DNA of 64,000 bases. Origin: Escherichia phage Paul. The notes below the pieces were generated by a model. That model was not told the origin of the DNA, made no database searches, and was given only the letters and a program-made list of their open reading frames with translations. Location of the stretch: sequence record NC_070992.1; one strand, written 5' to 3'. Numbering within the stretch: position 1 is the first letter of the stretch; the number at the start of each line of letters is the position of its first letter. The position numbers and the translations under genes were made by a program. Positions 1 to 64,000 of the stretch are shown here, one piece after another.

Positions 1-3
1 AGT

Positions 4-1026
4 TTGGAAGGTTCAGGTGCAACATATCCTAGTGGTTATGAATTCAGTGCTTCACTGTCTAGTCCAGTTTATGGTCGTCAAAACGTCTCCGAGATTCGTC
101 CTAACTCCTTTGTAGGTGTTTGGACTATTCGTGCACATGGTGGTTTCGTAGCTGCTAACACTTCTTGGGCTGTTATTAACCAAGATGCCACTAAACCTTC
201 TTCTGGAGTTACAGCAGATGGTGGGGAGGTTATTTCAAGATATTCTGTTAATGGGGTTACTGAGGCTCAGATGAGTTTTAGAATGAGAGCGGCTATTGGT
301 GGTAACTATTACGCCCGATTGGCTGTTTACAATGCTACCAACGATAGAACCGCAGTCTATGACTTTAATGAGGTGGGGGATTTTTCTATAGGCGGAACAT
401 TCTTCGCTAGAGGAGGTCTTGTAGCTAACAATGCCCTTACTTTAACAGATGGACAATACCCGAAAATAGAGATGCAACCTCTTTATATTGGTGGTGGGAC
501 TGTTCCGAGCACTGTTGTTGGTGGAGCAATGTTCTTCGAATCCGCTCTAGCGGCCAACGGGACTAAATACTATAGATTGTTCTTCCGTCGTAAAGATGGG
601 AACCGGACAGGTGAGGTTACTCTTGATTTCCCGACTTCTACCTCTGGTACAATAGCTCTTCAAGGTACTTCTGGTCGTGAGTATAAGAAAGATATAGTTG
701 ATGCAGAGAGTAAAGAAGCTTTTGACAGAATCAACAATCAACGTCTAGTTAACTTTGTTTATAAGGATGATGAACAGGAGCGTGTTCGGTTTGGTATCAT
801 CGCTGAGGAAGCGGAGCTTATTGCCCCTCAGTATATTAAACATGGTAAAGCGATTGTTCATGAAACTTTTGATAAAGACGGTAATAAAACTGGAGAGGTT
901 TTGAAAGATCGTCCTTCAGTTGATAACAACCCGATTGTTATGGACTTGATGGGTGCTGTTCAATATCTCAAAGGAGAGGTTGATCAATTGAGAGCAGAGC
1001 TTGCTGAGCTTAAAGATGGTAAGTAA
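4..1026 (+). CDS. tail fibre/tailspike protein, C-terminal part (ORF open at window edge) with intramolecular-chaperone-like C-terminal domain
   Basis: ORF starts at position 4 with no upstream stop; C-terminus (RFGIIAEEAELIAPQYI) resembles auto-processing chaperone domains of phage fibres; sits in the tail gene block. Confidence 0.55.
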   Translation: MEGSGATYPSGYEFSASLSSPVYGRQNVSEIRPNSFVGVWTIRAHGGFVAANTSWAVINQDATKPSSGVTADGGEVISRYSVNGVTEAQMSFRMRAAIGGNYYARLAVYNATNDRTAVYDFNEVGDFSIGGTFFARGGLVANNALTLTDGQYPKIEMQPLYIGGGTVPSTVVGGAMFFESALAANGTKYYRLFFRRKDGNRTGEVTLDFPTSTSGTIALQGTSGREYKKDIVDAESKEAFDRINNQRLVNFVYKDDEQERVRFGIIAEEAELIAPQYIKHGKAIVHETFDKDGNKTGEVLKDRPSVDNNPIVMDLMGAVQYLKGEVDQLRAELAELKDGK

Positions 1027-1030
1027 TCTA

Positions 1031-1052
1031 AAGCCCCTTCGGGGGCTTTAGT
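1031..1052 (+). terminator. putative intrinsic terminator hairpin (AAGCCCC-TTCG-GGGGCTT)
   Basis: GC stem with UUCG loop directly after the stop at 1026; trailing U-tract is short. Confidence 0.45.
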
Positions 1053-1119
1053 AGTGAGTATGTTCAAGAAGTAATGAAACTAGTATATCACAAAAGGAAT
1101 ACACATAGGAGATACGAAG

Positions 1120-1338
1120 ATGAAAATGATGAAACAAATCAGTTATGGGTTAGCTTGTGTTGCTACAGGTTTTGCTGTGTCAGTGGCTGTTCCTGTTAAC
1201 GCAGTCCATCCATTAGTCACAGCACCAGCTCCTGTTGAGAAGCTTAGCTCTCAATGCAAGCAGAGAACTATTCAAAATAACTTGGTTGTTATTTGTCCTG
1301 ATGCTGAATCTAACGCTCTGAGAAAGATACTACCTTAA
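1120..1338 (+). CDS. hypothetical small protein with N-terminal signal peptide/TM segment
   Basis: 72-aa ORF; hydrophobic N-terminus MKMMKQISYGLACVATGFAVSVAVPVNA; immediately upstream of the lysozyme gene. Confidence 0.4.
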   Translation: MKMMKQISYGLACVATGFAVSVAVPVNAVHPLVTAPAPVEKLSSQCKQRTIQNNLVVICPDAESNALRKILP

Positions 1339-1367
1339 TTTAAAGGGATCACAAAAGGAGGTTAGAA

Positions 1368-1859
1368 ATGGATAACGTCGCATTGCCACCTGTACATCTA
1401 AACTTAAGCCCAGCTGGAATGGAATTCATCATGAAGCATGAAGGTATGAGAACCAAGGCTTATAAAGATTCCGCAGGTATCTGGACGATATGTGTAGGGG
1501 CTACGCGCGATATGAATGGTTATCCGGTTAGGCAAGGATTAACATATTCTATAGAGGATTGTCTAGCTCTGCTAGATAGAGACACACAAGACTCTGTTCG
1601 TGCTACTCAGAAAAACATAAAGGTTCCTTTGCTTATTCATGAGTTCGATGCACTCACCTCTTTCAACTTCAATGTTGGTAGTGGGGCACTGAGCACGTCT
1701 AAGTTAAGGAAGGTTATCAATGGAGAAGTCAAAGGTGATGTATACTCGGAGTTTCTTCGTTGGGATAAAATTACGGTGAAGGGAGAGAAGCAGAGGAGTC
1801 AGGGTCTTCATAACAGAAGGGTTGCAGAAGCTGATCTTTATACCGAAGGTAAATATTAA
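1368..1859 (+). CDS. lysozyme (phage P22/T4-type muramidase, GH24-like)
   Basis: HEGMRTKAYKDSAGIWTICVGAT and EFDALTSFNFNVGSGAL match the Glu/Asp catalytic region and core of phage lysozymes; SD GGAGG upstream. Confidence 0.85.
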   Translation: MDNVALPPVHLNLSPAGMEFIMKHEGMRTKAYKDSAGIWTICVGATRDMNGYPVRQGLTYSIEDCLALLDRDTQDSVRATQKNIKVPLLIHEFDALTSFNFNVGSGALSTSKLRKVINGEVKGDVYSEFLRWDKITVKGEKQRSQGLHNRRVAEADLYTEGKY

Positions 1860-1871
1860 TGGAGGTGCCTT

Positions 1872-2675
1872 TTGGCTATCGAAACTAATGCGGTAGTAGT
1901 TACCGACTTAAATCCACTCTATCCTCGTGATAGGGATTACATTTACGAAGGGGCGGCTCAAATCCGCCTCATCAAACAAACACTACAAAACACATTCCCC
2001 AACATTACAGAGCCAGTTAATGTGGATTCTGATACTTTTAAGGTTATGTCAGAGAAGCTCAAGTTCACTGGTGATACAATGGATGTTGGTGGTCTTATGA
2101 TTAAGAATGCTGCTCCGGGAACTGGCGATAAGGATATTGTCACTAAAGGTCAGATGGAAGCGTTCATGAAGAACTGGATGGAGAATAAGCTCTATCGTAT
2201 CGGCTCTTATTATATCACTGAAGAAGATATTAATCCGGGTGATTCTATTTCCTTGGGGTTTGGCTCTTGGGCTAAAGTCACTGGTGTTATCATGGGTACT
2301 GGTGTAGTTAACCCTGACGGCTCTGTCCCTAACGCTCAGCGTGTTGAGTTCCAAGCAGGCGGTACAGGTGGTCGTGTGTTTAATACTATCCGTACTGAGA
2401 ACGTACCTCTGATGACAATCAATGGTTCTAGCTTTAAGGTGTCAAGTAACACTCACTCACATAATATGATCTTTGGTCGTGGTGATGCAAGTGGGCACAA
2501 CAGTTCTCCAAACTGGTACAACCCAGGAACTGGATACAGTAAGAGAACTGAAGCAGACACTCACACTCACACCATTTCTGGTTCTGTTAGCTTTGGTCGT
2601 GATGACATTTCACGTCAACCTATTAACACTTTGCCACCATTCAGAGCGGCTCACATTTGGAGACGTATTAGCTAA
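1872..2675 (+). CDS. putative tail fibre tip protein (HxH motifs)
   Basis: 267-aa ORF with repeated His-x-His motifs (THSHN, THTHT) as in metal-binding fibre tips; within the tail block. Confidence 0.4.
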   Translation: MAIETNAVVVTDLNPLYPRDRDYIYEGAAQIRLIKQTLQNTFPNITEPVNVDSDTFKVMSEKLKFTGDTMDVGGLMIKNAAPGTGDKDIVTKGQMEAFMKNWMENKLYRIGSYYITEEDINPGDSISLGFGSWAKVTGVIMGTGVVNPDGSVPNAQRVEFQAGGTGGRVFNTIRTENVPLMTINGSSFKVSSNTHSHNMIFGRGDASGHNSSPNWYNPGTGYSKRTEADTHTHTISGSVSFGRDDISRQPINTLPPFRAAHIWRRIS

Positions 2676-2684
2676 GGAGGAATT

Positions 2685-5684
2685 ATGGCGCTGTATCCAA
2701 TCAAGTCTTTAGGTGCTGTAGGCGTAATTGCTGATCAAGCTCCAACAGACTTAGCTCCTAATGCTTTCACTAATGCTATAAACGCTCGCTTTGTTGAGCA
2801 GAGGGTTTTTAAGACGGGGGGCAATGCCCCTCTTTCTTACGTAGATGAAGATAAAGATTTAACACCTCTGTCTTTTGTATCTATGCCTTTTGATTACTAT
2901 AGCGCAGGTAATAGCTTTCTTATTGTGGGAACTGATAAGAAGTTATATAAGCTGACAGATGAAAGCTTGACTGATATAAGCCGTAAGGTTGCTACAGTCA
3001 CTAAGAGGGCTTCTGCCTCTATTAAGATTTATCCAGTTGTTTCTAGAATTGTTCCTAAAGAGACCACCATCTCTATGAACTTTAACCAGACTAAAGCTCT
3101 CGAAGTTTCTGTTCTTCCAGAGGATGCTAACAATGCTGAACTAGTCTGGAGTTTAAGTAATTCCTCTTATGGTCAGATAACAGTAGACCCAACAGATTCT
3201 AAGAAGGCTTCTCTAAAATCTCTGAGTAAGGAAGGTAATTTAGTTGTTACTGTGAAAACTAAAGATGAAACTGTATCTGCTCAGATTGCTGTTAATATCA
3301 TTGATGGTGATTCAGGTATCTTCCTAAGCCAAGACACAGTAACTGTTCGTAAAGGAAGCAACACTACGATTACAGCTGTTACTGGAAAAACTCCTGTGAG
3401 CTGGTCTACTAACAACGGAGCTATCGTATCAGTTGTTCCTAACACAAACACCTTAACCGCTGTCATCACAGCTAACGGTACAGGAACTGCAACCATTACA
3501 GCAGACAATGGAACGAAGACTGCTACTTGTACTGTTAACGCAATACCTCAGATTGATAGTGTCTCTTTAAGTCAGACTGATGTTACTGTTAACAGAGGTA
3601 CTCAGTATATTCTGACAGCTACAGTATCCCCAGCTAATGCTCCTAATAAGAATATCACTTGGACTTCTTCCAATCCAAACATTGCTACAGTATCTGGCAC
3701 AGGAACAGAAGCTACTATCACGGCAATTACAGCCGGGTTTACAGAGATTACTGCTACTACCCAAGAAGGTAACAGAACTGCTGTTTGTACTGTCCGTGTT
3801 GAGCTTGCTGGTAGAATGTTAAGATCTTCCTTTATGGCAACAGCAGAACCAGAACCAGTTTCTGAAGAGGTTGTAGTTCCTGAATCAGAGGATGTTGTTT
3901 ACTTTGCAGCACCTACATCTGGAATTGATACAACAGGGATGGCTGAAGGTAACAACTTCTACGACTACTCTAACGTAGACGATATGGAAGGTTTTGCAAG
4001 AGCTTCTCTTTTTGCTACCCCTCTTGATTCTGTAACGTTGGATGTTGTTAGTGCTTCTCTTGATGTTGGGGAGGAGATAGTTATAACAGCGACTGCTTCC
4101 CCTGAAGGAGAGTATTCATATCTTTGGTCTGTTGATAAAACTGGATATGTTTCTACAACATCAGTAACAGGGAAAACACTTAAACTTACCGCTCTTCGTA
4201 AGGGTGAGGTTAATGTGACCTGTACAGTAAGTCAGATGACTCAGAGAGACTACGATGCATTTGATGATTATCCTTGGTATCATGCAGTAATTTCCAACTG
4301 TGCAGTAGCAACCACCCACTATGAAACACCTCAGGTTAAAGAGTTTGAATCTGAATACTTTGTAGATCTTCCGGGGTGGGGTGAGCAGACAGTAGTGGAT
4401 AATGATGGGAACCCTTCGGTTAAGAAATTCAACTGGAAGTGTGAGAGAGTAAGATCTTTCAACAACAGGTTGTTTGCTCTGAATATGAGGGAGTCCAATG
4501 CATCTGGTGTTACCACTAACTACCCGCTTCGTCTTCGTTGGTCTAACTTTGCTAATGAGAACAAAGCTCCTACGTTATGGGATGACTTTGCTTATGATCG
4601 AGTTGTGTCTTCAGACTTGGCTTCTAACATCGTAGGTCAGACTCAAGCACTAGAAAATGGATATGCTGGTTACATTGACTTAGCAGACTCCAACGGAAGC
4701 TTGATTGATATTCTACCTCTTAAAGATTACTTGTTCGTTTATACAGAGTTTGAAACGTACATTGGTTCTCCAACTAATAACACATATCAACCTCTGATGT
4801 TCAAGAAACTCTTTAACGATTCTGGCATCCTTGCCCCTGAGTGTGTGGTAGAGGTTGAAGGCAGTCACTTTGTTGTTACTCAGAACGACGTGATCTTACA
4901 TAACGGTGCAACCAAGAAGTCAATCGCTTCTAACCGTGTTAAGAACATGCTGATTAACGAGATATGTTTAGTTAACCCTTTAGCAACTCGAGTGCATTTG
5001 CATCAGGACAAGAAAGAAGTTTGGGTTCTTTATGTAGGTCCGGGAGAACCAAAAGAAAGCTTCGCTTGTACTAAAGCTGCTGTATGGAACTACGAGTTTG
5101 ATACTTGGTCTTTCCGTACTATCCCATACGCTCAGTGTATTGGTTTGGTTGACCCTCCTGTCCTTGAAAGGGGTCCGATTTGGGCTGACTTCCAAGAGAT
5201 CACTTGGGATGACCCATCAATCAAAGAGCTTGTTTGGAGAAAGGATGCAACTAACTTCCGCCAGAGGGTTACGATAGTAGGTTCGTTCCTACGAGGTTTC
5301 TATCAAGTGGATGTTGGTGCTTTAGATTACTTCTATGATAGGCTTAATGATAAGGTTATAGAAAAACCACTGGAGATGAGGTTAGAGAGAACTGGTATTG
5401 ATTTTGATAACGTCACTAATGAATGGAATCAGAAGCATATCAATAGATTCAGACCTCAAACAACAGGCTCTGGTACGTATACTTTCGAGGCAGGTGGTAG
5501 TCAATTCTCAAACGAATATGGTCATCCACATACATCCAAGACGTATACGATTGGTGTTGATAGACATGTCTCGGTGAGACTGAACCATCCATACCTTTTC
5601 TATAATGTTATAGATAATGATGTTAACAGTAATGCTGCTATCAATGGTTTAACGATAGAGTTTGCTGTTGGCGGGCGGAGATAA
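2685..5684 (+). CDS. tail protein with three tandem Big_2-like Ig domains
   Basis: 999 aa; three ~80-aa repeats of the type VTV..G....ITA......V.W.S.N..IATV...G..TA...G.A.ITA; SD AAGGAGG upstream. Confidence 0.55.
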   Translation: MALYPIKSLGAVGVIADQAPTDLAPNAFTNAINARFVEQRVFKTGGNAPLSYVDEDKDLTPLSFVSMPFDYYSAGNSFLIVGTDKKLYKLTDESLTDISRKVATVTKRASASIKIYPVVSRIVPKETTISMNFNQTKALEVSVLPEDANNAELVWSLSNSSYGQITVDPTDSKKASLKSLSKEGNLVVTVKTKDETVSAQIAVNIIDGDSGIFLSQDTVTVRKGSNTTITAVTGKTPVSWSTNNGAIVSVVPNTNTLTAVITANGTGTATITADNGTKTATCTVNAIPQIDSVSLSQTDVTVNRGTQYILTATVSPANAPNKNITWTSSNPNIATVSGTGTEATITAITAGFTEITATTQEGNRTAVCTVRVELAGRMLRSSFMATAEPEPVSEEVVVPESEDVVYFAAPTSGIDTTGMAEGNNFYDYSNVDDMEGFARASLFATPLDSVTLDVVSASLDVGEEIVITATASPEGEYSYLWSVDKTGYVSTTSVTGKTLKLTALRKGEVNVTCTVSQMTQRDYDAFDDYPWYHAVISNCAVATTHYETPQVKEFESEYFVDLPGWGEQTVVDNDGNPSVKKFNWKCERVRSFNNRLFALNMRESNASGVTTNYPLRLRWSNFANENKAPTLWDDFAYDRVVSSDLASNIVGQTQALENGYAGYIDLADSNGSLIDILPLKDYLFVYTEFETYIGSPTNNTYQPLMFKKLFNDSGILAPECVVEVEGSHFVVTQNDVILHNGATKKSIASNRVKNMLINEICLVNPLATRVHLHQDKKEVWVLYVGPGEPKESFACTKAAVWNYEFDTWSFRTIPYAQCIGLVDPPVLERGPIWADFQEITWDDPSIKELVWRKDATNFRQRVTIVGSFLRGFYQVDVGALDYFYDRLNDKVIEKPLEMRLERTGIDFDNVTNEWNQKHINRFRPQTTGSGTYTFEAGGSQFSNEYGHPHTSKTYTIGVDRHVSVRLNHPYLFYNVIDNDVNSNAAINGLTIEFAVGGRR

Positions 5685-5688
5685 CAAC

Positions 5689-5720
5689 AAGGGGCTTCGT
5701 GCCCCTTTTATTGTTTTGGA
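5689..5720 (+). terminator. intrinsic terminator (AAGGGGC-TTCGT-GCCCCTT + TTTTATTGTTTT)
   Basis: GC hairpin followed by a T-rich tract right after the stop at 5684. Confidence 0.6.
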
Positions 5721-5727
5721 GGAACTT

Positions 5728-6741
5728 ATGGGTGCAGGTGGTTTTCGTAAGAACACTGGTCGCAATAACACCACACTCCCGTACAACGTTGGGTTTCTCA
5801 ATAATGTACAGGACACAGAAACTTATAACGTAGCCGTGTATGACGAACTACAGAAAGTCAGCACAGCCACTAACCAAATGTTCCAAGCTATTGACGAGAT
5901 TCACGATGAGATTGATGTTCGTATCAAAGCCCTCAATGCGATGAACCTACAATTTGACGAGCTTGAGAACAGGATTACTACAGAGATTGAAACAGCTATT
6001 GCAGACATTCAAACTCAAATGGGTAATTTATCCACTGATGATATTTGGGATAACTCAGTACAACCTCCGGTTAAACTGGAAAGCTCTATCTCTGGTATTA
6101 AAACGAGTATTGAAGGTAATGATTTAAAGATTCAAACTGTGCAAGGGATTGTTAATGACCAAGGTGAAGAGATTGCTTTGGTTCAAACAGAGTTAACTTC
6201 TCAAGGCCAACAAATCTCTGACGTAGACGGTAGAGTTACCACTGTTCAAAACTCACTGTCTCAGTATATGAAGCTTACCTCCTATGAAGCTACATGGGGT
6301 GTAAACTCTTCAGTCAACGGTCAATATGCCGGAGTTAAATTAACTAACAACGGAACTAATAGTCAATTCCAAGTAACAGCTAACAAGTTCATCGTAGGTA
6401 ACGGTACGACAGGGAATAACCCTTTTGTATTTGAGAACGGAAGAGCTAGAATGGAGTTCGCTGATATAAAGAACGTCAACATCACAACTGCCATGATTGC
6501 TAATGCTAGGATTCAGTGGGCACAGATTGATAACGTTTCAGTGAGTAATGCTCAGATTCAAAACTTGGCAGCCAACAAAATTACAGCTGGGGCTATGAGT
6601 GGTACGAACTGGAGACTTACTGTTGGTGGGGATTTCCAATTAGGTGCTGGTTCTGGTAGTAACCGGTTGTGGATGAATGGTAGCCGTATCGACTTCTATG
6701 ATGCAAGTGGTACGCTTCGTATTAGAATAGGGACTTGGTAA
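5728..6741 (+). CDS. tail fibre protein (coiled-coil N-terminal region)
   Basis: Track ORF 5662..6741; probable start is the ATG at 5728 after SD GGAGG and downstream of the terminator; heptad-rich region and fibre-like C-terminus. Confidence 0.45.
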   Translation: MGAGGFRKNTGRNNTTLPYNVGFLNNVQDTETYNVAVYDELQKVSTATNQMFQAIDEIHDEIDVRIKALNAMNLQFDELENRITTEIETAIADIQTQMGNLSTDDIWDNSVQPPVKLESSISGIKTSIEGNDLKIQTVQGIVNDQGEEIALVQTELTSQGQQISDVDGRVTTVQNSLSQYMKLTSYEATWGVNSSVNGQYAGVKLTNNGTNSQFQVTANKFIVGNGTTGNNPFVFENGRARMEFADIKNVNITTAMIANARIQWAQIDNVSVSNAQIQNLAANKITAGAMSGTNWRLTVGGDFQLGAGSGSNRLWMNGSRIDFYDASGTLRIRIGTW

Positions 6742-6742
6742 T

Positions 6743-7777
6743 ATGGCATATGGAATATGGACAACGCCAGTCGGACCGGGACCGGCTTCTCCGGCTGAGC
6801 TTTTTATTGACAGTGATACCACCTTTCCTCAATTTAAGAATAGGGTCAGTGGTAATTATAACTTTAATGGAGGCAGTAGAGATTTCCCTATTTCTGGATG
6901 GGATGGCTCAGGCCAAATCGTTGTAGTACCTACTGGCTCTTTATGTTGGCAATGGGAAGTCCCTCCTAACCTTGTCCCTGATGTGTATGTTGTAAATAAT
7001 ATCAGTATTGTGAATAACTCAACTTTCAGAGTTAGCATAAATATGAATCCCGGAAGTAACCCATTGTTTGATGTAGCTTTTAATGTGTATCAAATATGGC
7101 CTAGGGCTAACAGAAACTACGGGATAACCTTTTCAAACACAGCTGATTACTTCTCTATATCAGATGCTGGAGTTGTTGGTCAATGTATTTGGGCTTGGGA
7201 AGGAAATATTAATGGCTCCATGCAAATACCAGCAATCAGTGGTTTTGATATGTCTAGGGCTTCAGTGTTTGCTAACTGGTCTGGAGGACAAGGTTTACTC
7301 TATGATGCTGGGAGTCGTAATATCAGGGTTTACCAAAACAGAACCTACGATAACGGAAACAACAACCAAACAGGAACAATCAATAATGTGAGAGTTGCAG
7401 TGTTCTGTAATGGGGCTGGTGTTCCTACTCACAATGGGGGATTAAACATATATTCACCTAATGGTTCTCAGTGTGTATTTTCTACTTACAGAACACCTTT
7501 TATGGTTGATCGTTTTATGGCTATGAGTGGAGGGAATACTGGACTTACATATCCTATGATACCTCTGACAAACGGAGCAGGTTCTATTAGAGGTCAGGCG
7601 GGGAGTTGGTATTTCCAACATGCTAGATCTCATACGATGAACGGCTCTTCTTTTGGTACAGGGTATGGTCGATATATGTTCCAGTGGGATAGAAACTACG
7701 ATATGGGTGGTGGTGGAGCTATCTCCCTTCAGGTTCCAGTCCTAGATGCTAGGAAAATTTTTAGAAGCATACAATAA
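6743..7777 (+). CDS. putative tail fibre/receptor-binding protein
   Basis: 344-aa ORF tightly packed in the tail block; Gly/Asn-rich; no recognisable enzymatic motif. Confidence 0.3.
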   Translation: MAYGIWTTPVGPGPASPAELFIDSDTTFPQFKNRVSGNYNFNGGSRDFPISGWDGSGQIVVVPTGSLCWQWEVPPNLVPDVYVVNNISIVNNSTFRVSINMNPGSNPLFDVAFNVYQIWPRANRNYGITFSNTADYFSISDAGVVGQCIWAWEGNINGSMQIPAISGFDMSRASVFANWSGGQGLLYDAGSRNIRVYQNRTYDNGNNNQTGTINNVRVAVFCNGAGVPTHNGGLNIYSPNGSQCVFSTYRTPFMVDRFMAMSGGNTGLTYPMIPLTNGAGSIRGQAGSWYFQHARSHTMNGSSFGTGYGRYMFQWDRNYDMGGGGAISLQVPVLDARKIFRSIQ

Positions 7778-7786
7778 GGAGAACTT

Positions 7787-8569
7787 ATGGCAATTAGAAT
7801 GGGTATAGAAGAACTAGACCCGATGGTTCAACAGGCTTCAAAGAAGTATGGTATACCAGCTGCTTTGATTCATGCTGTAATTCAAAGGGAGTCTAGTGGT
7901 CGTCCTAAGGTAGCTTCCGGAACTGGTCCTGTTGGTTTGATGCAGATCAGTAAAGGGTTAGCTAAAGATTATGGTTATAAACTAGAAGATAGGCTTGACC
8001 CAGCCAAGAATATCGACATGGGTGCTCGCTATATCAGAGACAATCTTAAAGCTTTTAATGGTGATGTTAAGAAAGCAATGGTTGGCTATTCAGAAGGTAT
8101 TGGTGGAGCTAAGCAGATGTTCGCTGGTAAAAGAGGGTTTACCCCTCAGGCTCTTGACTCTATGAACAACAAACACTTCCTTCCTTTCTATGGTGATGCA
8201 GCTTCTCAGATTGCTAATCCTATTGGGGCTTTACAAGCTGTTCAACCAGTCAACCAGTTTAGTCCTGATACTCTAGACAGAGAGAAGGCTGCACAAGCTC
8301 CAACTCAGGCAGAGATTGCTGCTTCTAAGACAGGAGCTTTAGGAGGTAATCCGGTAGAGTTTTACTCTGATGAAGTGCAGGAAGGGGAAGACCAGAAGCC
8401 TCAACAGAACTTTGGTAATGCAGTATTAGGAGTAGCTGCTATGCTTGCTGGTAAACCCCCTACTTCTCAAACAGTTCAGAGGGCAAGTGCACCACATGCA
8501 GCAGGTTCTCAGTACAGTCCACAAACACAAGCAGTGCTCAGGCGTTTGGCTAGCATTGGTGTAAAGTAA
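7787..8569 (+). CDS. virion-associated lytic transglycosylase (SLT domain)
   Basis: ESSGRPKVASGTGPVGLMQIS matches the SLT active-site region (catalytic Glu-Ser, GLMQ). Confidence 0.7.
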   Translation: MAIRMGIEELDPMVQQASKKYGIPAALIHAVIQRESSGRPKVASGTGPVGLMQISKGLAKDYGYKLEDRLDPAKNIDMGARYIRDNLKAFNGDVKKAMVGYSEGIGGAKQMFAGKRGFTPQALDSMNNKHFLPFYGDAASQIANPIGALQAVQPVNQFSPDTLDREKAAQAPTQAEIAASKTGALGGNPVEFYSDEVQEGEDQKPQQNFGNAVLGVAAMLAGKPPTSQTVQRASAPHAAGSQYSPQTQAVLRRLASIGVK

Positions 8570-8588
8570 TAATCTTTAAGGAGGACTT

Positions 8589-9641
8589 ATGTCTTTATTT
8601 GGAAAATCAGCTTCTAGCAAAACCACAGTGGCTCCTTCCTCTCAGGTTGATGCCCTGCTGAAGCAGATTGTTGCTAATGCTCAGAATATGCAGAACAACG
8701 ATCCGGGATTCATCTCCCAACAGCTGGCTGGGTTTAATGGCAACCAACAGGGTGCTCTGAATAACTTAGCAGCTTCTACAACTCAGAAGCAATTGGCTGA
8801 TATGTACACACCTCGTACACAGCAAGGACTGGACCAACTAAACGCTCTTGCTCAACAGTATCAGAATATTGTCAATGGTGGTGGTCTAACTGCTGATGGT
8901 GTTAATAACTTTAGTAAAGGGTTGAATAACTCAGCTCTTGCTCAAGCTACTAGTAAGGCAGCTTCCAATGTATCTCTCGGAAATGGCTCCGACTCTGGCT
9001 CTCTTCGTAGAGCTGCTGCTCAAGGTGCTGCCCTGAACGGTGCTAATACAAACTTAGCTCGTACTATCAGTGGTAAGAACATGGGAATCAGTGCTCTTCA
9101 ACAAGACCAAAACTTCCAGAGAGGCTTACTTGGTGCTCAGTCAGGGTTGGCTGGACAGAATCTCAATCTTGGTGCTCAGGGTGTTCAAGCAACTCAACAA
9201 GCCATCCAGAATCAACTCATGGCTGGTAATCTACAACAGCAGCAAGCTCAGGCTCAAGCTGATATTAATTGGCAGAACGCTATTGGCTCTCAGCAGTATG
9301 GATGGAATCAGCTTAACAACCAACTTAATGTATTAAACAGTGTAAGTCCAATGGCTGGATATACAATTAAGAATGCCGCTCCGGGTGTTAACACAGGACA
9401 GCAGATTCTCGGTGCTGGTATTACTGGATTAGGTATTGCAGGTCGTATGGGCGCTTTCTCTCCTAACCAACAGACTCAGAATGCTTGGAGTTCCTATAAT
9501 AATTCAGGTGGGCAATCTGGCATGGCTGGTCCTATGATTGGAGGTTCTAATCTTTCTCAACAGAGAGGTCAGTCTAACTGGTTATCCACAGCAGGTAGTA
9601 ATATCTTAGGTGGGGTCTTAGGGGCATTCGGAGCAAACTAA
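8589..9641 (+). CDS. putative internal virion/ejection protein (Gln/Asn/Gly-rich)
   Basis: 350 aa, low-complexity Q/N/G/A-rich; N-terminus MSLFGKSASSKTT is paralogous to the next gene. Confidence 0.4.
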   Translation: MSLFGKSASSKTTVAPSSQVDALLKQIVANAQNMQNNDPGFISQQLAGFNGNQQGALNNLAASTTQKQLADMYTPRTQQGLDQLNALAQQYQNIVNGGGLTADGVNNFSKGLNNSALAQATSKAASNVSLGNGSDSGSLRRAAAQGAALNGANTNLARTISGKNMGISALQQDQNFQRGLLGAQSGLAGQNLNLGAQGVQATQQAIQNQLMAGNLQQQQAQAQADINWQNAIGSQQYGWNQLNNQLNVLNSVSPMAGYTIKNAAPGVNTGQQILGAGITGLGIAGRMGAFSPNQQTQNAWSSYNNSGGQSGMAGPMIGGSNLSQQRGQSNWLSTAGSNILGGVLGAFGAN

Positions 9642-9653
9642 AGGAGATTTAAT

Positions 9654-10622
9654 ATGGCTTTATTCGGAGGCGGAGGTAGTAAAACTACTTCCCAAATGAT
9701 TCGCCCTGAATACATTAAACAGTATATTGACCAGCTTAATAAGCAGATTGGTAATACTAGTTCAGGGGATTATGTTTATCGAGATAATATAGGGTTTAAT
9801 AATAATCAGACAGAGGCACTTAATAACCTAGCACAATCTGGCGCTCTAGGCACTCTCTCACAGCAATACATGGATGCAGCAGGTCAAGGCTTGGGTTATC
9901 TAGATAATGCCTATAAAGGCTATCAGAGCCTCTCTGGTCAAGGTGGTATTACTGGAGAACAGATTGGTGCTCTCGCTGGTCAACTGTATGATGATGACGC
10001 TGTGCAAGCAGCCATTACAGCTAATAACGAACAGGTTCAACAGAACTTAGCACGTAATGCTCTTCCTCAGTTAGCTCAACAGTTTGCTGGTCAACAAGGT
10101 TCAGGTGCTCGTATGGCTAAATCTTTTGCCCAAGGTGATGCTCTGAATCAGATGCAAGGTCAAGCAACAGATATCACCAACAGTGCCTATAACTCGGCTA
10201 TTAGTCAAGCTGAAAGTATCCTCTCTGGTAATAGACAGAATCAGGCAGCTGCTCTCTCAGGTCTTTCTACTATTGGTTCTAACCTTTCCAATTTAGGTCA
10301 ACAAGGTGCTGATTTATCTCAACAGCAAATACTAAACCAATGGAAGGCTGGGTTGCAGCAACAACAGCAACAACAGAATGAATATGATAATGCCTACCAG
10401 AATGCTCAGAACGCAGCTAACTGGGGATGGCAGGATATTAACAACCAACTAGGTGCAGCAGGTGTACTTAACGGCGCTCTCGGACAAACTACAACCACTA
10501 AAACATCTGGTGGCAAAGGTGGTTTCCTTGGTGGAGCTATGAGTGGTGCAGCAGCAGGTTCTTCCTTTGGGCCTTGGGGTGCATTGGCTGGGGGTGTAAT
10601 CGGTGGGTTGGCTAGTAATTAA
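9654..10622 (+). CDS. putative internal virion/ejection protein, paralog of the preceding gene
   Basis: 322 aa; N-terminus MALFGGGGSKTT and Q/N/G-rich composition mirror ORF 8589..9641. Confidence 0.4.
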   Translation: MALFGGGGSKTTSQMIRPEYIKQYIDQLNKQIGNTSSGDYVYRDNIGFNNNQTEALNNLAQSGALGTLSQQYMDAAGQGLGYLDNAYKGYQSLSGQGGITGEQIGALAGQLYDDDAVQAAITANNEQVQQNLARNALPQLAQQFAGQQGSGARMAKSFAQGDALNQMQGQATDITNSAYNSAISQAESILSGNRQNQAAALSGLSTIGSNLSNLGQQGADLSQQQILNQWKAGLQQQQQQQNEYDNAYQNAQNAANWGWQDINNQLGAAGVLNGALGQTTTTKTSGGKGGFLGGAMSGAAAGSSFGPWGALAGGVIGGLASN

Positions 10623-10635
10623 TTAGGAGACAAAT

Positions 10636-12291
10636 ATGCAACAGACAACTTACGCTCAGGTCAGAAGTCGTGACCCGAGAAATACTTTCTATGGTGTTAA
10701 TCCGGGAGCGGCTTCGGCCTCTCCTTATATGGCTAGACCTACTCAGACAGCAGATGTTTCTATGTACCAGCGTCCTGCTGTACCTTCATCTCTCGCAGGT
10801 CTTGTCTCTCAAGCAGAAGAAGATCAGAATGCTATGGTGAATCCGGGATTTCAGCAACGTCTTATGGAACAACAGAATCAAGGAACCCCAACAAGTCTTC
10901 AGGGTATTGATATTGGAGAACCAGCCACTGTAGCAGCTAATCCTAATTTATCCACTGATCAAGGTTTACAAGATGCGGGACTTATGCCTAGTGATCCTCT
11001 TCCGGTAACACCCCCTACTAAACCACTAGAAGCTGGTCCTATGGAGTTTACTCCTTCTCAAGTAGAACAAGCACAAGGTGTTGTTAACACTCTTGCTCAA
11101 GGTCAGGACACTGGTGATGGTATGGCTGCTGCTACTCGTGCTAAAGATCAGGAACGTGTTAACAACGATATCTTGCAAGTTGCGAAAGCTAAAGACCCTT
11201 CAGAAGCTTGGAACAAACTACAGAAAGAACCATTCTATCAGAACTCTAGTTTCTATACAGGTTTGATGGGTGTAGGTCTTTCCATTATGTCAGGTAAGTC
11301 TCCTATTGAAGCTTTCCAGATTGGTCAGGGAATGGCTAACCAAGATGAGACTAAGAAGCAACTAGAAGCTAATCGTGATGCCCTGATTGAACAAGGTTTC
11401 TCTCAAGACTCAATTGCAGCTGCTATTGCTAACGGAGACCCATCTCTACTGAAGATGAGAGCTGTAGACCCTGCTCAGAAAGAAGCGTTGTATGCTGCTC
11501 GTGAAGAACGACAAAATGCTGAATGGGATAGACGTCAACAGATTCAAGAGCAAACTATGCGTGAGCGTGCTGATGAAACTCGTCGTGCCGCTGAAGAAAG
11601 GGCTAACATGAACTTCGAACGTCAGAAAGAGTTGATTGGCTATCGTGATAAAGTTAAGGCTGAACGTGCTGAACAAGCTGCTCAGAGTTTTAACTTTAAT
11701 CCGAAAGAAGTTCGTCTTGCTCAGAACACAGCTGAAGGTACGGTTGCTAAGCAGTGGGCAGAGAAAGGTGGTCTGTTTAACCAGTCTAACAAAGACTTGG
11801 ATTTGGCTGATAAGGCTGTTAAGGATAAAGATTATCAGACAGCTCGTTCTGCTTACATGCAGGCTATTATGAACTCCGCAAGGGCTGAAATCGGTGCTAC
11901 TCGTTCTCTTACCGAAGAAGACTTGGGGCACTTTGCAGAAGACCCGTCAATCTTCGTTCGTGTTGGCAACAAGTTTGCACTGAAATCTGGATGGCGTCCT
12001 ACTGATTCTGCTCTTGCTTATGCTCGTAAGCAGGCTAACGTTGGTCACACCTCTGCAATGAAAGGTGTTGCTGATGCTAAGAGAGCTACGATTGAAGCTT
12101 ATATTGGTTCTGGTATGGATAAGAAGAGGGCTACTGCATTGGTCAACCGTGCAATCCCTTCTGGCGGTTTCTATGACCCTCTAGGTGTTTTCTCTGAACA
12201 AGCGGAAGAAGCAGTTGGTGGTGCAGCAACCAATCCTAAGCTTAATGGTGCTTTATCAGCTGTCGAAGACACTAGCTGGTTCACTCAATAA
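10636..12291 (+). CDS. putative internal virion protein
   Basis: 551-aa ORF with SD, in the structural block; charged coiled-coil-like middle region. Confidence 0.35.
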   Translation: MQQTTYAQVRSRDPRNTFYGVNPGAASASPYMARPTQTADVSMYQRPAVPSSLAGLVSQAEEDQNAMVNPGFQQRLMEQQNQGTPTSLQGIDIGEPATVAANPNLSTDQGLQDAGLMPSDPLPVTPPTKPLEAGPMEFTPSQVEQAQGVVNTLAQGQDTGDGMAAATRAKDQERVNNDILQVAKAKDPSEAWNKLQKEPFYQNSSFYTGLMGVGLSIMSGKSPIEAFQIGQGMANQDETKKQLEANRDALIEQGFSQDSIAAAIANGDPSLLKMRAVDPAQKEALYAAREERQNAEWDRRQQIQEQTMRERADETRRAAEERANMNFERQKELIGYRDKVKAERAEQAAQSFNFNPKEVRLAQNTAEGTVAKQWAEKGGLFNQSNKDLDLADKAVKDKDYQTARSAYMQAIMNSARAEIGATRSLTEEDLGHFAEDPSIFVRVGNKFALKSGWRPTDSALAYARKQANVGHTSAMKGVADAKRATIEAYIGSGMDKKRATALVNRAIPSGGFYDPLGVFSEQAEEAVGGAATNPKLNGALSAVEDTSWFTQ

Positions 12292-12311
12292 GACCTAAGT
12301 CCTGCCTTCTA

Positions 12312-12320
12312 TAATGTATA
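12312..12320 (+). promoter_or_regulatory. TAATGTATA motif (candidate phage-sigma promoter element)
   Basis: Exact 9-mer about 40 nt upstream of the ATG at 12359; one of four copies in the window. Confidence 0.45.
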
Positions 12321-12358
12321 TAGGGGGTAGGACATTTTTATTTATAAAAGGAGACGTT

Positions 12359-15300
12359 ATGGCTAACATTAAACCGTGGGAAGAAGCTTCCAAAGCTCCT
12401 GCGTATCTGAATGCCTCTCCGGAGCAACAAGCTCAAATGAGAGAACAATATAAGGCAGCAGGTGGCTCTATTCCTGAGGAACAACCAGTAGCACAACCAC
12501 AACAAGAAGAACGTGGTGCTATAGGTGAGTTTGCTCAAGGTGTGTCAAATGCTCTTCAATCCGGTGGTGCAAATATTGCAGCTAGTGCTGCTAAAGGTAT
12601 TGGTGGTTTAGTTGAGATTGGTGAGAATCTAGCTGGAGCACAAACTAGTTACGGTAAGCGTATCCAAGAAAACTCTCAGAACCTTCTGAAAGAACGTATG
12701 GATAAGATTGAGGATGGGATTGGTAAAACTGTTGGTCAGTATGCTGGTGTTGCTGGTGATATTGGTATGACTGTTGCTAACCCATTAGCTGCTGCTGCTA
12801 TCATCGCAGGTCGTGAGACAGGTCGTGCATATGCAGACCAAACCCCTGAAGAGGGAGAAGATAAGTCTATTCTAGATGCAGCCTTAGTTGGTGGTGCTAA
12901 CTATGCGGCTCAGAGAATCCTTCCGGGTGCTGTTGGTACAGCTGAGTCCACACTTGGACGTATCGGTCAGAACGTTGCTAGTAACGCAGTGGCTGGTGCT
13001 AAAGGCGGTGCTCTTGTAGGTGCTGCTGAAGCTCAGAACAAGCATGGAGATGATACAACCTTTGCTAATGTATTAGAGGGTGCTATCGAAGAAGGTGCTA
13101 TGGGTGCTGCATTCGGTGGTGCAGTTGGTGGGGTTCACGGTTTGATTAGCCGTCCGGATTCTGCTGTCTTCAAGAATACTCCAGAGTATGCGAAGACTGA
13201 TATTGCTGCTGATGACGAACTGATTCGTAGTGCTAAGAATGTTGATGAATTGAAAGAGGCTTACTCTAAAGCTGAAACTGCTAACGCTGCTTCTGCTCTG
13301 AACCTTCTCGATGAGAATGGATTCCGTATTACAGATGCTGTTGCTGTAGATTCTCCTCCTGCTCAGCGTATTCTTAATACTGACCAAGCTCGTGCTGAGA
13401 AAGCTGCTTCCGTTCAGAAAGAGCATTCCAACATTCCGGGCCTTAATCCTTTAGCTTCTCCTGCTAAGACTCGTGGTAAAGCTTTCGCTGATAATGAGCA
13501 CAACCAGAAGCAGGCTGTTGCTATGAAGGATGCAATGGCTGATTACACCAAAGACAACACGAAAGCTCTTACAGATGTTCTAGATAACCTAGATCGTGAA
13601 TTAACATCCCTACGAGCTTCTGGTAATTTTACTGGTAGTCCGATTGATATTAAGAATCGTACACAAGCTGACCGTGACTTCATTGATGCTTACAAGACTT
13701 TCTACAATGAAGCAAATCGATTCAAAGCTCGTGAAGGTGAAGACTTTAATAACTTTGTAGAGAAAGCTGCTGAACTACAAAAGATGGCTGATAATGTTTC
13801 TCCAGAGATGAAGAAAGCTATCGGTGGGTTGAAGAAACTGAAAGGTATGCCTGAAGGTTTTAATCCTATCCAAGATGCTTACACTCTGAACAATACAGCT
13901 AAGTTCATGAGCAATCAAGATCGTGGTTGGACTTCCCTGACTGATGATGGCTTCCGTGAGGCTTCTTCACCTAGTCTGGTAATGAACACTCTCGGTGCTG
14001 CTAAGTATGCTCTGAATCGCTTCTCTTCTCAGCGTGCTCGCTCTCAACGTGTTAAGCAACAAGAATCTAACAGTGAAGCTATCCGCTCTCTTGCTCGTGG
14101 TGATTTGGAAGTTGCTCGTGCTAAATCTACTGCTGATGAAGCTCGTGCTAAGATGGAAGAAGAACCAGTTGTTGATGACATTAAATTTAAGACGCAAAAT
14201 GACGTGGAAACCGAACCGGTTCGGGAGCCTTCTTCTAGTACTGTGACGGAAGAAAATCTTCCTTCTTCTGCTCCTCAAGAAACCCCTCTTACAGCTCGTG
14301 ATTTAGTTGCGCAAAGACGTGCTATCCGTCAGGCTGAACAGCGTCGCGCTGAAGAAGAGGCATTGGCTGCTCAAGAAGCTCCGGTCGAACAAGCTCCACA
14401 GGCTGAACCTCTCCCTGCTCGTAATCCTTTAGAGGAGCGTCGTGCAATGGAACAGCAACGTGCTCAAGAAGAGGCCGCACAGGCTCCAGAACCCACTGTA
14501 GAGGAACCAACAGTTAAAGCTGAGCCATTACCTGCCCGTGCTCCTAAAGCTCCTAAGGAAGCTGTACAGGACGTTAAACCGGCAAGTGGTGTAGAACGTT
14601 TAGCTGCTATGTCTAGTGCTGCTCGTCAGGCTACCAAAGATCGTGCAGAACGCTTTGCTCGTTCTCTGTACTCTAAGGCTGCTAAAGCTAAAGCTACTGC
14701 TGAAAACTTCTTGGCTTATAAAGGTGATCCTAAGGAATTGATGCGTCGTATTCGTCAGGAAGATAATGCTATCAACACTGAACGTCATGAAGAAATGGCT
14801 CGTAACCAGCTGGCTTCTCAGCAAGGTATTGCTACTGCTAAGAACAACACTGTACGAACTAATTTTGCTGAATGGGTTAAGGAACGTGGTCTGCCAGAAG
14901 ACATTGCTACTAAGGCATTACGTGCTGAAGAGAAAGGTTTAGGTGGGAACGTTACTAACTTGGATAGTCTGAAACGTCGTGCTGAAAGGTTGTATCAGAA
15001 GCAGCGTGAGGATGAATTTGATAGATTGTATCAACAAGCTCTAGAAGAGAACAAAGCTTTCGATAAGAAAGATGCTCCTAAACTGGTTGACCAGAAGAAA
15101 GAGCTTCAGTCTGAGATTGATACTTTGATTGATTCTGAACCTTTACGTCCTGCTCAGAAAGATGCTATGCGTAAGCTGATGAATGACTTTGTAGATGGGA
15201 AGTTTAAATCTTCAGAGAAGGCTGGTAGGGAAGAGGCTTTGGAAGTTGGTCAGATGAAGGATATTTGGGATGGGTTTATTAACACCTATAACAGAGAAGT

Positions 15301-16780
15301 GAATGCCTTCAACAAAGCTAACAAGAACTCTCAGTATGAAGCTGCTGCTAAGCATTTACAGGCTCGTGAAGAACGTCTTGCTACTCTGAGAAACAAAGCT
15401 CAGGCTCGTTCAGATGCTAAGGCTGCTGTTGAGAACGAACGTAAAACTTTAGAGGCTATTGCAGCTCAGAAGAGTGAGATTGAGAAGATGATGGAAGGTT
15501 TACCTAAACCTGTTCGTGAGGCTCAGGAATCTCGTACATTGAAACAGTTGGCTGCTCACCACGATAAGAACTCTCCAGTTCCTCCAGAGAAGTTCCGTAG
15601 TTACATTGAACGTATCCATAACGCCGAGTCAGACTACCTTGATCGTCAGCGTCGTTTAACTGATGCAGAGGAAGATGCTCGTCAGGCCAAGTGGAACAAG
15701 ATGTATGAGCAAGCGGAAGAAATGAACCGTAAGTTTGATGTGGACAAGAGAGTTAAGCGCAGTGAAGAGCTTAAAGCGGCCCAAGAGCGTGAGAATGACC
15801 TTATGGCAGTACAACGTCAACGTGATGACATTCATCGCCGCCTGATGCGTACTATGGAAGATAAGGGCATATCTAGAGAGGATGCTGAAGCATTTGCTGG
15901 TTCCTATATGGATAACCGTTATGCACTTCTTGAGAAGCCTATGACTCCTACTGAACATCAGAATGCTCGTTCTCGTATCGAAGCTGATGTTGAGAAGTTT
16001 GCTAAGAAGTACGAATCAATGACTCCTATCGAGAAAGAGATTGTTAAGGTTACTGGAGATACTGAAGGTAAGCTTGATAACTTGGATGCGGATACTAGGA
16101 AGGCTATTGAGGAGGCTCAGAAGGTTGACTCTGATATTAAGAAACTGCAAGAGGAAGAGTTGGAGATGGAGAAGATTCGTTCTGCTCTGCCTGATGATGA
16201 AAGATCTCAAGCAAATTCTGATATCTTGGAAAGCATTAAACAACAGGAAGAGGTCTTTGCTGATAAAGTAGAGAAAGCTTTCTTGAGTGGGAAGAGCTTG
16301 GATGAGTTGGCTAGTGTGGCTGAAGTTTTAGACAGGGTTCATGGTGCAGATAAGGCTGGTAACAACCGTCGCTTTGTACGTGCATTGCAGACTGCTGCTG
16401 AAAACAAGAAGAAGTATGGTGATAATCCAGTAGCTTGGTTTAGTGCTGATGATTATTCTGCTATTGCTAAACTTGGTGCTTCTTCCGCAGGTGGTAACAA
16501 ATCTAGAGCACTGGAGAAGATCTTTGGTTCTACAGCTGAACAGGCTAAGAGTAAGTTGCTTGGCAGGGATGATGTAGCGAAGATGAGACGTGTGATTGAA
16601 GAGAACCCTGATGTTAAGATTCCTTCTTACAAGACAACGAATCGTACTGAGTACTTGCAGTTCTTGGAGAAGTTTAATGACGAAGGGAAGCCGAAGATTA
16701 AACGTGGCTCATTGTCAGAGAAGCTTGAACGCAGTAAGCGTCAATCGAGACTCCGTGTAAGAGTTCGACCTAAGGAGTGA
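12359..16780 (+). CDS. large internal virion/ejection protein (about 1473 aa)
   Basis: Track ORF 12314..16780; probable start MANIKPWEE at 12359 after SD AAAGGAG; long Ala/Glu/Lys/Arg-rich helical protein. Confidence 0.45.
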   Translation: MANIKPWEEASKAPAYLNASPEQQAQMREQYKAAGGSIPEEQPVAQPQQEERGAIGEFAQGVSNALQSGGANIAASAAKGIGGLVEIGENLAGAQTSYGKRIQENSQNLLKERMDKIEDGIGKTVGQYAGVAGDIGMTVANPLAAAAIIAGRETGRAYADQTPEEGEDKSILDAALVGGANYAAQRILPGAVGTAESTLGRIGQNVASNAVAGAKGGALVGAAEAQNKHGDDTTFANVLEGAIEEGAMGAAFGGAVGGVHGLISRPDSAVFKNTPEYAKTDIAADDELIRSAKNVDELKEAYSKAETANAASALNLLDENGFRITDAVAVDSPPAQRILNTDQARAEKAASVQKEHSNIPGLNPLASPAKTRGKAFADNEHNQKQAVAMKDAMADYTKDNTKALTDVLDNLDRELTSLRASGNFTGSPIDIKNRTQADRDFIDAYKTFYNEANRFKAREGEDFNNFVEKAAELQKMADNVSPEMKKAIGGLKKLKGMPEGFNPIQDAYTLNNTAKFMSNQDRGWTSLTDDGFREASSPSLVMNTLGAAKYALNRFSSQRARSQRVKQQESNSEAIRSLARGDLEVARAKSTADEARAKMEEEPVVDDIKFKTQNDVETEPVREPSSSTVTEENLPSSAPQETPLTARDLVAQRRAIRQAEQRRAEEEALAAQEAPVEQAPQAEPLPARNPLEERRAMEQQRAQEEAAQAPEPTVEEPTVKAEPLPARAPKAPKEAVQDVKPASGVERLAAMSSAARQATKDRAERFARSLYSKAAKAKATAENFLAYKGDPKELMRRIRQEDNAINTERHEEMARNQLASQQGIATAKNNTVRTNFAEWVKERGLPEDIATKALRAEEKGLGGNVTNLDSLKRRAERLYQKQREDEFDRLYQQALEENKAFDKKDAPKLVDQKKELQSEIDTLIDSEPLRPAQKDAMRKLMNDFVDGKFKSSEKAGREEALEVGQMKDIWDGFINTYNREVNAFNKANKNSQYEAAAKHLQAREERLATLRNKAQARSDAKAAVENERKTLEAIAAQKSEIEKMMEGLPKPVREAQESRTLKQLAAHHDKNSPVPPEKFRSYIERIHNAESDYLDRQRRLTDAEEDARQAKWNKMYEQAEEMNRKFDVDKRVKRSEELKAAQERENDLMAVQRQRDDIHRRLMRTMEDKGISREDAEAFAGSYMDNRYALLEKPMTPTEHQNARSRIEADVEKFAKKYESMTPIEKEIVKVTGDTEGKLDNLDADTRKAIEEAQKVDSDIKKLQEEELEMEKIRSALPDDERSQANSDILESIKQQEEVFADKVEKAFLSGKSLDELASVAEVLDRVHGADKAGNNRRFVRALQTAAENKKKYGDNPVAWFSADDYSAIAKLGASSAGGNKSRALEKIFGSTAEQAKSKLLGRDDVAKMRRVIEENPDVKIPSYKTTNRTEYLQFLEKFNDEGKPKIKRGSLSEKLERSKRQSRLRVRVRPKE

Positions 16781-16785
16781 TAAAA

Positions 16786-16830
16786 GAAAAGCCCTCAAGG
16801 AGAAATCCAAGAGGGCTTTATTTGTTTCTA
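16786..16830. terminator. bidirectional intrinsic terminator between convergent gene blocks
   Basis: AAAGCCCTC..(GGA-GAAA-TCC)..GAGGGCTTT hairpin flanked by T-rich tracts on both strands; plus-strand block ends at 16780, minus-strand block ends at 17144. Confidence 0.6.
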
Positions 16831-17143
16831 AGTTTTAAAAACCATCAAATTCGTCATACATCCCAATTTTCTTCAGAAGTCTGGATGTTCATCTTCAAAG
16901 CATCCTGAGATGCCTCCATAGAACCAATCTGATTTACTTCCAAGGATAACAACTTCTTCATTCATATACCCTCCTAGATTGTGTTTATAAAATTAGTAAG
17001 TTTCTCTTCACTTTCATCAAAAGCTTTTCCAGCTGCTCCCATCTCCCAAGTATCGGCATTGTCAATAAAGCTCTGAGCTTCTAATAGATCGTGGATTAAG
17101 TCGAAGAGTTTATTTTTATCTGCTTGTGTGATCATGTCAGTTC

Positions 17144-17401
17144 CTAGATTAAATCGTAATACTGAATAATGTCAGAGAGTTTGAACTCTCGAATCTCATC
17201 TTTATCTACATCTATCGCTGTCATAATCCAACAAGGTTTGCCACCGTTATGAAAACGGGAGCTAGCAACGGAGGTTCGGAGTGGAATAACGGACCGGTCA
17301 GCAACCTCGCCTCTCCAATTGCGATAGCGAAAGCGAAGCACTTGTTGCGTAGATTTTTGATCATCACTCATTTCCTTTTTTGAATTGTTTTCTTGCATCA
17401 T
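17144..17401 (-). CDS. hypothetical protein
   Basis: Track ORF 17144..17512; probable start at the internal Met pair to limit overlap with the HNH gene. Confidence 0.3.
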   Translation of the reverse strand: MMQENNSKKEMSDDQKSTQQVLRFRYRNWRGEVADRSVIPLRTSVASSRFHNGGKPCWIMTAIDVDKDEIREFKLSDIIQYYDLI

Positions 17402-17765
17402 TCTCTTCTTTTGTTTTAATCTTATGACAAGGGTCTTTACACAGAACCTGAAAACCTTCTTTCTCACACAGAGCACGAGAGATGATCTCATCCCAAGTTG
17501 CTTCGTGGTCAAGAGGAACTATAGGTTCTATGTGGTCAATAGCCATATCCTTTACAGGGTGGTCAGAACCACACATGGCACACTTAAAGTGCATTGCCAG
17601 TCTACCTGTCTTTGGATTAATCTTCTGCTCTGTCTTGGCGTCTGCTAGTGCATCGAACATGGGCTTCCACTTTCTAGTCAGAGAACGAATCCCTGACTTG
17701 ATGAAAGAGTTGTAACGAGCTTCAGTCCACATTCCACTACAGCGAGTCTTCTCAGACTTCGCCAT
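17364..17765 (-). CDS. HNH endonuclease
   Basis: CAMCGS...DHIEPI...LCKDPCHKIKT matches the HNH zinc-finger nuclease motif. Confidence 0.7.
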   Translation of the reverse strand: MAKSEKTRCSGMWTEARYNSFIKSGIRSLTRKWKPMFDALADAKTEQKINPKTGRLAMHFKCAMCGSDHPVKDMAIDHIEPIVPLDHEATWDEIISRALCEKEGFQVLCKDPCHKIKTKEENDARKQFKKGNE

Positions 17766-17944
17766 AATCAGCTTCTTCCCAAACTCGTTTGTTTACACGA
17801 TGACTCACCTTACCCTCACGAGGAATACGACCAGTTCTCTGATCAAACAGTTGATGTTTAATCTTTTGGTCTTTACGAGATTCACGGTTGGAGGAGTTTT
17901 CATCATATGAACGATAATCAAATTTACCCATTATAATATCCTTA

Positions 17945-18763
17945 TTACCAAGATTTATCTAACCATGTCCAGTCGAACAGGTCTTCCGGAGTCTGACCAA
18001 CAAAGAGAAGCCGAGCATTCTCGAGCATCTTCTCTTCATCTTCAGTATCGAACTTCTTATAATATTCCATTCGTACTATATGATACATGGTCCACTTATC
18101 TGTAACACCAGCCAACAGACTAGCTGCTGCTTTCTTCCCGACACCTTGACGTCGTAGCTGGAGCTTACCGCCCCACATAACTTCTTTACGTTCACCACAT
18201 CCGGGAATGTTATCTGTCCCATCCCCAATCAACATTTGATAGAAGAAATTTTGCCATGATACCAAGTCAGATACATAATGAGGAGGTACTTCTCTTTGTT
18301 TCTCTCCACAGGCCCAACGATAGTGCCATCCGGGAGTTATTAATAAATCTTTGTCTCTGGTACAGATGATAGTGTTCTTATCTCTACGCTGCCTCTCAGC
18401 TAGAGCATCATCGGCCTCTCTTCCAAATACATCAATATATTCGTACTTGCCTTTAATGTAATCACCAACGTTTTGCCAGTGAAAAGGTCTTTCTCCTGGA
18501 GGTCTGTTTGCTTTGTAACCTTGTTGCTTGGCAACATCGAAACGGAAGTTACCGCCTTCGCTGAAGTAGAATACAACCTTATTACAACCTGAGCGATCAA
18601 TGATAGTATCTATCTTATACTGAAGTCGTTCAATCATGAAATTGTAATCAACTGGAACACGTCCTGTGTCAAGAAAGGGATGCTCCTGAGTAAGAGCACC
18701 CACTTCATACCGAAGAACGTCAGCGTCCACTATAGCAACTTCAGGGAGCTTAACGTCTTCCAT
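17945..18763 (-). CDS. 5'-3' exonuclease / flap endonuclease (T7 gp6 / T5 D15-like)
   Basis: TRDKDLL and GDGTDNIPG motifs typical of the FEN PIN-like and H3TH regions. Confidence 0.75.
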   Translation of the reverse strand: MEDVKLPEVAIVDADVLRYEVGALTQEHPFLDTGRVPVDYNFMIERLQYKIDTIIDRSGCNKVVFYFSEGGNFRFDVAKQQGYKANRPPGERPFHWQNVGDYIKGKYEYIDVFGREADDALAERQRRDKNTIICTRDKDLLITPGWHYRWACGEKQREVPPHYVSDLVSWQNFFYQMLIGDGTDNIPGCGERKEVMWGGKLQLRRQGVGKKAAASLLAGVTDKWTMYHIVRMEYYKKFDTEDEEKMLENARLLFVGQTPEDLFDWTWLDKSW

Positions 18764-18764
18764 A

Positions 18765-19288
18765 TTATTCTCCTAACAGCTTACGAATTTCACTACGGAA
18801 GTTATCATACTCTTCAGGATATTCAAACCCACACTCAAGAAGGGCATAATGAACAACCTTCAGCAAATCCTGAACCTTATTCTTATCTCTGTGTCGATAA
18901 GCGTATTTGATCATATTGGTTTGTTGGAAGTTCAACTGAGGGTTTGCATGGTAAAACTCAATAGGTTGAATCATTTTATTATTGGGGTTATAATGGGAAC
19001 CTCCCACCATAGATGCTAATGCTGGATTACCTTGAGATGCCATTTCTAATTGCTCCGTGTGGTCGTGTGTGTAATCTACTAAAGAAGCCTTGTTACCAGT
19101 CACTTTAGGTAAAATTGCGCTAGCTGTTTCTGTGTACTTACCGCCATCAACATTAATTTGAAACTCCACAAGTTCATCCTGTAGTTCATACCCTGATAAG
19201 CTTGATAGCTCCTCTAGCTCATCTCTGAGGAAGTTTGTGTGCTTTCTTTGGGTTGCAAGTGCTTTCTTTAAAAGAACTATTTCTTCAC

Positions 19289-19298
<10 letters not shown>
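18765..19298 (-). CDS. hypothetical protein
   Basis: 177-aa ORF with coiled-coil N-terminus; no confident domain call. Confidence 0.35.
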
Positions 19299-20784
<1,486 letters not shown>

Positions 20785-20785
<1 letters not shown>

Positions 20786-21042
20786 TATTCTATTCCACGC
20801 TCTTTCAGAGCTTCTAACAATCCATTGTGATTAGCAGCACATTCTGTGTACTGGTCCTGATACCACTCCAACGTAGTGGCTAGTGCTTTTCCTTGAGCAC
20901 TTTCTAAAAGAGGTAGGTCAACCCTACATTCAGCTTTTAGGTTTGTTGGTAAGGGCATTGATTGCCTGCTGTTGTCGCTCGTTGAACAAGCTGACATACT
21001 CATCACTAGCGCAGACATTATAAAAAACTGGTTTAGTTTTCT
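20785..21042 (-). CDS. putative o-spanin (outer-membrane lipoprotein), overlapped with the i-spanin gene
   Basis: Internal Met start MRKLNQFFIMSALVMSMSAC gives signal plus lipobox-like MSAC; short Cys-containing periplasmic part; starts inside the upstream gene in another frame. Confidence 0.35.
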
Positions 21043-21304
21043 CATAATGCATCTCTTTATAAACGGTTTCCGTGTTCTTCTTCCAGTTAGATAAACCGGT
21101 AAGAACTCTCTGAGCAACTTCATCAGCTGCTCTACTTCTTTCAATCTCTAACTCTTGTTGATGTTTCTCTTTATCCAGATTGCTACTGTCTGTTTGGTAC
21201 TCGTTAAACTTCATACCACCAAAGAATACAAGAGCTGAGAAAACGATAAACCCTAAGTTATCACTTAATGTGTTTTGCATGTTATCTCCAACGAAAAAAG
21301 CCAC
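20930..21304 (-). CDS. putative i-spanin (N-terminal TM plus periplasmic coiled coil)
   Basis: TM segment LGFIVFSALVFFGG followed by a charged helical region; 3' end overlaps the o-spanin candidate as in Rz/Rz1. Confidence 0.4.
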   Translation of the reverse strand: MAFFVGDNMQNTLSDNLGFIVFSALVFFGGMKFNEYQTDSSNLDKEKHQQELEIERSRAADEVAQRVLTGLSNWKKNTETVYKEMHYEKTKPVFYNVCASDEYVSLFNERQQQAINALTNKPKS

Positions 21305-21337
21305 CCGGAGGTGGCTAAGCTATAACAAGGAGAGTTA

Positions 21338-22084
21338 TTAGAATGGGCTATCGTTGTCGTCTTCATAAGTAGAAGCAGGCTCTTTATCAATCGTAGGGAT
21401 TGAAGGAGTAGCTTCTTTCTGTTCTGTTTCAGAAGCACGAGTAATTTCACGACCAGCCAGAGGCATGTTCTTAGCGTCATTAGCTTGAGTAAGCAGGTTG
21501 CGCTGGAACGGGAACATTAGTTGATAGGATGCTACGTTCTCATCAGTTTCAGCATACGGTTCGAAGAATACCAGAGGACTACGAGCTTCACCAACTGCTG
21601 CACGATATTTGGTTGGGATTGGAGAAATGGTTTTGATGGAGTTTTTAACTTCACCAGCTTTGTTAGTGTAAGAGTTAACCAGAATGTTAACAGGCTGGCC
21701 TAACAGAACATCCTTGAACCAAGACAGATCACCTTTCAGTGCTTGAATGCTTGGGTCAATCATCTTGCAAAGATCAAGAATACCAGAGTTCTTAGCTCGT
21801 GGGTTTACATCATAGCTCTTGAACTGGCAAGCCGGACGTGGTTCTAATGCCTTACCATCGGAATCTTTACCAGTAGCATCAACACCAATCAGCTCGAAAG
21901 CCAAATCCATACGGAAAGCCGGATTCTTAGGAGTTACTGCTTTGGTCTTCGGGTCAATCCAAGGGTCACGATTGTGAACACCCAAACCTACTACACGAAC
22001 GATACGTGCTTCGTATTCACCATCAGGGATTACATCGTAGTTGGATTTACGGGAAGCAGTTGCGATAGTTGGAATCATAGACAT
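21338..22084 (-). CDS. putative single-stranded DNA-binding protein
   Basis: 248 aa with acidic C-terminal tip ...YEDDNDSPF reminiscent of the SSB tail (DDDIPF); neighbours replication genes. Confidence 0.45.
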   Translation of the reverse strand: MSMIPTIATASRKSNYDVIPDGEYEARIVRVVGLGVHNRDPWIDPKTKAVTPKNPAFRMDLAFELIGVDATGKDSDGKALEPRPACQFKSYDVNPRAKNSGILDLCKMIDPSIQALKGDLSWFKDVLLGQPVNILVNSYTNKAGEVKNSIKTISPIPTKYRAAVGEARSPLVFFEPYAETDENVASYQLMFPFQRNLLTQANDAKNMPLAGREITRASETEQKEATPSIPTIDKEPASTYEDDNDSPF

Positions 22085-22143
22085 ATTGTAATTTCCTTAT
22101 TTAATTTGAAAGATTGTTGCTCTCTTTGAGCGGTTATGTATAG

Positions 22144-22152
22144 TATACATTA
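22144..22152 (-). promoter_or_regulatory. TAATGTATA motif on the minus strand (candidate phage-sigma promoter)
   Basis: Forward TATACATTA; sits about 60 nt upstream of the SSB-like gene start at 22084. Confidence 0.45.
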
Positions 22153-22215
22153 CGCTTATACCGATAAGAGTACTATATAATATAAGTATCTTTGGTAGTA
22201 GATATAACACACCAG

Positions 22216-22224
22216 TAATGTATA
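22216..22224 (+). promoter_or_regulatory. TAATGTATA motif on the plus strand, divergent from the 22144 copy
   Basis: Exact 9-mer in the 334-bp intergenic region; no obvious plus-strand ORF downstream. Confidence 0.35.
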
Positions 22225-22418
22225 TATTGTATAGCTGATAAAGTTATTGCAGGCTTGTATATTGGGCAATTCACAGAACCCCTTGCAAGTACCGAAGGGC
22301 AGGAGCCACCTGCGAGATAAAAATAGAGAATTAAGGAATCCTTGATTTAGGTTGAGGACTCCTAGGACTTTGATTCTCTATTAAAATCAAAAGAAAACTT
22401 AACTTAAAACAATAACTT

Positions 22419-23057
22419 CTACCATTCTAAAAGACCTTTAAAACTAGTTTGTTCTACTGTTCTCTGAAAAGGTAAGTTAGTTCTAGCTTGAGATTCTAAT
22501 TGAATCTTCTTTCGGATTTCCTCCAATTGCTCTCTACTTTTATCCCCCACTGGAAACAATATAGTTTCTAATACGCTTTTTCTCTCAGCGAACTCCTTAC
22601 GAATTTCTTGCAGAGACACAGCTTTGTAATCAATTTGTTCCATTGAAGTACAAAAGTATCTCCAATCTTTTATAGTAGAATTATGAGTATGAGCATAGAT
22701 ATTATACCTTCCTCTCATTTCATCAGAGTGAATAGGAATATGAGTTACCCAAAATTCTTTGTACTTATAATCACCACTGATGTGTCTAAAGACTTTCATC
22801 ATATCAGGGAGAAGTTCTAATCTGTCATGGTTTCCTAAGACAAGATGTTTCTCTCCTTTTACTTCAGCGATGATATCAAGAGCATACTTTTCAAACACCC
22901 AATCACCGGTAAAGAAGATTTTATCACGCTTAGTTACATGATCAAATGCAGCTAGGATTGCTTTGTCGTGTTCTTCGATGGTTTTAAATTGCTTACGAAA
23001 ACTACAGATGTTGCGATGACCTAAGTGACCATCTCCTGCAAAATAAACTTCAGCCAT
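22419..23057 (-). CDS. calcineurin-like metallophosphoesterase (Ser/Thr phosphatase family)
   Basis: GDGHLGH, GDWV and GNHD motifs in canonical order. Confidence 0.7.
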   Translation of the reverse strand: MAEVYFAGDGHLGHRNICSFRKQFKTIEEHDKAILAAFDHVTKRDKIFFTGDWVFEKYALDIIAEVKGEKHLVLGNHDRLELLPDMMKVFRHISGDYKYKEFWVTHIPIHSDEMRGRYNIYAHTHNSTIKDWRYFCTSMEQIDYKAVSLQEIRKEFAERKSVLETILFPVGDKSREQLEEIRKKIQLESQARTNLPFQRTVEQTSFKGLLEW

Positions 23058-23066
23058 AAAGACCTC

Positions 23067-23282
23067 TTAGATAGTGCACCCGTCGCAAGTTAAATCGCCT
23101 AGAAGGGATAGAGAAAGTAATCTGGATTGCTCATCACTGTATAGTTGATCAATCTCTTCTTTAAGTTTTGCCAACTCTATGAAATTGATAAGTTGTCCAT
23201 GTTCAAGACAGTCTGTTTTTAGTATAAATAAAACTTCAGCGTCTGTTGAATCTTCACTTGAATATTTATCAATGTATTCCAT
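23067..23282 (-). CDS. hypothetical protein
   Basis: 71-aa ORF in the operon; acidic. Confidence 0.35.
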   Translation of the reverse strand: MEYIDKYSSEDSTDAEVLFILKTDCLEHGQLINFIELAKLKEEIDQLYSDEQSRLLSLSLLGDLTCDGCTI

Positions 23283-23438
23283 TTTTTACTCCTATTAACT
23301 ATGACCAAGATTTAGCTTTTACTTCGACGTATGTTTTAACTTCACCTTTCAAGACTTCCTGAGAAGCAATTGCACTTTCCTCAGAGTGATGTACAACGGT
23401 GATCTCTTTCTTTCCAATTCTATAAGTGTGAATCCAAA

Positions 23439-23657
23439 TCATGATACTTCCTTAATATCAATTAGTTCATAGCTGCATCCTGCATCTTTGCAAGATTGCT
23501 CCAATTTCTGTGTTGCCTCTATTGGGTTTTCGCCATCAACTACCTCTTTTTTACAAGAGGCTACTACGTTATAGGCATCAGTCCAAAATCTACTTTTATA
23601 CTCAATTAAATAATATTTCATCGAGATGTTGTCCTCCCCCAATCTTTTACGTAGCAT
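23439..23657 (-). CDS. hypothetical protein
   Basis: 72-aa ORF. Confidence 0.35.
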   Translation of the reverse strand: MLRKRLGEDNISMKYYLIEYKSRFWTDAYNVVASCKKEVVDGENPIEATQKLEQSCKDAGCSYELIDIKEVS

Positions 23658-23793
23658 CGACCGTTAACCCACTTTGTCTCTGATTTAAACTCTTGAGACA
23701 ACCTCACTTCACAGTCTTCTTTACTAGCATCCCCTCCGATATCAATCAGATATAAGAATAGAGCTATACCTAAAGTCCAAAGGATTATTCTCT

Positions 23794-24204
23794 TCATCGA
23801 ATCACCAAAGGCTCTTCAGAGTACACAGGAGCGGCTATTTCTACAGGAGGTGCTGCCCTAAGGTCATTAAGCCTTACACCCTTCAGCATGCCATCTAGGT
23901 GGTCCTTCTTAGGGATTCCAACAGGGAAGTCGTCAATCCAAATATCTACAAAGAAACCTAGCTGACGACATACATCATCCTTCTGAACGCCATTGCAAAA
24001 GATGATAGGAATCTGCAAACACTCTGCATCAATCTTAATGTCGTGGTTATCGTACCCATTAGGCTCTGCAAAGCGATAAGTTACAAAACGTACATCATAA
24101 CCCTTTGCTTGCATTAATGTCACCACAGAGCGCCACAGCTCTTTATCTGAGGTGTAAGTATCATCGTAATCTAAACCAATATTCATGTCGAATCCTTTAG
24201 ACAA
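23794..24204 (-). CDS. HAD-superfamily phosphatase-like protein
   Basis: N-terminal IGLDYDDTYT (DxDxT) and C-terminal VDIWIDD resemble HAD motifs I and IV. Confidence 0.4.
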   Translation of the reverse strand: MSKGFDMNIGLDYDDTYTSDKELWRSVVTLMQAKGYDVRFVTYRFAEPNGYDNHDIKIDAECLQIPIIFCNGVQKDDVCRQLGFFVDIWIDDFPVGIPKKDHLDGMLKGVRLNDLRAAPPVEIAAPVYSEEPLVIR

Positions 24205-24228
24205 GAAAAGCCGCCCTAAGGCAGCTTC
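24199..24228 (-). terminator. putative intrinsic terminator (minus strand)
   Basis: Minus-strand hairpin AAGCTGCC-TTAG-GGCGGCTT followed by TTTTCTTG. Confidence 0.5.
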
Positions 24229-24233
24229 TTATT

Positions 24234-24410
24234 TAACTATTCACTTTAGCTTCAAGTGTTTCATTTTCAATACTCAAGTCAATCACTACGCCAGTAAGCT
24301 CAACGACTGCTTGGCGAAGGGCATCTTTACCCATAGAATGTACTTGAGATAAGAAGAAAGCTTTACCTTCTTCCGTGGATAGAGTTTCTTTTAATTCAGA
24401 AGCAGTCATT
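24234..24410 (-). CDS. hypothetical small protein (58 aa, below the track cutoff)
   Basis: ORF MTASELKETLSTEEGKAF... found by eye with SD AAGGAA upstream; ends just before the terminator hairpin. Confidence 0.3.
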
Positions 24411-24423
24411 GATATTCCTTATT

Positions 24424-24615
24424 TTACATTGTATAAATTCGCATGATTGTACCACCATCAGCTTCGATAGCAGCAACAACTTCATCTCGTTCTTCATCCG
24501 TGTACACTAGTACGCTTTTAAACGAACCAGTAATGTCTGTGTACAAAATGTTGTACTTGGGAGGTGGCTTACGGTAAATACCTTCCATCACTCTTTCTCC
24601 TCTCGTTCTTTCCAC
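24424..24615 (-). CDS. hypothetical protein
   Basis: 63-aa ORF. Confidence 0.3.
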   Translation of the reverse strand: MERTRGERVMEGIYRKPPPKYNILYTDITGSFKSVLVYTDEERDEVVAAIEADGGTIMRIYTM

Positions 24616-24771
24616 AGTTCGGCTAGCTCTAGGTAGAACTCAGCCTCATCAGGACGTCCTTGTTCATTACAGATGGCGCTCTGACGATAACACCAATCCG
24701 ATGGCATCTCTTCCACTTTAATCTCCTTGTTACGAACCAATCAATAAGAATAGTTCATTCGTCTTATTTAT

Positions 24772-24963
24772 TCACTCTACCAATGCAGGTACTTCCATCC
24801 TTTTAACTGTGAATGTCTTGTTTGGAAACTTTCGAACTAGTTCTGCTGCTTTGGTTATTGCTAAGTTCTCTGTCTCAAAGATATACAGTTGACCATTTAA
24901 TGCTATAAGAGTGGAGCCGCCACTGAAGACGGCCCAAGATTCATAATAACCACGAATACTCAT
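24772..24963 (-). CDS. hypothetical protein
   Basis: 63-aa ORF abutting the polymerase gene. Confidence 0.3.
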   Translation of the reverse strand: MSIRGYYESWAVFSGGSTLIALNGQLYIFETENLAITKAAELVRKFPNKTFTVKRMEVPALVE

Positions 24964-24971
24964 AACTTACC

Positions 24972-26816
24972 TTAATGTGTGTGCATCCAGTTAAGCCCAA
25001 TCTGACAATCAGATGCCAGAGGACATTCCATGTTCAAGTACTCACCAGCCTTCTTAACACAAAGCTCGGTGTGCTCTTTAAGTTTCTGTACATCATTACG
25101 GTTCACTGAGAATTGACCTTCATCATGCATATCAATTACCTTAGCACAACGAACCCCATCCTTCTCAATCCACTTGTTAAGGAACATCATAGCATATTTC
25201 ATAACAACAGCACCGGCACATTGCAGGAGTGTGTTAAGGGCTTTATGAACCATAACTTTACCAGTGGCATCTCGTCTCATTGTAATCTTACGACCATCAA
25301 CGCCAATCAAGTATCCCTGAGCAGCCTTTTCTGTCATACGATCAATGAGGATTGCAATACATGGGTTCTCTGCTAAGAAACGTGCTCGCATCACTGAACC
25401 TTCGTCAGCCCCACCACCTACAATTGAACCAAGCTTAGCATCACCAGCACCATAGTTGAATGCATAGATAAACGTTTTAGCGTTGTCACGAGTAGGAAGA
25501 CCAGCAAGTTTCTGGTTGTGAGAGTGAATATCACCTTCAAGGAGGATATCACGATACATAATAGCAGAAGCTAAACCACGTTCTGCCAGAGCTTTCTTAG
25601 CTGGATTATTCTCTTCTATTGCTTCAGCAAGCATGTCCCTACACTCTTTAATGAGGTAGTGTGCAAGCATACGCAATTCTAATCCAGAACCATCATACCC
25701 CAAGAATACCTCTTTACCAGCGGGTATGTAATATTTGTAAGCACCTACAGGCTTGTCTTTCTTCCCCGGCTTACCTTTCTCATAAATTACGTTAGTACCT
25801 TTTCGTATATAACAACCATCAGGAACAACGTTAGTAATAATGAAAGGACGAGAGTGATCATCATCTGAGTTATAGTCAGACTCAAACAGACCGCGACACT
25901 CATGACCAAACAAACCACGGGAGGGAATATTAACCACGATACGATGTTTGAATCGAAAAGTCGGCGTAGCGCAGCTGTTAGCTTCTGCCGAAAGTTTACC
26001 ATCTTCGCGCTCCTTTGCTATAAGTCCACTAATAAGACCTAGCCTGTGAGCCGCTACAACGCGTCTCTTAAGCAAACTTCCGACACTCCCTAGCTCACCC
26101 CCTAACCCTTCTTCAAGAGTCTCCTCGAGGTTTGTAGGAGCTGTAGGCCACTTGTTTGAGGTAGCTAGTGCTATCTTAATCTCATCAAAAGTGATAGGTC
26201 TACGTCGGTTAGGATTTAAACCTAAACCAAATACATAAGCCTTCATGTAGTTCTTAGTTTTAAACCGAAAATGCTTCTCTAAGAACTTTCTAATATCAGC
26301 GTCAACCATCTCGGCTGTCTGCTTCTGTTTAGCATTACCTCGCATCCAAGCTGAATACCATGCTTGGTATGTTCCATACTTCCGCATATCTTTCTTGATT
26401 TCAAAAGTATTCCAAGGTTTCTTTGATACGTTAAACTCTGGAGGAAGAAAACCCTCATCCATAAGGGCTTCTTTAACTCGGGCATCTTTCGATGGGTCAA
26501 AGTCTACGTACTCAACACAGGTGAATGCTCCACCAATGTCTTCTCTCTTAAGTCCAACTCTATCACAATAGGCTTGAGGCCATTTCTGTAAAGCTCCAGA
26601 CTTCTTAAACGGCTTCATGTAAGTAGAGCCATCTAGTCTCATCTTAGGTAAGAGAGGAATTAATTCTTTGTCAATATTAACAATAATCTCTTTAAGGAGG
26701 TGAACATACCACCGAGCATTTCTTCGGTTGAAACTCACTCCGTGCTTTGCTTGCTTAGAGATTATATCAGCGACAGTCATCTCTGTCAAAAATGGAAGAG
26801 CGTCCGGGTTGCTCAC
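24972..26816 (-). CDS. DNA polymerase, family A polymerase domain (T7 gp5-like, lacks the exonuclease domain)
   Basis: Motif A DGSGLELRMLAH, motif B RDNAKTFIYAFNYG, motif C HDE; no Exo I-III motifs in this ORF. Confidence 0.85.
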   Translation of the reverse strand: MSNPDALPFLTEMTVADIISKQAKHGVSFNRRNARWYVHLLKEIIVNIDKELIPLLPKMRLDGSTYMKPFKKSGALQKWPQAYCDRVGLKREDIGGAFTCVEYVDFDPSKDARVKEALMDEGFLPPEFNVSKKPWNTFEIKKDMRKYGTYQAWYSAWMRGNAKQKQTAEMVDADIRKFLEKHFRFKTKNYMKAYVFGLGLNPNRRRPITFDEIKIALATSNKWPTAPTNLEETLEEGLGGELGSVGSLLKRRVVAAHRLGLISGLIAKEREDGKLSAEANSCATPTFRFKHRIVVNIPSRGLFGHECRGLFESDYNSDDDHSRPFIITNVVPDGCYIRKGTNVIYEKGKPGKKDKPVGAYKYYIPAGKEVFLGYDGSGLELRMLAHYLIKECRDMLAEAIEENNPAKKALAERGLASAIMYRDILLEGDIHSHNQKLAGLPTRDNAKTFIYAFNYGAGDAKLGSIVGGGADEGSVMRARFLAENPCIAILIDRMTEKAAQGYLIGVDGRKITMRRDATGKVMVHKALNTLLQCAGAVVMKYAMMFLNKWIEKDGVRCAKVIDMHDEGQFSVNRNDVQKLKEHTELCVKKAGEYLNMECPLASDCQIGLNWMHTH

Positions 26817-26832
26817 TTTATACTCCTTTAAA

Positions 26833-27255
26833 TTATTGGTAAAGTAAATCTGTAAATGCTTGGTTATCTTCTATCACATCTAACATGGTAGCTTCGTCAC
26901 TGTAAGCCCTAACCGTCCCGTTGACAACTGTCCAAGGAGGAGGTGGAGGTGGTGCATGGTTAGCCCTAGCTTCACGAGGTTGCTCTCGTACTAAATGAGC
27001 CACAACCCTTTGATTAGCAACTTCTTCTCTTTCTCGAATAGCTCTTTGGATGTAAGCCAGTTTCATACCCCAAGCTTCTTCAAATTCTTGAGGGTGTTTA
27101 TCGCTGATAACCACATACTGACGTTCAGGAATACCAGAGCGAATCTCTGATAATAGTTCATGGAACAGGTCCAGTTCGTGCTCAGTGAGATTCATTTCAA
27201 TATCATCCCACTTGAGAACTAGGAAACGGTTTTGGTGTCTAGCTGGTAATGGCAT
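26833..27255 (-). CDS. hypothetical protein
   Basis: 140-aa ORF with a poly-Pro stretch. Confidence 0.35.
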   Translation of the reverse strand: MPLPARHQNRFLVLKWDDIEMNLTEHELDLFHELLSEIRSGIPERQYVVISDKHPQEFEEAWGMKLAYIQRAIREREEVANQRVVAHLVREQPREARANHAPPPPPPWTVVNGTVRAYSDEATMLDVIEDNQAFTDLLYQ

Positions 27256-27418
27256 CCTACTCCACCTCTACTTCAATGTAAGTTCTCTCGCCAACATCGT
27301 CTTTTAAGACCCATGACTTGGCATCTTCTTCCGACTTAAAAGCTTTCACAACGCTGTATCCACCTTCCCATTCATCACCGAACCAGCGCTGTCCTACGTA
27401 AATGTATTCTTTCATCAC

Positions 27419-27703
27419 TCAACCTTTCGGGAATGGCATTAAAAATTCTACAGCAGATTTGATTTCGTTATTGATTCGTGAATCACGGTAAGAGATAAAC
27501 TTACCTTTGCTGTCACGTAACATCACATGGGTTCTGGCTGTTTTGTGAGGAAGCAAAGTGATACTGGTTGGGATAGTATCAATTCCTACAGAGCATGAAT
27601 TAATAGTCTTACTCTCTACTAGCAGATAAGACCAAGTACGGGGTTTCTGCTCCGGACGGTTGGGGTATGTGTCTCGAATCTGTACCATAGCTAATTTATT
27701 CAT
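27419..27703 (-). CDS. hypothetical protein (tandem paralog 1)
   Basis: C-terminus KGKFISYRDSRINNEIKSAVEFLMPFPKG matches the neighbouring ORF. Confidence 0.4.
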   Translation of the reverse strand: MNKLAMVQIRDTYPNRPEQKPRTWSYLLVESKTINSCSVGIDTIPTSITLLPHKTARTHVMLRDSKGKFISYRDSRINNEIKSAVEFLMPFPKG

Positions 27704-27704
27704 A

Positions 27705-27959
27705 TTAAACTCCTTTAGGGAATGGGATGAGATTTTCTACTGCAACACGAAAAGATTTTTCTACGTTCTTATTCTTATAAGAAATGAATTTACCATCAGC
27801 ACCACGAAGGATTACATTAGTGCGAGCTGTTTTAGGGTTAATCTCAATCATCCGTTCGATGACCTTGTTTGATTTGTTGTGGTGGTTAGTGAAAGTCCAC
27901 TTAACAATCTTGCCATCTCTGGTTACATCAAAAATATTTACGATTTTTACAATAGACAT
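27705..27959 (-). CDS. hypothetical protein (tandem paralog 2)
   Basis: C-terminus DGKFISYKNKNVEKSFRVAVENLIPFPKGV matches ORF 27419..27703. Confidence 0.4.
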   Translation of the reverse strand: MSIVKIVNIFDVTRDGKIVKWTFTNHHNKSNKVIERMIEINPKTARTNVILRGADGKFISYKNKNVEKSFRVAVENLIPFPKGV

Positions 27960-28027
27960 ATTTATTACCTAGGAAATTTAATTTGGTTTATATAAAAGAA
28001 AAGGCCACCCATTTGGGTAGCCTCATA

Positions 28028-28345
28028 TTACGATGAGCTTAAAGCTCCTTTGCGTGCTCCAGCTGCTTTTCCAGCTCGATCACCACTTTTGCCGCCGTTT
28101 GAACGGTTTGAGCTGACTGATTCAACACGTAAGTTGCTTGACGCATTAGAACCTCCAGACTTGACAGCTCGTTTGTGTCCAACGTCTTTACCTCTGACAG
28201 CAGCTTTTCCATCGCGCTTTTCAACGATGCGACGTGCACGGTGGCGCTGAGCATCTCCGCTCTTGCTCCCAATTCCCGTTTCACCGCGCTTGATCGCAGT
28301 TCTTCTTTCTTGTGCATAATCTCTCTTTCCTACATGGTCTGCCAT
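28028..28345 (-). CDS. highly basic low-complexity protein
   Basis: 105 aa rich in Lys/Arg/Gly/Ser; SD AAGGAG 7 nt before the ATG; TAATGTATA motif about 40 nt upstream. Confidence 0.45.
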   Translation of the reverse strand: MADHVGKRDYAQERRTAIKRGETGIGSKSGDAQRHRARRIVEKRDGKAAVRGKDVGHKRAVKSGGSNASSNLRVESVSSNRSNGGKSGDRAGKAAGARKGALSSS

Positions 28346-28381
28346 TTAGAACTCCTTAATATATCAGTGTACACTAAGGAG

Positions 28382-28390
28382 TATACATTA
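28382..28390 (-). promoter_or_regulatory. TAATGTATA motif on the minus strand (candidate phage-sigma promoter)
   Basis: Forward TATACATTA; directly upstream of the basic-protein gene. Confidence 0.45.
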
Positions 28391-28399
28391 TGGATGCTA

Positions 28400-28567
28400 T
28401 TAAAACTCTGCTAAGTATTTAATATCAGAGGCATATACCTCATCAAAGGAAATAACTTCTCCGTTGTAAATAAGTTCTATCTTCAGTATACCAGAGCATT
28501 TGGTGTCTTTAGAGTCAACTCTGATAGAGAGCTTATTAACTATCTGAGCTTTAATCTCTTCTATCAT
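28400..28567 (-). CDS. hypothetical protein
   Basis: Track ORF 28400..28648; internal start chosen to avoid overlap with the upstream ORF. Confidence 0.25.
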   Translation of the reverse strand: MIEEIKAQIVNKLSIRVDSKDTKCSGILKIELIYNGEVISFDEVYASDIKYLAEF

Positions 28568-28580
28568 TAACTCTTGGTTA

Positions 28581-28766
28581 TTATTCACTCCACCCTCCCG
28601 GTGGTACAAAACCCTCAGGAACGTCAATGATAGTAGGTTCTCCATCATTCATGCAGGTGTCTTCATTGAACTCTTCACACTCAAAACATGCTCGTTCGAT
28701 ATTTTTGTAGAAGTCGATGGTTGATGAACCATCACCACAATCTCGGATAACTAAAGCGACTTTCAT
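28581..28766 (-). CDS. hypothetical protein
   Basis: 61-aa ORF coupled to the PhoH gene. Confidence 0.3.
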   Translation of the reverse strand: MKVALVIRDCGDGSSTIDFYKNIERACFECEEFNEDTCMNDGEPTIIDVPEGFVPPGGWSE

Positions 28767-29494
28767 TTATCTTGTTCCTTTTCCATAGCTTTAACAATAG
28801 CTTTACAGAAACCAGAACGAACAATGTCATCCGATTCGCCGTCTACAATCTCAGCGAACTCATACAGATCATGTTCATCAATAAAGTTAGTAGCCCAAGT
28901 AAGACCGCTCTCACGACCACGCATATCATGCTGGTTAGTATCACCCATACAGAACAGCTGAGAGGTTTCTCCCAATCGAGTCATGATTGAGAAGGCTTCA
29001 TCTTTAGTGGTGTTCTGGAACTCATCAACGATAACGATAGCATCATTGAAAGAACGACCACGGAGATACTCCAGAGGTACGAACTCAATGTTACTGTTAC
29101 CGAGCTGGCATTCATAGAACCCCTTACCATATCGCTGAGTAATAACATCAATGATAGGCATCAGGTAAGGTTCAAACTTCTCGCGCATCCCTCCCGGAAG
29201 TAACCCAAGAGAATTACCCATGCCGACCGAAGGGCGACTCAGGATGATCTTCTGAATCTTACCACTCTTTAGTGCATCAATAACCGTGGAAGTGATTACA
29301 AAGGTCTTACCACAGCCCGCAGGAGCGTCTGTGAACACAACTTGTTTAGTCTTGATAGCATTTAGTAGTTCAGACTGAAACTGGTTCTGAGGTACTACAG
29401 GCTTCGCTAAAACCACTTCTTCAAACTCTCGCTTACCTTTACGAGTGACAAGTGCTTCCCGACGAAGATCTTTCCGTGATTGACGACGACTCAT
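28763..29494 (-). CDS. phoH: PhoH-like ATPase
   Basis: Walker A AGCGKTF, LGLLPGG, VDEFQN and MGDTNQHDM match PhoH family motifs. Confidence 0.8.
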   Translation of the reverse strand: MSRRQSRKDLRREALVTRKGKREFEEVVLAKPVVPQNQFQSELLNAIKTKQVVFTDAPAGCGKTFVITSTVIDALKSGKIQKIILSRPSVGMGNSLGLLPGGMREKFEPYLMPIIDVITQRYGKGFYECQLGNSNIEFVPLEYLRGRSFNDAIVIVDEFQNTTKDEAFSIMTRLGETSQLFCMGDTNQHDMRGRESGLTWATNFIDEHDLYEFAEIVDGESDDIVRSGFCKAIVKAMEKEQDK

Positions 29495-29688
29495 TTACGC
29501 TCTCCAATTTCTTCGTAATGACATTCAGTAGTTAAACAATCTTTACAGATTGCTGTATAAACCCTGACGTTAGTAAATCGTTTGTTCTTCCCTTTGGTTG
29601 GAGAGCCTTTGGCAAGCTCTCTGATAACCTTGTTACTTAAATGAAGGTTTGTCCCTTCACATTTAGAGCACTTCACCACAATGTCCAT
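29491..29688 (-). CDS. small zinc-ribbon protein
   Basis: 65 aa with CSKCEG ... CKDCLTTEC cysteine pairs. Confidence 0.35.
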   Translation of the reverse strand: MDIVVKCSKCEGTNLHLSNKVIRELAKGSPTKGKNKRFTNVRVYTAICKDCLTTECHYEEIGERK

Positions 29689-29873
29689 TCAGTAAGAGAC
29701 CACAGAGAGTCACCTATGTGGGCATTGTCATTCCTGATGAGGTCTTTGATTTTATCAACATCAGTTAAGTGAGTCACATTCAAAACATCCTCAACATCCG
29801 GGGCATATTTAAATATGGCAACAATACTGTTGTGATCTTCAGCATATCTTTCTAGAACATAAACTACGCTCAT
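29673..29873 (-). CDS. hypothetical protein
   Basis: 66-aa ORF. Confidence 0.3.
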   Translation of the reverse strand: MSVVYVLERYAEDHNSIVAIFKYAPDVEDVLNVTHLTDVDKIKDLIRNDNAHIGDSLWSLTEWTLW

Positions 29874-30022
29874 GCGAAATCCTCTAACTTCGTAGAGAGT
29901 TTAATGATGCTGTTAATACTAATAATCTGATCTTGAGAAAGAATTCTACCTTTCATTTTACGGGACATCTTTCTTTTTGATCGTCTTTCTTGATAGAATC
30001 GGTTCTTTAAAGTCTTAACCAT
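29870..30022 (-). CDS. hypothetical small basic protein
   Basis: Track ORF 29870..30223 trimmed to an internal Met to avoid overlap with 30015..30338. Confidence 0.2.
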   Translation of the reverse strand: MVKTLKNRFYQERRSKRKMSRKMKGRILSQDQIISINSIIKLSTKLEDFA

Positions 30023-30338
30023 GACGTACACCTGTTTTAAGTCTGTAAACAGATAGGGCCATACAGGCCACTGTTTCACTGTGTGGGAGATGCATTCCTG
30101 TAGAACCATCCCAGTCTTTGAACTCTTTGTCAAAGACTCCGGTAGGCTCTGGATACAAGGCTTGCAACTCAACCAAATCATTAGCAACTTGTTGCCATTT
30201 ATCATCAGACCAGATAGGGTCATCCAACCAGTAATACAAATAGGAATGGATGATCAATTGCCTTCTGTGCCGATTAATTACTTCAGCGGGACTTATTTCA
30301 CTTCCATTTGAAGTCCTAAATGTATTACTGTCGATCAT
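30015..30338 (-). CDS. hypothetical protein
   Basis: 107-aa ORF with Trp/Asp-rich globular-looking sequence. Confidence 0.35.
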   Translation of the reverse strand: MIDSNTFRTSNGSEISPAEVINRHRRQLIIHSYLYYWLDDPIWSDDKWQQVANDLVELQALYPEPTGVFDKEFKDWDGSTGMHLPHSETVACMALSVYRLKTGVRHG

Positions 30339-30541
30339 TATGAAAATTTCCGTTCCGTTAAAAAGTACTGAACTTCATTATCTGGAGACCAAACCTTTTC
30401 TCCATTTACCAATTTCTTAGCATCTTCATACGAAGCACAATCCAAAGCAGGGTTATCAGGTGTCGGTTTCCCTAGGAAATATTTCCAAGTCCAACGCTCT
30501 CCGTCATCATCTTGACAGTCAAGAGTCCATAATGTTTTCAT
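30338..30541 (-). CDS. hypothetical protein
   Basis: 67-aa ORF. Confidence 0.3.
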   Translation of the reverse strand: MKTLWTLDCQDDDGERWTWKYFLGKPTPDNPALDCASYEDAKKLVNGEKVWSPDNEVQYFLTERKFS

Positions 30542-30792
30542 TTCACAACCTTAAATTTGAATGTTGTTGGGTGGTAATAATGCAACCTATTGATAGTGTG
30601 CTTTGTTTCAAGGTATGTCCTACAGGAGTGGCACATAACATGAGACAAACCAGTCACAGGATTGGGCTTAAAATTGATGATCGGCTTTTCTTTCTTACAG
30701 AAGCTACAGACTTTCTTTTCCATCTTTTCTCCAGTGGTCAACGAATTGCTGAAACACTTTATGTTCGAATGTGAAACTTCGAGCAATCCCAC
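30538..30792 (-). CDS. small zinc-ribbon protein
   Basis: CSFCKK ... CHSCRT cysteine pairs; true start may be the internal Met near 30723. Confidence 0.3.
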   Translation of the reverse strand: MGLLEVSHSNIKCFSNSLTTGEKMEKKVCSFCKKEKPIINFKPNPVTGLSHVMCHSCRTYLETKHTINRLHYYHPTTFKFKVVK

Positions 30793-30937
30793 ACTCTATG
30801 AAAGTAGAAGGCATATAGTCTACATCATCTTTAGATGTATGACCATAAACTTGAATAAGCTTTTTAATTTTATCCTTCTCTCTTCGAGGAAGCATTCTAA
30901 ATGCCTCCTGAATATCTGTAATATGTTTGATTTTCAT
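30704..30937 (-). CDS. hypothetical protein
   Basis: 77-aa ORF partly overlapping the previous one in another frame. Confidence 0.3.
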   Translation of the reverse strand: MKIKHITDIQEAFRMLPRREKDKIKKLIQVYGHTSKDDVDYMPSTFIECGIARSFTFEHKVFQQFVDHWRKDGKESL

Positions 30938-31083
30938 CAGAAATTCCTGCTAATCCTCTGGATTATGAGAACAGCAATACTCACATACTCCGCAACATGG
31001 ACAAATTTCTACACTTGGGTCATATGCGTCATCAACTGTCATCCCACACTTGGTGCAGAACACGTCATCATCTTCTTCCAATA

Positions 31084-31740
31084 TTAACTCTCCAAAGTTT
31101 TCTTCAGGGCTGCCCATGAGATTGGGTAGAGCTTAGCCATCTCTTCGTCTAGGGATTTAGCAAATACTCGAACTTCGTATTGAGCGTGAGAGGAGAGTCG
31201 CTGACGACACAACTCAAACCAGCCATACAAAGAACCAGTCCACACCCACTCAGTGATCATCCCCTGAGGTAGTACAAATCGGGCTTGCTCTGGTGCAATA
31301 AACTCAATCAACTTGTCATATGCTGCTAGAGAAGCTTCATATGCATCGTTAATTAACATTAATGCTTCAGCTCGCTCTCCGTCGATGAGCTGAACCCCTG
31401 AACCTGCATGGAGGTCCGAAGGTCTCGCAAAAATCTCTTTAGGGATGAAGACTTCAACTGCTCCATCTTTATACCGCCGGGACATTTCGTTCCACGAGAA
31501 TCCAACCTGATGCTTGCCCAGCTGTCTCGCAATTGCGATAGGTGCTTTGCATCGGAAACTGACTTGCGGGTGTCGGAATGGGGTAACATGCTTCTCTCTT
31601 GCGAGGAAGTTGATGAGACGTTCATCACGTTCATTTAAATCACCTTCACGGGTTACGCCAAAGGAAACTCGAGCTGCGTTTACTACGCTACGATCACTTC
31701 CCATAGCTTCGATTAATGTTGCTTGTAATTGTTCATTCAT
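31084..31740 (-). CDS. thyX: flavin-dependent thymidylate synthase-like protein (ThyX family) with variant signature
   Basis: AARVSF, CKAPIAIARQ, SRRY and SSHAQYE match ThyX; the canonical RHR-x8-S signature reads KHQ-x8-S. Confidence 0.7.
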   Translation of the reverse strand: MNEQLQATLIEAMGSDRSVVNAARVSFGVTREGDLNERDERLINFLAREKHVTPFRHPQVSFRCKAPIAIARQLGKHQVGFSWNEMSRRYKDGAVEVFIPKEIFARPSDLHAGSGVQLIDGERAEALMLINDAYEASLAAYDKLIEFIAPEQARFVLPQGMITEWVWTGSLYGWFELCRQRLSSHAQYEVRVFAKSLDEEMAKLYPISWAALKKTLES

Positions 31741-31755
31741 CCGTGAATTTCCTTA

Positions 31756-31965
31756 TTAATATTCCTTGATTGGGGATACCACAAAACCACCAAGAGGTGA
31801 GGTAAAAGATTTATGTAAGCTTATTTTGCTATAAATCTTTGGAGCCATCTTAAGAGCCTTCTTAAAACGACGAGCATCTTTACGAGTAGCAAAATGCTCT
31901 GTAACAGGTATAGAATGGTCTTGGTAGATACAATACATCACCGTCCAGTATTTTCCCATAATCAA
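31756..31965 (-). CDS. small-protein family A member (69 aa)
   Basis: Shares a W..V ... TR..AR..KK ... Y pattern with ORFs at 33442, 33651 and 33860. Confidence 0.4.
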   Translation of the reverse strand: MIMGKYWTVMYCIYQDHSIPVTEHFATRKDARRFKKALKMAPKIYSKISLHKSFTSPLGGFVVSPIKEY

Positions 31966-41480: not shown

Positions 41481-43511
41481 TTAACCTCTATTCAATGAAC
41501 ATTTAGGAGAATTACAATAAACTTGATTCATAGAACCAAGCGTACAACTTTCAGCATCGCGCCACGGAATCTGCTTAAAACACTCTGAGCAGTATCCGAG
41601 GGTTGACCACATGGCTTTGGTGAAGTCAGTGCTTCGGTTTCCGTCAAAGCTGACAACAGTTTTGCGGAGAGCTGTTCGTGATTCAGGAAACACACCTGCT
41701 TTCTCAGCAGGTTCCTCCTTTTTTGGCTTAGTTGAGATTGCAAAAATACTGTTGCTACGTTTCTCAACATAAGCATCAACAACATCCTCCAGAGTGATGC
41801 CTGTCTGTTTCGCTGAGGAAGGTAATACAGTCATACGACCGATCATATCTTCAGTTACACGTAAAGCAAATTCAGGACGACGGGCGTTTGTTGTATCTGT
41901 TGCTTTAATCCAGATATAACCATCTTTGATCGTAGCATTAGATACTTTCTTCTTTACTTCTACAGCGCAGACTTTACAGATATCTTCACCACGAAGACGA
42001 CTGAGTTCTTCATCAAACTCATTCTCTGTTTTAACTTCACCACAGATTTCACAAACACCAATAGGAGTCTCCTCCTCTTCTTCCTCTTTAGGTTTAGTCA
42101 AACCTTCCAGACATTCAGGATGCCAGTAGCACTGATATGCGAAGACTGCTTTAGGTGCATCCTTCCAATCAATGTGTTTGTCACAACCGCCACAATCACC
42201 ATGAGAATGTGCTTCCCAGAATTTACGAGTGATAGTAACGCCATTCTTGTTAACGAAACTATCATTCATATCAAAAGGGATATCATCATCGAAGTCAGCA
42301 GTAGTTGACTCAGGCTCCTTTTTCTCCAGAGATGGGTCAACAAAACGACCTGCTGTGATCACTAAACGAACCATAGCATTAACTTCGGAGATGCAGGATA
42401 CTGTTCCACGGTAAACAATTTTAGGGTCTTTCAGTGCATCCTGATAAGCCTTAATGTCTACGTTATGAACATCACCTTCGATATACTCTTGAGACTTCTC
42501 ATCGTAGATATAACCAATCATCTTACCACGAGAAGGAACAGCACCAGCAGTTGCATAAGGAACAAACTCATGTGGTGTGATTTCCACAGTCATGTCGCGG
42601 CGAATGTCAATGTTTCGATCGCTTGCGATTTTGTTTTGACTTACTACTGCGTTTCTTCGACGAACGTCTGCCGCTGTCACTCCCGGCTTCGTGTCGTAAG
42701 GATTGCTTGTACTGCTTTTTGAGGAACTTTGATAATTGCTTTGGCTGTAGTTGTTCGAGTAGTAACTGCCCCAACGATTGACTACCGTAAAAACCGGAAG
42801 CTCGTGGGCGACCTCTTCAACCAGTGTCATGCTATTGTTTGACATGTCAAAGATATACTCTGTACCAACTTTACATTCAAAATGCTCATCAATACGGTTC
42901 TTGTGAGACTTAGAACGCTTCAGAATCCACATCAACATATCTTCTTCAGAAGCACCAAACCAATCTCTGTTACAACGTGCGAGATGGAAAGGACGCTCTT
43001 CATTACGGATGATATGAAGGCGGTTATCAGAAGCGTCATGCCAGATTAAGGTGAAGGCACCATCCAGCTTTTGAATGGTCTCTGCTGCACCAATAGTGTT
43101 AATAGAATGGCAGATGTTCTCACTGTCTACCTCGAAGTTTTTACTGTCAGGTAACAGATCTTGGTCCATCAAGGTTCCGTTATGAACCAGAGTGATGTTA
43201 CCATGTTGGAAAGGATGGGCGTTCTTGGCGTTAACTGCACCTTTCGTTGCATGACGGCTGTGACCAACAATCCATGAAGGTGCTACAGTGTAAGCTGTTT
43301 CACCAGTGGTGTGTTTCTTGTACTCATCTTGAAGGATGAATGCGAAAGAAGGAAGTGCTTCTTTATAAGTGAAGACCTCTTTAGTGCTCTTACGCTGACC
43401 AAAGATACCAGAGGAATGCTGTCCTCGGAATACTCCAGCATAAAAGAGTTGGTTAAATACGTCTAAATCAGTGCTTGACAGATTACCGCCAGCTAATACG
43501 ATGCCACAAAT
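41481..43511 (-). CDS. class II (Ntn) glutamine amidotransferase with Cys-rich zinc-ribbon C-terminal region; apparent AUU start
   Basis: Track ORF 41481..43172 extends in frame upstream to stop-AAA-ATT-TGT; encoded N-terminus CGIVLAGG...RGQHSSGI...GHSRHATKG...HPF...HNG is a canonical Ntn amidotransferase; C-terminus has several CxxC pairs. Confidence 0.7.
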   Translation of the reverse strand: MCGIVLAGGNLSSTDLDVFNQLFYAGVFRGQHSSGIFGQRKSTKEVFTYKEALPSFAFILQDEYKKHTTGETAYTVAPSWIVGHSRHATKGAVNAKNAHPFQHGNITLVHNGTLMDQDLLPDSKNFEVDSENICHSINTIGAAETIQKLDGAFTLIWHDASDNRLHIIRNEERPFHLARCNRDWFGASEEDMLMWILKRSKSHKNRIDEHFECKVGTEYIFDMSNNSMTLVEEVAHELPVFTVVNRWGSYYSNNYSQSNYQSSSKSSTSNPYDTKPGVTAADVRRRNAVVSQNKIASDRNIDIRRDMTVEITPHEFVPYATAGAVPSRGKMIGYIYDEKSQEYIEGDVHNVDIKAYQDALKDPKIVYRGTVSCISEVNAMVRLVITAGRFVDPSLEKKEPESTTADFDDDIPFDMNDSFVNKNGVTITRKFWEAHSHGDCGGCDKHIDWKDAPKAVFAYQCYWHPECLEGLTKPKEEEEEETPIGVCEICGEVKTENEFDEELSRLRGEDICKVCAVEVKKKVSNATIKDGYIWIKATDTTNARRPEFALRVTEDMIGRMTVLPSSAKQTGITLEDVVDAYVEKRSNSIFAISTKPKKEEPAEKAGVFPESRTALRKTVVSFDGNRSTDFTKAMWSTLGYCSECFKQIPWRDAESCTLGSMNQVYCNSPKCSLNRG

Positions 43512-43590
43512 TTTCTAATCCACCTGAAGGGTAAACCCTTTCATCTAATTAACCTTTAAATTGTGCCCCTTTGCCAGAGGCACCCATTGA

Positions 43591-44694
43591 TTACAGCGCT
43601 TGCTCTAACTGATGTTCCAGATGATCTGGAATGTACCCTGTGATGTTATTATCACTGTGACCTGACTCACGAAGCAAGTCAAAAATAGCACGGATACGTT
43701 GTTCTGGTGCAGATCGTACTTGAGACAAGTCAGTTGTACGAAGCATAACCAGAATCTCTTGATATAAGTTGTTAGCGTTCCCTCGTACATATCCAAGGAA
43801 TCCATAGAAGTCTGAGATAAGACGTAAGTCAACAAGAACCTCTCCGTTGGAGTTGGTTCGACGTAAACGAATACGACCAGACTGTTCTACTTCATGAGAA
43901 CGACAATACAAAACATCACGGGCCATACAATACCCTGAATGCAAATCCGATTCGTCCAGATTGTAATCCAGAGGAAGGTAAGGAAGCATTGGGGCAAATC
44001 GTACAGTATTTAAATGCTCAATAAACTGATCATTGCTCATCTCTGCGTTATCTAAAGCCAGTTTCTTCAACATCAAGAAGCGGTTAACCAGATTGAGAAG
44101 TTGACCACGTTTCCACTTAGGCTCACTGATACGGAACTCAATTGAACCATATTGTGCAAGTGGCAGAAGGTTCAGGGATGTATACTTATCCCATGAACGA
44201 ACCAGACGATTGAAGAACTCTTCATCGTCGTAGTTAAATGCGTCAGAGGCATTCATTACCTGTGCTTGTACCACTGCAAAAGCAGGGCAGAAGTTGCTAC
44301 GGTAACGATGATAGCCTGAACACTTGAACAACATCTTTTCATAGAAGGTCCAAGCGAGAATGGTTTTCTTGAGGATATTACTATCAGCATCCCTCATATC
44401 CATATGAACGTGAGTAGAGCAACGCCAAGTCCCCTCGGCGTGCGATTCAGCTACTGCTTCACTCAGGTTGTTGATAGCGTCTAACAACTCCTGTCCGTTG
44501 TAAGGCCGTGAACATACCATTTCACAACCATTACGCAGGGAACCATCCTCTGTACAATCCCACATATCTGCTTCGATATGGTCGGAGCCTTCGAGTTCTA
44601 GTTCGATACCGACACCGCACTGAAGTGCAATTGAACTATGCGCCTCAGTTAAACGACCTTCTCGATATCCAAAAGTTTGCGCTACAGTTGTCAT
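43591..44694 (-). CDS. amidoligase (GCS2-like carboxylate-amine ligase, phage amidoligase family)
   Basis: GVGIELELEG...DGSLRNGCEMVS...STHVHMD matches the amidoligase signature. Confidence 0.65.
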   Translation of the reverse strand: MTTVAQTFGYREGRLTEAHSSIALQCGVGIELELEGSDHIEADMWDCTEDGSLRNGCEMVCSRPYNGQELLDAINNLSEAVAESHAEGTWRCSTHVHMDMRDADSNILKKTILAWTFYEKMLFKCSGYHRYRSNFCPAFAVVQAQVMNASDAFNYDDEEFFNRLVRSWDKYTSLNLLPLAQYGSIEFRISEPKWKRGQLLNLVNRFLMLKKLALDNAEMSNDQFIEHLNTVRFAPMLPYLPLDYNLDESDLHSGYCMARDVLYCRSHEVEQSGRIRLRRTNSNGEVLVDLRLISDFYGFLGYVRGNANNLYQEILVMLRTTDLSQVRSAPEQRIRAIFDLLRESGHSDNNITGYIPDHLEHQLEQAL

Positions 44695-45308
44695 AACGAA
44701 TCCACCAACGTAATATTGTAATTGCTAAGGTTTTCAGAAATGTGATGAAAGTGTTCCAGAAGTCGCATCGGTTGCTGACCGTAAGAGTCACGAGGTGCTT
44801 CCAGATCTACTTGTCCTACCAGTGCACCTTTATAGTGCACCTTACCATCCGTAGGGTTGATGTAAATATAACGAGTAACCAATCCTTCGAATTCAGGATT
44901 GAACAGACTGTAAACCATCTCTCCAGAGATAGCACGACCAACACCCGGAGCATTTCGAATCTTATTACCCATTAAGCCCTTTGCTCTCTGGCGAACAGGG
45001 TTAATATGAGTCCAGCTTACAGTGTTACCGTTATGGAACAGATAACCAACGTCAGGTGATTCAAGAATTAAGGTTGGGTCGAACACTGGAATATTCATCG
45101 TAGTGTTTCGAAGATTCCCTTGCTCATTCTTGTACCACTGCTCTACAACAAAGTACAGAGCCTGTTCTGCTTCGTGAGAGAAGTCATCACTGCGGAAGTT
45201 ACCGCTCTGCTCAACACCAATCACAAAACATGGAAGGTTGATACTACCTGCTCGTTTAGCAATCCATGTACCATTATAGTAATGAGAAAAATCAGCTACT
45301 AAGCTCAC
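44691..45308 (-). CDS. hypothetical protein (accessory cluster)
   Basis: 205-aa ORF coupled to the amidoligase gene; no motif recognised. Confidence 0.4.
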   Translation of the reverse strand: MSLVADFSHYYNGTWIAKRAGSINLPCFVIGVEQSGNFRSDDFSHEAEQALYFVVEQWYKNEQGNLRNTTMNIPVFDPTLILESPDVGYLFHNGNTVSWTHINPVRQRAKGLMGNKIRNAPGVGRAISGEMVYSLFNPEFEGLVTRYIYINPTDGKVHYKGALVGQVDLEAPRDSYGQQPMRLLEHFHHISENLSNYNITLVDSL

Positions 45309-45317
45309 GATAACCTC

Positions 45318-46124
45318 TTATGCTACCTGAAGGAGTTTGATCTGCTGGTCCGCTTCTTTAACGTTGTTGCCGTTAATGATTTCATGAAGCTTCTCAATCG
45401 GAAGGCGAGAGTGTAATGCCATCAGAGTGGACATATCGCACTGCTGAACAACCTTGTCAACCTGATCGTAAACAAACTTACGGTTTTCACGATCACTAAT
45501 CCAGAAGTTAGACAGTGAACGGTATTCAATACCATAGTCTTTATAACGGATTGCAGATGCTTTGCCATAGAGTTCTTTACGGCGAGTATCTTTGTCCATA
45601 ATAACTGCTGGAAGTGACAGGAAGTAATCACACAGCACACCCAACATCATCTGAGTTTGCAGAGTGATATCCAAAGCACCAACCACACCAAGATGTACGT
45701 GACCACCGGCAGTACGAAGTCCCTTATTCTGAGAAGTCGGGGATGGATTCTTCTGACCAGTGAAGGCGTTGAAATCAGGAGTGCACCCGAAGATGAACGC
45801 TGATTCGTTGAAAGTTTTCATCTCTTCTTCAGTGAAGATGTGAGAGCTAACACCCGGAGCAGTTTCCATGTCCAGTTTGTTCAGGACATTATTGGTGAGA
45901 TCGATACCACGTTGCATGTTATCGTTAAACGCTTCAAAACCGCTCTGTGGGTCAATATCAAACTCAGCCAGTACGTTGTCCTCTTGAAGACGAACATCCT
46001 TAGCCAGGGTGATCTTATCGTCCTTAGAACAGCCTAACAGACCAGCCACAGAAGTGATGATGCCATTGCTGGTACGAACAAACATTTCAGGATCAGAGCC
46101 GATAAGGAATTTGCGCTTAGTCAT
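45318..46124 (-). CDS. hypothetical protein (accessory cluster)
   Basis: 268 aa; KFLIGSDPEMFV and GGHVHLGV are faintly reminiscent of a second divergent amidoligase; not assignable by eye. Confidence 0.4.
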   Translation of the reverse strand: MTKRKFLIGSDPEMFVRTSNGIITSVAGLLGCSKDDKITLAKDVRLQEDNVLAEFDIDPQSGFEAFNDNMQRGIDLTNNVLNKLDMETAPGVSSHIFTEEEMKTFNESAFIFGCTPDFNAFTGQKNPSPTSQNKGLRTAGGHVHLGVVGALDITLQTQMMLGVLCDYFLSLPAVIMDKDTRRKELYGKASAIRYKDYGIEYRSLSNFWISDRENRKFVYDQVDKVVQQCDMSTLMALHSRLPIEKLHEIINGNNVKEADQQIKLLQVA

Positions 46125-47088
46125 TGTAATACTCCACTAGTTCAGAAAAGAGAGATGAGATTGTGTTACCAACTTCTTCAGTAGTAAGGCCAGAACTTGG
46201 GCCAGTACGTTGAATTAGTCGGGCTGTAAAGTTTTGTACTATAATGTTTTCCAACTTATTGTCTATTGCTTCACGTTTGTGACCATGACAGTTGGACCAG
46301 AGTCTTAACCACTCTGACATTGTTTCATACTCGTCCGGGTCTTGATCTTTAGCACGAGCAAATCTTCGTAAGGCATCTTGGTTATGGTTGCGAACATAAC
46401 CGTCCTTGTTGTCACCAACACCGAAGGGGTTTTGAACCCATACTTGTTTCGTGTATTCATCAGAGTCTACAACCAAAGGAAGGAATGCTGCTGCTGACAT
46501 ATTGTTGTTAACAACAATAGAGGTGCTCTCGCTACTCCCATTGGCTCTTCCTCGTTGAGACCACCCACCGAAGAAGTCACGACCCAACCCAGCTAACACT
46601 AGAGCGATTCCGATGCGTTTACGCTTCAGCCACTCTTCCCTGTCTTCAATTCCTTCTGCTAGGAAATCCATTCCACGATACTGCCCTTCCAGAATACTGC
46701 GGAAAAGCATAAGTCCTGTGAAGATTTGATCTGCTGGATGCTCACGGAGGTTGACAGCAACACTATTCGCTGAAGTGATCGTAAATACATCACGATAGCA
46801 AGACATAGAGTTCATAATGTCTGCTGTTTCAACCAAGTTCTTTTCAATATCAGATGAAACATGACCGTGAAAAGAGTGAGTCCAGTAATTCAACATCTCC
46901 AGTTGCAAGTTGATATCACGGTTGAAACGTCTATAACGTCCTTCTTCCGTGATAACTTCGCCATCAATATCATTTACGCATTGGCCTTGCATGTAGTTGT
47001 GAATACCGAAGCACCCACGACCTAAGAACTTCTGTTCCCCTAAATCTTGTTGAAGATTCAGAGGTACGATCGTTGTGGAGATTGACAT
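46117..47088 (-). CDS. hypothetical protein (accessory cluster)
   Basis: 323-aa ORF; no recognised motif. Confidence 0.4.
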   Translation of the reverse strand: MSISTTIVPLNLQQDLGEQKFLGRGCFGIHNYMQGQCVNDIDGEVITEEGRYRRFNRDINLQLEMLNYWTHSFHGHVSSDIEKNLVETADIMNSMSCYRDVFTITSANSVAVNLREHPADQIFTGLMLFRSILEGQYRGMDFLAEGIEDREEWLKRKRIGIALVLAGLGRDFFGGWSQRGRANGSSESTSIVVNNNMSAAAFLPLVVDSDEYTKQVWVQNPFGVGDNKDGYVRNHNQDALRRFARAKDQDPDEYETMSEWLRLWSNCHGHKREAIDNKLENIIVQNFTARLIQRTGPSSGLTTEEVGNTISSLFSELVEYYND

Positions 47089-47098
47089 AACTAACCTT

Positions 47099-48292
47099 TT
47101 ATTTTCCTAAAAATAATCCGCTCATAACACCATCCCACTCAGAGGATGGAATCACTGAATACTCCGAACTTTGGTCCAGAATCCCACTACTAAATCGCTG
47201 AACAATGTTGTAGATGTTGAACAGGTCTTTAGCCTCGGCACGAATGCCGTAGATTAGCCTGTTAGCTGTTTTCTCATTTTTAGACACGCGACGGGTAAAG
47301 TTAACCAAAAGATTGTCACCTTTAAGTATCTCTGACCCATCTTTTACTAGATCGGGGTGCATCACTGGCAAGAACATTGAGTTGTTAACTCGCAATTCTG
47401 CTGTTTCATCGTTCTCATAATGAATCCACTTAAAGTCTTCATCACGGAAGTGACCACATCCATCTCTGTACGACTGCTGACGCCAAGGCACTTGAAATGC
47501 TTCAGCGTATTTATCAGCCATACCTACTGTAAACAGCGACGCTGGGAAGATACAAGCATCCCAATCATTACCAACCAGAGTTGCTTTCGTTTCGCCCAAG
47601 AGGTTAGTGTAAGTGCTAACCATTCGTGAGTAAACATAAGCCTGAAGGATTGTCCAGCCTTCAACCAACCATTTATGAAGGAAGGTTTCAACTTGACTCT
47701 CTTCATCTTCGCAATAGAAGGTTCGATCTAACATCAAATAGAACAGACAACGATCAGCAGGAACATTCTCAGTTGCTACCCCCATAAAACCTTTCTCGTG
47801 CCAGCGTAAACAGGAGGGACGATCTTTGTCCACAAATGCTTCCATAGCTTCCAGTACAGCACGAGGTGTGGTTCGATGCTCAGGGTTTTTGTCATTCCAA
47901 CGTTCAATGTTGTTTTTAAGCTCGCCTTCGTAATCAATAGCACCCCAACCTAAAGCTGCGGATACAGGTTTTTCATCACGCCAACGTCTAAAACCTAACA
48001 TCTTCATGTGAGTTCCGGAGTTCCAGATATGCTTGATTTTACACATATCCATTTCTCGACTTAACAGGAACTCTTCCCCATCAGCACTACGAACGTTAGC
48101 TTCTTCATGCCACACTCGAACGTGCATATTCCACCCATGAGTTGCCTCATACATGTTAGGGTCGAAGTATTCATCTTCGTCATCATCCTCATCAACGCCA
48201 CCGTTATAGTTGCGAAGCTGAAGGAACCCATAACAAGGAGGGTTGACCGTTAAAACATTACCTTCAGTATCTTCTAATGTTACTGGAAACAT
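47099..48292 (-). CDS. hypothetical protein (accessory cluster)
   Basis: 397-aa ORF; acidic stretch DEDDDEDE; no recognised motif. Confidence 0.4.
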   Translation of the reverse strand: MFPVTLEDTEGNVLTVNPPCYGFLQLRNYNGGVDEDDDEDEYFDPNMYEATHGWNMHVRVWHEEANVRSADGEEFLLSREMDMCKIKHIWNSGTHMKMLGFRRWRDEKPVSAALGWGAIDYEGELKNNIERWNDKNPEHRTTPRAVLEAMEAFVDKDRPSCLRWHEKGFMGVATENVPADRCLFYLMLDRTFYCEDEESQVETFLHKWLVEGWTILQAYVYSRMVSTYTNLLGETKATLVGNDWDACIFPASLFTVGMADKYAEAFQVPWRQQSYRDGCGHFRDEDFKWIHYENDETAELRVNNSMFLPVMHPDLVKDGSEILKGDNLLVNFTRRVSKNEKTANRLIYGIRAEAKDLFNIYNIVQRFSSGILDQSSEYSVIPSSEWDGVMSGLFLGK

Positions 48293-48303
48293 TATACCAA
48301 CCT

Positions 48304-48666
48304 CTATTGGTTTTTAATCAACTCAATCGACTTACGGATATAAAGAATATCTCGGAAGTTTCTGTAGTTGTTCATAAATTGGTGCTTCTGGAAAGTAGCT
48401 TCTTCCAGAGCTTTCTTTGCTTCTGCGTAGTTTTTACGGGCAAGATGTACAACCCGCTCTGGTAACACATTTGCATGACGGATGACATACTTGTGAGCTT
48501 TCATGTTGCTTTGCTCACGAGTAATCTTACCTTTAGCAACTTTGATACCATTTGCAATCCAAGCAAGTTCTTGCTCAAGCTCATCGTTGGACATTCCACC
48601 GAGATTTGATGCAACCTTGTTCAGAGTTTCAATATTAACGTTGCCCTTAATGGGACGTGTATTCAT
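48304..48666 (-). CDS. hypothetical protein
   Basis: 120-aa ORF. Confidence 0.35.
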   Translation of the reverse strand: MNTRPIKGNVNIETLNKVASNLGGMSNDELEQELAWIANGIKVAKGKITREQSNMKAHKYVIRHANVLPERVVHLARKNYAEAKKALEEATFQKHQFMNNYRNFRDILYIRKSIELIKNQ

Positions 48667-48837
48667 ACTTACTCCTGTTGTTTACACTCGTCAATAACCC
48701 ACTGATAAGTGGATTGCCCAGAAAAGAAACACTGAATAAATCCAGATGTTCTCTGCGTTACCAGTGCTAGTGCACAAACCACTACCGCTGCTGCTAGCAG
48801 TTTTAAATCTAATTTAGACATATTCCCTCTCATTGAA

Positions 48838-48868
48838 TTTAAAAAAGGACTCTCCGAAAAGAGCCAAG
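48838..48868 (-). terminator. putative intrinsic terminator (minus strand)
   Basis: Minus-strand hairpin GGCTC-TTTTCG-GAGAGTCC followed by TTTTTT. Confidence 0.5.
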
Positions 48869-49056
48869 CTTTAAATCCAAAAAGATATTACCCAATACCT
48901 GTGGATAACCTGCTCTTAAAATATCTATCCGACGGATGTTTGAGGAACACTCCTCGCCCTAGCATCGGCCCCATACGGGAAATATATTAAGATTAGGTTA
49001 GTTGAGTCAGAATAACTCACATAGCCCTCCGAAGAAGGCTATAGGCGTTACTACAA

Positions 49057-49272
49057 CTAAAAATCACTTGATTTTACAAAACCATCACTAAGGATTTCGT
49101 CAATTTCTTTGTTAGTCAAGTCTTTCCTGAACCAACAACAAGGTACATCCACCCATTGACCAGAGTTGTTTTCTACAGAGCATCTATTGCCTGTCTTACT
49201 CTTGCACTTATAGGTTTTACCTTTGTCTAGACGGTAGTGTATTCTGTAAACGATCGACACAAGTGTTATCAT
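49057..49272 (-). CDS. hypothetical protein
   Basis: 71-aa ORF, Cys-containing. Confidence 0.3.
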   Translation of the reverse strand: MITLVSIVYRIHYRLDKGKTYKCKSKTGNRCSVENNSGQWVDVPCCWFRKDLTNKEIDEILSDGFVKSSDF

Positions 49273-49505
49273 TACTCGCCTTTCTTAGCACGATCTTTGG
49301 CAGTTTTGCCAGTGCGGATGCGATGGGAAACGTTAACCAGAGTGCCACCATCAACTACGGTAACGCTCTTGTTTTTAGCCAGATCGAACACAGTTTTCTC
49401 CGTGCCACCCAAGCGAATTTGCTTAGGTTCACTGAAGGTTTGGGTTGATTTGGATTGGAACTGAAAAGGTTGACGGATTGCATCAATTGCACTTACTTTA
49501 GACAT
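49272..49505 (-). CDS. hypothetical protein
   Basis: 77-aa ORF. Confidence 0.3.
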   Translation of the reverse strand: MSKVSAIDAIRQPFQFQSKSTQTFSEPKQIRLGGTEKTVFDLAKNKSVTVVDGGTLVNVSHRIRTGKTAKDRAKKGE

Positions 49506-49738
49506 AGGGGAAATTCCTTAAAAAGTCATGGCTGCGTAGAGGGAATTCCCTACGCAAATCGGGCCGCCCACAGAGAGGCGTCATAGTACTAAAAGGAGGA
49601 GAGAAGAGGGCTTATTTAACTACCTTTTTCTGTCCGTTTACAAACCAGATAATCGAACCGTCAGGCTGTCGTTGACCGAAGCCTTTCTGGTTGATCATAT
49701 CATCATAAGAATATGCTTTTGTTTTCACTTACTTACCC

Positions 49739-49984
49739 TTACATCGGAGTTAAGATGATCTCTGCTTTGGCAAACTTCTCACCAACTTCGAGAGTATCAG
49801 CAACAGGACGAGGTACACCAGTACCCAAACAAACAGCCCTTCGATACCCACCAGATACAGTCATCATCAAATAAATGACCTGATTATCATCTTCTTTTAA
49901 AGTGAAGATATCAGCGATCGCTAGATCTTTGACAAAGAGTTTCTTTTCTTCTTTGTGACGGACCTTGATATGTATTGTGCTCAT
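49739..49984 (-). CDS. small-protein family B member (divergent)
   Basis: 81 aa; shares size and the late V.PV / hydrophobic beta-like pattern with the family. Confidence 0.35.
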   Translation of the reverse strand: MSTIHIKVRHKEEKKLFVKDLAIADIFTLKEDDNQVIYLMMTVSGGYRRAVCLGTGVPRPVADTLEVGEKFAKAEIILTPM

Positions 49985-49986
49985 AC

Positions 49987-50232
49987 CTACTCCTGAACCA
50001 CAGACATACGAATCATCTCTACCTGATCATCAAGACTTTTAACAGATAGTACACCTGTGAAAAGGTTTACCACAGGAACCCAACCACTGGCTATACGGAT
50101 GTTACCAGAAGCATTTTCAACCCTCATATAATACTGAGGAGAGGCACTTCCGATCTGAACCACGAAAGGGTTTCCGGGAATGATTGTTTCCAATCGTACC
50201 GTATTATCCTTTTTCTTTGGGATGATTTTCAT
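49987..50232 (-). CDS. small-protein family B member
   Basis: MKIIPKKKDNTVRLETIIPGNPF...VPVVNL; tandem paralog. Confidence 0.4.
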   Translation of the reverse strand: MKIIPKKKDNTVRLETIIPGNPFVVQIGSASPQYYMRVENASGNIRIASGWVPVVNLFTGVLSVKSLDDQVEMIRMSVVQE

Positions 50233-50471
50233 TAGACACTACTCACTAAAAGTTCGGCTGATACAGGGACAACTTGGCACGTAGAATCTGGTGCTGTTAC
50301 AAGTCCGTCATGTAGACGAAGGGCTAGGGTACGTCCACTATTTACGGATACATTGGGTGTGCCGTGAACAAAACCTTTAACATAAAGTGTATCACTATCT
50401 GGATGCGTAAACACTGCCCCAGATTCTAAGGACTCGAGTCGGACACGATCAACCCTCTTTGTAATCTTCAT
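50232..50471 (-). CDS. small-protein family B member
   Basis: MKITKRVDRVRLESLESGAVF...LRLHDG...VVPV; tandem paralog. Confidence 0.4.
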   Translation of the reverse strand: MKITKRVDRVRLESLESGAVFTHPDSDTLYVKGFVHGTPNVSVNSGRTLALRLHDGLVTAPDSTCQVVPVSAELLVSSV

Positions 50472-50722
50472 TTCGAACCCTTAATAACGTTAGCTTCAAC
50501 TTTGACAGGGATGACAGAGATGCCTTCAACCGGACCGCTCAGACTACCATCTTCCAGTCTTACGCACACAACTCTATCTCGTGCAACTTCCACCCAATTG
50601 GTAGACGCCGCAGTACAGACCATATGGATTGGGCCGTTCTCTTCTTTACGGAAGGTGTCACCATTCTTCAGAGTGTGGAGTTTCGCAGTTTTGATAGTTT
50701 TATTTAACTCATTAACTTTCAT
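50468..50722 (-). CDS. small-protein family B member
   Basis: MKVNELNKTIKTAKLHTLKNGDTF...VRLEDG...VIPV; tandem paralog. Confidence 0.4.
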   Translation of the reverse strand: MKVNELNKTIKTAKLHTLKNGDTFRKEENGPIHMVCTAASTNWVEVARDRVVCVRLEDGSLSGPVEGISVIPVKVEANVIKGSK

Positions 50723-50730
50723 ATTGATTC

Positions 50731-51054
50731 CTATTTAAGTTTGAGGCTAATATTAAGGTGCATACATGCCCTGTTCTGTACAGCAGCATAACTTCTACCG
50801 AGCATGTCAGCCATTCTCTGGATAGACATGAACCCAGCATTACGGATAAGGAACTGGTCTTCTTCTTTAGACCACTTAATTCGAAGTACAGCTCTTGATA
50901 TACCAAACTTGGTACAAGCTGTATTAACTGCATTCTCCGTTACATTCATAATCTGAGCAACTTCTTGAACCGAGTACTCTTTGATTAGTCTCCGAAGATT
51001 TTCAATCTGCATAGGAGTCCATATAGTTCTTCGCGCTTTCATTTTACCACCCAT
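50731..51054 (-). CDS. tandem Myb/SANT-like helix-turn-helix DNA-binding protein
   Basis: Two repeats of W(T/S)..E...L ... (I/M)A..(M/L)GRS..AV.NR typical of Myb-like domains. Confidence 0.4.
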   Translation of the reverse strand: MGGKMKARRTIWTPMQIENLRRLIKEYSVQEVAQIMNVTENAVNTACTKFGISRAVLRIKWSKEEDQFLIRNAGFMSIQRMADMLGRSYAAVQNRACMHLNISLKLK

Positions 51055-51265
51055 GTCGACTTTTGACTAATACGCCATCAATTATCAGATAGTGGGAATG
51101 GTTAATCATATCCGAAGACAAATCTCCGTGAGAACTATTCCATTTAAGGAAGTTCATGTTTTCCCAATCGACGTAGTGCTTCTTGGCCTCTTCTTCTACC
51201 TGACTAAGAGTTACCCTTCTGAAAGGATAAGGACTGTGCTTGATAAGTATTTCACATTTTGTCAT
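51044..51265 (-). CDS. hypothetical protein
   Basis: 73-aa ORF. Confidence 0.3.
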   Translation of the reverse strand: MTKCEILIKHSPYPFRRVTLSQVEEEAKKHYVDWENMNFLKWNSSHGDLSSDMINHSHYLIIDGVLVKSRHGW

Positions 51266-51317
51266 ACACCCTCCAATTAAACATTTATATAAGACTTGCT
51301 TAGATAAAGATTCAATA

Positions 51318-51345
51318 AAATAGGGGGAGGGGACGAATCCTCCCT
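51318..51345 (-). terminator. possible terminator hairpin (GGGAGG-loop-CCTCCC)
   Basis: 6-bp GC stem in the 420-bp intergenic region; trailing T-tract is weak. Confidence 0.3.
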
Positions 51346-51683
51346 TATCCTATTAGTTAATATTGCATGTAAGATCTAACAATCGGTTGCCTTTGTAGGA
51401 ATAGGCGTAAAGCCAATCCAGCACTAAACTCCCGCCCCCTTAGTGGGCTGGGTTATTAAAGGGTAACGCCCTTATGGGCTAGTTACGTGAATGTTAGTTT
51501 GATAGGAGATCTGAAGTCCTATCTCAAAGGACTCTCGTAAGAATCCTTCACGATATTACTTATTCAACCCTCGTCGGCTATCTCTCCAAGCCAACCAAGT
51601 GTAGGTTTTCAGTTCTTCAAAGTCTTCTGGAGAGAATAGATACTCTTTGAAGGTATCACCAAACCACTTTAAAAATTCTTCAG

Positions 51684-51929
51684 TCATGAGTCCTCATACT
51701 TTTTGTTAGGGAGTATAAAATCCCACAGGGCAGCCCATGCTACGAGTGCTATAAATAGTACAGCAATAATAGGCCACAAGAAAACCATAGCTGCTATCTT
51801 TCCGAGGTCTGGTTCACCATCCCAACCTCTGAAACACTGATTACCTTTAACATCTATGACCTTAATTAGAACACCTGATACCACTGACCCTATCAGGTAG
51901 GCTATTAACACACTAACAAGACTGGTCAC
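51684..51929 (-). CDS. two-TM membrane protein
   Basis: 81 aa with hydrophobic helices at about residues 3-23 and 45-68. Confidence 0.4.
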   Translation of the reverse strand: MTSLVSVLIAYLIGSVVSGVLIKVIDVKGNQCFRGWDGEPDLGKIAAMVFLWPIIAVLFIALVAWAALWDFILPNKKYEDS

Positions 51930-52086
51930 AAGGTTGATCTCCGCATGTTTTACAGATCACTGGTGAGTAACTACAGGCAGGGTATACTGACACGCCATTC
52001 CACGTCTCACACCCACAATCAGGATATGTACCGTTAGATTCCATATCATCACCGTCATCCACTTCACCGCCACCAAAACAACTCAT
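51913..52086 (-). CDS. small cysteine-rich protein (57 aa, below the track cutoff)
   Basis: ORF MSCFGGGEVDDGDDMESNGTYPDCGCETWNG...CKTCGDQPCDQSC found by eye; strong SD AAGGAG 5 nt upstream. Confidence 0.35.
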   Translation of the reverse strand: MSCFGGGEVDDGDDMESNGTYPDCGCETWNGVSVYPACSYSPVICKTCGDQPCDQSC

Positions 52087-52095
52087 ACAGGCTCC

Positions 52096-52317
52096 TTAGT
52101 AAACTAAACCTGTAGCCTTTGCATCAGGCTGAGGTACCACTTTTGTGCTAGGGCGATAGCCATCCACTGAGCCGTTCCAAAGATTGACACAGGTGATATA
52201 TCCATCGTTTATGATGTCTGTTTTAATCCAGAAGTGTTTATCATGACCAAAAATACTTCCGTTTGGCAGCGTGGACAGCTCAACGGTTTTAAGTGACTGC
52301 TTAGAGTCTAGTTTCAT
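52096..52317 (-). CDS. small-protein family B member
   Basis: MKLDSKQSLKTVELSTLPNGSIF...VNLWNG...VVPQ. Confidence 0.4.
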   Translation of the reverse strand: MKLDSKQSLKTVELSTLPNGSIFGHDKHFWIKTDIINDGYITCVNLWNGSVDGYRPSTKVVPQPDAKATGLVY

Positions 52318-52324
52318 AATAACC

Positions 52325-52573
52325 TCAATTATCGTAGCATGTATTCCAATACATGTAGTTAACGTATGTTCTCGGTTTGATTCCGTACATGATGAAGTGA
52401 GTCTTCTTAATCCTTTCCTTCAGTGTGTAGTAAAGGCCATCACTGAAGTTACCAATCTTTGCTTGGAAACGTAAAGAGCGAGCATCCATTCGAAGCATAG
52501 AGATTAGCTGTACTCTACTACCCCCAGCCATCTCTTCAAGAAGCTTCTTTGTATTCCAATAATGAGCTGTCAT
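52325..52573 (-). CDS. hypothetical protein
   Basis: 82-aa ORF. Confidence 0.3.
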   Translation of the reverse strand: MTAHYWNTKKLLEEMAGGSRVQLISMLRMDARSLRFQAKIGNFSDGLYYTLKERIKKTHFIMYGIKPRTYVNYMYWNTCYDN

Positions 52574-52574
52574 A

Positions 52575-52856
52575 TTACCACTCCTTACCAGTTGTTGTTA
52601 CAGAGCCACCACACCACTGTGCATCTGACAAGGTTTTAGTCTCCTCGTCCACTGCTGCGCCATTCAGGCATGAGATACCATTGTAACGCATATCAACTTC
52701 ACCAGAAGGAACCTTCTCACCTTTATGCCAGCGAGAAACACAAACACCTTCCACTGCTACTGCACACCACCCATTAGGACGGCTCTGTACGCAGCCTGTA
52801 AGGGCCACGCAGACAAGGAAGATACAGATTAAGGATATTACACCACCCCAACTCAT
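52575..52856 (-). CDS. cysteine-rich secreted lipoprotein
   Basis: Signal peptide with canonical lipobox LTGC (MSWGGVISLICIFLVCVALTGC); mature part has 6 further Cys. Confidence 0.5.
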   Translation of the reverse strand: MSWGGVISLICIFLVCVALTGCVQSRPNGWCAVAVEGVCVSRWHKGEKVPSGEVDMRYNGISCLNGAAVDEETKTLSDAQWCGGSVTTTGKEW

Positions 52857-52887
52857 AACTGCCTCCTAATTAATTTGGCGTCCCCTA

Positions 52888-53400
52888 CTAGGGTAGGTGA
52901 TTCCAAGTGTCACCCCTTATTGCACTACCTAGTGTCGCCCTGTTAACTCCAAACCTTCGAGACATTGCAGCAATACCAAACTCTCTGTCCCTAGGCACAT
53001 AGTTTTCTTTACAGAAATTTATTAACTCTTCTGTAAGTTTTGCATTTGGGCACTCCTCACCTTTTCTTGGCAGGATTAAACCTTCTCTAAATGCATGTTG
53101 TACGTTTCCACTAACTGTCACCCATTCTAAGTTATCCTCAAAATTATTAAACTTATCACCATCGATATGATTTACAACCGGATAGTTGTTTGGATTCTCC
53201 TTGAAAGCTTTAGCAACTAGTTGGTGAATCTTCAAACACTTGTAAACACCTTGCCTACCTCCTATCTTTGTGACATGAGACAGATATCCATTTATAGGAT
53301 TGAGTCTAAGTATTCGATTAGTCCTCTTGCTGAAAAGGCGACCTCTATTACTAATCGAAAACAACTCTTCGTAACCTACTACATCTTTCCACTCTTCCAT
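52888..53400 (-). CDS. HNH homing endonuclease (NUMOD4/HNH_3-like)
   Basis: W.DVVGYEELF.ISN.GR...NGY...HQLVAKAF...VNHIDGDKFNN..NLEWV pattern; next to the tRNA gene. Confidence 0.65.
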   Translation of the reverse strand: MEEWKDVVGYEELFSISNRGRLFSKRTNRILRLNPINGYLSHVTKIGGRQGVYKCLKIHQLVAKAFKENPNNYPVVNHIDGDKFNNFEDNLEWVTVSGNVQHAFREGLILPRKGEECPNAKLTEELINFCKENYVPRDREFGIAAMSRRFGVNRATLGSAIRGDTWNHLP

Positions 53401-53430
53401 TGAGTGATCTCCTTATTTGAGAGTACTTTA

Positions 53431-53506
53431 AGAGGACGGGGAGATTCGAACTCACCAACCTAGAATTTAGAAGATTCTTGCTCTCATCCAATTGAGCTAC
53501 GCCCTC
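53431..53506 (-). tRNA. tRNA-Arg (anticodon UCU), no encoded CCA
   Basis: Folded by hand: acceptor GAGGGCG/CGTCCTC (one G-U), D-stem GCTC/GAGC, anticodon stem AGAAT/ATTCT, loop CTTCTAA, T-loop TTCGAAT; one extra nucleotide in the variable region; 3' end followed by TTAAAG. Confidence 0.7.
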
Positions 53507-53526
53507 TTAAAGTACTCTCTGTTTAA

Positions 53527-54006
53527 CTATTCAAAAACACATTTTACACCTACAACCCCATCTCCGCAGTCGTCACAGATGTGTCGAACTAAAACCTTAT
53601 CTCTTGGTAAGCAAGATCTTAACTCTTCCAACTGATCTCTTTTAATGTTAATACTTTTAACATAAGGGTGGGTGTCGTACATGATGTTCATGATATTTTT
53701 AGGCCAGGTGTAATCTGTTGGTTCCCCACAGGTACAACACCATCTCCAATTTATTACATCAATATCTTTTAACCTCTCCTCCTCTTCTCTGACTAAGGCC
53801 TCCTGTTCCTCCAACAACCTCAGCCTTTCTTTTAGTATTTTTTGATTTCTTTCTTCCTTCCTGTTTTCATGTGCCTCTTTTTGATCTTTTATGAAAAGCC
53901 AAACTCCGACACATAAAGCAGTCCAGATTATTGCGTTGACTATAGCTATGGTTTCCTCCAGATTTAGATCATATCTCGCTTGGTGATATGACCACATGTT
54001 TTGCAC
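53527..54006 (-). CDS. membrane-anchored coiled-coil protein with C-terminal zinc ribbon
   Basis: TM segment AIIWTALCVGVWLF, Glu/Arg/Lys-rich helix, then CCTCG ... CDDCGDG cysteine pairs. Confidence 0.35.
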   Translation of the reverse strand: MQNMWSYHQARYDLNLEETIAIVNAIIWTALCVGVWLFIKDQKEAHENRKEERNQKILKERLRLLEEQEALVREEEERLKDIDVINWRWCCTCGEPTDYTWPKNIMNIMYDTHPYVKSINIKRDQLEELRSCLPRDKVLVRHICDDCGDGVVGVKCVFE

Positions 54007-54135
54007 TGCATGATGTATCGTACACCCTTATGTTTCGTACCACCATAATCATCAGTGATCTTTAGTGTATACTTCTCAAGAATTACCCAATCATGCAGAT
54101 GGAATAGACGTTTAAACCACTTGAACATACTAACC

Positions 54136-54387
54136 TCAAGCACAAGCAGGGAGTGTGATGATTTTATACTTACCTTCAAACTCTCCAAACAAACCTAAGA
54201 ATGTAGGACTGTAAGTACCAGTGCAAACAAACTCGTCAAACAATTCGTTATAGCTAGGCTTAATCTTCCAAGCCCATACATAACCCATCTTGTCAATTGC
54301 AATGTAACGAGTGTTCAGAGGAACAGTCATCATCACACCGTCAACTTCGATCACTTTAGTGATTGGTGCAGCTTGGAAGTTTTTCAT
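54136..54387 (-). CDS. hypothetical protein
   Basis: 83-aa ORF. Confidence 0.3.
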   Translation of the reverse strand: MKNFQAAPITKVIEVDGVMMTVPLNTRYIAIDKMGYVWAWKIKPSYNELFDEFVCTGTYSPTFLGLFGEFEGKYKIITLPACA

Positions 54388-54561
54388 ACTTTACCTTTGA
54401 TAAAAATATCATTACCACAAACACAGCATGAACGAACAACAGTAGCGCCACGCTGAACGATACGAACCTCTTCCTTAACCAGATTAACACGAGCACCACA
54501 GCAAGGAGAGTTAACATAAGAGTAACCAGCTTGTGTATTCTTGATTGTTTGCTTAGACATT

Positions 54562-54969
54562 TTATTCGAGATCTCTTAGTTGTTCAGCCAATTGTTCGCA
54601 CTCATTGATGCAGAACTCTTCTGTTCTTGGAACCCCATTAGGGTTGAACCGTGTCTTATCACCTGCATGGGCACAATCAAATCCGATTGCATCTAAACCA
54701 CCCATCTCTTCAAGGGCATCTTGCCATGTGACACCACCATGAACGTTCACATAACAAACAACCTTTTCCTCTCCGTTATATCCGGTGAAGTTTTTATGTT
54801 TCAAACTATCTGGTAACTCTACATACCCACATAAGTGGGAATTGTTCATGTGCATAATCACAGCACGAAGACCTGATTTAGTTTCCCAACTTTTAACTAT
54901 GCGTCTCATATAAGCACCTCTTGTTAGTTTAAGTAAGAGTTGTCCCTTAATTAAAACAACAAAGGCCAC
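54562..54969 (-). CDS. hypothetical protein
   Basis: 135-aa ORF; probable start at the internal MRRIVKSWE. Confidence 0.35.
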   Translation of the reverse strand: MAFVVLIKGQLLLKLTRGAYMRRIVKSWETKSGLRAVIMHMNNSHLCGYVELPDSLKHKNFTGYNGEEKVVCYVNVHGGVTWQDALEEMGGLDAIGFDCAHAGDKTRFNPNGVPRTEEFCINECEQLAEQLRDLE

Positions 54970-55491
54970 CCATTTGGGCAGCCTTTTATTTGTTAACTGT
55001 TATATGTCCAACTACCTTGCTTGTTACGGATGGCTGACATTGCATGAACCCAGAAGCCTTCCAGTTTCAGAGCACCGTTAGCTACTGCATCCATACGTTC
55101 AGGGCGGTTCATACGTTTGGTTGATACTTTCATACCTATCTCTCTTTGTTAGTGGAGGCATTATTGCCAGTTGACATAAGGGATAGCCCTAGTCAGTAGA
55201 CTAATCCTGACCGCGTACTCATTGCCGACCTTCTCTGCCTAAGAGTTCAGGTTCTAGAGCTATCTCTTATTCCAACTGGTGAAGACTCCCTACCCCTAGG
55301 AAGTCTCCTGAATCCCAAAACCAATATGTACCCCTACATATCAGAAAGTCTTTCGAAATTAACAGGTTTTAGTCTAACACCGGATGTTCGAGCAAGCTCT
55401 CCCTAGCGGTGTGGCATATGCCTGAATTAATAAGTTAATGAGGAACACCCTCACATAGCCCTCTGATAAACACAAGGGCTATAAGTCGGTG

Positions 55492-55740
55492 TTACTTATT
55501 GGTAATTACTGCATCGTGGATAACTGAAACAGGTAAGTTTGAATCTAGTTTCATTACTTGATTAGTGTTTAAACTAAGCACTACACAACCATTCCGAAGA
55601 TCAGTCTCTGACACATGTGGTGTATATAACTGAACGATCATGTAATAATCAATACATGTTGCCTTAACTTGGAACACATCACCAAGTTTCAAATCACCCA
55701 CACACAATTCTTTAGCTTTCATCTCAAGATCAATCTTCAT
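55492..55740 (-). CDS. small-protein family B member
   Basis: MKIDLEMKAKELCVGDLKLGDVF...VVLSLN...PVSV. Confidence 0.4.
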   Translation of the reverse strand: MKIDLEMKAKELCVGDLKLGDVFQVKATCIDYYMIVQLYTPHVSETDLRNGCVVLSLNTNQVMKLDSNLPVSVIHDAVITNK

Positions 55741-55966
55741 CTTTAGCCTCTATATTGGTTATGTGGAGATCGCTACGAACTTGGCAGACTTCGTCCCGTT
55801 TAAAAGGCATGAGCTTTCCAGTTACTACATCAACACAGTTGATATAATTATCTGCGTACAGGGTGTCGGTTCTGATGTAAAGAGAGTCTTTACGCTCAAA
55901 CAGAACTCCCGGCTTCATGTTATTTAAGCGAAGCATGGTACAATCAGATTTAATATTAACTTTCAC
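55730..55966 (-). CDS. small-protein family B member
   Basis: MKVNIKSDCTMLRLNNMKPGVLF... Confidence 0.4.
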   Translation of the reverse strand: MKVNIKSDCTMLRLNNMKPGVLFERKDSLYIRTDTLYADNYINCVDVVTGKLMPFKRDEVCQVRSDLHITNIEAKDED

Positions 55967-55968
55967 TG

Positions 55969-56250
55969 TTAATCCACCTTATTAGTAAGACGAACATTAT
56001 CTACTATCTGTACAACAGTATCTTTTCTTAACATTGTTACTTTATCTGAAGTAAGATCTACTACTACCCTTTCATCAGACTTCCAACTAGCCGAATAAAC
56101 GGTTGAGGAATCTAGCTTTACTGTAAGATATAATTTATTTTTAGGTGGCACAGTTTCAAAAACACTTCCAACCTTCAGATCTTTCAGCTGCTTAACTACA
56201 GGGGCTGTATTAATGTCATGCTTCATTGTTAATCTCCTGCTGCTTAGCAA
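55969..56250 (-). CDS. small-protein family B member
   Basis: ...VKQLKDLKVGSVFETV...VVDLTSD...VVQIV. Confidence 0.4.
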   Translation of the reverse strand: MLSSRRLTMKHDINTAPVVKQLKDLKVGSVFETVPPKNKLYLTVKLDSSTVYSASWKSDERVVVDLTSDKVTMLRKDTVVQIVDNVRLTNKVD

Positions 56251-56512
56251 TAGCTACTCTCAAGTCTTCATTAGCACGAGCAAGGCGTAATACTTCGTGG
56301 TTGAGATTCTGAAGACGCTTATTTCTGTCTTCAACTTGCAGAATAAGATCGTTAAGAGTTGCTTTAACTTTCTCATTGTACATCTCATCCACTCGGACTA
56401 GGGACTTATACATTCTCTCCCAGCTTGCTGCTTTGTTTCTAAGGATAATAAATCCTAGAACGCTGATAGTTAAACAAAGTACAAGAAGGAATTTATATAC
56501 TTCTAAAGTCAT
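56216..56512 (-). CDS. membrane-anchored coiled-coil protein
   Basis: N-terminal TM (FLLVLCLTISVLGFIIL) then a heptad-rich helix. Confidence 0.35.
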   Translation of the reverse strand: MTLEVYKFLLVLCLTISVLGFIILRNKAASWERMYKSLVRVDEMYNEKVKATLNDLILQVEDRNKRLQNLNHEVLRLARANEDLRVAIAKQQEINNEA

Positions 56513-56711
56513 ATTATTTACCCTTTATCAGAGATTAAAAGTAATATTATTTAAGTAAGTTATATTTAGTAAACTTATTTTCTAAGAAATTTTCAAAGGG
56601 TCTATATACAGAGCATTACCCATAGTCCCAGAATACTACCATCTTTTTCAATAAATTTACTAAGTGGTTGGTTTATAAAGGAATTTAGTTTGTCAAATCT
56701 GGCACTAGTGA

Positions 56712-57101
56712 TTATTCCCTAGAGCTATTATCGAACACTAAATCACCACAATACATAGGATTGGCATACCATTTTGGCACCCCTTCGCTCTTACTCTGAA
56801 AGTAAGTCCCACTATACAGCGGAACATAATTCTTCTTAAGGGCACGTTTAGCCAGCCGCTCGCTTTCTCCAATGGCCTGCTTAGTCATCGGATTTTTATC
56901 ACGAATCAGCTTTACATAACGTTTATAAGGTTTCTCCTGTTTTAATAGTACCGGAATCCACTCAAACTGGTTCTTTTGTCTTATCACCTGTTCAGCGGTC
57001 AGTTTTCGTTGGGCCATTCTATTTATCACGGTATCCGCAACTAAAGCCTTACATGCGGTTGGCTGATTCCCTGCCTCATAATAAATAGTCAATGTCAACA
57101 T
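56712..57101 (-). CDS. cell-wall hydrolase-like protein (SleB/CwlJ family)
   Basis: TIYYEAGNQ...ALVADTVINRM...QFEW resembles the Hydrolase_2 core; recalled, not searched. Confidence 0.4.
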   Translation of the reverse strand: MLTLTIYYEAGNQPTACKALVADTVINRMAQRKLTAEQVIRQKNQFEWIPVLLKQEKPYKRYVKLIRDKNPMTKQAIGESERLAKRALKKNYVPLYSGTYFQSKSEGVPKWYANPMYCGDLVFDNSSRE

Positions 57102-57150
57102 TAGCTGGGCCGTTGTTATCAGAACTTGATACCTCCTGTTTTACGGGCAT

Positions 57151-57176
57151 AAAAAAGCCCCAGCCGTAGCCGGGGC
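57151..57176 (-). terminator. intrinsic terminator (minus strand)
   Basis: Minus-strand hairpin GCCCCGGC-TACG-GCTGGGGC followed by TTTTTTATG. Confidence 0.6.
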
Positions 57177-57243
57177 AAACCTGAAAGCAACACATGACCG
57201 TTGCTATAAATACACTCGCAAATGCACTTACAGCAACGCAAAA

Positions 57244-57261
57244 AGCCGCTCAAAGGCGGCT
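57244..57261 (-). terminator. second hairpin, possible tandem terminator (minus strand)
   Basis: AGCCGC-CTTTGA-GCGGCT followed by TTTTGCG. Confidence 0.4.
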
Positions 57262-57487
57262 ATGCGGAAGCTTCAAATGGGGAGAGGGCACGACGCGACA
57301 GAAAGAGCGTCATAGTACTAAAAAGAGAGGCTATTGGAGAGGTTACTTATTGCCTTCCTTAGTGCCTTGTTTTCTTGTTTAACCAATTCGTTTTCTTCTT
57401 GCAAGGATGCTACCAGATGGACCAGAACATCAACTACTGCATCACCTTGCCGCATCTCTCTGACTTTATTTAGAATCTCTGAATAAA

Positions 57488-57931
57488 TCATTTTACCCTC
57501 GCCTCTTTGATGGGGTCGATGTATTTCTCAACGCCCCACTTGTGTTTACTATCTGCGTAGAAAACATCAGGTGCACATTGGCTTATTTTAGGGAAGGCTT
57601 GCGGGTCTTTCGTGCTCCCCTTAAACTTCTGTTTACCTCGAGTGCGACCATTACAGAAGATTTCTAACTTCTTCTCCTCTTCTGTTTTAGCTCCCCCGCT
57701 CTTTAACAAAGAACGTTTATGATCGGCTAACAATAACGCATCAGCACGGTGAACACGATGGCCTACACGTTTTGCCACACTAGAAGGAATATGGGATTCA
57801 GCTTCAGCCTTTGCAGCACGACGTTTTAAACTACGCTTACTGACGTGGTTGGTTGCCTTTGGTTTTTCTTTCTCCAGTTCAGAGATAGCAAAACAACGCC
57901 CGCCCTTCATGCTGATTTTAGATTTAGCCAC
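57488..57931 (-). CDS. basic hypothetical protein
   Basis: 147-aa Lys/Arg-rich ORF. Confidence 0.35.
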   Translation of the reverse strand: MAKSKISMKGGRCFAISELEKEKPKATNHVSKRSLKRRAAKAEAESHIPSSVAKRVGHRVHRADALLLADHKRSLLKSGGAKTEEEKKLEIFCNGRTRGKQKFKGSTKDPQAFPKISQCAPDVFYADSKHKWGVEKYIDPIKEARVK

Positions 57932-58000
57932 AATCTTATTCCTTTTAGTGATAAATTATATCGGGCAAGCCCATCAAGGCGATAGGCTTGAACAAATAAC

Positions 58001-58210
58001 TTAATCAAGTAAACTAAATGATTTCCAACTACGTAGCAGGATTGTACCATCATCCATAGTCACGCATAACTTTAGTAGTTTCTTATTGGCACTGCTTACC
58101 GTTGTAATTCGTCCGGTTGTACATTTACCTTTATTACTATAAAGATACACTACACGACGACCTAACAGACGAGAGGGCGCTTTCTTAAATTCTGAAATGT
58201 TAGTGATCAT
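58001..58210 (-). CDS. hypothetical protein
   Basis: 69-aa ORF. Confidence 0.3.
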   Translation of the reverse strand: MITNISEFKKAPSRLLGRRVVYLYSNKGKCTTGRITTVSSANKKLLKLCVTMDDGTILLRSWKSFSLLD

Positions 58211-58431
58211 AATGCTTGATACCTTTGAATGTGTTCAATACGGGTGGATTGAGCAAATGACGCTTTAACAGCCATTTTCCTAACTTCTTCTTTACGCTGG
58301 TTAGTGTGTACAGTATCCCAATGGTTGTTATCACGTTGGCGCTGTAATATCTTACTACATTTGCGATGATTTCCCGTGCTGCGATGTTTCTCACAAATAG
58401 GACACTTGCCAAAATTGCTACTGAATATCAT
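58207..58431 (-). CDS. small zinc-finger protein (possible minimal HNH-like)
   Basis: GKCPICEKHRSTGNHRKC ... HWDTVH; preferred over the overlapping alternative-frame ORF 58200..58412. Confidence 0.3.
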   Translation of the reverse strand: MIFSSNFGKCPICEKHRSTGNHRKCSKILQRQRDNNHWDTVHTNQRKEEVRKMAVKASFAQSTRIEHIQRYQAL

Positions 58432-58655
58432 TTTCTCAATCCCAACTTTCTTAAGATACGGCCTAACGTTGTTTCTTGCGTGATAATATAGCTGATCGCT
58501 TCACGTTCCAACGTTTCAATCTTCATTGGTGACGGATACCATTCACCGGTAATAACACATTTACATTCAACGCCATACTTTTTAGATAGGCGGTAATGTT
58601 GACCGTTGACAAGATTTCTATAGATCGTGGTATGCGTAATTAACATGATCGTCAC
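58428..58655 (-). CDS. hypothetical protein
   Basis: 75-aa ORF. Confidence 0.3.
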   Translation of the reverse strand: MTIMLITHTTIYRNLVNGQHYRLSKKYGVECKCVITGEWYPSPMKIETLEREAISYIITQETTLGRILRKLGLRK

Positions 58656-58757
58656 CTTTGATTAAATTCTTTGATTAATGCACTAAATCAATGCACTGAT
58701 AAAAGAAAAGGCGCTACCCATTAAGATAGCGCCTTATGTTTATTCAAATTGTCTTAC

Positions 58758-59657
58758 TTATGCTGCCTGACGTGCTGCCATAATCTCAGCCGCTTTACGC
58801 AATACTTCTTCTTCTTCTGCTTTCGCAGCTTGTTCGGTACGGGTAGCAACCGTTGAAGAGATACGACCGCGCAGGCTTTCTAACTTCTCCTGCATTTTGG
58901 CAATGGTGGATTCCATTTCATCGGCATACGAATCCAGTGATTCCAGTTCCTTGCTTGATGCGTTCATCAGATAATCATCCGAGATCGCTACCGTAGAGGC
59001 CGTGATTTTCTTGATGAGTGAGTCGAATGACTTCTTAACCTTGCCTACTTCTTCACTCAGGGCGATAGTGTTATCACTAGTAGCGCCGTTGCGCTCATCA
59101 GCCAGCAATTTGGCTTCGATACGGATTGCATTCAAGCGTTCAACTAAAGCGTAAATATCCTGATTAAAATCTTCCTTGTTTTTCGCCGGGATTTGCAGGT
59201 GTGCTGCCACGTTGTCATTGCAACCCTTGTAAAAGTTAGGATTATCGACTTCAATTTCACGGCCTAAAGCAAAGTTTTCGAAAGCGTTTGACCAGCGAGC
59301 GCGGTTTTGTTCCATTTTGGCCTTAATTTGCGCTTCTTTCGCATCTTCTTTCGCTTTCGCCTCACCTTCCAGATTAATCCACTTCTTACGACCGTTCGCC
59401 GCATCAGTGTTAAACTTGATAGGAGTTAAGAAAGTAATTGCAGTGGCAATAACATCCATATCACGGAAACGTTCAGTTAACAAGAAGTCAACCGCCGCCT
59501 GCAATACGTCCAGCTTCTTACCATTACTGCGGAAGTGCTGTAAGTGCCCTAACAGGAAGTTAGAAACATCTTGTTTGATCGCCGCGTTATTACTGCGAAT
59601 GTTGTTAGCCAGAGCATTAAAACCGGATTCGTTAACCAGAGTAAAGATTTTAGCCAT
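58758..59657 (-). CDS. hypothetical coiled-coil protein (first gene downstream of the repeat-rich region)
   Basis: Track ORF 58758..59666 (GTG); probable start is the ATG at 59657 after SD AAAGGTGA. Confidence 0.4.
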   Translation of the reverse strand: MAKIFTLVNESGFNALANNIRSNNAAIKQDVSNFLLGHLQHFRSNGKKLDVLQAAVDFLLTERFRDMDVIATAITFLTPIKFNTDAANGRKKWINLEGEAKAKEDAKEAQIKAKMEQNRARWSNAFENFALGREIEVDNPNFYKGCNDNVAAHLQIPAKNKEDFNQDIYALVERLNAIRIEAKLLADERNGATSDNTIALSEEVGKVKKSFDSLIKKITASTVAISDDYLMNASSKELESLDSYADEMESTIAKMQEKLESLRGRISSTVATRTEQAAKAEEEEVLRKAAEIMAARQAA

Positions 59658-60480
59658 GATATTCACCTTTCAATTGTAAGGGCGCTATTGCCCCGCTCTC
59701 TATGAGCTTGCTTAAGTCACTATTAACTTAACTCTAACCACTCACTATTAAGTAGTTATAGGTAAGTGGGGCGGTCTTATCAGGAGTTAACCTTGCCGCC
59801 CCCTTATCCGTGATGTTTCATCTGGTATCTTTAATTAGTCGCTATAAACGAAGCCGACCTGATAGCGATGATCAATCATCACAATAAGGCTATGCGTCCG
59901 ATTCTATTTAATTACATTGCTGTAACCGTCGGCAATATCGTCTACTTTGTTTTCGCTCCCGCTTATCCTTTTATATCAGCTCTCTATCGCTAGTCATCGC
60001 CCACTACGGGATACTATTGCGAAAGAGTCACTAACCGCCTAGTATTCCGGCGTTTTATATCTTTCAGCAGGTTTACTACATAACCCGACTATGTACTTTC
60101 ATCTTATGATGAATCTCAAGCCGTTCACATCGTAAACGTTCGCATTAAACCTTATTGTTAAATAGCAATTTGCCACTTTTCAACCACTCCCCGCCGCTCT
60201 CAATTGAGCGTTATTTCTTCGGGCTTGCCTACCCTGATTAACTTCTTTCACTGTAGCGCCTTGTTAGCGATGACCGCCGCTACCCTTAACCGTGGGCGAT
60301 TAGCTTAAGTCTTTGCGTGCACTCAATGAATCCGTTTATCAGTGGTGACGTTTCCAGTAAGGGATTGTAAGGCTGTTTTCTCTGATAGTTTAGAGAGTCT
60401 TACACCGTTTTATCTGGTATGTTATCCGATGGTTATTATCATCTAACATATTCAACCGATATAGGAGAATGTTTAAATTA

Positions 60481-60491
60481 TTAAAGAGCGG
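60481..60491 (+). repeat. TTAAAGAGCGG motif, copy 1 of 4
   Basis: Same 10-11-mer recurs at 60715, 61027 and 61137 in an ORF-poor region. Confidence 0.5.
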
Positions 60492-60571
60492 TAAATCTAT
60501 CAGTGTGCTTTCTCACACTATGCAACCGTTAGCCGTTGTTACGCTTTCCACTTAAGCGATGATTTGCTTAG

Positions 60572-60609
60572 TGAGTGCTCATTATGAATCAGGCTGTTTT
60601 CGCTGTCAA
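60572..60609 (+). repeat. direct repeat copy A (TGAGTGCTCATTATGAATCAGGCTGTTTTCG...TGTCAA)
   Basis: 31-nt identical core plus flank shared with 61060..61097. Confidence 0.6.
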
Positions 60610-60714
60610 CCGCTTTTTAATCTTTTTTCGTCGTTCCCGCTATTGGGAGGATATATCAATCAGCTTTATTTGATTGAGGATTAAGCGGTGAGGCTTAACT
60701 TATGATTCATATTG

Positions 60715-60725
60715 TTAAAGAGCGG
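60715..60725 (+). repeat. TTAAAGAGCGG motif, copy 2
   Basis: Exact match. Confidence 0.5.
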
Positions 60726-61026
60726 TGTAGCATTTACAGCTTAACACATCGTGTTAGCTTGTCAATCTCTTTTTATCATCTTCTTTTATTCTTTTCCCTT
60801 ATCTCGCGTGAATCTATGCGAAAGGGCAAGATGATAAGTCTGATTTGTCTTTTAGGAATCTAGTGCGCTTTCAAGCATTAATCTTTTGAAAGTATCGAAC
60901 AAATAAGGCTTATTGATATTGCTTATTGCCCGCCTGCGTCACGTATGAATCAGGAATCAATTCTACCGATTAACTGAGCGCCTTATAGTAATGACGTTGC
61001 CGCCACCTGTAAGACAAATCATGTTT

Positions 61027-61037
61027 TTAAAGAGCGG
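61027..61037 (+). repeat. TTAAAGAGCGG motif, copy 3
   Basis: Exact match. Confidence 0.5.
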
Positions 61038-61059
61038 GATGTTTTAAGTCATCGCTGAC

Positions 61060-61097
61060 TGAGTGCTCATTATGAATCAGGCTGTTTTCGGTGTCAA
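61060..61097 (+). repeat. direct repeat copy B
   Basis: Near-identical to 60572..60609 (single mismatch C/G in the flank). Confidence 0.6.
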
Positions 61098-61136
61098 TAC
61101 TCTTTTTGAGAATATTTTCACTTTCTAGCCTGATTT

Positions 61137-61146
61137 TTAAAGAGCG
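61137..61146 (+). repeat. TTAAAGAGCG motif, copy 4
   Basis: 10-nt match. Confidence 0.45.
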
Positions 61147-61511
61147 TAGCACTTTCATTGTGCGTCTTACTGTCGGTATTCCTACCGCTCCCCGTTGAAG
61201 CCTTTTACCGTGATGCTAATCACCTATCGAGGAGTTTTACTTCTTGTTGTTGCTTACTGCTTACTACGGGATTCATATTAATATACAGGAAAATCCTGTC
61301 AATACCCTTTTTTCAAATTATTTTTCATCTCACTGTTTTATAAAGGAATTTATTTTATTGTCGGTAGGACACCGGAAGAAATCAGGAGGTAAAGGAATGG
61401 GTGCGCGTGATACATCATAGAAAACGGCTTGTAAAGCCATAATAAGCGTCCTAAAACACATCACAACGAGCTAAAAGGGAGTAAGGCATACAATCACCTC
61501 ATAAAAGAGAA

Positions 61512-61530
61512 AAGCCTCACTAGGAGGCTT
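61512..61530 (-). terminator. putative intrinsic terminator (minus strand)
   Basis: AAGCCTC-CTAGT-GAGGCTT hairpin followed by TTCTCTTTTAT. Confidence 0.45.
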
Positions 61531-61605
61531 ACAGGAAGGATTAGAGAATCAGATAAATTATGACCATAGGCATGACTACGGCACAATACAGGAGAAAGAT
61601 TAAGC

Positions 61606-61971
61606 CTATGGATTTACACATTGACCATTACCGGATGCCATTTCATTCATGGACTCATCAAAGAGCGTCAACGATGATCGCATCAAGTGATCTACCGTTA
61701 TTTGCTTGCCAGTGGTTTCATTCACCAACAGAATAGTTTTATCATATGATTGCACATGATCGAAATCATTTACATGTAAAATAATAACTTTAGGTGACTT
61801 TTTACCAGTGTCATAATTCTCAATCAAATAGGTGCACTGTAAACCGTCAACCGTATCAGGGGAGAATGTTGCAGCCTTAACGCTACCCATAGCCGATAGC
61901 AGGACACCCAACAGAAGAACAACCAGAAAGAAGCCTACAACCGTTTTAATGACGAATTTAATAAACCACAT
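61606..61971 (-). CDS. membrane-anchored hypothetical protein
   Basis: N-terminal TM/signal anchor (VVGFFLVVLLLGVLLSAMG). Confidence 0.4.
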   Translation of the reverse strand: MWFIKFVIKTVVGFFLVVLLLGVLLSAMGSVKAATFSPDTVDGLQCTYLIENYDTGKKSPKVIILHVNDFDHVQSYDKTILLVNETTGKQITVDHLMRSSLTLFDESMNEMASGNGQCVNP

Positions 61972-62073
61972 AGCAATAAACCTTTAGTTAGAAAACGTAA
62001 GAATAAATCATATCAGTGACGAATAGCAGGAAGGTCGCACCAAATAAGCAACGCCAAAAATAATCATGAATCA

Positions 62074-62328
62074 TTAGTTGCCCTTACCTTTAAATAATGC
62101 TACTCTAAGCAGTTCGACTTCTTCCAGCGATAAGAGAATCCGACGTTGCGCCAAATACTGACCAGCTAGCAGGGTATCCATGATTAAAGCAACAGCGGGA
62201 AAACTCACCGTTTTAATATTATCACCGACAATAAACAAGATTAAACACTTGTCAGAGTCATCCGTATAAGAGAAATCAATCTCACCGTAATTATGAGTCG
62301 GAATAGTAAAGCTATGCTCTTTAGTCAT
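62074..62328 (-). CDS. hypothetical protein
   Basis: 84-aa ORF. Confidence 0.35.
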   Translation of the reverse strand: MTKEHSFTIPTHNYGEIDFSYTDDSDKCLILFIVGDNIKTVSFPAVALIMDTLLAGQYLAQRRILLSLEEVELLRVALFKGKGN

Positions 62329-62572
62329 GTATTAATCCTTCATTAAGCAGGTTAACCAGTGACAAATCACCGTCAATATAGATTGATTTGAAATCTTCAC
62401 GGGTAATTTCGAAATCAGCAAAGGCTAGCCAATCTTTAAGAGGCTGATATTCCATCCTGCAAAAAGTGATAACAGGTAACGTTATCTGACCATCAAGTGT
62501 ATTAAACATAATAGATTGCTCGCCAACAAAACAAGAAAAGCCGTTTGATAATTTAACTTCTTTAATAGCCAT
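62321..62572 (-). CDS. hypothetical protein
   Basis: 83-aa ORF coupled to the downstream gene. Confidence 0.35.
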   Translation of the reverse strand: MAIKEVKLSNGFSCFVGEQSIMFNTLDGQITLPVITFCRMEYQPLKDWLAFADFEITREDFKSIYIDGDLSLVNLLNEGLIHD

Positions 62573-62597
62573 TTTTACACTCCCAAAAATAGGTTAT

Positions 62598-63470
62598 TTA
62601 CTTACTAGCCTTAATGCAGTTGGCTAAATTAACATGAACGGTATAAACAGCATTATCAGCGTTATTGTAAACCGTGGTGGCAATCATCGACTCGTTAACC
62701 GGACCATAACTCACTAGATTAGTTACAGCTTTAACGTCTTCGTAACGTTGTACAGTGCCATACGTCACCATATCCGCATCTTTATCAGTACGCTTGAGAA
62801 CTAGATCACTGTTAGGCTGATTATCTAACGTTTTAGATTGAAAGAGAACGCCATCATTAGTAACGTTGCTAAATTTCATCTTTAGCACGATATTATTGCC
62901 GTCACTATCGGCACCGTTGCAAATCATCCAACCCTTATTGATGGAACTAGAGAAGACACTAGCCGCATCAGTTGCAGGAGCAGGACTAGCGATAGCCTTA
63001 TCAGAAAGAGATGTGACCAGTGCACTAACACCAATAGCTGCAACCAGTGCATAACTTGCCAGATTAACAGACTTCATAATCTTACTTGCAACAGTAGGCT
63101 TGATTGGCTGTTTCTTAGTTTTCTTGTTCCATGCTTCAACCATGACAGACAAGCGGGATAATTCAGCTTTCACATCGCGGCATGACTCAGGCCAATCCTT
63201 CTGATTCCAGCTATCTAGATTTGCTTGAATGTAGCAATTTATAGCGTCCTGCATATCAGTAAAACCGTTCTCTTTGAACGTGCTTTCATCTTCACACTGT
63301 AAGGCGTTCGCAGTAGAGTTAATGATCAAGCAAGCCAGCATTACAGAGTTTTTGAATCCTTTACGTGCGCTTTCGTTTTCCATCCACGCATCAGGACTAC
63401 CAACAGATAAGCCTAAAGAGGAAAGACTTTCGTTTGCTTTGTTCAATTGGTTAATTGCTACTTTAGACAT
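62598..63470 (-). CDS. hypothetical protein with a central TM segment
   Basis: 290-aa ORF with SD AAGGAA; hydrophobic stretch LASYALVAAIGVSALV. Confidence 0.4.
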   Translation of the reverse strand: MSKVAINQLNKANESLSSLGLSVGSPDAWMENESARKGFKNSVMLACLIINSTANALQCEDESTFKENGFTDMQDAINCYIQANLDSWNQKDWPESCRDVKAELSRLSVMVEAWNKKTKKQPIKPTVASKIMKSVNLASYALVAAIGVSALVTSLSDKAIASPAPATDAASVFSSSINKGWMICNGADSDGNNIVLKMKFSNVTNDGVLFQSKTLDNQPNSDLVLKRTDKDADMVTYGTVQRYEDVKAVTNLVSYGPVNESMIATTVYNNADNAVYTVHVNLANCIKASK

Positions 63471-63514
63471 TTGATATTCCTTCTGGTTGATGAAAACTAC
63501 AAACTACACTCGCA

Positions 63515-63542
63515 ACTATATAATAAAGGAAAAGGCTGTCAA
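63515..63542 (-). promoter_or_regulatory. sigma-70-like early promoter candidate (TTGACA-N16-TATAGT)
   Basis: Minus-strand -35 TTGACA (63542-63537), 16-nt spacer, -10 TATAGT (63520-63515), about 45 nt upstream of the gene starting at 63470. Confidence 0.5.
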
Positions 63543-64000
63543 CCATTTATTTTCTAACTTTCTTATAACTCACTGAAAACTAAAGGAATTTAATTTACTT
63601 AACCTTCCATACTCAGAGCATCAGCTTACTGCTTATTGTTACTTTATAACACTAACGCTAACGCTACGGGTAGCAGACCAACAGGCCGGAACACGGGGGA
63701 GCATACAGCCGCAGAACAGACCACGGGGAGTATAGCTCAATAGTGCGGTAGTAATATACCACTTAAATAATTAGTTAACTATTAAAGACTCATACACATC
63801 GAACGTTAAAAGAAAAGACCAACAGAACGCTGAAAAAGGAAAAGAATAAAAGAAACATAATCTTTCCACTTAATTAATACATACATCATTATTGCACTCA
63901 TAATCCTTACTATTGAAACTATTTACACTCAAACTATGGGGGGCTGAACGGTAACAATACGGTATTATTAGACCTGTTATGATTGTGCCTGTACAGTGCT

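Follow-up and report, generated by a model that had tools for sequence, protein, structure and literature searches.

A probable overlapped two-component spanin of a phiEco32-like Kuravirus, encoded away from the endolysin gene

Introduction

Two short open reading frames (ORFs) overlap out of frame on the minus strand of the DNA studied here, a window of 64,000 nucleotides (nt) that comprises the whole stretch analyzed, and they lie far from its lysozyme gene. Do these genes encode a two-component spanin, and at which codons do the two proteins begin? A first-pass annotation, made from the sequence alone, had read them as an overlapped pair of the Rz/Rz1 type on the minus strand, about 19 kb from the plus-strand lysozyme gene. 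Pairs of this sort have been curated before. Kongari et al. 2018 (PMC6139136) placed phiEco32 in the overlapped two-component class, with the i-spanin at 35417-35768 (116 amino acids), the o-spanin at 35272-35533, and an overlap of 116 nt; the o-spanin was given as an 86-amino-acid precursor with a 19-amino-acid signal and a mature protein of 67 amino acids. In the same survey (PMC6139136), the i-spanin falls into family JH2 with Felix O1-like phages and the o-spanin into a four-member family (NJ01, ECBP2, KBNP1711, and PhiEco32), and the starts of homologous o-spanins had to be moved upstream to obtain the lipoprotein signal. Using the criteria of Summer 2007 and Kongari 2018 to judge membership among two-component spanins, we find that the pair has been catalogued before, is of a known kind, and holds little new biology. 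Its practical value lies in a correction of annotation, as public records drop the signal peptide and lipobox that define an o-spanin.

Results

Layout of the gene pair

Both ORFs are present on the minus strand within positions 20785..21304 (Table 1). The o-spanin frame is offset from that of the i-spanin by 235 nt, which places it in the +1 frame, and after the 116 nt that the genes share, the o-spanin gene continues for 145 nt past the i-spanin stop codon. This agrees with what is expected of two-component spanins, in which the o-spanin gene is embedded in, overlaps, or directly follows the i-spanin gene, and places the pair in the overlapped class. Nucleotide identity of the region to phiEco32 is about 97%, as it is to many other coliphages of Kuravirus (Gordonclarkvirinae). 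The counterparts in phiEco32 are phi32_39 for the i-spanin, which carries the RefSeq product name "Rz-like spanin," and phi32_38 for the o-spanin. The Rz/Rz1-type reading is borne out by a match to PHROG 1152, by the curation of 94-100% identical pairs in Kongari 2018, and by a lipobox that is kept in distant relatives; the endolysin gene does lie 18.9 kb away on the plus strand. Taken together, the gene structure, the signal and lipobox, the homology, the conservation, and the dual-coding constraint, each observed directly in the sequences described below, make this locus very probably a two-component spanin of a phiEco32-like Kuravirus, of the overlapped type. No other spanin candidate was seen in the window.

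In Table S4 of PMC6139136, the value in the "Frame" column appears to depend on strand even where homologous pairs have the same geometry: plus-strand Felix01 and FSL_SP-012 are given as 1, minus-strand FSL_SP-010 is given as 2, and phiEco32 is also given as 2, although its frame calculates directly to +1. An artifact of coordinates may therefore lie behind some of the o-spanins reported in the "-1 frame."

Table 1. Window coordinates of the spanin genes, their signals, and the other genes discussed with them
Feature	Position	Strand	Basis or detail
i-spanin gene, 116 amino acids, phi32_39 homologue	20930..21280	-	PHROG 1152, RefSeq annotation, membrane segment, Cys90
Shine-Dalgarno GGAG of the i-spanin gene	21286..21289	-	precedes ATG 21280; invariant in five Kuravirus loci
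o-spanin gene, 86-amino-acid precursor, 67-amino-acid mature lipoprotein, phi32_38 homologue	20785..21045	-	upstream start, lipobox
Dual-coding overlap, o-spanin in the +1 frame of the i-spanin	20930..21045	-	116 nt
Lipobox codons M17-S18-A19-C20, Cys20 the predicted lipidated first mature residue	20986..20997	-	PS51257 and regular expression
Intrinsic-terminator-like hairpin and T-run, between the gene-40 homologue and the i-spanin gene	21294..21316	-	7-bp stem, 5 GC pairs
gp36-sigma promoter element TAATGTATA, exact	22144..22152	-	upstream of the gene-40 homologue
Endolysin, T4/lambda-type lysozyme	1368..1859	+	PF00959 E=6e-32; PHROG 7
72-amino-acid ORF annotated "holin," phi32_16 homologue	1120..1338	+	PHROG 11161 "holin" E=2.7e-48; RefSeq

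The i-spanin

The i-spanin begins MQNTLSDNLGFIVFSALVFFGG... and, read from ATG 21280, has the same length as the annotated phi32_39. Its maximal ORF (20930..21304) opens at a GTG, and the first-pass annotation had taken this as the extent of the gene. We rejected GTG 21304 as the start, as it lies inside the terminator hairpin, while ATG 21280 has the GGAG and gives the annotated length. The protein matches PHROG 1152 "Rz-like spanin" over its full length (E=2.7e-37, residues 3-116 of 116), which makes it a member of that group and of the JH2 family of Kongari.

As expected of an i-spanin, the protein is small, with one N-terminal membrane segment and a mostly alpha-helical domain predicted to be periplasmic. 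A single hydrophobic segment spans about residues 7-25 (Kyte-Doolittle 17-residue maximum, 1.9), and beyond residue ~25 the chain is modeled as helices at residues 36-76, 79-91, and 93-111 by single-sequence AlphaFold, a low-confidence model (pLDDT 56) that we use as weak support for helicity only. In the table of Kongari 2018 (PMC6139136), the periplasmic domain of the phiEco32 i-spanin is 61% helix, and coiled-coil segments number zero for the phiEco32 i-spanin and one for that of NJ01. Of the earlier description of this ORF as a membrane segment plus a coiled coil, the membrane-like segment therefore holds, and the coiled coil does not find support in the phiEco32 entry. Because no positive charge stands ahead of the membrane segment at the N terminus, the N-in/C-out topology used below is assumed and not predicted. 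The i-spanin has a single conserved cysteine, Cys90, which is invariant in the alignment, as is the FN of its FNE motif.

The lipoprotein signal of the o-spanin

The o-spanin precursor reads MRKLNQFFIMSALVMSMSA followed by CSTSDNSRQ..., with a signal made up of MRK, a hydrophobic core, and MSA directly before C20. The first-pass annotation had described a short overlapping ORF that encodes a signal peptide and a lipobox-like MSAC from an internal Met, with a cysteine in its mature part. Read from ATG 21045, the N terminus satisfies PROSITE PS51257 (K or R in the first 7 residues, an uncharged core, [AGS]-C, and the Cys at position 20), MSAC fits a lipobox regular expression written for this analysis, [ILMFTV][^REKD][GAS]C, and the mature part contains Cys40 and Cys69, so that the description was accurate on each of these points. 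The residue at +2 is Ser21; because it is not Asp, sorting of the o-spanin to the outer membrane is predicted. As read by PS51257 and the lipobox expression, the protein thus has the signal expected of an o-spanin, one for signal peptidase II, with a lipobox and its Cys and with a residue other than Asp at +2. Signal-peptide and lipobox prediction, which had been named as the check on this locus, has been published for near-identical proteins with positive results for a lipoprotein signal by LipoP and SignalP 6 (Kongari 2018, PMC6139136; PMC13417854). LipoP was applied to homologues that differ from the o-spanin of the window by 2 residues (PMC6139136), and a 2026 Kuravirus genome paper (PMC13417854) reported an N-terminal transmembrane domain for the i-spanin and a lipobox for the o-spanin using SignalP 6 and DeepTMHMM.

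A scan of the whole 64-kb window in all six frames for ORFs of at least 50 amino acids gave only 3 that match PS51257, and mononucleotide shuffles yield 0.45 matching Met starts on average. Given so few matches and so low a shuffle average, the signal of the o-spanin is not a chance feature. The other two matching ORFs, 45318..46124 on the minus strand and 35461..35649 on the plus strand, both look spurious: one has an internal or charged N terminus, probably that of a homologue of a cytoplasmic enzyme, and the other is an alternative-frame ORF. The o-spanin is the sole credible lipoprotein found by this window-wide scan.

Homology agrees with this assignment. The o-spanin matches PHROG 2425, which is unnamed, with an E value of 3.5e-27 (residues 6-84) and, weakly, PHROG 456 "Rz-like spanin" (E=1.3e-3). 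It is 98% identical to the o-spanin of NJ01, which makes it a member of the Kongari NJ01 family as well as of PHROG 2425, and by tblastn it is 100% identical to four Kuravirus records. Both proteins carry cysteine in the part predicted to be periplasmic (Cys90 in the i-spanin, Cys40 and Cys69 in the o-spanin), which could serve homotypic disulfides between molecules, and the invariance of Cys90 and Cys69 fits the general need for intermolecular disulfides (PMC6139136).

The start of the o-spanin gene

The o-spanin frame is open from position 21144, and the conserved start within it is ATG 21045. Public records place the start of this gene further downstream. In those of phiEco32, ShigP1, and EK5 (loci L001, L002, and L014), gene 38 is a 174-nt ORF of 57 amino acids that begins MPLPTNL (window position 20958), a start that omits the signal peptide and the lipobox, also where the product is called "o-spanin." If gp38 were indeed this short protein, the lipobox upstream of it would be a fortuitous reading of the +1 frame and there would be no o-spanin, a reading that has these annotations on its side together with the weak Shine-Dalgarno sequence (AAGAG) ahead of ATG 21045. 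We consider it extremely improbable. A cytoplasmic fragment that is named "o-spanin" contradicts itself, and Kongari 2018 (PMC6139136) moved exactly this start in homologues.

Conservation argues for the longer protein as well. Six related viral-contig loci all have the overlapping frame, with a start that reads M(R/K)(K/R)L followed by the hydrophobic core and the lipobox Cys, and an MRKL or MKRL start, the core, and the Cys recur in all relatives examined, down to 26% identity. The upstream extent of the open frame differs among the related loci. In the most distant of the six, L010, whose i-spanin is 48% identical, no more than 4 codons of open frame precede the conserved Met, so that starts further upstream are excluded and the conserved Met is favored. 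Alignments of the o-spanin to distant homologues also run into the signal: among the tblastn matches listed, they begin at residues 1-8, and most include the signal peptide.

The substitution pattern also speaks against the 57-amino-acid version. Nucleotide divergence of locus L007 from the window is 13.2% in the part that encodes only the i-spanin, 6.9% in the overlap, and 25.5% in the part that encodes only the o-spanin; for L008, the corresponding values are 27.7%, 11.2%, and 29.0%. The overlap thus diverges about half as fast as its single-coding flanks, a slowing that we attribute to the constraint of two frames on the same nucleotides. In the part that encodes only the o-spanin, substitutions at third positions of the o-spanin frame account for 24 of 37 in L007, 25 of 42 in L008, and 31 of 55 in L010. 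With the 86-amino-acid precursor as the product, the annotated start is 29 codons too late in every record examined (phiEco32, ShigP1, and EK5).

Relatives and neighboring genes

A tblastn search with the 86-amino-acid o-spanin returned 252 phage records, each covering at least 80% of the query. They include Felixounavirus, Erwinia, Proteus, Klebsiella, and Yersinia phages, and in several the annotation already reads o-spanin or i-spanin; the i-spanin itself reaches the Felix O1-like i-spanins at about 1e-8 by tblastn. At the three distant loci inspected, the overlapped pair is present, with lipoboxes MSGC in Mushroom, IAGC in Proteus RS10pmA, and MSAC in Yersinia P778. Across 7 homologues, to 26% identity, Cys20 and Ser21 of the o-spanin do not vary, and its Cys69 is likewise invariant in the alignment. 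Relatives whose o-spanins are 26-41% identical still have a signal peptide and its lipobox Cys, and each of their two proteins keeps one periplasmic Cys.

At the other end of the o-spanin gene, its stop codon overlaps the start of the next gene, a macro-domain gene (TAATG). This macro-domain gene (window 20345..20785) is variable among Kuravirus phages: an unrelated small gene replaces it in L007 and L008, and L009 (NJ01) is without it and has the sigma-factor gene directly after the o-spanin gene. Across L007, L008, and L009, the spanin pair nevertheless keeps its association with the sigma-factor gene.

Transcription of the pair

The spanin genes belong to a leftward cluster, upstream of the macro-domain gene and of the gene for the sigma factor gp36. 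This sigma-factor cluster is classed as middle in studies of phiEco32 (PMC8948821, PMC4331800), and the pair therefore sits with middle genes and not with the late lysis genes. The nearest phage promoter upstream of the pair is the exact element TAATGTATA at 22152..22144. Both the gp36 promoter consensus of phiEco32 and a location upstream of gene 40 are described in PMC8948821, and the element in the window matches one of the six promoters mapped experimentally in that phage (PMC8948821). No gp36-type promoter was found directly upstream of the spanin genes, the nearest exact copy being the one upstream of gene 40. The terminator-like hairpin between gene 40 and the i-spanin gene is conserved, and its region folds at -19.6 kcal/mol (z=-3.4). 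We conclude that transcripts of the spanin genes probably start at the gp36-dependent promoter that precedes gene 40 and read through the terminator. The locus illustrates cleanly how spanin genes can sit in an operon of middle genes, at a distance from the holin and the endolysin.

Several other signals were noted in this region. Further exact copies of TAATGTATA occur at 22216..22224 (plus strand), 12312..12320 (plus strand), and 28382..28390 (minus strand), and two of the copies stand back-to-back on opposite strands in the intergenic region at 22.1-22.3 kb. A copy with one mismatch, TAATGTTTA, at 20389..20397 on the minus strand lies downstream of the spanin pair and just upstream of the sigma-factor gene. 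A sigma-70-like pair of hexamers inside the i-spanin gene (21045..21017) was dismissed, as such sites were found less often than in shuffled sequence (4 versus 8). In the minimum-energy fold of positions 21281..21337 (minus strand), the CUCUC just after the gene-40 stop codon pairs with the GGAGA of the i-spanin Shine-Dalgarno sequence. This outer helix was not retained as a sequestering structure; five Kuravirus loci have the region unchanged and so show no covariation.

Endolysin and holin

The endolysin gene lies in the late structural cluster, on the strand opposite the spanin genes, and its product has no hydrophobic N terminus or transmembrane-like segment. Ending 29 nt upstream of it is the 72-amino-acid ORF that is annotated as a holin. 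This ORF encodes one hydrophobic segment, then a possible signal-peptidase-I site (VNA/V), and after it a tail of 43 amino acids with two Cys. It had no match in Pfam or NCBIfam, and the records in which it was found number 97, all of them Kuravirus. No phage in the database exceeds about 89% identity to it, versus 97-100% for the spanin region. For a homologue, a signal peptide only was predicted (PMC13417854). The holin label is accordingly a weak one, drawn from position, and the assignment of a holin in this therapeutically popular genus still goes by position alone.

The first-pass annotation had seen no obvious holin next to either the spanin pair or the lysozyme gene. It overlooked the annotated ORF; given that the label is positional, its doubt was not unreasonable. 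It had also put forward 32243..32422 and 51684..51929 as holin candidates by topology. These are the homologues of phi32_66 and phi32_102, as matched by gene size and neighbors, and each does have two hydrophobic segments; searches of PHROG and Pfam added no other support for either.

One could go further and propose that lysis in Kuravirus is unconventional, with the spanins hard-wired into the gp36 middle operon behind a conserved terminator and the "holin" perhaps a cleaved periplasmic peptide that forms no holes. We regard this combined reading as doubtful. The predicted fold of the terminator region can also pair the i-spanin Shine-Dalgarno sequence, and on this reading the dosage and timing of the spanins would not depend on the late genes. 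If the "holin" were a cleaved peptide, the real holin of this phage, whose endolysin is soluble, would be elsewhere, possibly a small protein with two transmembrane domains.

Discussion

The following mechanism takes its model from lambda Rz/Rz1, as summarized in PMC6139136. The N-terminal segment of the i-spanin would anchor it in the inner membrane, with the mostly helical domain reaching into the periplasm. The o-spanin would be exported, lipidated at Cys20 after cleavage by signal peptidase II, and sorted to the outer membrane. By analogy with the lambda proteins, the conserved C-terminal regions of the two spanins may bind each other and bridge the envelope through the peptidoglycan mesh. 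That mesh would hold the complexes in place until the endolysin, encoded far away, degrades the wall, whereupon the complexes would be free to move and, on the same analogy, could fuse the inner and outer membranes and so remove the last barrier to phage release. With the spanin genes probably cotranscribed with the sigma-factor operon, the complex might already sit in the envelope when the late holin and endolysin come into play. For the spanins of the window, the formation of a complex, the fusion of membranes, and the timing are thus carried over from the model. Early synthesis would be harmless under it, and spanin genes unlinked to the other lysis genes have a precedent in T4 (PMC6139136).

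The same genomic setting could be read differently. The pair stands among middle genes, directly ahead of those for the macro-domain protein and the sigma factor, on the strand opposite the endolysin and 18.9 kb from it, and we found no report in the literature of an experimental lysis phenotype for any Kuravirus spanin. These observations would suit an envelope-spanning complex with a role in mid-infection other than lysis, such as superinfection exclusion or envelope remodeling, the outer membrane then being disrupted in some other way. We think such a role very unlikely. The pair has all the structural hallmarks of spanins, unlinked spanins are well known (e.g., T4; PMC6139136), and the window offers no other spanin candidate, with the PS51257 scan yielding this credible lipoprotein only. 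Moreover, the homologous pair comes directly after an endolysin gene in Yersinia P778 and directly after a peptidase gene in Proteus RS10pmA, neighborhoods that support a lysis role. We therefore favor the two-component spanin and compare it with known systems on that basis.

The closest of these are the pairs of phiEco32, NJ01, KBNP1711, and ECBP2. Their i-spanins are 94-99% identical to that of the window in the first three and 79-80% identical in the ECBP2 type (L008), and their o-spanins are 77-100% identical. They have the same protein lengths (116 and 86 amino acids), 19-amino-acid signal, lipobox, 116-nt overlap, strand, and neighboring genes; they differ by a few substitutions only, and public records carry the truncated 57-amino-acid o-spanin. 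Pairs of the Felix O1 type (Felixounavirus; e.g., Mushroom gp091/gp092) are more distant. Their i-spanin is homologous at 27-34% identity, with a common EKTKPxFYNVC..FNE motif, and their o-spanin is weakly homologous at 26-28%, overlapped, in the +1 frame, and equipped with an MSGC lipobox. Like the pair in the window, they are unlinked to the endolysin. However, their overlap is 107 nt instead of 116 nt, their o-spanin is without Cys40, and their neighbors are polynucleotide kinase and phosphatase genes.

With lambda Rz/Rz1, the pair shares its functional design: a type II inner membrane protein with a helical periplasmic domain, a lipoprotein of the outer membrane in the +1 frame of its gene, and periplasmic cysteine. 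Neither window protein matched Rz (PF03245) or Rz1 (PF06085) in Pfam at E<=1, and an NCBIfam search of both returned nothing relevant. We therefore reject membership in the lambda Rz/Rz1 sequence families and regard the pair as a functional analogue. It also differs from lambda in layout: Rz1 is fully embedded in Rz, whereas the o-spanin gene here runs beyond the i-spanin stop, and Rz/Rz1 ends the S-R-Rz lysis cassette, whereas this pair lies 18.9 kb from the endolysin on the other strand. In its distance from the lysis genes, it resembles PseT.3/PseT.2 of T4, a two-component spanin whose genes likewise lie apart from those of the holin and the endolysin (PMC6139136). The T4 genes, however, are separated and not overlapped, and we found no sequence similarity between the two systems.

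Follow-up and report, generated by a model that had tools for sequence, protein, structure and literature searches.

Work on phage-encoded sigma factors has phiEco32 as its reference: promoters of this phage are mapped, and a cryo-EM structure of the open complex dates from 2025. The promoters used by the gp36 holoenzyme share tAATGTAtA as their one conserved element, and transcription starts 6-8 bp past it; six such promoters are mapped in phiEco32, ahead of genes 6, 13, 26, 40, 58 and 68 (PMC8948821, Table S3; PMC4331800). P68, the last of these, served as the template both in transcription in vitro and in the cryo-EM work on the open complex. There the C-terminal domain of gp36 contacts -37G and -34A, and transcription is abolished when these bases are mutated; gp79 inhibits the sigma70 holoenzyme and activates the gp36 holoenzyme (PMC12276001).

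We analyzed a stretch of 64,000 nucleotides from Escherichia phage Paul (NC_070992.1), hereafter the window, whose gene order is that of phiEco32 and whose region around position 22216 is 93-94% identical to SU10-type relatives of phiEco32 (Kuravirus, Gordonclarkvirinae). In the early region, 59667-61605 (about 1.9 kb) is the longest interval of the window in which the expected strand has no ORF of 45 aa or more. The phage encodes both gp36 and gp79:

19678..20325, minus strand: phage sigma factor, gp36 ortholog, 99.5% amino acid identity to phi32_36
39583..39828, minus strand: gp79 ortholog, 100% identity over 82 aa

The original prediction had described the first of these ORFs as a sigma factor with region 2 and region 4 signatures. 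The sigma assignment stood, with a match to PHROG 1740 'RNA polymerase sigma factor' at E=6e-46. For the signatures, Pfam Sigma70_r2 scored 19.1 bits, under the cut-off, and the Pfam and PHROG sequence searches gave no region-4 family match. Region 4 of gp36 is known solely through its cryo-EM fold (PMC12276001). The gene lies on the minus strand, which corrects the earlier reading.

The four copies of the exact 9-mer TAATGTATA on which the original prediction was built were all located, at 12312-12320 (+), 22144-22152 (-), 22216-22224 (+) and 28382-28390 (-). Dinucleotide-preserving shuffles gave a mean of 0.67 copies, and none of 100 reached four. One-mismatch copies occur at chance level (18 found vs 20.8 expected), so the signal is carried by the exact element only; one of them, AAATGTATA at 33409-33417 (-), is the known promoter P68. 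The original prediction had identified the motif as the promoter consensus of the phiEco32-like sigma factor, and it matches the published tAATGTAtA element (PMC8948821, PMC4331800) at 12312, 22144, 22216 and 28382, with AAATGTATA at 33409. The phiEco32 orthologs of the TAATGTATA sites all lie between annotated genes; the non-coding share of the window is about 9%, and four intergenic copies out of four would arise by chance at ~1e-4, both values being taken from a crude ORF map that places the 12312 copy inside an ORF. The gene-directed copies stand 37-60 nt ahead of the start codons at 12359 (1473 aa), 22084 (248 aa) and 28345 (105 aa). We assigned the window copies to known promoters by gene orthology and flanking sequence, the 1473-aa gene (12359-16780) corresponding to phi32_26; P6 and P13 are outside the window:

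12312..12320, plus strand: late promoter P26; its -10-like element is the exact 9-mer, 39 nt ahead of the 1473-aa gene, with flanks matching phiEco32 26014
22144..22152, minus strand: middle promoter P40; its -10-like element is the exact 9-mer, 60 nt ahead of gene 40, ortholog of phiEco32 36632
28382..28390, minus strand: middle promoter P58; its -10-like element is the exact 9-mer, 37 nt ahead of the 105-aa gene (28028-28345), ortholog of phiEco32 42937
33409..33441, minus strand: middle promoter P68; AAATGTATA at 33409-33417 and TTGGTAGTAGATAT at 33428-33441, ortholog of phiEco32 46862

P40 is the ortholog of the SU10 promoter 'between CDS37 and CDS38', and its predicted start is near 22137. 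The TAATGTATA motif and three of its four copies (P26, P40 and P58) are already known. In phiEco32 itself the nucleotide comparison gave five exact copies, four of which are the mapped promoters P13, P26, P40 and P58, and the fifth, at 36704 (+), is the ortholog of the window copy at 22216. We call this rightward site Pr:

22192..22205, plus strand: Pr -35-region element TTGGTAGTAGATAT, -39 to -26; 14-mer identical, and in register, to that of P68 (33428-33441, minus strand)
22216..22224, plus strand: Pr -10-like element, exact TAATGTATA; phiEco32 ortholog at 36704

Pr has in common with P6, P13, P26, P40, P58 and P68 the -10-like element, the phage group and the gp36 and gp79 proteins, and with P68 the identical 14-nt element from -39 to -26, including -37G and -34A. 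Only two exact copies of TTGGTAGTAGATAT exist in the window, those of Pr and P68, and in Pr the bases corresponding to the gp36 contacts (G 22194 and A 22197) are found at the right distance. The -10 element of Pr has the full consensus whereas P68 has A at the first position, such that the predicted promoter is closer to consensus than the one used for the structure. Pr differs from the six in that it alone has no downstream gene and in that its activity is predicted. A gene follows shortly after P26, P40, P58 and P68, but no ORF is found within 194 nt of Pr, which stands back to back with P40 and points the opposite way to the entire cluster of leftward middle and early genes. A gene shortly downstream is, however, something that the six known promoters have in common, not a requirement of the mechanism. 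From its elements and their conservation, we consider it very probable that Pr functions as a promoter and, as far as we could determine, it would be an unreported seventh gp36 promoter, of the P68 (middle) sub-type. It is absent from the published lists that we covered (PMC8948821 and its Table S3, PMC4331800, the SU10 paper and its Table S2, and the SU7 paper). Guzina and Djordjevic (2015) scanned only the strand facing the downstream gene, and Pr was therefore beyond the reach of their method (PMC4331800). No experimental transcript from Pr was found in the papers that we covered. If real, Pr would complete the phiEco32 transcription map, and if active it would be an in vitro template with which the contribution of the -35-region element could be probed.

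The sequences upstream of the gp36 sites were compared at 12282-12311, 22153-22182 (-), 22186-22215, 28391-28420 (-) and 33418-33447 (-) of the window, and at 1647-1676 and 9071-9100 of phiEco32. All seven sites have -38T, -37R, -36R and -34A, and the 'single-element' gp36 promoter therefore seems to carry a weak -35-like TRRNA. Beyond this common core, late promoters P13 and P26 have TAAGACCTA in common (-38 to -30), P68 and the 22216 site have TTGGTAGTAGATAT, P6 has TTGGGAG and P58 has TTAGCAG, and gp36 promoters appear, on this comparison, to have class-specific upstream elements. The -10 element of P40 lies within an inverted repeat (minus strand TAATGTATA-C-TATACAT, 22134-22152), present in the SU7 group with a 3-nt spacer, and the 22216 site instead has a direct repeat, TGTATA-TAT-TGTATA, at 22216-22233; the one-mismatch copies at 22134 and 22225 are due to these two repeats, which may have a regulatory role in the region transcribed first.

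The bipartite footprint of Pr is conserved. Among 12 phages of three genera, positions -39 to -27 and -16 to -5 are invariant and the spacer of 10 nt between them is variable, and both elements are retained in 26 of 27 related sequences, in which the nucleotide identity of gene 40 goes down to 72%. The core TGGTAGT is kept in all 27 and the AATG core contacted by gp36 in 26, the one exception being a metagenomic variant in which -11G is changed to A. In the distant metagenomic relatives (gene 40 at 72-79% nucleotide identity), TGGTAGT is followed after 22-23 nt by TAATGAATA or GAATGTATT. ES17-type phages retain Pr and the conserved block described below as the 3' module despite about 180 nt inserted between Pr and P40. 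This insert (ES17 1084-1227; also in L017, L028, L030, L031, L033 and L034) holds a 47-aa minus-strand ORF whose start codon overlaps the -35-region element (CATGGTAGTA). It is hard to reconcile this pattern with Pr as a non-functional relic, for instance a duplicated fragment of P68 lying beside an unrelated conserved block. The 14-nt identity with P68 could indeed reflect a duplication, and one natural variant has lost -11G, but the promoter elements, their spacing and a hairpin at +1 are retained in 26 of 27 sequences while the surrounding DNA diverges or is replaced, and all the other exact copies in phiEco32 are mapped promoters; we regard such a relic as highly improbable.

The original prediction had placed the 22216 copy facing away from annotated genes into some 190 bp of ORF-free DNA, and the interval 22225-22418 (194 nt) does lack any ATG ORF, having only TTG or GTG frames of 21-37 aa. 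A small protein overlooked by annotation could be imagined in this spacer, where a few GenBank records place a hypothetical protein. Those ORFs, however, are minus-strand frames of 37 or 53 aa that extend across both promoters and vary in length and position between groups; the plus strand offers only TTG frames of 21-32 aa, and indels of 1, 2 and 3 nt among the relatives shift the frame. We give this explanation almost no credence. What the spacer appears to encode is a structured RNA, with the following parts:

22231..22385, plus strand: predicted non-coding RNA, about 152 nt here and 138-180 nt in relatives
22231..22247, plus strand: 5' hairpin AUAGCU-GAUAA-AGUUAU, beginning at the predicted +1
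22248..22290, plus strand: variable middle domain, at least four non-homologous forms among relatives
22291..22382, plus strand: near-invariant 92-nt 3' module, a hairpin and a long stem
22299-22313, plus strand: hairpin GCAGG-AGCCA-CCUGC of the 3' module; GCUGG/CCAGC in relative L168 (compensatory A-U to U-A)
22322-22336 with 22368-22382, plus strand: long stem of 15-16 bp, indels falling in predicted loops and bulges

Single-sequence folding gave -46.8 kcal/mol, with z=-3.2 for the plus strand vs -2.1 for the minus strand, and the consensus fold reached -39.1 kcal/mol on the plus strand vs -29.2 on the minus strand, seven of its G.U pairs being A.C mismatches on the opposite strand. The 5' hairpin opens exactly at the predicted +1 in every lineage, although it is built from seven different helix sequences: AUAGCU/AGUUAU, AUAGCU/AGCUAU, AUAGUU/AACUAU, AGAGUUA/UAACUCU, AUAGA/UCUAU, ACAUC/GAUGU and AUCUCU/AGAGGU. 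In the closer set of sequences 98.3% of its cells are paired, against 33-63% in slid-partner controls, and its covariation score is 0.41 vs 0.17 in shuffles (0 of 500 reach 0.41), a score obtained from a small sample of phylogenetically related sequences. A G.U pair of this hairpin is feasible on the plus strand only. Further compensatory pairs are found in the GCAGG/CCUGC hairpin (one) and in the middle helix (two), the latter because the L162 and L168 forms of the middle domain fold into the same helix by two compensatory swaps. The locus therefore combines compensatory changes with strand asymmetry, as expected of a structured RNA. Most of the 3' module, with its long stem, is invariant, so covariation there cannot probe structure; the module is 91-98% identical in sequences where the coding sequence of gene 40 is 72-83% identical. 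The end of this conservation and the stem together place the predicted 3' end.

The suspicion that the 22216 copy may drive a small RNA gains from the P68 -35-region element, from conservation in three genera and in metagenomic relatives and from the covarying structure on the plus strand. Taking these lines together, we think it likely that Pr is a seventh gp36 promoter transcribing a structured non-coding RNA of about 150 nt. The four forms of the middle domain are mixed among otherwise close phages, a distribution suggestive of recombination, or of modules being exchanged, within the RNA gene. The apical portion of the 3' stem has at 22351-22371 two direct repeats, AGGACU...AGGACU, both of which become AGGGACU in phiEco32-type sequences, a concerted change unexplained by the predicted fold. 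A long-range helix (UUGCA/UGCGA) seen in single-sequence folds was discarded, as the L168 swap breaks it and retains the local hairpin.

The long stem invites a different explanation, in which the block would be a leftward terminator, processing site or insulator and Pr would give only antisense RNA or transcriptional interference. An A5 tract and a U-run flank the stem. On the plus strand it is followed by only 2-4 U (UAUUAAAA here; UAUU(U)AAAA), and a discrete 3' end of the RNA is therefore uncertain; on the minus strand the long stem, A+U-rich when inspected by eye, is followed by UUUUUAUC, with U5. From this UUUUU on the opposite strand, the stem probably also terminates leftward transcription before the restart at P40, even though a scan of both strands for intrinsic terminators gave none and the plus-strand stem is not a canonical Rho-independent one. 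With so poor a U-run on the plus strand, rightward read-through could produce antisense RNA into the phosphoesterase gene (22419-23057), and P58 and P68 have no comparable spacer upstream, two points in favor of this explanation. Yet a terminator has no need of about 92 invariant nucleotides; 22291-22321, which lie beyond the U-run, are equally invariant, the covarying 5' hairpin and middle helices sit outside it, the plus strand has the better consensus fold, by 10 kcal/mol, and in ES17-type phages a leftward ORF downstream of the block implies that termination is incomplete. That the block serves only as a leftward terminator is, in our opinion, quite unlikely.

Most serious of the alternatives is that Pr is a replication promoter, or origin, whose transcript, or the R-loop that it forms in the A+T-rich DNA past the stem, would prime leading-strand synthesis, an explanation that partly overlaps the preferred one. 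Promoters of this kind are well known: phiOL and phiOR and the phi1.1A/B primary origin of T7, and the oriF and oriG middle promoters of T4, are gene-less phage promoters at origins. Pr resembles them in being phage-specific, in having no ORF behind it and A+T-rich DNA after it, and in its predicted activity at the time of replication, and it differs from them in that what it is predicted to transcribe is no simple unwinding element but an RNA structure that is conserved and covaries. We know of no mapped origin in any phiEco32-like phage. Two further features of the locus touch on this matter:

22383..22440, no strand assigned: A+T-rich stretch past the 3' stem; 77-78% A+T in 60-nt windows, top 0.2-0.4% of the window
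21338..22084, minus strand: gene 40, 248 aa, probable phage SSB; 100% identical to phi32_40

Gene 40 is annotated as hypothetical everywhere. It had been called SSB-like in the original prediction, a label for which sequence searches of Pfam, PHROG and PDB gave no support and to which the predicted fold lends some, weakly: the AlphaFold model made with an alignment is beta-rich with a pLDDT of 81.7 (36 for the single-sequence model), and Foldseek against the PDB returned SSB, PriB or RPA in 15 of the best 16 hits, with a best E-value of 3e-3 and low TM scores. The homologue alignment ends in the consensus DDDxPF, in a C-terminal tail with pLDDT below 50. On the strength of the model and this tail, gene 40 looks like a phage SSB.

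An origin would account for a promoter that has no gene, that carries the upstream element of P68 and is therefore predicted to fire while the replication genes are expressed, that has a 77-78% A+T stretch immediately past the stem and that adjoins the probable SSB gene. The GC skew, on the other hand, has no inflection at 22.2 kb, and GC and AT skew track gene orientation only, although in a phage such evidence is weak; the sequence of the short A+T-rich tail is not conserved, no iterons or DnaA-box-like repeats were seen at the locus, and the G.U pairs specific to the plus strand, together with the hairpin at +1, point to a folded free RNA and not to a hybrid. On balance we hold an origin to be rather unlikely.

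For the preferred reading, a structured RNA transcribed from Pr, the following course of events can be proposed. Host core polymerase with gp36 and gp79 would initiate divergently at P40 and Pr in the middle phase, leftward from P40 into the probable SSB gene 40 and on towards the sigma gene, and rightward from Pr at about 22231 to give an RNA of about 150 nt with a 5' hairpin, a middle domain and a 3' module. The 5' hairpin would protect the RNA and the long terminal stem would mark its 3' end; the same stem may keep the P40 unit apart from the upstream operon besides defining the end of the RNA, a dual role that the terminator scan does not favor. Our best guess is that the RNA acts in trans, being made as DNA replication begins, and that its 3' module binds a protein or RNA partner; the invariance of the module suggests that this partner is a specific one.

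Small RNAs of their own are encoded by several phages, among them lambda OOP, P22 sar, the T4 species 1 and 2 (band C/D) RNAs and the phi29 pRNA. The predicted RNA is like all of these in being short, structured and non-coding with its own promoter, and unlike them in that its promoter would depend on a phage sigma factor and in that it has no sequence or Rfam relationship to them. Unlike OOP and sar, it has neither overlap with a target gene nor detectable complementarity, and it would therefore not be a cis-antisense RNA: the longest exact complementary match to the rest of the phage genome is 11 nt, which is not above shuffled sequences. In 5,426 complete E. coli genomes, BLAST with the RNA as query gave no match at E<=1. 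Rfam 15 at gathering thresholds gave for the whole window no match but a tRNA, and with permissive E-values the best hit in 22000-22500 had an E-value of 0.85, far below any gathering score. The tRNA is:

53430-53507, minus strand: tRNA-Arg, anticodon TCT, also in phiEco32

A CsrA sponge acting through GGA motifs was considered and set aside, as four GGA counted by eye against about 2.6 expected is no enrichment.

ColE1 RNA II is a structured pre-primer. The predicted RNA would resemble it, if the origin reading is right, in being folded with a defined architecture and in having a dedicated promoter and no ORF; there is no sequence similarity between them, and an RNA I-like antisense partner or RNase H site is not evident, such that the comparison is purely an analogy. 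We only tentatively suggest that the locus represents a new class of structured RNA, dependent on a phage sigma factor and dedicated to the replication phase, either as an RNA II-like pre-primer or as a decoy or scaffold binding a host or phage protein through the 92-nt module. As a pre-primer it would define the origin of phiEco32-like phages, beside their probable SSB gene; were it the origin, or a decoy for a host factor, it would shed light on replication or on the takeover of the cell by these phages.

The conserved element is present in all 97 matching GenBank phage records, in five IMG/VR contigs, seven metagenome contigs and five intermediate relatives, and it was seen only where the TAATGTATA system occurs. 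Because it is more conserved than the adjoining gene, in at least three genera of therapeutic coliphages, the predicted RNA probably matters for infection. Relatives with a gene 40 at 63-70% amino acid identity have short spacers of 75-150 nt that lack the element, and no equivalent of the orphan promoter was found in phage 7-11; the spacers of 7-11 and Privateer are short, 75-100 nt (for Privateer this concerns spacer length only). When viral contigs were scanned for TGGTAGTA-N14-16-AATGTATA, the more than 120 matches were mostly unrelated and the pattern too unspecific to be of use, so that loci L036-L113 are disregarded, and the metagenome locus L032 was rejected as a chance 21-mer match. 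The distant relatives L025, L026, L027, L160, L165, L166 and L167 have GCATCTAGCAAAGCTAGCATATCAAAGCTAAGCTAAGCTATATGC upstream of their gene 40 homolog, replacing the TAATGTATA promoter, and this sequence may be a promoter or operator of their own sigma system.

Follow-up and report, generated by a model that had tools for sequence, protein, structure and literature searches.

A ThyX homolog of Escherichia phage Paul with KHQ in place of the RHR motif, and the large ThyX subfamily to which it appears to belong

Our question was what to make of a gene of Escherichia phage Paul that looks like a flavin-dependent thymidylate synthase (ThyX) and does not carry the motif by which that family is usually recognised. 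The motif RHR-x7-8-S has been used to define and even to filter ThyX sequences (e.g. PMC2826268). In the phage protein the corresponding stretch reads KHQ-x8-S, and the initial annotation took this as a hint of an altered substrate or chemistry, or of inactivity, with a possible link to a neighbouring cluster of amide ligases. We analysed the gene in the window, by which we mean the whole stretch of 64,000 nucleotides from record NC_070992.1; the window has a GC content of 41.9% and, judging by its sequence, is a Kuravirus (phiEco32-like, Gordonclarkvirinae) genome. The reading that we consider quite probable is that the gene encodes an ordinary flavoenzyme converting dUMP to dTMP, a member of a large subfamily in which the phosphate/flavin-binding site would be rebuilt and for which the literal RHR motif fails.

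An AAGGA ribosome-binding site lies about 9 nt 5' of the thyX ATG. The encoded protein matches the Pfam profile PF02511 (Thy1) with an E-value of 1.8e-43 and 149 bits (cut-off 24.8) over 190 of the 191 profile positions, it matches the TIGR02170 thyX equivalog with 129.2 bits (cut-off 87.9), and it also matches the PHROG thymidylate synthase families. Its best solved relatives, found with phmmer against the PDB, are the ThyX of T. thermophilus and that of T. maritima (Tm). With the canonical enzymes used for comparison (T. maritima TM0449, T. thermophilus Thy1, PBCV-1 A674R and M. tuberculosis, or Mtb, Rv2754c) it shares the Pfam/TIGRFAM family and the fold at 32-34% identity. The AF2 model, which is that of a monomer without ligands, has a pLDDT of 94.7 and a pTM of 0.88, and the top 50 Foldseek matches to this model are all ThyX, with a TM of 0.80-0.81 to the T. 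maritima enzyme. The ThyX homology that had been read from the stretches AARVSF, KAPIAIARQ, SRRY and SHAQYE, all of which are present, is thus borne out by Pfam, TIGR02170, phmmer and Foldseek alike. Profile and fold together place the protein in the Thy1/ThyX family, the function of which we infer for it. Among close relatives, the annotated ThyX of Escherichia phages KM01 and EK5 has 100% amino acid identity to it and phi32_64 of phiEco32 is 98.6% identical. The dN/dS of the gene is 0.045 relative to phiEco32; with a Salmonella phage gene of 75% identity, a comparison in which dS is saturated, it is 0.058.

Both the codons and the alignment confirm that RHR has been replaced by KHQ (Table 1). 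In the phmmer alignment to T. maritima ThyX, K76, H77 and Q78 fall on R78, H79 and R80, S87 falls on S88 and R89-Y90 falls on R90-Y91, with one residue inserted in between. This one-residue insertion, together with a near-invariant Gly after the motif, distinguishes the phage protein from canonical ThyX; the KHQ-x8-S spacing is within the published RHR-x7-8-S range. A true RHR motif elsewhere was looked for, and since there is no R-H-R tripeptide elsewhere in the phage protein the observation stands: what remains of the literal signature R-H-R-x(7-8)-S is its His, its spacing and its Ser. The likeness to canonical ThyX goes further than these, and includes the catalytic-loop Ser and the Arg-Tyr pair. 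The equivalents of Tm H53, R74, Q75, E86, S88, R90, Y91, R147 and R174 are all present (H51, R72, Q73, E85, S87, R89, Y90, R154 and R181), and so is that of Tm S30; Tm R147 we take to be a dUMP-phosphate ligand in the T. maritima structures. Where the phage protein differs from the canonical enzymes, in Tm numbering, is in R78 to K and R80 to Q within the motif, and in E58 to R (R56), G89 to R (R88) and R165 to Y (Y172) outside of it.

Table 1. Features of the thyX locus, in window coordinates
Feature	Coordinates	Strand	Basis or remark
thyX, flavin-dependent thymidylate synthase homolog, 218 aa	31084..31740	(-)	Corresponds to phi32_64 of phiEco32
K76-H77-Q78, in place of canonical R-H-R (T. 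maritima R78-H79-R80)	31507..31515	(-)	Read from the sequence and from alignment to solved ThyX; 31515..31507 is AAG CAT CAG, followed by V-G-F-S-W-N-E-M and S87
S87-R88-R89-Y90: catalytic-loop Ser, subfamily extra Arg (Tm G89 position), conserved dUMP-binding Arg, Tyr lid	31471..31482	(-)	Sequence; 31482..31471 is TCC CGG CGG TAT
R56, position of Tm E58 (invariant Glu in canonical ThyX)	31573..31575	(-)	Alignment
Y172, position of Tm R165 / Mtb R190 (neighbouring-subunit FAD-phosphate-binding Arg)	31225..31227	(-)	Alignment
R181, equivalent of Tm R174 / Mtb R199, conserved dUMP-contacting Arg, kept	31198..31200	(-)	Invariant in 150/150 subfamily and 120/120 canonical sequences
R154, equivalent of Tm R147, family-invariant Arg, kept	31279..31281	(-)	Invariant in 150/150 subfamily and 120/120 canonical sequences
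Thioredoxin-like protein, 90 aa, C-A-P-C motif	31962..32234	(-)	phi32_65 annotated thiol-disulfide isomerase/thioredoxin; one small ORF upstream of thyX
dCTP deaminase	34261..34794	(-)	Pfam PF22769 DCD, E=3.6e-34; phi32_72 annotated dCTP deaminase

The ThyX structures indicate what is at stake in these changes. In the T. maritima enzyme both RHR arginines hydrogen-bond dUMP (PMC3498832), in agreement with the nucleotide contact that the initial annotation had ascribed to them, and a structural review adds that the RHR residues form hydrogen bonds with FAD, at its AMP phosphate, FMN phosphate and ribityl, and that the first Arg contacts both the isoalloxazine and dUMP (PMC6514825). The two arginines sit at the junction of the nucleotide and FAD phosphates. 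The same groups of FAD are bound by two residues that the neighbouring subunit contributes, Mtb S71 and R190 (Tm T55 and R165), and in H. pylori (Hp) ThyX R165 is the equivalent of Mtb R190 in FAD-phosphate binding (PMC6514825). Among these canonical FAD-phosphate ligands the phage protein has Q78 and Y172 instead of both arginines and keeps T53 (Tm T55, Mtb S71). On the side of the nucleotide, the residue equivalent to Mtb R199 is among the conserved dUMP-stabilising residues, and neither R181, S87 and R89 nor Y90, the lid that covers the reactive positions, has changed, which makes a cytosine substrate unlikely (PMC6514825). A dCMP substrate was rejected on the same ground, since none of the conserved contacts to dUMP is lost.

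KHQ is invariant in all 120 of the closest homologs, from 92% down to 54% identity, that were retrieved from a collection of 5.8 billion proteins. Because of this invariance, and because dN/dS is about 0.05, we take the motif to be neither chance nor decay. Both facts also weigh against the idea of a ThyX without catalytic activity, a remnant left by decay or kept for regulation, for which one could point to the failed family signature and to the RHR residues of M. tuberculosis ThyX, which are said to be essential by mutagenesis (reportedly the work of Ulmer in 2008); on that basis one would expect harm from a plain R-to-Q change unless something compensated for it. Given in addition the full length and confident fold of the protein, its otherwise intact active site, and the hundreds of diverged clusters that have the same pattern, bacterial chromosomal genes included, we regard a dead remnant as extremely improbable.

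The pattern is widespread. An HMMER search of 1.84 billion cluster representatives gave 6912 ThyX-like clusters (50% identity), and the nearest 150 of these, aligned to T. maritima numbering, make up the subfamily set. The third Arg is absent in 146 of these 150 nearest clusters, and because they fail the literal RHR motif just as the phage protein does, we judge that motif to be too narrow for the homologous family. At Tm 78 the 150 representatives have K in 119 and R in 29 cases, at Tm 79 they have H in 131 and S in 16, and at Tm 80 they have Q in 86, T in 18, K in 16, V in 6, H in 6 and others, with R in only 4. Conservation in the same set is 95-100% for Tm S30, H53, Q75, E86, S88, R90, Y91, R147 and R174, and 89% for Tm R74. 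By these alignments KHQ marks a large ThyX subfamily with the pattern K/R-H-x-x-G ... E-x-S-R-R-Y, most of whose members are viral and some of them cellular. This subfamily is without a description in the literature that we searched, and no assayed KHQ/SRRY member was found there.

The changes at the other positions go together with the loss of the third Arg. The canonical set consisted of 120 RHR ThyX, collected with a profile made from T. maritima and six RHR-type phage proteins. RHR is found in all 120 of these, and so is the Glu at Tm 58, which is present in one of the 150 subfamily sequences. Arg at Tm 165 is found in 100 of the canonical and none of the subfamily sequences, whereas Arg at Tm 89, directly after the catalytic-loop Ser, is found in 15 of the canonical and 142 of the subfamily sequences. 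At the position of Tm N169 an Arg is present in 93 of the 150 and in none of the 120; unlike most of the subfamily, the protein of Escherichia phage Paul has E176 there and places an Arg, R179, at Tm N172. When the 270 sequences are split by the third Arg, Arg-89 is present in 19 and absent in 105 of the 124 that have it, and present in 138 and absent in 8 of the 146 that do not (Fisher 2e-44, a value in which shared ancestry is uncorrected and which is hence a description and not a probability). E58 is kept in 121 of the 124 against one of the 146, and R165 in 101 of the 124 against none of the 146. The phage proteins that can be named divide in the same way, with S-[GQA]-R-Y in six of six RHR-type ThyX (L5, phiYS40, PAJD-1, S-CAM9, RcMrWorf and Alvy) and S-R-R-Y in seven of seven of the non-RHR type.

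We propose that the subfamily has rebuilt the charged cluster by which the phosphate of dUMP and the pyrophosphate of FAD are clamped. The first Arg is retained as Lys, the third Arg has been lost jointly with Tm E58 and Tm R165, a new Arg has been gained right after the catalytic-loop Ser (R88 here), and usually a second one stands about one helical turn away from where R165 was (R179 in Escherichia phage Paul). R88 seems well placed to stand in for the lost third Arg, which fits the covariation; in PBCV-1 ThyX the side chain of residue 89, a Gln, can fill the dUMP phosphate pocket (PMC3498832). This compensating role is a presumed one, as are the tetramer, the cofactor and the product of the phage enzyme.

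With three residues of the flavin/phosphate site changed at once, cofactor binding may differ. It is conceivable, though we hold it only tentatively, that the enzyme does make dTMP and has changed its cofactor handling, with FMN or a loosely held, exchangeable flavin taking the place of tightly bound FAD, or with another reductant. This would refine the reading as an ordinary thymidylate synthase. The three positions change together, two of them, the third Arg and Mtb R190 (Tm R165), bind the FAD phosphate and ribityl (PMC6514825), the third is the invariant E58, and the new arginines stand at different places. However, the flavin and folate sites retain T55 (as S/T) and H53, and the lost Arg also binds dUMP, so that Arg-89 may merely restore binding of the dUMP phosphate.

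The distribution of the signature helps to narrow down what the enzyme could be doing. Searching 185,579 species genomes with two peptide patterns of the subfamily (12-sequence alignment) yielded 120 confirmed loci. The KHQ/KHK ThyX of other phages and of bacteria have [KR]-H-[QK]-x-G ... E-x-S-R-R-Y in common with the query at 36-55% identity, and differ from Escherichia phage Paul in virus family and host: KHQ occurs in the Chaseviridae phages flopper and Faunus, and KHK in Barbavirus and in the N4-like Klebsiella phage GADU21 (Schitoviridae). In phages these genes adjoin those for primase/helicase, DNA polymerase, glutaredoxin or ribonucleotide reductase. A K-Y-x branch, found in SP-15 (gp9; a Bacillus phage), in Andromedavirus, in Streptomyces phage MulchMansion and in the chromosomes of Fusibacter and Ezakiella, is like the query in its S-R-R-Y and in the loss of the third Arg and belongs to the same wider subfamily, but its motif His has become Tyr, where the query retains His, and 6-40 residues are inserted after the motif.

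Cellular members are found in several bacterial groups. The Spirochaetia chromosome OZ251568.1 (1.79 Mb) encodes a KHQ/SRRY ThyX that is 47% identical to the query, with citrate synthase and oxidoreductases on one side and pyrD, a pyrF-pyrE fusion, pyrB (that is, dihydroorotate dehydrogenase, an OMP-decarboxylase/phosphoribosyltransferase fusion and aspartate carbamoyltransferase) and an amidohydrolase on the other; the upstream gene order and ORF sizes match in a second genome, a Spirochaetaceae MAG. On Chloroflexota and Poribacteria contigs of 30-145 kb thyX lies amid genes for 2-oxoacid dehydrogenase, an MFS transporter, the enolase superfamily and an aminotransferase. The K-Y-I branch has chromosomal members among the Clostridia: in Fusibacter and Ezakiella its gene is found next to those for endonuclease III, CdaA and oligopeptidase F. 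These settings are not prophage, and in the 12-kb loci that were read a ThyX homolog beside pyrimidine-biosynthesis genes would most simply be the thymidylate synthase of the cell.

The surroundings of the gene in Kuravirus are those of DNA replication. In phiEco32, phi32_64 lies in the early/replication arm, with thioredoxin-like and Dps-like genes just upstream, a small ligase-annotated ORF and phoH downstream, and dCTP deaminase, 'nucleotidyltransferase', exonuclease and primase/helicase 2.5-7 kb upstream. The amidoligase, ATP-grasp, GATase and GGACT cluster is at 38713-48292 of the window, which is 7-16 kb from thyX and beyond the replication module; in ten neighbours searched against Pfam, the only domains recognised were DCD, GGACT, ATP-grasp-like, GATase, Amidoligase_2 and COOH-NH2_lig. 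In the Chaseviridae phage flopper the gene for KHQ-ThyX adjoins primase/helicase and DNA polymerase, with no amidoligase gene within 3 kb on either side, and for this reason we associate thyX with the replication genes and not with the amidoligase cluster. The link to amide ligases that had been suggested therefore finds no support.

The proposal that would give the motif the widest consequences is that the product of the KHQ enzyme is not dTMP but, say, 5-hydroxymethyl-dUMP or a pyrimidine with another C5 substituent, or that the enzyme uses UMP or dCMP, and that its product feeds a modification of Kuravirus DNA, possibly elaborated by the amidoligases, which would explain restriction resistance. 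Gordonclarkvirinae are reported to show a remarkable resistance to restriction-modification systems although no modification pathway is known for them (PMC11990801). In the window CCWGG, BamHI, PstI, SacI and KpnI sites are depleted and those of EcoRV, HindIII, HpaI and EcoKI are not; there are 25 sites for EcoRV, 35 for HindIII, 9 for EcoKI and 7 for EcoRI. We thus rejected site avoidance as a general cause of the resistance, which says nothing direct about ThyX, although the EcoRV and EcoRI sites that remain keep the proposal of a modified base in play. The altered residues do contact the flavin and the phosphate of the nucleotide, 5-hmdUMP can be trapped with acid as an intermediate in ThyX catalysis (PMC3498832), and a hydroxymethylase role for one of the two Thy1 homologs of SP-15 was put forward as a speculation when its genome was published (PMC5977210). 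On the other hand, the signature is specific neither to Kuravirus nor to phages, being found in the unrelated Chaseviridae, Schitoviridae and Barbavirus and, beside pyrimidine-biosynthesis and housekeeping genes, in bacterial chromosomes; the residues that hold dUMP and the lid above it are unchanged; and a whole replication module stands between the amidoligase genes and thyX. Restriction profiling and sub-cloning served to map the termini of phiEco32 (PMC9965538), and virion DNA can therefore be cut and cloned.

The annotated gene content of phiEco32 points in the same direction. In the 40.6-kb stretch that we examined phi32_64 is the only annotated thymidylate synthase, a dCTP deaminase and a dNMP kinase are annotated as well, and no enzyme that destroys dTTP or dTMP is. 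All in all we find a product or substrate of this different kind unlikely. As to the 5-hmdU thymidine hypermodification route of Weigele and co-workers (PMC8989533), its components, a ThyA-type dUMP hydroxymethylase, a 5-hmdU DNA kinase and aGPT-Pplase-type transferases, are not among the annotated genes of that 40.6-kb stretch. The restriction resistance leaves a small residual possibility of unusual pyrimidine chemistry. A more specific version, in which the subfamily handles the flavin or the exocyclic-methylene intermediate differently and in Gordonclarkvirinae yields, perhaps among other products, a non-methyl C5-substituted deoxyuridylate that enters the DNA and underlies the resistance, seems to us very unlikely.

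Two characterised proteins were considered as precedents. PolB of polyoxin biosynthesis (PDB 4P5A) is a Thy1-family protein whose function has shifted to that of a UMP/dUMP C5-methylase, a case of neofunctionalisation, and this ThyX paralog has a relaxed substrate specificity (PMC5954106) that could be brought in favour of an unusual substrate here as well. It is, however, only the 14th distinct PDB match of the phage protein (E=1.4e-16 versus 2.4e-31 for true ThyX). With this weak similarity, and with a context of phage replication and nucleotide metabolism without a nucleoside-antibiotic cluster, a PolB-like UMP C5-methylase was rejected. The D29/L5 mycobacteriophage ThyX has been reported to be active (PMC6999906), and this gp48 type is the only activity-reported phage ThyX that we checked. 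It has canonical RHR, and L5 gp48, with RHR and SQRY, was rejected as a characterised precedent for the variant motif.

Deoxyuracil DNA has also been proposed for these phages, from the dCTP deaminase and the nucleotidyltransferase, in passages that make no mention of ThyX (PMC11990801). The presence of a strongly conserved ThyX in every Kuravirus argues against a genome with deoxyuridine in place of thymidine, since a thymidylate synthase is under strong purifying selection there, although such selection by itself would also fit an enzyme with another C5 product. The suggestion of an altered substrate or chemistry, or of inactivity, found no support, as the signature is conserved and selected, the compensating changes are correlated with it, the uracil-reading and catalytic residues are kept and there are members in bacterial chromosomes; we consider it unlikely.

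As an ordinary thymidylate synthase the phage enzyme would fit the economy of the infected cell. The route to dTMP in E. coli runs from dCTP to dUTP, dUMP and then dTMP, and E. coli has a GC content of about 51%. Phage ThyX would act with the phage dCTP deaminase, which presumably feeds the dUMP pool, and with the dNMP kinase annotated in phiEco32, and the host Dut would presumably turn dUTP into dUMP as it does in the pathway of E. coli itself. In this way the phage Dcd and ThyX may amplify the dTMP route of the host for the extra thymidine of an AT-rich genome, and push the pyrimidine pool of a 51% GC host toward the thymidine required by a 42% GC phage.

For the phage, the oddity of the motif is no evidence of exotic DNA chemistry, and the gene most probably encodes the thymidylate synthase that its annotation names. 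It is not a new kind of system; it is relevant to the restriction resistance of Gordonclarkvirinae, the cause of which ThyX leaves unexplained. For the family, the textbook RHR signature is not universal, as a large subfamily has given up its third Arg, gained one beside the catalytic Ser and, as we propose, rebuilt its flavin-phosphate site. This subfamily matters for annotation filters, for mechanistic work and for the design of ThyX inhibitors that are aimed at the nucleotide pocket.

The motif that sets this ThyX subfamily apart, K-H-Q-type in place of R-H-R, is not the furthest departure from the canonical form. In another branch the histidine is replaced as well, giving K-Y-R/V/I/T, and an insertion of 6-40 residues precedes W-N-E-S-S-R-R-Y. 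The branch (loci L008, L009, L091 and L060-L089) is carried by Bacillus phage SP-15 as gp9, by Andromedavirus and by Streptomyces phages, and Fusibacter, Ezakiella and some Bacillaceae have it on the chromosome. The thymine of SP-15 is hypermodified.

Inteins or homing-endonuclease insertions are already known in mycobacteriophage ThyX. Several representatives of the present subfamily from the profile search (P0122, P0135, P0157, P0186 and others) have lengths of 350-640 aa and align with the phage Paul protein in two or three separate stretches, and in Vibrio phage pVa5 an annotated HNH endonuclease interrupts the thyX match. Together these suggest inteins or homing-endonuclease insertions inside thyX in the long representatives and in pVa5. 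A ThyX fragment with 69% identity to the Kuravirus protein is encoded on a 526-bp scaffold (scaffold796, L010) of Herbiconiux daphne. The assembly is that of an actinobacterial isolate, and the likeliest source of the fragment is phage or contaminant DNA, not a Herbiconiux gene.

The thyX, thioredoxin and Dps-like block is flanked by four small paralogous ORFs, annotated in phiEco32 as hypothetical proteins, which all have W7, the core T-R-x-x-A-R-x-x-K and a tyrosine at the C terminus; the other members are 26-29% identical to ORF 1. Counted from its first ATG, the small Cys-rich ORF that lies downstream shares 34 nt with the 3' end of thyX; the annotated start of its phiEco32 equivalent, phi32_63, is the thyX stop codon. 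The 466-aa ORF is annotated in phiEco32 as a 'nucleotidyltransferase' and had no Pfam match at E<=0.001.

Coordinates of the features named here (phage Paul window except the first row)
Feature	Position	Strand	Remark
SP-15 gp9, K-Y-x ThyX	L008 2932-3768		
Cys-rich ORF, 55 aa	30950-31117	-	four C-x-x-C-like pairs
Small paralogous ORF 1	31756-31965	-	65-69 aa family
Small paralogous ORF 2	33442-33651	-	65-69 aa family
Small paralogous ORF 3	33651-33860	-	65-69 aa family
Small paralogous ORF 4	33860-34057	-	65-69 aa family
dCTP deaminase	34261-34794	-	touched by the deoxyuridine question with thyX (31084-31740)
466-aa ORF	34807-36207	-	between dCTP deaminase and exonuclease

Over the whole window (1-64000), with expectations taken as simple mononucleotide products of base composition rather than from Markov models, some restriction and methylation sites show strong depletion. 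For CCWGG the count is 8, where about 143 would be expected. BamHI, PstI and SacI have no sites, KpnI has one and ClaI three, against 10-20 expected. There is no depletion for EcoRV (25 sites), HindIII (35), HpaI (33) or EcoKI (9), and GAAGA/TCTTC is enriched about 3-fold (348 against 117).

In treating the restriction resistance of Gordonclarkvirinae, the BASEL authors name the 'nucleotidyltransferase' as a possible DNA-modification gene and suggest deoxyuridine in place of thymidine (PMC11990801). ThyX, however, is kept in all Kuravirus relatives examined, where purifying selection on it is strong, and this speaks against deoxyuridine DNA in this group.

Follow-up and report, generated by a model that had tools for sequence, protein, structure and literature searches.

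To our knowledge, infC, which encodes IF3, and pcnB are the only E. coli genes confirmed to be initiated at AUU. T4-like phages carry free-standing homing endonucleases (the seg and mob genes) that spread by intronless homing, and in Aeromonas phage Aeh1 mobE reportedly divides nrdA into two parts that are both translated. PurF of B. subtilis and glutamate synthase are Ntn amidotransferases that are made with a propeptide. In infC, the stop codon of the upstream cistron and the AUU are 3 nt apart (UAA GGU AUU), and about half of initiation is reinitiation (PMC3592434). Output from AUU ranges from ~1-2% to ~15% of that from AUG (literature including PMC3592434).

The gene described here belongs to Escherichia phage Paul (NC_070992.1), a Kuravirus and phiEco32-like coliphage, and lies on the minus strand of a 64,000-nt stretch of its genome, referred to as the window. 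As in infC and pcnB, the proposed AUU start is preceded by a Shine-Dalgarno (SD) sequence, and the geometry UAG AAA AUU resembles the UAA GGU AUU of infC and the thrS-infC layout. Unlike infC, the upstream open reading frame (uORF) is a 9-codon relic rather than a real gene, and no autoregulatory logic is known; unlike both E. coli genes, the product is a phage enzyme in which residue 2 has to end up as the N-terminal nucleophile, and the AUU appears linked to a mobile element. The likeness to T4-type homing lies in an endonuclease beside or inside a conserved gene, co-converted flanks, polymorphic alleles and a host gene that would remain functional through new translation signals. In contrast to mobE and nrdA, the closest known case, the insertion falls at the boundary of the first codon, the host gene's ribosome-binding site and ATG are captured by the endonuclease, and a carried SD and AUU/AUC would restart the gene at its exact N-terminus; only the putative scar is present in the window. 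B. subtilis PurF and glutamate synthase belong to the same superfamily and likewise need a free Cys1. In Paul, unlike B. subtilis PurF, a TAG sits in frame two codons upstream of the Cys codon, which rules out a normally translated propeptide, there being no uninterrupted ORF to the Cys.

As an annotation the AUU start is not new. The CDS of phiEco32 gp83 (ABY52884; EU330206 / NC_010324; 2008) is the same gene annotated from the same ATT, and ATT-started CDSs are also annotated in the SU10 RefSeq record, LAMP, Bas87 and Bas92. The literature searched yielded no experimental work on, or published discussion of, the phiEco32 gp83 ATT start. Several features of AUU genes are seen in the Paul gene: its homologous start position is taken by a near-cognate codon, no canonical start lies in frame after the upstream stop, an SD stands at a functional distance, and the non-AUG codon is conserved among orthologues. 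If true, it would be a third natural AUU gene, kept in ~100 coliphages and spaced as in infC, with 3 nt between stop and AUU, and would offer a ready means of studying near-cognate initiation as well as reinitiation.

The amidotransferase gene and its start site

Around the start, the minus strand reads ...CCTTCAGGTGGATTAGAAAATTTGTGGCATCGTATTAGCTGGCGG, in which TAG (43517-43515) and AAA (43514-43512) precede ATT and the Cys codon TGT (Table 1); the codons that follow, GGC ATC GTA TTA GCT GGC GGT, complete the peptide CGIVLAGG. After the TAG, the frame runs uninterrupted to a stop codon at 41483-41481. It encodes a class-II (Ntn) glutaminase domain of ~230 aa at the N-terminus, followed by a long C-terminal part that is rich in Cys. 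From the TAG to the Cys codon, a scan for ATG, GTG or TTG in frame found none. The initial annotation had reported the ATT directly before the Cys codon, the lack of a canonical start there and a mechanical ORF start 113 codons downstream, and all three were reproduced, the last being the TTG at 43172.

Table 1. Features of the amidotransferase locus in the window of phage Paul
Feature	Position	Strand	Remark
Glutamine amidotransferase gene, orthologue of phiEco32 gp83	41481..43511	-	676 codons + stop, read from ATT
Internal TTG, annotated start of NJ01 type	43170..43172	-	Would remove first 113 residues of catalytic domain
Invariant leader island AAAGGTTAATTAGATGAAAGGGTTTACCCTTCAGGTGGATTAGAAAATTTGTGG	43504..43557	-	54 nt, identical in three genera
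TGT, predicted catalytic nucleophile Cys1	43506..43508	-	Profile alignment; nearly invariant in alignment A1
ATT, proposed AUU initiation codon	43509..43511	-	Homologs have ATG at the same position
Cassette CAGGTGGATTAGAAAATT (SD + A-rich spacer + ATT)	43509..43526	-	17/18 nt as in HNH endonuclease 3' junction
Mini-uORF MKGFTLQVD + TAG, in frame	43515..43544	-	Stop 3 nt before ATT
Shine-Dalgarno AGGTGG	43520..43525	-	8 nt before ATT; functional spacing
Small hairpin AAGGG-TTTA-CCCTT	43527..43540	-	Ends 1 nt before SD; -6.1 kcal/mol with flanking pairs
Intercistronic 8-bp hairpin, amidoligase/amidotransferase gap	43563..43583	-	Terminator-like, weak U tract
Upstream amidoligase gene	43591..44694	-	Other frame; stop TAA 43593-43591; called amidoligase in NJ01 and SU10

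Based on the position of Cys1 and the domain signature, the product is predicted to be a class-II (Ntn) glutamine amidotransferase. It matches Pfam GATase_6 (1.1e-14, 55 bits against a cut-off of 27), and a profile matches GlmS 1xff at 3.5e-13 from residue 1 onward, with profile position 1 (Cys) aligned to residue 1 of GlmS (1xff/1jxa) and PurF (1ecb/1ao0). Homologs begin M-C-G-[ILM]. The class-II signature that was sought (RG...G, GH.R.AT, NAHP, HNG, DSE) is present, and R28, G29, H83, R85, H98-P99-F100, N110-G111 and D128-S129, which we take to correspond to the catalytic residues of GlmS, are invariant in alignment A1. At least about 70 distant homologs carry ATG-TGY exactly at the position of the window's ATT-TGT.

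The AUU at 43511-43509 is very probably the initiation codon. The comparative evidence behind this reading, namely the alignment of Cys1, the ATG of the homologs, recurrence of the ATT in ~97 records and purifying selection on the codons that follow, lends support to the AUU initiation first proposed from the letters alone. Also in its favor, the protein was detected by proteomics in SU10-infected material, in a search that used a truncated 63.8 kDa model. The amidotransferase would be translated from this AUU by initiator tRNA, and methionine aminopeptidase would then remove the Met and expose Cys1, by analogy with GlmS, PurF and AsnB. The predicted N-terminal peptide of the AUU-started protein, with a free N-terminus, is CGIVLAGGNLSSTDLDVFNQLFYAGVFR.

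The initial annotation called the SD good. Its position and spacing stand, but the SD-anti-SD duplex is ordinary: its energy of -5.9 kcal/mol is close to the median of -5.6 among 45 long ORFs in the window, and ranks within the top 9% of background positions. The equivalent sequence is AGGAGG in the homologous loci L037, L041 and L053, and AGGCGG in Aeromonas phage BUCT695. The uORF (ATG AAA GGG TTT ACC CTT CAG GTG GAT TAG) shares the frame of the amidotransferase, which translates across this region as N, stop, MKGFTLQVD, stop, KICGIVLAGG; its own SD, AAAGG (43557-43553), is weak (-3.4 kcal/mol). The average SD and the weak uORF SD were both counted against the explanation that we favor below.

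Hairpins with other stem sequences occupy the position of the small hairpin in L234, L101, L100, L041 and L053, and the stem of the intercistronic hairpin has undergone compensatory changes in SU7 and ECBP2. The stability of the whole-leader fold is unremarkable (z = -1.17). An SD-sequestering alternative hairpin in the minimum free energy fold (GGUUUACC/GGUGGAUU) was rejected, its pairing being broken in BUCT695. Scanning the minus strand for sigma-70 promoters and terminators returned nothing relevant, and a phi32_gp36 promoter in the leader was discarded on account of two core mismatches to tAATGTAtA (relatives, AATGTAAA; Kuravirus, AAGGTTAA). The same TAGATGAAAGG leader precedes the real ATG of ECO319P1, which makes it unlikely that the uORF ATG was the original amidotransferase ATG.

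Conservation of the leader and start codons across the family

The 70 nt around the start recur at 100% identity in 66 phage records, and a further 29 records match them at 95-99%. ATT is fixed in ~97 records of three genera, is invariant in all Gordonclarkvirinae records inspected, and is also found in BUCT695, whose leader matches at 28/30 nt; the homologs in these phages lack a canonical start as Paul does, a comparison that the initial annotation had proposed. The 54-nt leader is identical in Kuravirus, Suseptimavirus and Nieuwekanaalvirus, with pS of 0.66-0.77 in the adjacent codons. The arrangement is neither chance nor error. When 596 Gb of bacterial genomes were scanned for the exact pattern, 15 matches came back, 14 of them chance and one a Kuravirus contig in a MAG, against a rough expectation of ~35 chance matches at 17.5 specified bases. 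An invariant block of 54 nt demands more by way of explanation than an SD plus AUU.

Among the IMG/VR matches listed, the codon before the Cys is ATG in 54, ATT in 11, ATC in 4 and TTG in 4, in every case preceded by an SD at a distance of 6-8 nt. In eight other lineages without an in-frame canonical start, the codon before the Cys is always ATT or ATC. AUU/AUC starts appear to recur in this phage amidotransferase family, in at least about 12 lineages, a pattern that appears to be undescribed. Loci L100, L125, L136, L101 and L104 have TAA or TGA 4-7 codons upstream of the Cys, or no in-frame start. In L115, L138, L141 and L144, a canonical start lies in frame 8-13 codons before the Cys.

Probable relationship to HNH homing endonucleases

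In unrelated phages, genes for HNH homing endonucleases have inserted into the amidotransferase gene at its ATG|TGT boundary, and their 3' junction is almost the same as CAGGTGGATTAGAAAATT|TGTGG of the window. L041 reads ...GAATA ATG TGG ATG GAT...(HNH_3+AP2)...TGAGCAGGAGGATTAGAAA ATT TGT GGA ATC, and its endonuclease-free sister L039 reads ...GAATA ATG TGT GGA ATT. Over 440 nt, the only differences from L039 that are common to the endonuclease alleles L037 and L041 are ATG>ATT and ATT>ATC (position 12). The endonuclease ORF of L037 ends in CAG GAG GAT TAG and supplies the TAG of the cassette; the uORF of the window ends in CAG GTG GAT TAG. The junction CAGG[T/A/C]GGATTAGAAAATTTGTGG is shared by the window, BUCT695, L037/L041 and L053, with variants in L234 and L101, and GGAGGATTATAAAATTTGTGGCATCGTA of L234 agrees with the window at 26/28 nt.

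An endonuclease adjoins the site in L037, L041, L100, L101, L233 and L234; in the last four, an HNH_3 endonuclease immediately precedes an ATC/ATT allele. The whole leader is found in BUCT695 together with a pseudogene of the same endonuclease family, this remnant lying upstream of the leader and not between ATG and TGT. Among the matches listed in the unbiased survey, HNH neighbors occur at 0 of 50 distinct ATG loci versus 4 of 12 ATT/ATC lineages (Fisher p ~9e-4), leaving eight ATT/ATC lineages with no adjacent endonuclease. The distribution of the cassette conflicts with the protein tree, as it is absent in relatives of 66% identity and present in relatives of 53% and 35%. Six endonuclease queries found no homolog in the window, and the Gordonclarkvirinae records have no endonuclease at this site. 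In Pseudomonas phage UFV-P2, the same endonuclease family lies between amidoligase and amidotransferase, and the start is still ATG. The UFV-P2 gene table was all that a literature search returned on an AUU/ATT start in phiEco32-like phages or an endonuclease-amidotransferase link. The shared cassette/endonuclease junction, the near-isogenic ATG allele, the frozen 54-nt leader and the in-frame uORF with its thrS-infC-like spacing appear not to have been described previously.

It is hypothesized that the AUU belongs to a portable module, consisting of a hairpin, an SD, an 8-nt A-rich spacer and AU(U/C), which in other phages forms the 3' end of the HNH endonuclease gene inserted at ATG|TGT. The inserted endonuclease would take over the native ribosome-binding site and ATG, and the module would restart the amidotransferase. 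We consider a homing-endonuclease origin of this start module moderately probable. Kuraviruses would have retained the module and lost the endonuclease, so that their ATT is most likely a scar of invasion. The ATT may have been kept since an ATG would recreate the cleavage site, or low expression may have been favored; AUU may keep expression low, as the initial annotation had supposed.

Two routes of initiation can be envisaged. In one, the SD would direct ribosomes to initiate de novo at a weak codon, and sensitivity to IF3 would be expected; in the other, reinitiation would follow translation of the 9-codon in-frame uORF, whose termination 3 nt upstream makes termination-reinitiation likely. 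Present-day initiation is probably a mixture of the two, and a contribution from uORF coupling is itself a tentative proposal, to which we assign rather less than an even chance. Taken as a whole, an AUU start in an endonuclease-derived module with mixed initiation is, in our judgment, the likely explanation. A bolder version, in which a family of HNH endonucleases homes into the first codon boundary of phage Ntn amidotransferase genes with its own restart module and the Kuravirus leader is a domesticated relic that now acts as an infC-like, uORF-coupled, IF3-sensitive throttle, is plausible but falls somewhat short of even odds. The non-AUG codon would then stop the endonuclease from recreating its own target, and domestication would account for the 54 nt being frozen in all three genera. 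These comparisons suggest that selfish endonucleases can rewrite the start codon of a host gene and leave a functional scar; if true, such scars would be a concrete origin of non-canonical start codons.

Alternative explanations

The alternative that survives best, although we regard it as unlikely, is that the AUU and its invariant leader are a purpose-built translational control, infC-like and either uORF-coupled or regulator-bound, with no endonuclease history and a cassette that is convergent or recombined. Invariance of the 54 nt in three genera despite a pS of ~0.7, recurrence of the hairpin-SD-AUU plan with different stems, the infC-like spacing of stop and AUU, and the eight endonuclease-free ATT/ATC lineages among the matches listed are all consistent with it. 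Convergence would not, however, fix the spacer ATTAGAAA in four lineages; the cassette physically ends endonuclease ORFs or cassettes in L037, L041, L101 and L234; and the near-isogenic comparison of L039 with L037/L041 ties ATG>ATT to the insertion. Such control is compatible with the endonuclease-derived module as a later domestication step.

The initial annotation had excluded readthrough from the amidoligase, and rightly placed that gene in another frame; fusion with it was also rejected on the 80-nt gap and the hairpin between. It had overlooked the in-frame uORF, which makes UAG readthrough formally possible. Translation from the ATG at 43544 would give MKGFTLQVD-X-KI-CGIV..., with a 12-residue propeptide that would have to be cleaved off autocatalytically, like that of B. 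subtilis PurF. In favor are the in-frame position of the uORF inside the invariant island, the existence of propeptide-bearing Ntn amidotransferases, and the canonical starts 8-13 codons before the Cys in L115, L138, L141 and L144. We nevertheless consider readthrough very unlikely. The window's only tRNA is tRNA-Arg(TCT), with no suppressor tRNA, and TAG is an ordinary stop, ending 3 of 33 long ORFs. Run permissively over 43350-43700, an Rfam scan returned only two sub-threshold chance matches, neither near threshold. Both uORF substitutions of BUCT695 are non-synonymous, and hence give no sign of selection on the peptide. The TAA/TGA or startless upstream regions of other ATT/ATC lineages mean that readthrough is not a general solution, and its basal rate at UAG is expected to be far below that of AUU initiation.

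It is slightly less probable still that the catalytic domain is not made, translation beginning internally at TTG 43172 or similar and the upstream 113 codons being a decaying remnant. NJ01, SU7, KBNP1711 and EP335 are annotated in this way, and the database for the SU10 proteomics held the truncated, 63.8 kDa model. The 113 codons nevertheless have a pN/pS of ~0.2 with saturated synonymous sites, indicating purifying selection, and are free of stops in all of ~97 genomes. GATase_6 spans the TTG, whose SD is weak (-3.5 kcal/mol), and the annotated positions vary by record and are unconserved, the Met of SU7 being Leu in the window.

A sequencing or assembly error hiding a canonical ATG, which the initial annotation had named as a refutation and which nothing beyond the rarity of ATT starts recommends, is excluded by the identical ATT in ~97 independently sequenced phage records, IMG/VR and metagenome contigs.

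In at least half of the public records the gene is annotated short and lacks its catalytic domain, an error that gene callers will repeat. The same truncation occurs in Pseudomonas phage O4, there with an ATC start.

Start region and identity of the amidotransferase gene

At 94-97% identity to Escherichia phages NJ01, SU10 and phiEco32, the region places the window in Kuravirus (Gordonclarkvirinae). The gene lies in a conserved cluster of COOH-NH2 ligase, hypothetical, amidoligase, amidotransferase, two small ORFs and ATP-grasp. Minus strand 43530-43500 reads CCTTCAGGTGGATTAGAAAATTTGTGGCATC, and translation gives an open frame from TAG to the stop at 41483-41481, with 676 codons counted from ATT. 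Re-reading confirmed the initial annotation's order of TAG, AAA, ATT and the Cys codon, its Shine-Dalgarno (SD) sequence, and the lack of any in-frame ATG, GTG or TTG from TAG to the Cys codon. It was also correct that the six-frame ORF is too short, as the mechanical list begins at TTG 43172, 113 codons into the gene. The initial annotation overlooked an upstream mini-ORF (uORF).

Features of the amidotransferase start region
Feature	Coordinates	Strand	Remarks
uORF ATG AAA GGG TTT ACC CTT CAG GTG GAT TAG	43544-43515	-	peptide MKGFTLQVD; 9 codons, directly 5' of TAG, amidotransferase frame
Shine-Dalgarno AGGTGG	43525-43520	-	
TAG	43517-43515	-	then AAA
ATT, proposed AUU start codon	43511-43509	-	between AAA and TGT
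TGT (Cys)	43508-43506	-	then GGC ATC GTA TTA GCT GGC GGT

Pfam GATase_6 matches residues 75-175 (1.1e-14), a stretch that covers the internal TTG. Position 1 of an N-terminal-domain profile built from 18 diverse sequences fell on chain residue 1 of the E. coli GlmS glutaminase domain (1xff, 3.5e-13), and the profile also matched PurF (1ecb, 1ao0) starting at residue 1; TGT is therefore the predicted catalytic Cys1 codon, as the initial annotation had it. No Pfam match was obtained for the C-terminal two thirds of the 676-residue protein (41481-42800, minus strand), but several CxxC pairs there (CGGC...CYWHPEC; CEIC...CKVC; CSEC...CNSPKC) suggest a fusion of the glutaminase domain with zinc-ribbon modules. 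tRNA-Arg(TCT) (53430-53507, minus strand) is the window's sole tRNA gene.

Probable initiation at AUU

Distant homologs carry ATG-TGY-GG exactly where the window has ATT-TGT-GG; these come from Grimontviridae phages of Proteus, Shigella, Vibrio, Salmonella and Aeromonas, from IMG/VR contigs and from metagenome contigs. ATT occupies the site in every Gordonclarkvirinae record inspected (Kuravirus, Suseptimavirus SU7 and ECBP2, Nieuwekanaalvirus KBNP1711 and EP335). A sequencing error hiding a canonical start is ruled out, since a 70-nt query across the site found it at 100% identity in 66 records and at 95-99% in 29. Alignment shows ATT to be positionally homologous to the ATG of relatives, and conserved. 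Between genera, codons 2-114 have a pS of 0.66-0.77 and a pN of 0.13-0.16; they are evidently translated, and purifying selection acts on them. In SU10 proteomics the protein was detected with 9 peptides; the database model was truncated at 63.8 kDa and is hence silent on the N-terminus. AUU initiation, as first proposed, is well supported by this comparison: a homologous ATG, a conserved ATT and selection on N-terminal codons.

Readthrough of the uORF's UAG would yield a 12-residue propeptide. It is a formal possibility but an unlikely one: the window encodes no suppressor tRNA, TAG serves as an ordinary stop, and the route is closed to other lineages. Translation from an internal start is at odds with the selection on the codons before it.

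AUU would be decoded by initiator tRNA, with Met then removed. The arrangement of stop, 3 nt and AUU matches that of thrS-infC (UAG AAA AUU in the window, UAA GGU AUU in infC), and in infC reinitiation and de novo initiation hold about equal shares (PMC3592434). The uORF may likewise contribute through reinitiation. AUU yielded about 1-2% of the AUG output in one system; in another it was 6-8-fold below AUG. The SD is average (-5.9 kcal/mol vs a median of -5.6) and that of the uORF is weak (-3.4). Out-of-frame TTG (43509-43507, 8-codon ORF) and GTG (43507-43505, 4-codon ORF) overlap ATT/TGT within 43483-43509 (minus strand), at distances of 10 and 12 nt from the SD, where they could rival AUU for initiating ribosomes.

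The invariant leader and homing-endonuclease junctions

A 54-nt leader (43557-43504, minus strand) does not vary among five representatives drawn from three genera. Counted in 30-nt windows, 30/30 positions are invariant at -30..0 relative to the start vs 13-23/30 in the flanks, and adjoining synonymous sites are saturated. Aeromonas phage BUCT695 (Grimontviridae), whose amidotransferase N-domain is only 53% identical to the window's, carries the same leader (28/30 nt at -30..0, including uORF, TAG and ATT). Homologs L018 and L019, at 66% identity, have ATG and no such leader. The distribution of the element departs from the protein tree. What keeps the block unchanged beside saturated synonymous divergence is explained only in part: either RNA- or DNA-level constraint must be very tight, or gene conversion must have spread the block laterally in recent times.

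An 8-bp hairpin (43563-43583, minus strand) separates the amidoligase stop from the leader, and its stem has changed in a compensatory way in SU7 and ECBP2 (GCGCTCT/AGGGCGC vs GTGCCTCT/AGGGGCAC); it looks terminator-like, but its U tract is poor. Some 25 nt ahead of the start, L018, L019, L007, L008 and BUCT695 carry AATGTAAA/AATGTAAT, resembling the phi32_gp36 promoter consensus tAATGTAtA (PMC8948821). The corresponding Kuravirus stretch (43547-43560, minus strand) reads AAGGTTAA and looks like a decayed promoter.

The SD, A-rich spacer and ATT form a cassette that recurs elsewhere. Soil-metagenome contigs L037 and L041, with amidotransferases only 35% identical to the window's, read CAGGAGGATTAGAAA ATT TGT GG, and their sisters L036, L038 and L039 read GAAGGAGTTCACATA ATG TGT. 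The L041 endonuclease (HNH_3+AP2; Pfam 6.7e-14, phrog_99 7e-40) starts at the amidotransferase's own RBS and ATG (...GAATA ATG TGG ATG GAT...) and ends just 5' of the cassette. L037 has a different HNH endonuclease (phrog_374, 5.6e-64) whose terminal codons, CAG GAG GAT TAG, end on the cassette's TAG; the window's uORF ends CAG GTG GAT TAG. Across the initial 440 nt, endonuclease-bearing alleles share just two differences from endonuclease-free L039, ATG>ATT and GGA ATT>GGA ATC. In this one lineage, a near-isogenic ATG/ATT polymorphism is tied to endonuclease insertion. L036-L041 (JGI soil metagenomes Ga0137xxx and Ga0105340) are near-identical alleles in related samples. Their shared site is empty or holds one of two different endonucleases, and this looks like an active homing polymorphism in which endonucleases have been replaced.

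At L100 the endonuclease begins GAGGAGCTAAT ATG TGT AAG..., capturing the native start as in L041. L234 reads hairpin-TTGGAGGATTATAAA ATT TGT GGC ATC GTA, matching the window at 26/28 nt, and the left junctions of L233 and L234 retain xTG TGT GGx relics. BUCT695 has a pseudogene of the L100-type endonuclease family just 5' of its leader; this unannotated, stop-interrupted HNH_3-type remnant (L042, 2305-2510) follows the amidoligase, has a C-terminal HTH, and its ATG overlaps the amidoligase stop (TAATG). IMG/VR contig L053 has GAAGGAGGATTAGAAA ATT TGT downstream of a Peptidase_C26 gene and lacks an endonuclease. At all cassette-bearing loci a small hairpin precedes the SD, its end 0-3 nt away, and the stems differ in sequence (AAGGG/CCCTT in the window, GTCGG/CCGAC in L234, ACGAC/GTCGT in L101, GTAGCC/GGCTAC in L100). 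These nucleotide matches show that the window shares the cassette with endonuclease junctions. The Kuravirus leader probably descends from such a cassette, and ATT may be kept for cleavage resistance and/or low, IF3-sensitive expression.

Survey of non-AUG starts and existing annotation

An IMG/VR survey was seeded with a protein profile. Among the 80 loci in the matches listed, the codon before Cys1 was ATG in 54, ATT in 11 (5 of them Kuravirus-group), ATC in 4 and TTG in 4, with an SD 6-8 nt upstream at each. Where a canonical in-frame start is lacking (L100, L101, L104, L125, L136 and the cassette loci), this codon is always ATT or ATC. An HNH_3/zf-His_Me endonuclease lies directly 5' of L100 (ATC) and L101 (ATT), all four closest IMG/VR homologs of the L100 endonuclease lie upstream of ATT/ATC amidotransferases, and L115 (ATT) has a weak HNH match on the opposite strand. 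HNH neighbours occurred in 4/12 ATT/ATC lineages from unbiased surveys vs none of 50 distinct ATG control loci (Fisher p ~9e-4). Pseudomonas phage UFV-P2 (JX863101, 10667-11084) is a counter-example to a strict link, since it has an L100-type HNH_3 endonuclease between amidoligase and amidotransferase and keeps ATG (TAGAAGGATTTCAAT ATG TGT); the eight ATT/ATC lineages with no endonuclease, the window among them, are counter-examples too.

At four IMG/VR loci with ATT before Cys (L115, L138, L141, L144), a GTG, ATG or TTG in the same frame is also present 8-13 codons upstream, and three share ...GGA G(A/C)T TTT AT(T/C) ATT TG; these loci could specify PurF-like propeptides instead of AUU starts.

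The bare ATT start is already part of reference annotation (phiEco32 gp83, EU330206, 2008; SU10 RefSeq; LAMP; Bas87; Bas92). No discussion of the codon was found in the literature searched, which did not extend to the primary phiEco32 papers. What may be new is the recurrence of AUU/AUC starts in this phage amidotransferase family and their tie to homing endonucleases inserting at the start codon. Other records place internal starts, each different (NJ01, TTG; SU7, ATG; KBNP1711 and EP335, other codons), a disagreement covering 41481-43511 (minus strand) and loci L001-L006 and L149. The Pseudomonas phage O4 homolog starts at ATC and is annotated 36 codons short. Such shortened gene models are missing the catalytic Cys.

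Follow-up and report, generated by a model that had tools for sequence, protein, structure and literature searches.

A superfamily of small proteins with a predicted SH3-like fold, in eight putatively early copies in Escherichia phage Paul

Eight small open reading frames (ORFs) of Escherichia phage Paul, a phiEco32-like podophage (Kuravirus), are, as judged from sequence comparison, true paralogs of one protein superfamily, and they are predicted to fold as five-stranded, SH3/Tudor/KOW-like small beta-barrels. We tentatively read them as old, stand-alone SH3-like paralogs that act early as non-enzymatic binders of distinct host or defence proteins and whose repertoire is reshuffled among phages, an explanation that we regard as possible rather than probable. 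The window analysed here is a stretch of 64,000 nucleotides (NC_070992.1). All eight ORFs lie on its minus strand, at the coordinates given by an earlier sequence-only reading. In the list below, the leave-one-out hidden Markov models (HMMs) exclude the protein that is scored, and the broad HMM was built from 129 remote relatives plus B to H, with A left out.

A: 49739..49984, minus strand; 81 aa, phiEco32 gp95 type, phrog_12612; more divergent than any other paralog; good ribosome-binding site; orthologs in phiEco32, Bas90 and SGF2 are just 54% identical; dN/dS 0.25-0.30.
B: 49987..50232, minus strand; 81 aa, phiEco32 gp96 type, phrog_7431; start overlaps the stop of C; 23.5 bits (leave-one-out HMM) and 62.5 bits (broad HMM); orthologs 94-96% identical; dN/dS 0.12-0.17.
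C: 50232..50471, minus strand; 79 aa, phiEco32 gp97 type, phrog_7832, a divergent allele; 17.7 bits (leave-one-out) and 58.5 bits (broad); 61-63% identical to phiEco32 and Bas90; dN/dS 0.19-0.33; no tblastn match at the SGF2 locus examined.
D: 50468..50722, minus strand; 84 aa, phrog_7832; its slot in phiEco32 is occupied by another family member (gp98 type, 28% identical).
E: 52096..52317, minus strand; 73 aa, phiEco32 gp104 type, phrog_6570; stands apart from both tandems.
F: 55492..55740, minus strand; 82 aa, phiEco32 gp114 type, phrog_9955; 26.2 bits (leave-one-out) and 56.1 bits (broad); identity among relatives varies (59-96%); dN/dS 0.10-0.16.
G: 55730..55966, minus strand; 78 aa, GTG start, phiEco32 gp115 type, phrog_16423; 23.8 bits (leave-one-out) and 59.6 bits (broad); ribosome-binding site AAGGTGGA; dN/dS 0.06-0.08.
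H: 55969..56226, minus strand; 85 aa from the ATG at 56226; 18.6 bits (leave-one-out); orthologs 93% identical in Bas90 and 68% in SGF2; no tblastn match at the phiEco32 locus examined.

The proposed arrangement was borne out: A to D stand in tandem, E is isolated, and F to H form a second tandem about 5 kb away. Stop and start codons overlap for D/C, C/B and G/F. The upper end of the size range first proposed (73-93 aa) is a 93-aa form of H, which starts at a TTG at 56250 and is probably an over-extension. The most likely start of H is the ATG at 56226 (MKHD..., 85 aa), which is favoured by an AGGAG ribosome-binding site and by an 85-aa database protein of 100% identity (P0012). The broad HMM found no ninth copy among the 377 ORFs of the window, and a weak tblastn match at 43668-43793 was rejected because it lies out of frame within a gene of 367 aa.

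Directly downstream of F-G-H, the spacer at 55134-55491 (358 nt) is a conserved structured RNA that is absent from Rfam and includes a P22-like module. In 10 of 11 compared phage genomes, the ORF immediately 5' of this RNA is a family member or is of family size. Bas93 keeps the RNA without an adjoining family member, none being present between its gp116-like gene and the spacer.

The homology of the eight proteins is carried by profiles more than by pairs. All-against-all BLASTP revealed weak but networked similarity at 24-28% identity (E values: C-D 1e-7, E-G 5e-7, G-H 6e-6, D-E 3e-5, C-G 6e-5, F-H 6e-5), and some paralog pairs gave no significant match. With leave-one-out HMMs, B to H scored 17.7-35.2 bits against maxima of 5.6-17.1 bits from 1000 shuffles each; A reached 7.9 bits, and none of its 1000 shuffles went beyond 7.1. 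The broad HMM recovered A at 16.4 bits (E 1.5e-4 among the 377 window ORFs; next ORF E 0.2) and its phiEco32 ortholog gp95 at 33.6 bits. The PHROG of A is also matched by F and by remote members at 2e-3 to 1e-7, and PHROG cross-matches connect all eight proteins.

The shared motif noticed at the outset proved to be the conserved core of the family. In E numbering it comprises M1 K2, L14, L17, G20, F23, Y30, V44-N-L46, G49, V60 and P62, and the pattern MK-, L-x2-L-x2-G-x2-F, Y-x-K, V-x-L-x2-G, V-x-P-V is recognisable in B to H with a few substitutions each. The N-terminal MK that had been ascribed to all eight is missing from A, which begins MS; A retains L, F, Y, L-x2-G and V, and lacks the near-invariant G of G-x2-F.

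The superfamily extends well beyond the window. Clustering of public data at 50% identity gives 498 clusters, most of them of stand-alone proteins of 70-90 aa. Its members include gp21 of phage N4, which reaches 56 bits with the family HMM and which Foldseek pairs with the E model at E 2e-5, and four proteins of phage 7-11. The expansion had been called lineage-specific, which holds only in part for so broad a superfamily; what is particular to the phiEco32-like phages is the amplification to 5-10 copies. The superfamily spans PHROGs 6570, 7431, 7832, 8365, 9955, 12612 and 16423, which share with N4 gp21 the length and the core motif. All seven are labelled 'unknown function' and are kept as separate, unlinked groups, and the window proteins are split among them; for each protein the best-matching PHROG is one of the seven, and several others are cross-matched. 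In every relative the annotation is 'hypothetical'. Among cultured phages, tblastn returned Gordonclarkvirinae alone, and the members in N4 and phage 7-11 surfaced by HMM or Foldseek; among PLSDB plasmids, the family consensus had no tblastn match. Word-indexed searches with two family alignments returned almost nothing but kuravirus orthologs, which had uninformative names and lacked Pfam domains, and three long matches (P0124, P0126 and P0216) were rejected as summed repeat artefacts in cadherin, NHL or other repeat proteins. In the literature we found no described paralog family, no function for N4 gp21 and no screen of kuravirus accessory genes.

The fold assignment is a prediction from independent AlphaFold models of two paralogs, D (pLDDT 78) and E (pLDDT 86). 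The models are five-stranded, within the five or six antiparallel strands of the SH3-like fold class, and superpose on solved SH3/Tudor/KOW structures; the MKI N-terminus and a strand-like C-terminal tail are of low confidence in the monomer model. There is no sign of an enzyme, as the near-invariant residues are glycines and hydrophobics (G20, F23, L46, G49 and V60 in E numbering) and the database searches gave no significant match. No Pfam family was matched at E up to 1 by seven of the eight proteins, and H matched a single family, one of beta-propellers, at 15 bits where the cut-off is 27; none of the eight reached the gathering score of Pfam SH3, KOW, Tudor, PWWP, FeoA or CarD_TRCF. Neither NCBIfam nor PADLOC, a library of defence models, gave a significant match for any of the eight, and a 137-sequence profile run against PDB sequences returned spurious antibody matches alone (E 0.25 or worse).

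The eight genes are provisionally assigned to the early class by synteny and by promoter-consensus matches, in agreement with their initial description as early. They belong to a leftward block that lies downstream of four minus-strand sigma70-like matches at 60.6-63.5 kb (63542, 61302, 61097 and 60609; 10-11 of 12 consensus positions). The counterpart blocks are described as sigma70-driven early classes in phiEco32 (PMC8948821) and SU10 (PMC4281155), and phiEco32 gp95-98, 104, 114 and 115 and the SU10 096-113 orthologs fall within these blocks.

A search of related phages, suggested along with the alignments and models, gave 5-10 copies in Gordonclarkvirinae, with 10 in Bas90, compared with four in phage 7-11 and one in the 22 kb of N4 examined. 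Eight genomes, each with 5-10 copies, yielded 16 clusters at >=38% identity. EP335 and EcoN5 are Gordonclarkvirinae according to their records, and on these grounds their treatment as N4-like phages was rejected. The copies are old, as far as can be judged from the lack of any nucleotide similarity among paralogs, which led us to reject recent duplication. Flanking genes are 90-100% identical between relatives, whereas A, C, F and H fall to 54-71%; B, E and G are conserved at 93-97% among kuraviruses. Bas90 carries orthologs of B, D, E, F, G and H at 91-97% identity. Member sets differ between related phages, and by genome comparison copies are gained, lost or swapped among them. Gene-wide dN/dS was 0.04-0.33 in 21 of 21 ortholog pairs, which indicates that these are real genes and that all eight are under purifying, not arms-race, selection. 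Within subfamilies, the loops and the N-terminal linker take up most of the change, and the MKI start, the core motifs and the tails of B, C, G and H are fixed.

Our best guess at function is that the products bind proteins of the host or of its defence systems and have no enzymatic activity. Each copy would be a binding module whose conserved hydrophobic core bears variable loops and a paralog-specific C-terminal tail; copies made early would bind, and then block or redirect, different host or defence-system proteins, and recombination between co-circulating phages would reshuffle the repertoire. The range of 5-10 copies, the replacement in the D slot, the lack of a match for H in phiEco32 and for C in SGF2 at the loci examined, the gap in Bas93 and the drops in identity all point to accessory behaviour. 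The circumstantial support for a role in host takeover or anti-defence consists of the putative early class, the gene turnover, the non-catalytic, binding-type fold and the reported resistance of Gordonclarkvirinae. On the other side, SH3-like folds occur just as often in proteins that bind nucleic acid, a gene-wide dN/dS well below 1 gives no signal of fast adaptive change, and the conservation of B, E and G fits housekeeping-like as well as accessory roles. PMC11990801 reports Gordonclarkvirinae as highly resistant to the defence systems tested; their resistance to restriction could come from other genes. In the text of the BASEL S2 Table, one sheet of which gives AntiDefenseFinder predictions, Bas90 and SkaterBoy are named once each, a hint that neither may have a predicted match.

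Several known systems resemble the family in part. The T7 proteins Gp2, Gp0.4 and Ocr are small, are made early from host-polymerase promoters and are variably present among relatives. The window family shares their small size and variable presence and, by synteny, may share their early expression; however, the T7 proteins have other folds, no homology to the family, single copies and defined targets, whereas the window family is multi-copy on one scaffold. FeoA, the C-terminal SH3-like domain of DtxR, and VapX (the antitoxin of VapD) are stand-alone SH3-like barrels that act via binding to partner proteins. The family has no Pfam match to them and no sequence relationship with them (8-18% identity in structural alignments), and the neighbouring genes examined include none for a toxin, iron transport or DtxR. 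The CarD/TRCF RID and the UvrD C-terminal domain are Tudor-like and interact with RNA polymerase; the family is without a Pfam CarD/TRCF match, and the phiEco32 proteins reported to act on RNA polymerase in the available part of PMC8948821 are gp36 and gp79.

It is unlikely, in our estimation, that the proteins instead bind phage or host RNA or DNA as small beta-barrels of the KOW, Sm, Sso7d or PWWP kind, with the structured RNA downstream of F-G-H as a possible target. The recurrent position of a family member or family-sized ORF beside that RNA would fit, as would a Tenacibaculum chromosomal protein (P0158) that joins an SprT-like domain to five family domains with very basic loops (KKGEKKRTRY). 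However, the adjacency may be plain synteny, and Bas93 has the RNA and no family member beside it. Moreover, there is no charge bias (pI 5.5-9.3 for the eight; median 5.8 for 136 relatives, with 54% below 6), basic or aromatic surface residues are not conserved, the conserved positions being core or turn, and Pfam KOW, Sm, PWWP and Tudor are unmatched.

The protein-binder reading also has a bolder form, in which one SH3-like scaffold is present as 5-10 exchanged copies and each copy neutralises a different defence or takeover target; we consider this decidedly unlikely. In a variant, some copies may partner the structured RNA beside F-G-H.

We find it very improbable that adjacent, translationally coupled copies form hetero-oligomers with one shared function in place of a separate target for each. 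Two-domain tandem fusions (P0135, P0143, P0152 and P0182, with two matched stretches each) and the overlapping stop and start codons speak for joint action, and the low-confidence N-terminus and C-terminal tail could pair between subunits; but copy number runs from one in the N4 region to 10 in Bas90, and members are lost or replaced independently, which a fixed complex is unlikely to tolerate.

The chance that the similarity merely reflects composition or coincidence among short ORFs, or that the ORFs are not genes, is vanishingly small: pairwise identity of 24-30%, pairs without a significant BLASTP match and the closeness of A's leave-one-out score to the shuffle maximum would suit it, but it is refuted by the leave-one-out scores (18-35 bits), by the full-length relatives of equal size that a profile recovered from 1.84 billion proteins, by the broad HMM, which was built without A yet picks it out, with no ORF outside the eight below E 0.2, and by dN/dS, with confident and mutually consistent structure models also against it.

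The one-family view turns eight or more 'hypothetical proteins' into a single testable question. About 10% of the early-region genes in a common, therapeutically used E. coli phage group belong to one uncharacterised superfamily, and no curated library connects these genes with one another or with the N4 and phage 7-11 members. Natural controls exist in Bas93, without a copy at the F-G-H position, in N4, whose examined region holds just one copy, and in Bas90, which infects E. coli K-12 expressing the O16 O-antigen. If the copies are not inhibitors, a clean family definition for annotation remains; if they prove to inhibit proteins of the host or of defence systems, phages would have in this scaffold a new and abundant type of counter-measure. 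The bolder form, if true, would help to explain the resistance of Gordonclarkvirinae to most tested defence systems and would make the roughly 500 clusters, N4 gp21 among them, a new anti-defence superfamily of wide distribution.

The sequence-only reading had claimed eight small paralogous ORFs, and all of them are present, each on the minus strand:

49739-49984, minus strand: ORF A
49987-50232, minus strand: ORF B
50232-50471, minus strand: ORF C
50468-50722, minus strand: ORF D
52096-52317, minus strand: ORF E
55492-55740, minus strand: ORF F
55730-55966, minus strand: ORF G
55969-56226, minus strand: ORF H, ATG start at 56226

For H, the TTG start at 56250 proposed earlier is unlikely; the ATG at 56226 is preceded by an AGGAG ribosome-binding site and is the most likely start, and an 85-aa database protein (P0012) is 100% identical to the 85-aa form of H. 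The overlaps of start and stop codons at D/C, C/B and G/F suggest that these pairs may be translationally coupled.

An all-against-all BLASTP comparison of the eight proteins gave a weak yet connected network at 24-28% identity (pair E-values: C-D 1e-7, E-G 5e-7, G-H 6e-6, D-E 3e-5, C-G 6e-5, F-H 6e-5), in which B has marginal links to other paralogs and A has none to B-H. That B-H form one family beyond shared composition was borne out against 1000 composition-preserving shuffles per protein: leave-one-out profiles of B-H scored 17.7-35.2 bits versus shuffle maxima of 5.6-17.1, and A was borderline (7.9 bits versus a shuffle maximum of 7.1). A is also the top-ranked non-member when the seven-member HMM is run over the 377 ORFs of the window. 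With a broad profile, that is, an HMM of 129 remote relatives and B-H built without A and its orthologs, A scored 16.4 bits (E 1.5e-4), the next of the 377 ORFs had an E-value of 0.2, and phiEco32 gp95, the ortholog of A, reached 33.6 bits. The PHROG of A is matched by F at 2e-3 and by remote members at 1e-7 to 3e-4. On account of these two scores and the PHROG cross-matches, A is considered a secured member. Chance similarity among the eight is excluded. HMM searches of the 377 ORFs found no ninth member in the 64-kb window.

The family had been described as a lineage-specific expansion. The amplification is indeed special to phiEco32-like phages, but the superfamily itself is broad. Searched exhaustively with HMMER, 1.84 billion representatives yielded 498 clusters at E ≤1e-3, nearly all of them single-domain proteins of 70-90 aa, with a few tandem two-domain fusions. 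Three long matches in this search were repeat-protein artefacts and were discarded. Foldseek searches against BFVD matched uncharacterised proteins of many phage groups, including N4 Gp21, which the family HMM confirms as a member (56 bits). Phage 7-11, a distant relative with the same elongated-head (C3) morphology, carries four members in its early region. Only one copy each was present in the N4 region examined and at the metagenomic loci inspected. Remote single-copy members at three loci lie amid runs of small genes, which include DUF4313, DUF932, cREC_REC, DUF6927 and reverse transcriptase on the metagenome contigs L009 and L010, and DUF4313, DUF7659 and DUF6291 on L002; the runs resemble accessory regions, whether of uncultured phages or of other mobile elements. 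The one case found of the family domain in a cellular, multi-domain protein is P0158, encoded on the chromosome of a Tenacibaculum MAG (L011, 3583-5019, and L012, 8001-9437), in which a SprT-like metalloprotease domain is joined to five tandem family domains. The match looks genuine, and the five copies are near-identical, with very basic loops.

Copy numbers, counted as members in the early-region loci examined, are 8 in this window, 9 in phiEco32, 10 in Bas90, 9 in SGF2, 7 in ECBP2, and 5 each in SU7, EK010 and Bas87, and the members of these eight phages fall into 16 clusters at no less than 38% identity. In Bas93 there are none between the gp116-like gene and the non-coding spacer that in the window adjoins F. 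Since no nucleotide similarity was found between the paralogs, the duplications must be old; and since dN/dS lies at 0.04-0.33 in all 21 ortholog comparisons, the eight are real, constrained genes. Gene-wide positive selection was found in none of the 21. Family diversity arises through replacement. A is only 54% identical to its counterparts in phiEco32, Bas90 and SGF2, whereas the flanking gene at 49272-49505 is 99-100% identical; C reaches 61-63% identity with phiEco32 and Bas90 and is unmatched within the SGF2 locus that was examined; the D slot in phiEco32 is occupied by another family member; and the examined phiEco32 locus lacks any match to H. Extra members of the gp113, gp109, Bas90_0110 and SGF2 gp088 types, absent here, occur in phiEco32, Bas90 and SGF2.

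The 8 kb around the family match 106 phage records, nearly all of Escherichia and Shigella phages of the phiEco32 group (Kuravirus, Gordonclarkvirinae), at 91-94% identity over 66-76% of the length. No single record aligns at one place over as much as 80% of the query, so the region is a mosaic in which conserved and replaced stretches are combined. The phiEco32 counterparts are gp95-98, gp104 and gp114-115, every one annotated as hypothetical. Among the neighbours, an HNH homing-endonuclease gene (NUMOD4 + HNH_3; 52888-53400, minus strand) adjoins a tRNA-Arg (TCT) gene (53430-53507, minus strand); it has no counterpart in phiEco32, Bas90, SGF2, ECBP2 or Bas87 and is therefore probably a recent insertion. 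Counterparts in these five relatives are also lacking for a 159-aa ORF (53527-54006, minus strand) with several CxxC pairs, an N-terminal hydrophobic segment and no Pfam match, and for a 57-aa ORF (57318-57491, minus strand). A 98-aa protein (56216-56512, minus strand) has a hydrophobic N-terminus and is otherwise coiled-coil-like. Its orthologs are named 'DNA helicase' in several relatives, probably an annotation error copied across records, as a Pfam search with this protein returned nothing at E ≤0.001.

The early class of phiEco32 genes is the right-hand cluster, which is transcribed leftward, is driven by sigma70 promoters at its beginning, and varies more than any other part of the genome (PMC8948821). 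The early genes of SU10 are CDS 69-125; one promoter lies upstream of CDS125, and the spacer that separates genes 120 and 121 holds three more (PMC4281155). The window has the same layout on its minus strand:

63542 (63515-63542), minus strand: sigma70-like promoter match, 11/12 consensus
61302, 61097 and 60609, minus strand: three sigma70-like promoter matches, 10-11/12 consensus, within ~1.9 kb of mostly non-coding sequence (59667-61605)

These consensus matches, together with synteny, would place the eight genes in the early block.

The spacer (55134-55491, minus strand), 358 nt of non-coding sequence, lies immediately downstream of F in the direction of transcription. It is 97% identical among the window, phiEco32, Bas90 and SGF2, tighter than neighbouring F (59-96% protein identity), and is still recognisable in Suseptimavirus and Nieuwekanaalvirus. 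RNAalifold folded 11 Gordonclarkvirinae spacer sequences into 77 pairs in 11 helices with 99.5% of cells paired and compensatory changes in 14 pairs, seven of them within one 13-pair helix; slid controls, with the partner moved by 1-3 columns, left 38-47% of cells paired and produced 0-3 compensatory pairs. Conserved G-U pairs are numerous, which fits the transcribed strand, and Rfam yielded nothing at any E-value up to 10. The spacer is a conserved structured RNA without an Rfam family. The motif UAGGGGUA is present in two of its hairpin loops and nowhere else in the window. At the apex of the 13-pair helix, spacer nt 236-302 (window ~55190-55256, minus strand) form a 67-nt insertion, absent from the spacer in NJ01, Bas93 and Suseptimavirus, that shares ~80% identity with the leader preceding the antiterminator gene N of P22-like phages (BTP1, ST64T, ST104). 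There the matching stretch sits between nutL and the N ribosome-binding site, and in ST64T boxA and boxB of nutL are visible. By analogy with the lambda N leader, an RNase III-processed hairpin would occupy this position. The module may act as a transferable hairpin in RNA processing or regulation. The spacer RNA may merit separate study.

The eight proteins have no significant match in Pfam, NCBIfam or PADLOC, and a 137-sequence profile found no solved relative among PDB sequences. PHROGs spreads them over seven families, which show many cross-matches and are all labelled "unknown function". AlphaFold models of D (shallow alignment, pLDDT 78) and of E (137-sequence alignment, pLDDT 85.8, pTM 0.71, five strands) predict an SH3-like small beta-barrel, which is a binding fold; the predicted barrel has no sign of a catalytic site. 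Among the fold relatives are DtxR/IdeR SH3-like domains, FeoA, EF-P and eIF5A domain I, the ribosomal L2 C-terminal domain, Tudor and PWWP domains, VapX antitoxin, CarD and the UvrD C-terminal Tudor-like domain. The near-invariant residues across the 137 sequences (M1, G20, F23, L46, G49 and V60, numbered as in E) belong to the core and turns. Within orthologous groups, substitutions cluster in the N-terminal linker and loops, and the MKI start and the core motifs are unchanged, as is the C-terminal tail in B, C, G and H; from one paralog to another the tails are unlike.

We tentatively propose, at a little under an even chance, that the family proteins are non-enzymatic binders produced early, each paralog directed at a separate host or defence protein, with its specificity in the loops and C-terminal tail. 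An anti-defence role specifically would be unlikely at best; high resistance of Gordonclarkvirinae to the defence systems tested has been reported (PMC11990801), which fits the binder reading but does not prove it. Nucleic-acid binding, to which the fold relatives and the basic loops of the SprT fusion point, is improbable: charge is unbiased (pI 5.5-9.3 for the eight, median 5.8 for 136 relatives), and there is no conserved basic or aromatic surface. That the paralogs are hetero-oligomers with one shared function, as tandem fusions and coupled genes might indicate, is very improbable given copy numbers of 1 to 10 and the independent loss of members.

Databases already list the proteins as hypothetical, and no description of their paralogy, N4 gp21 link or function was found in the literature covered, which included papers on the phiEco32 group. 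They make up a new, well-defined family inside a known fold class. As a phage feature, an amplified family of accessory early genes is nothing out of the ordinary; the size and breadth of this one are unusual.
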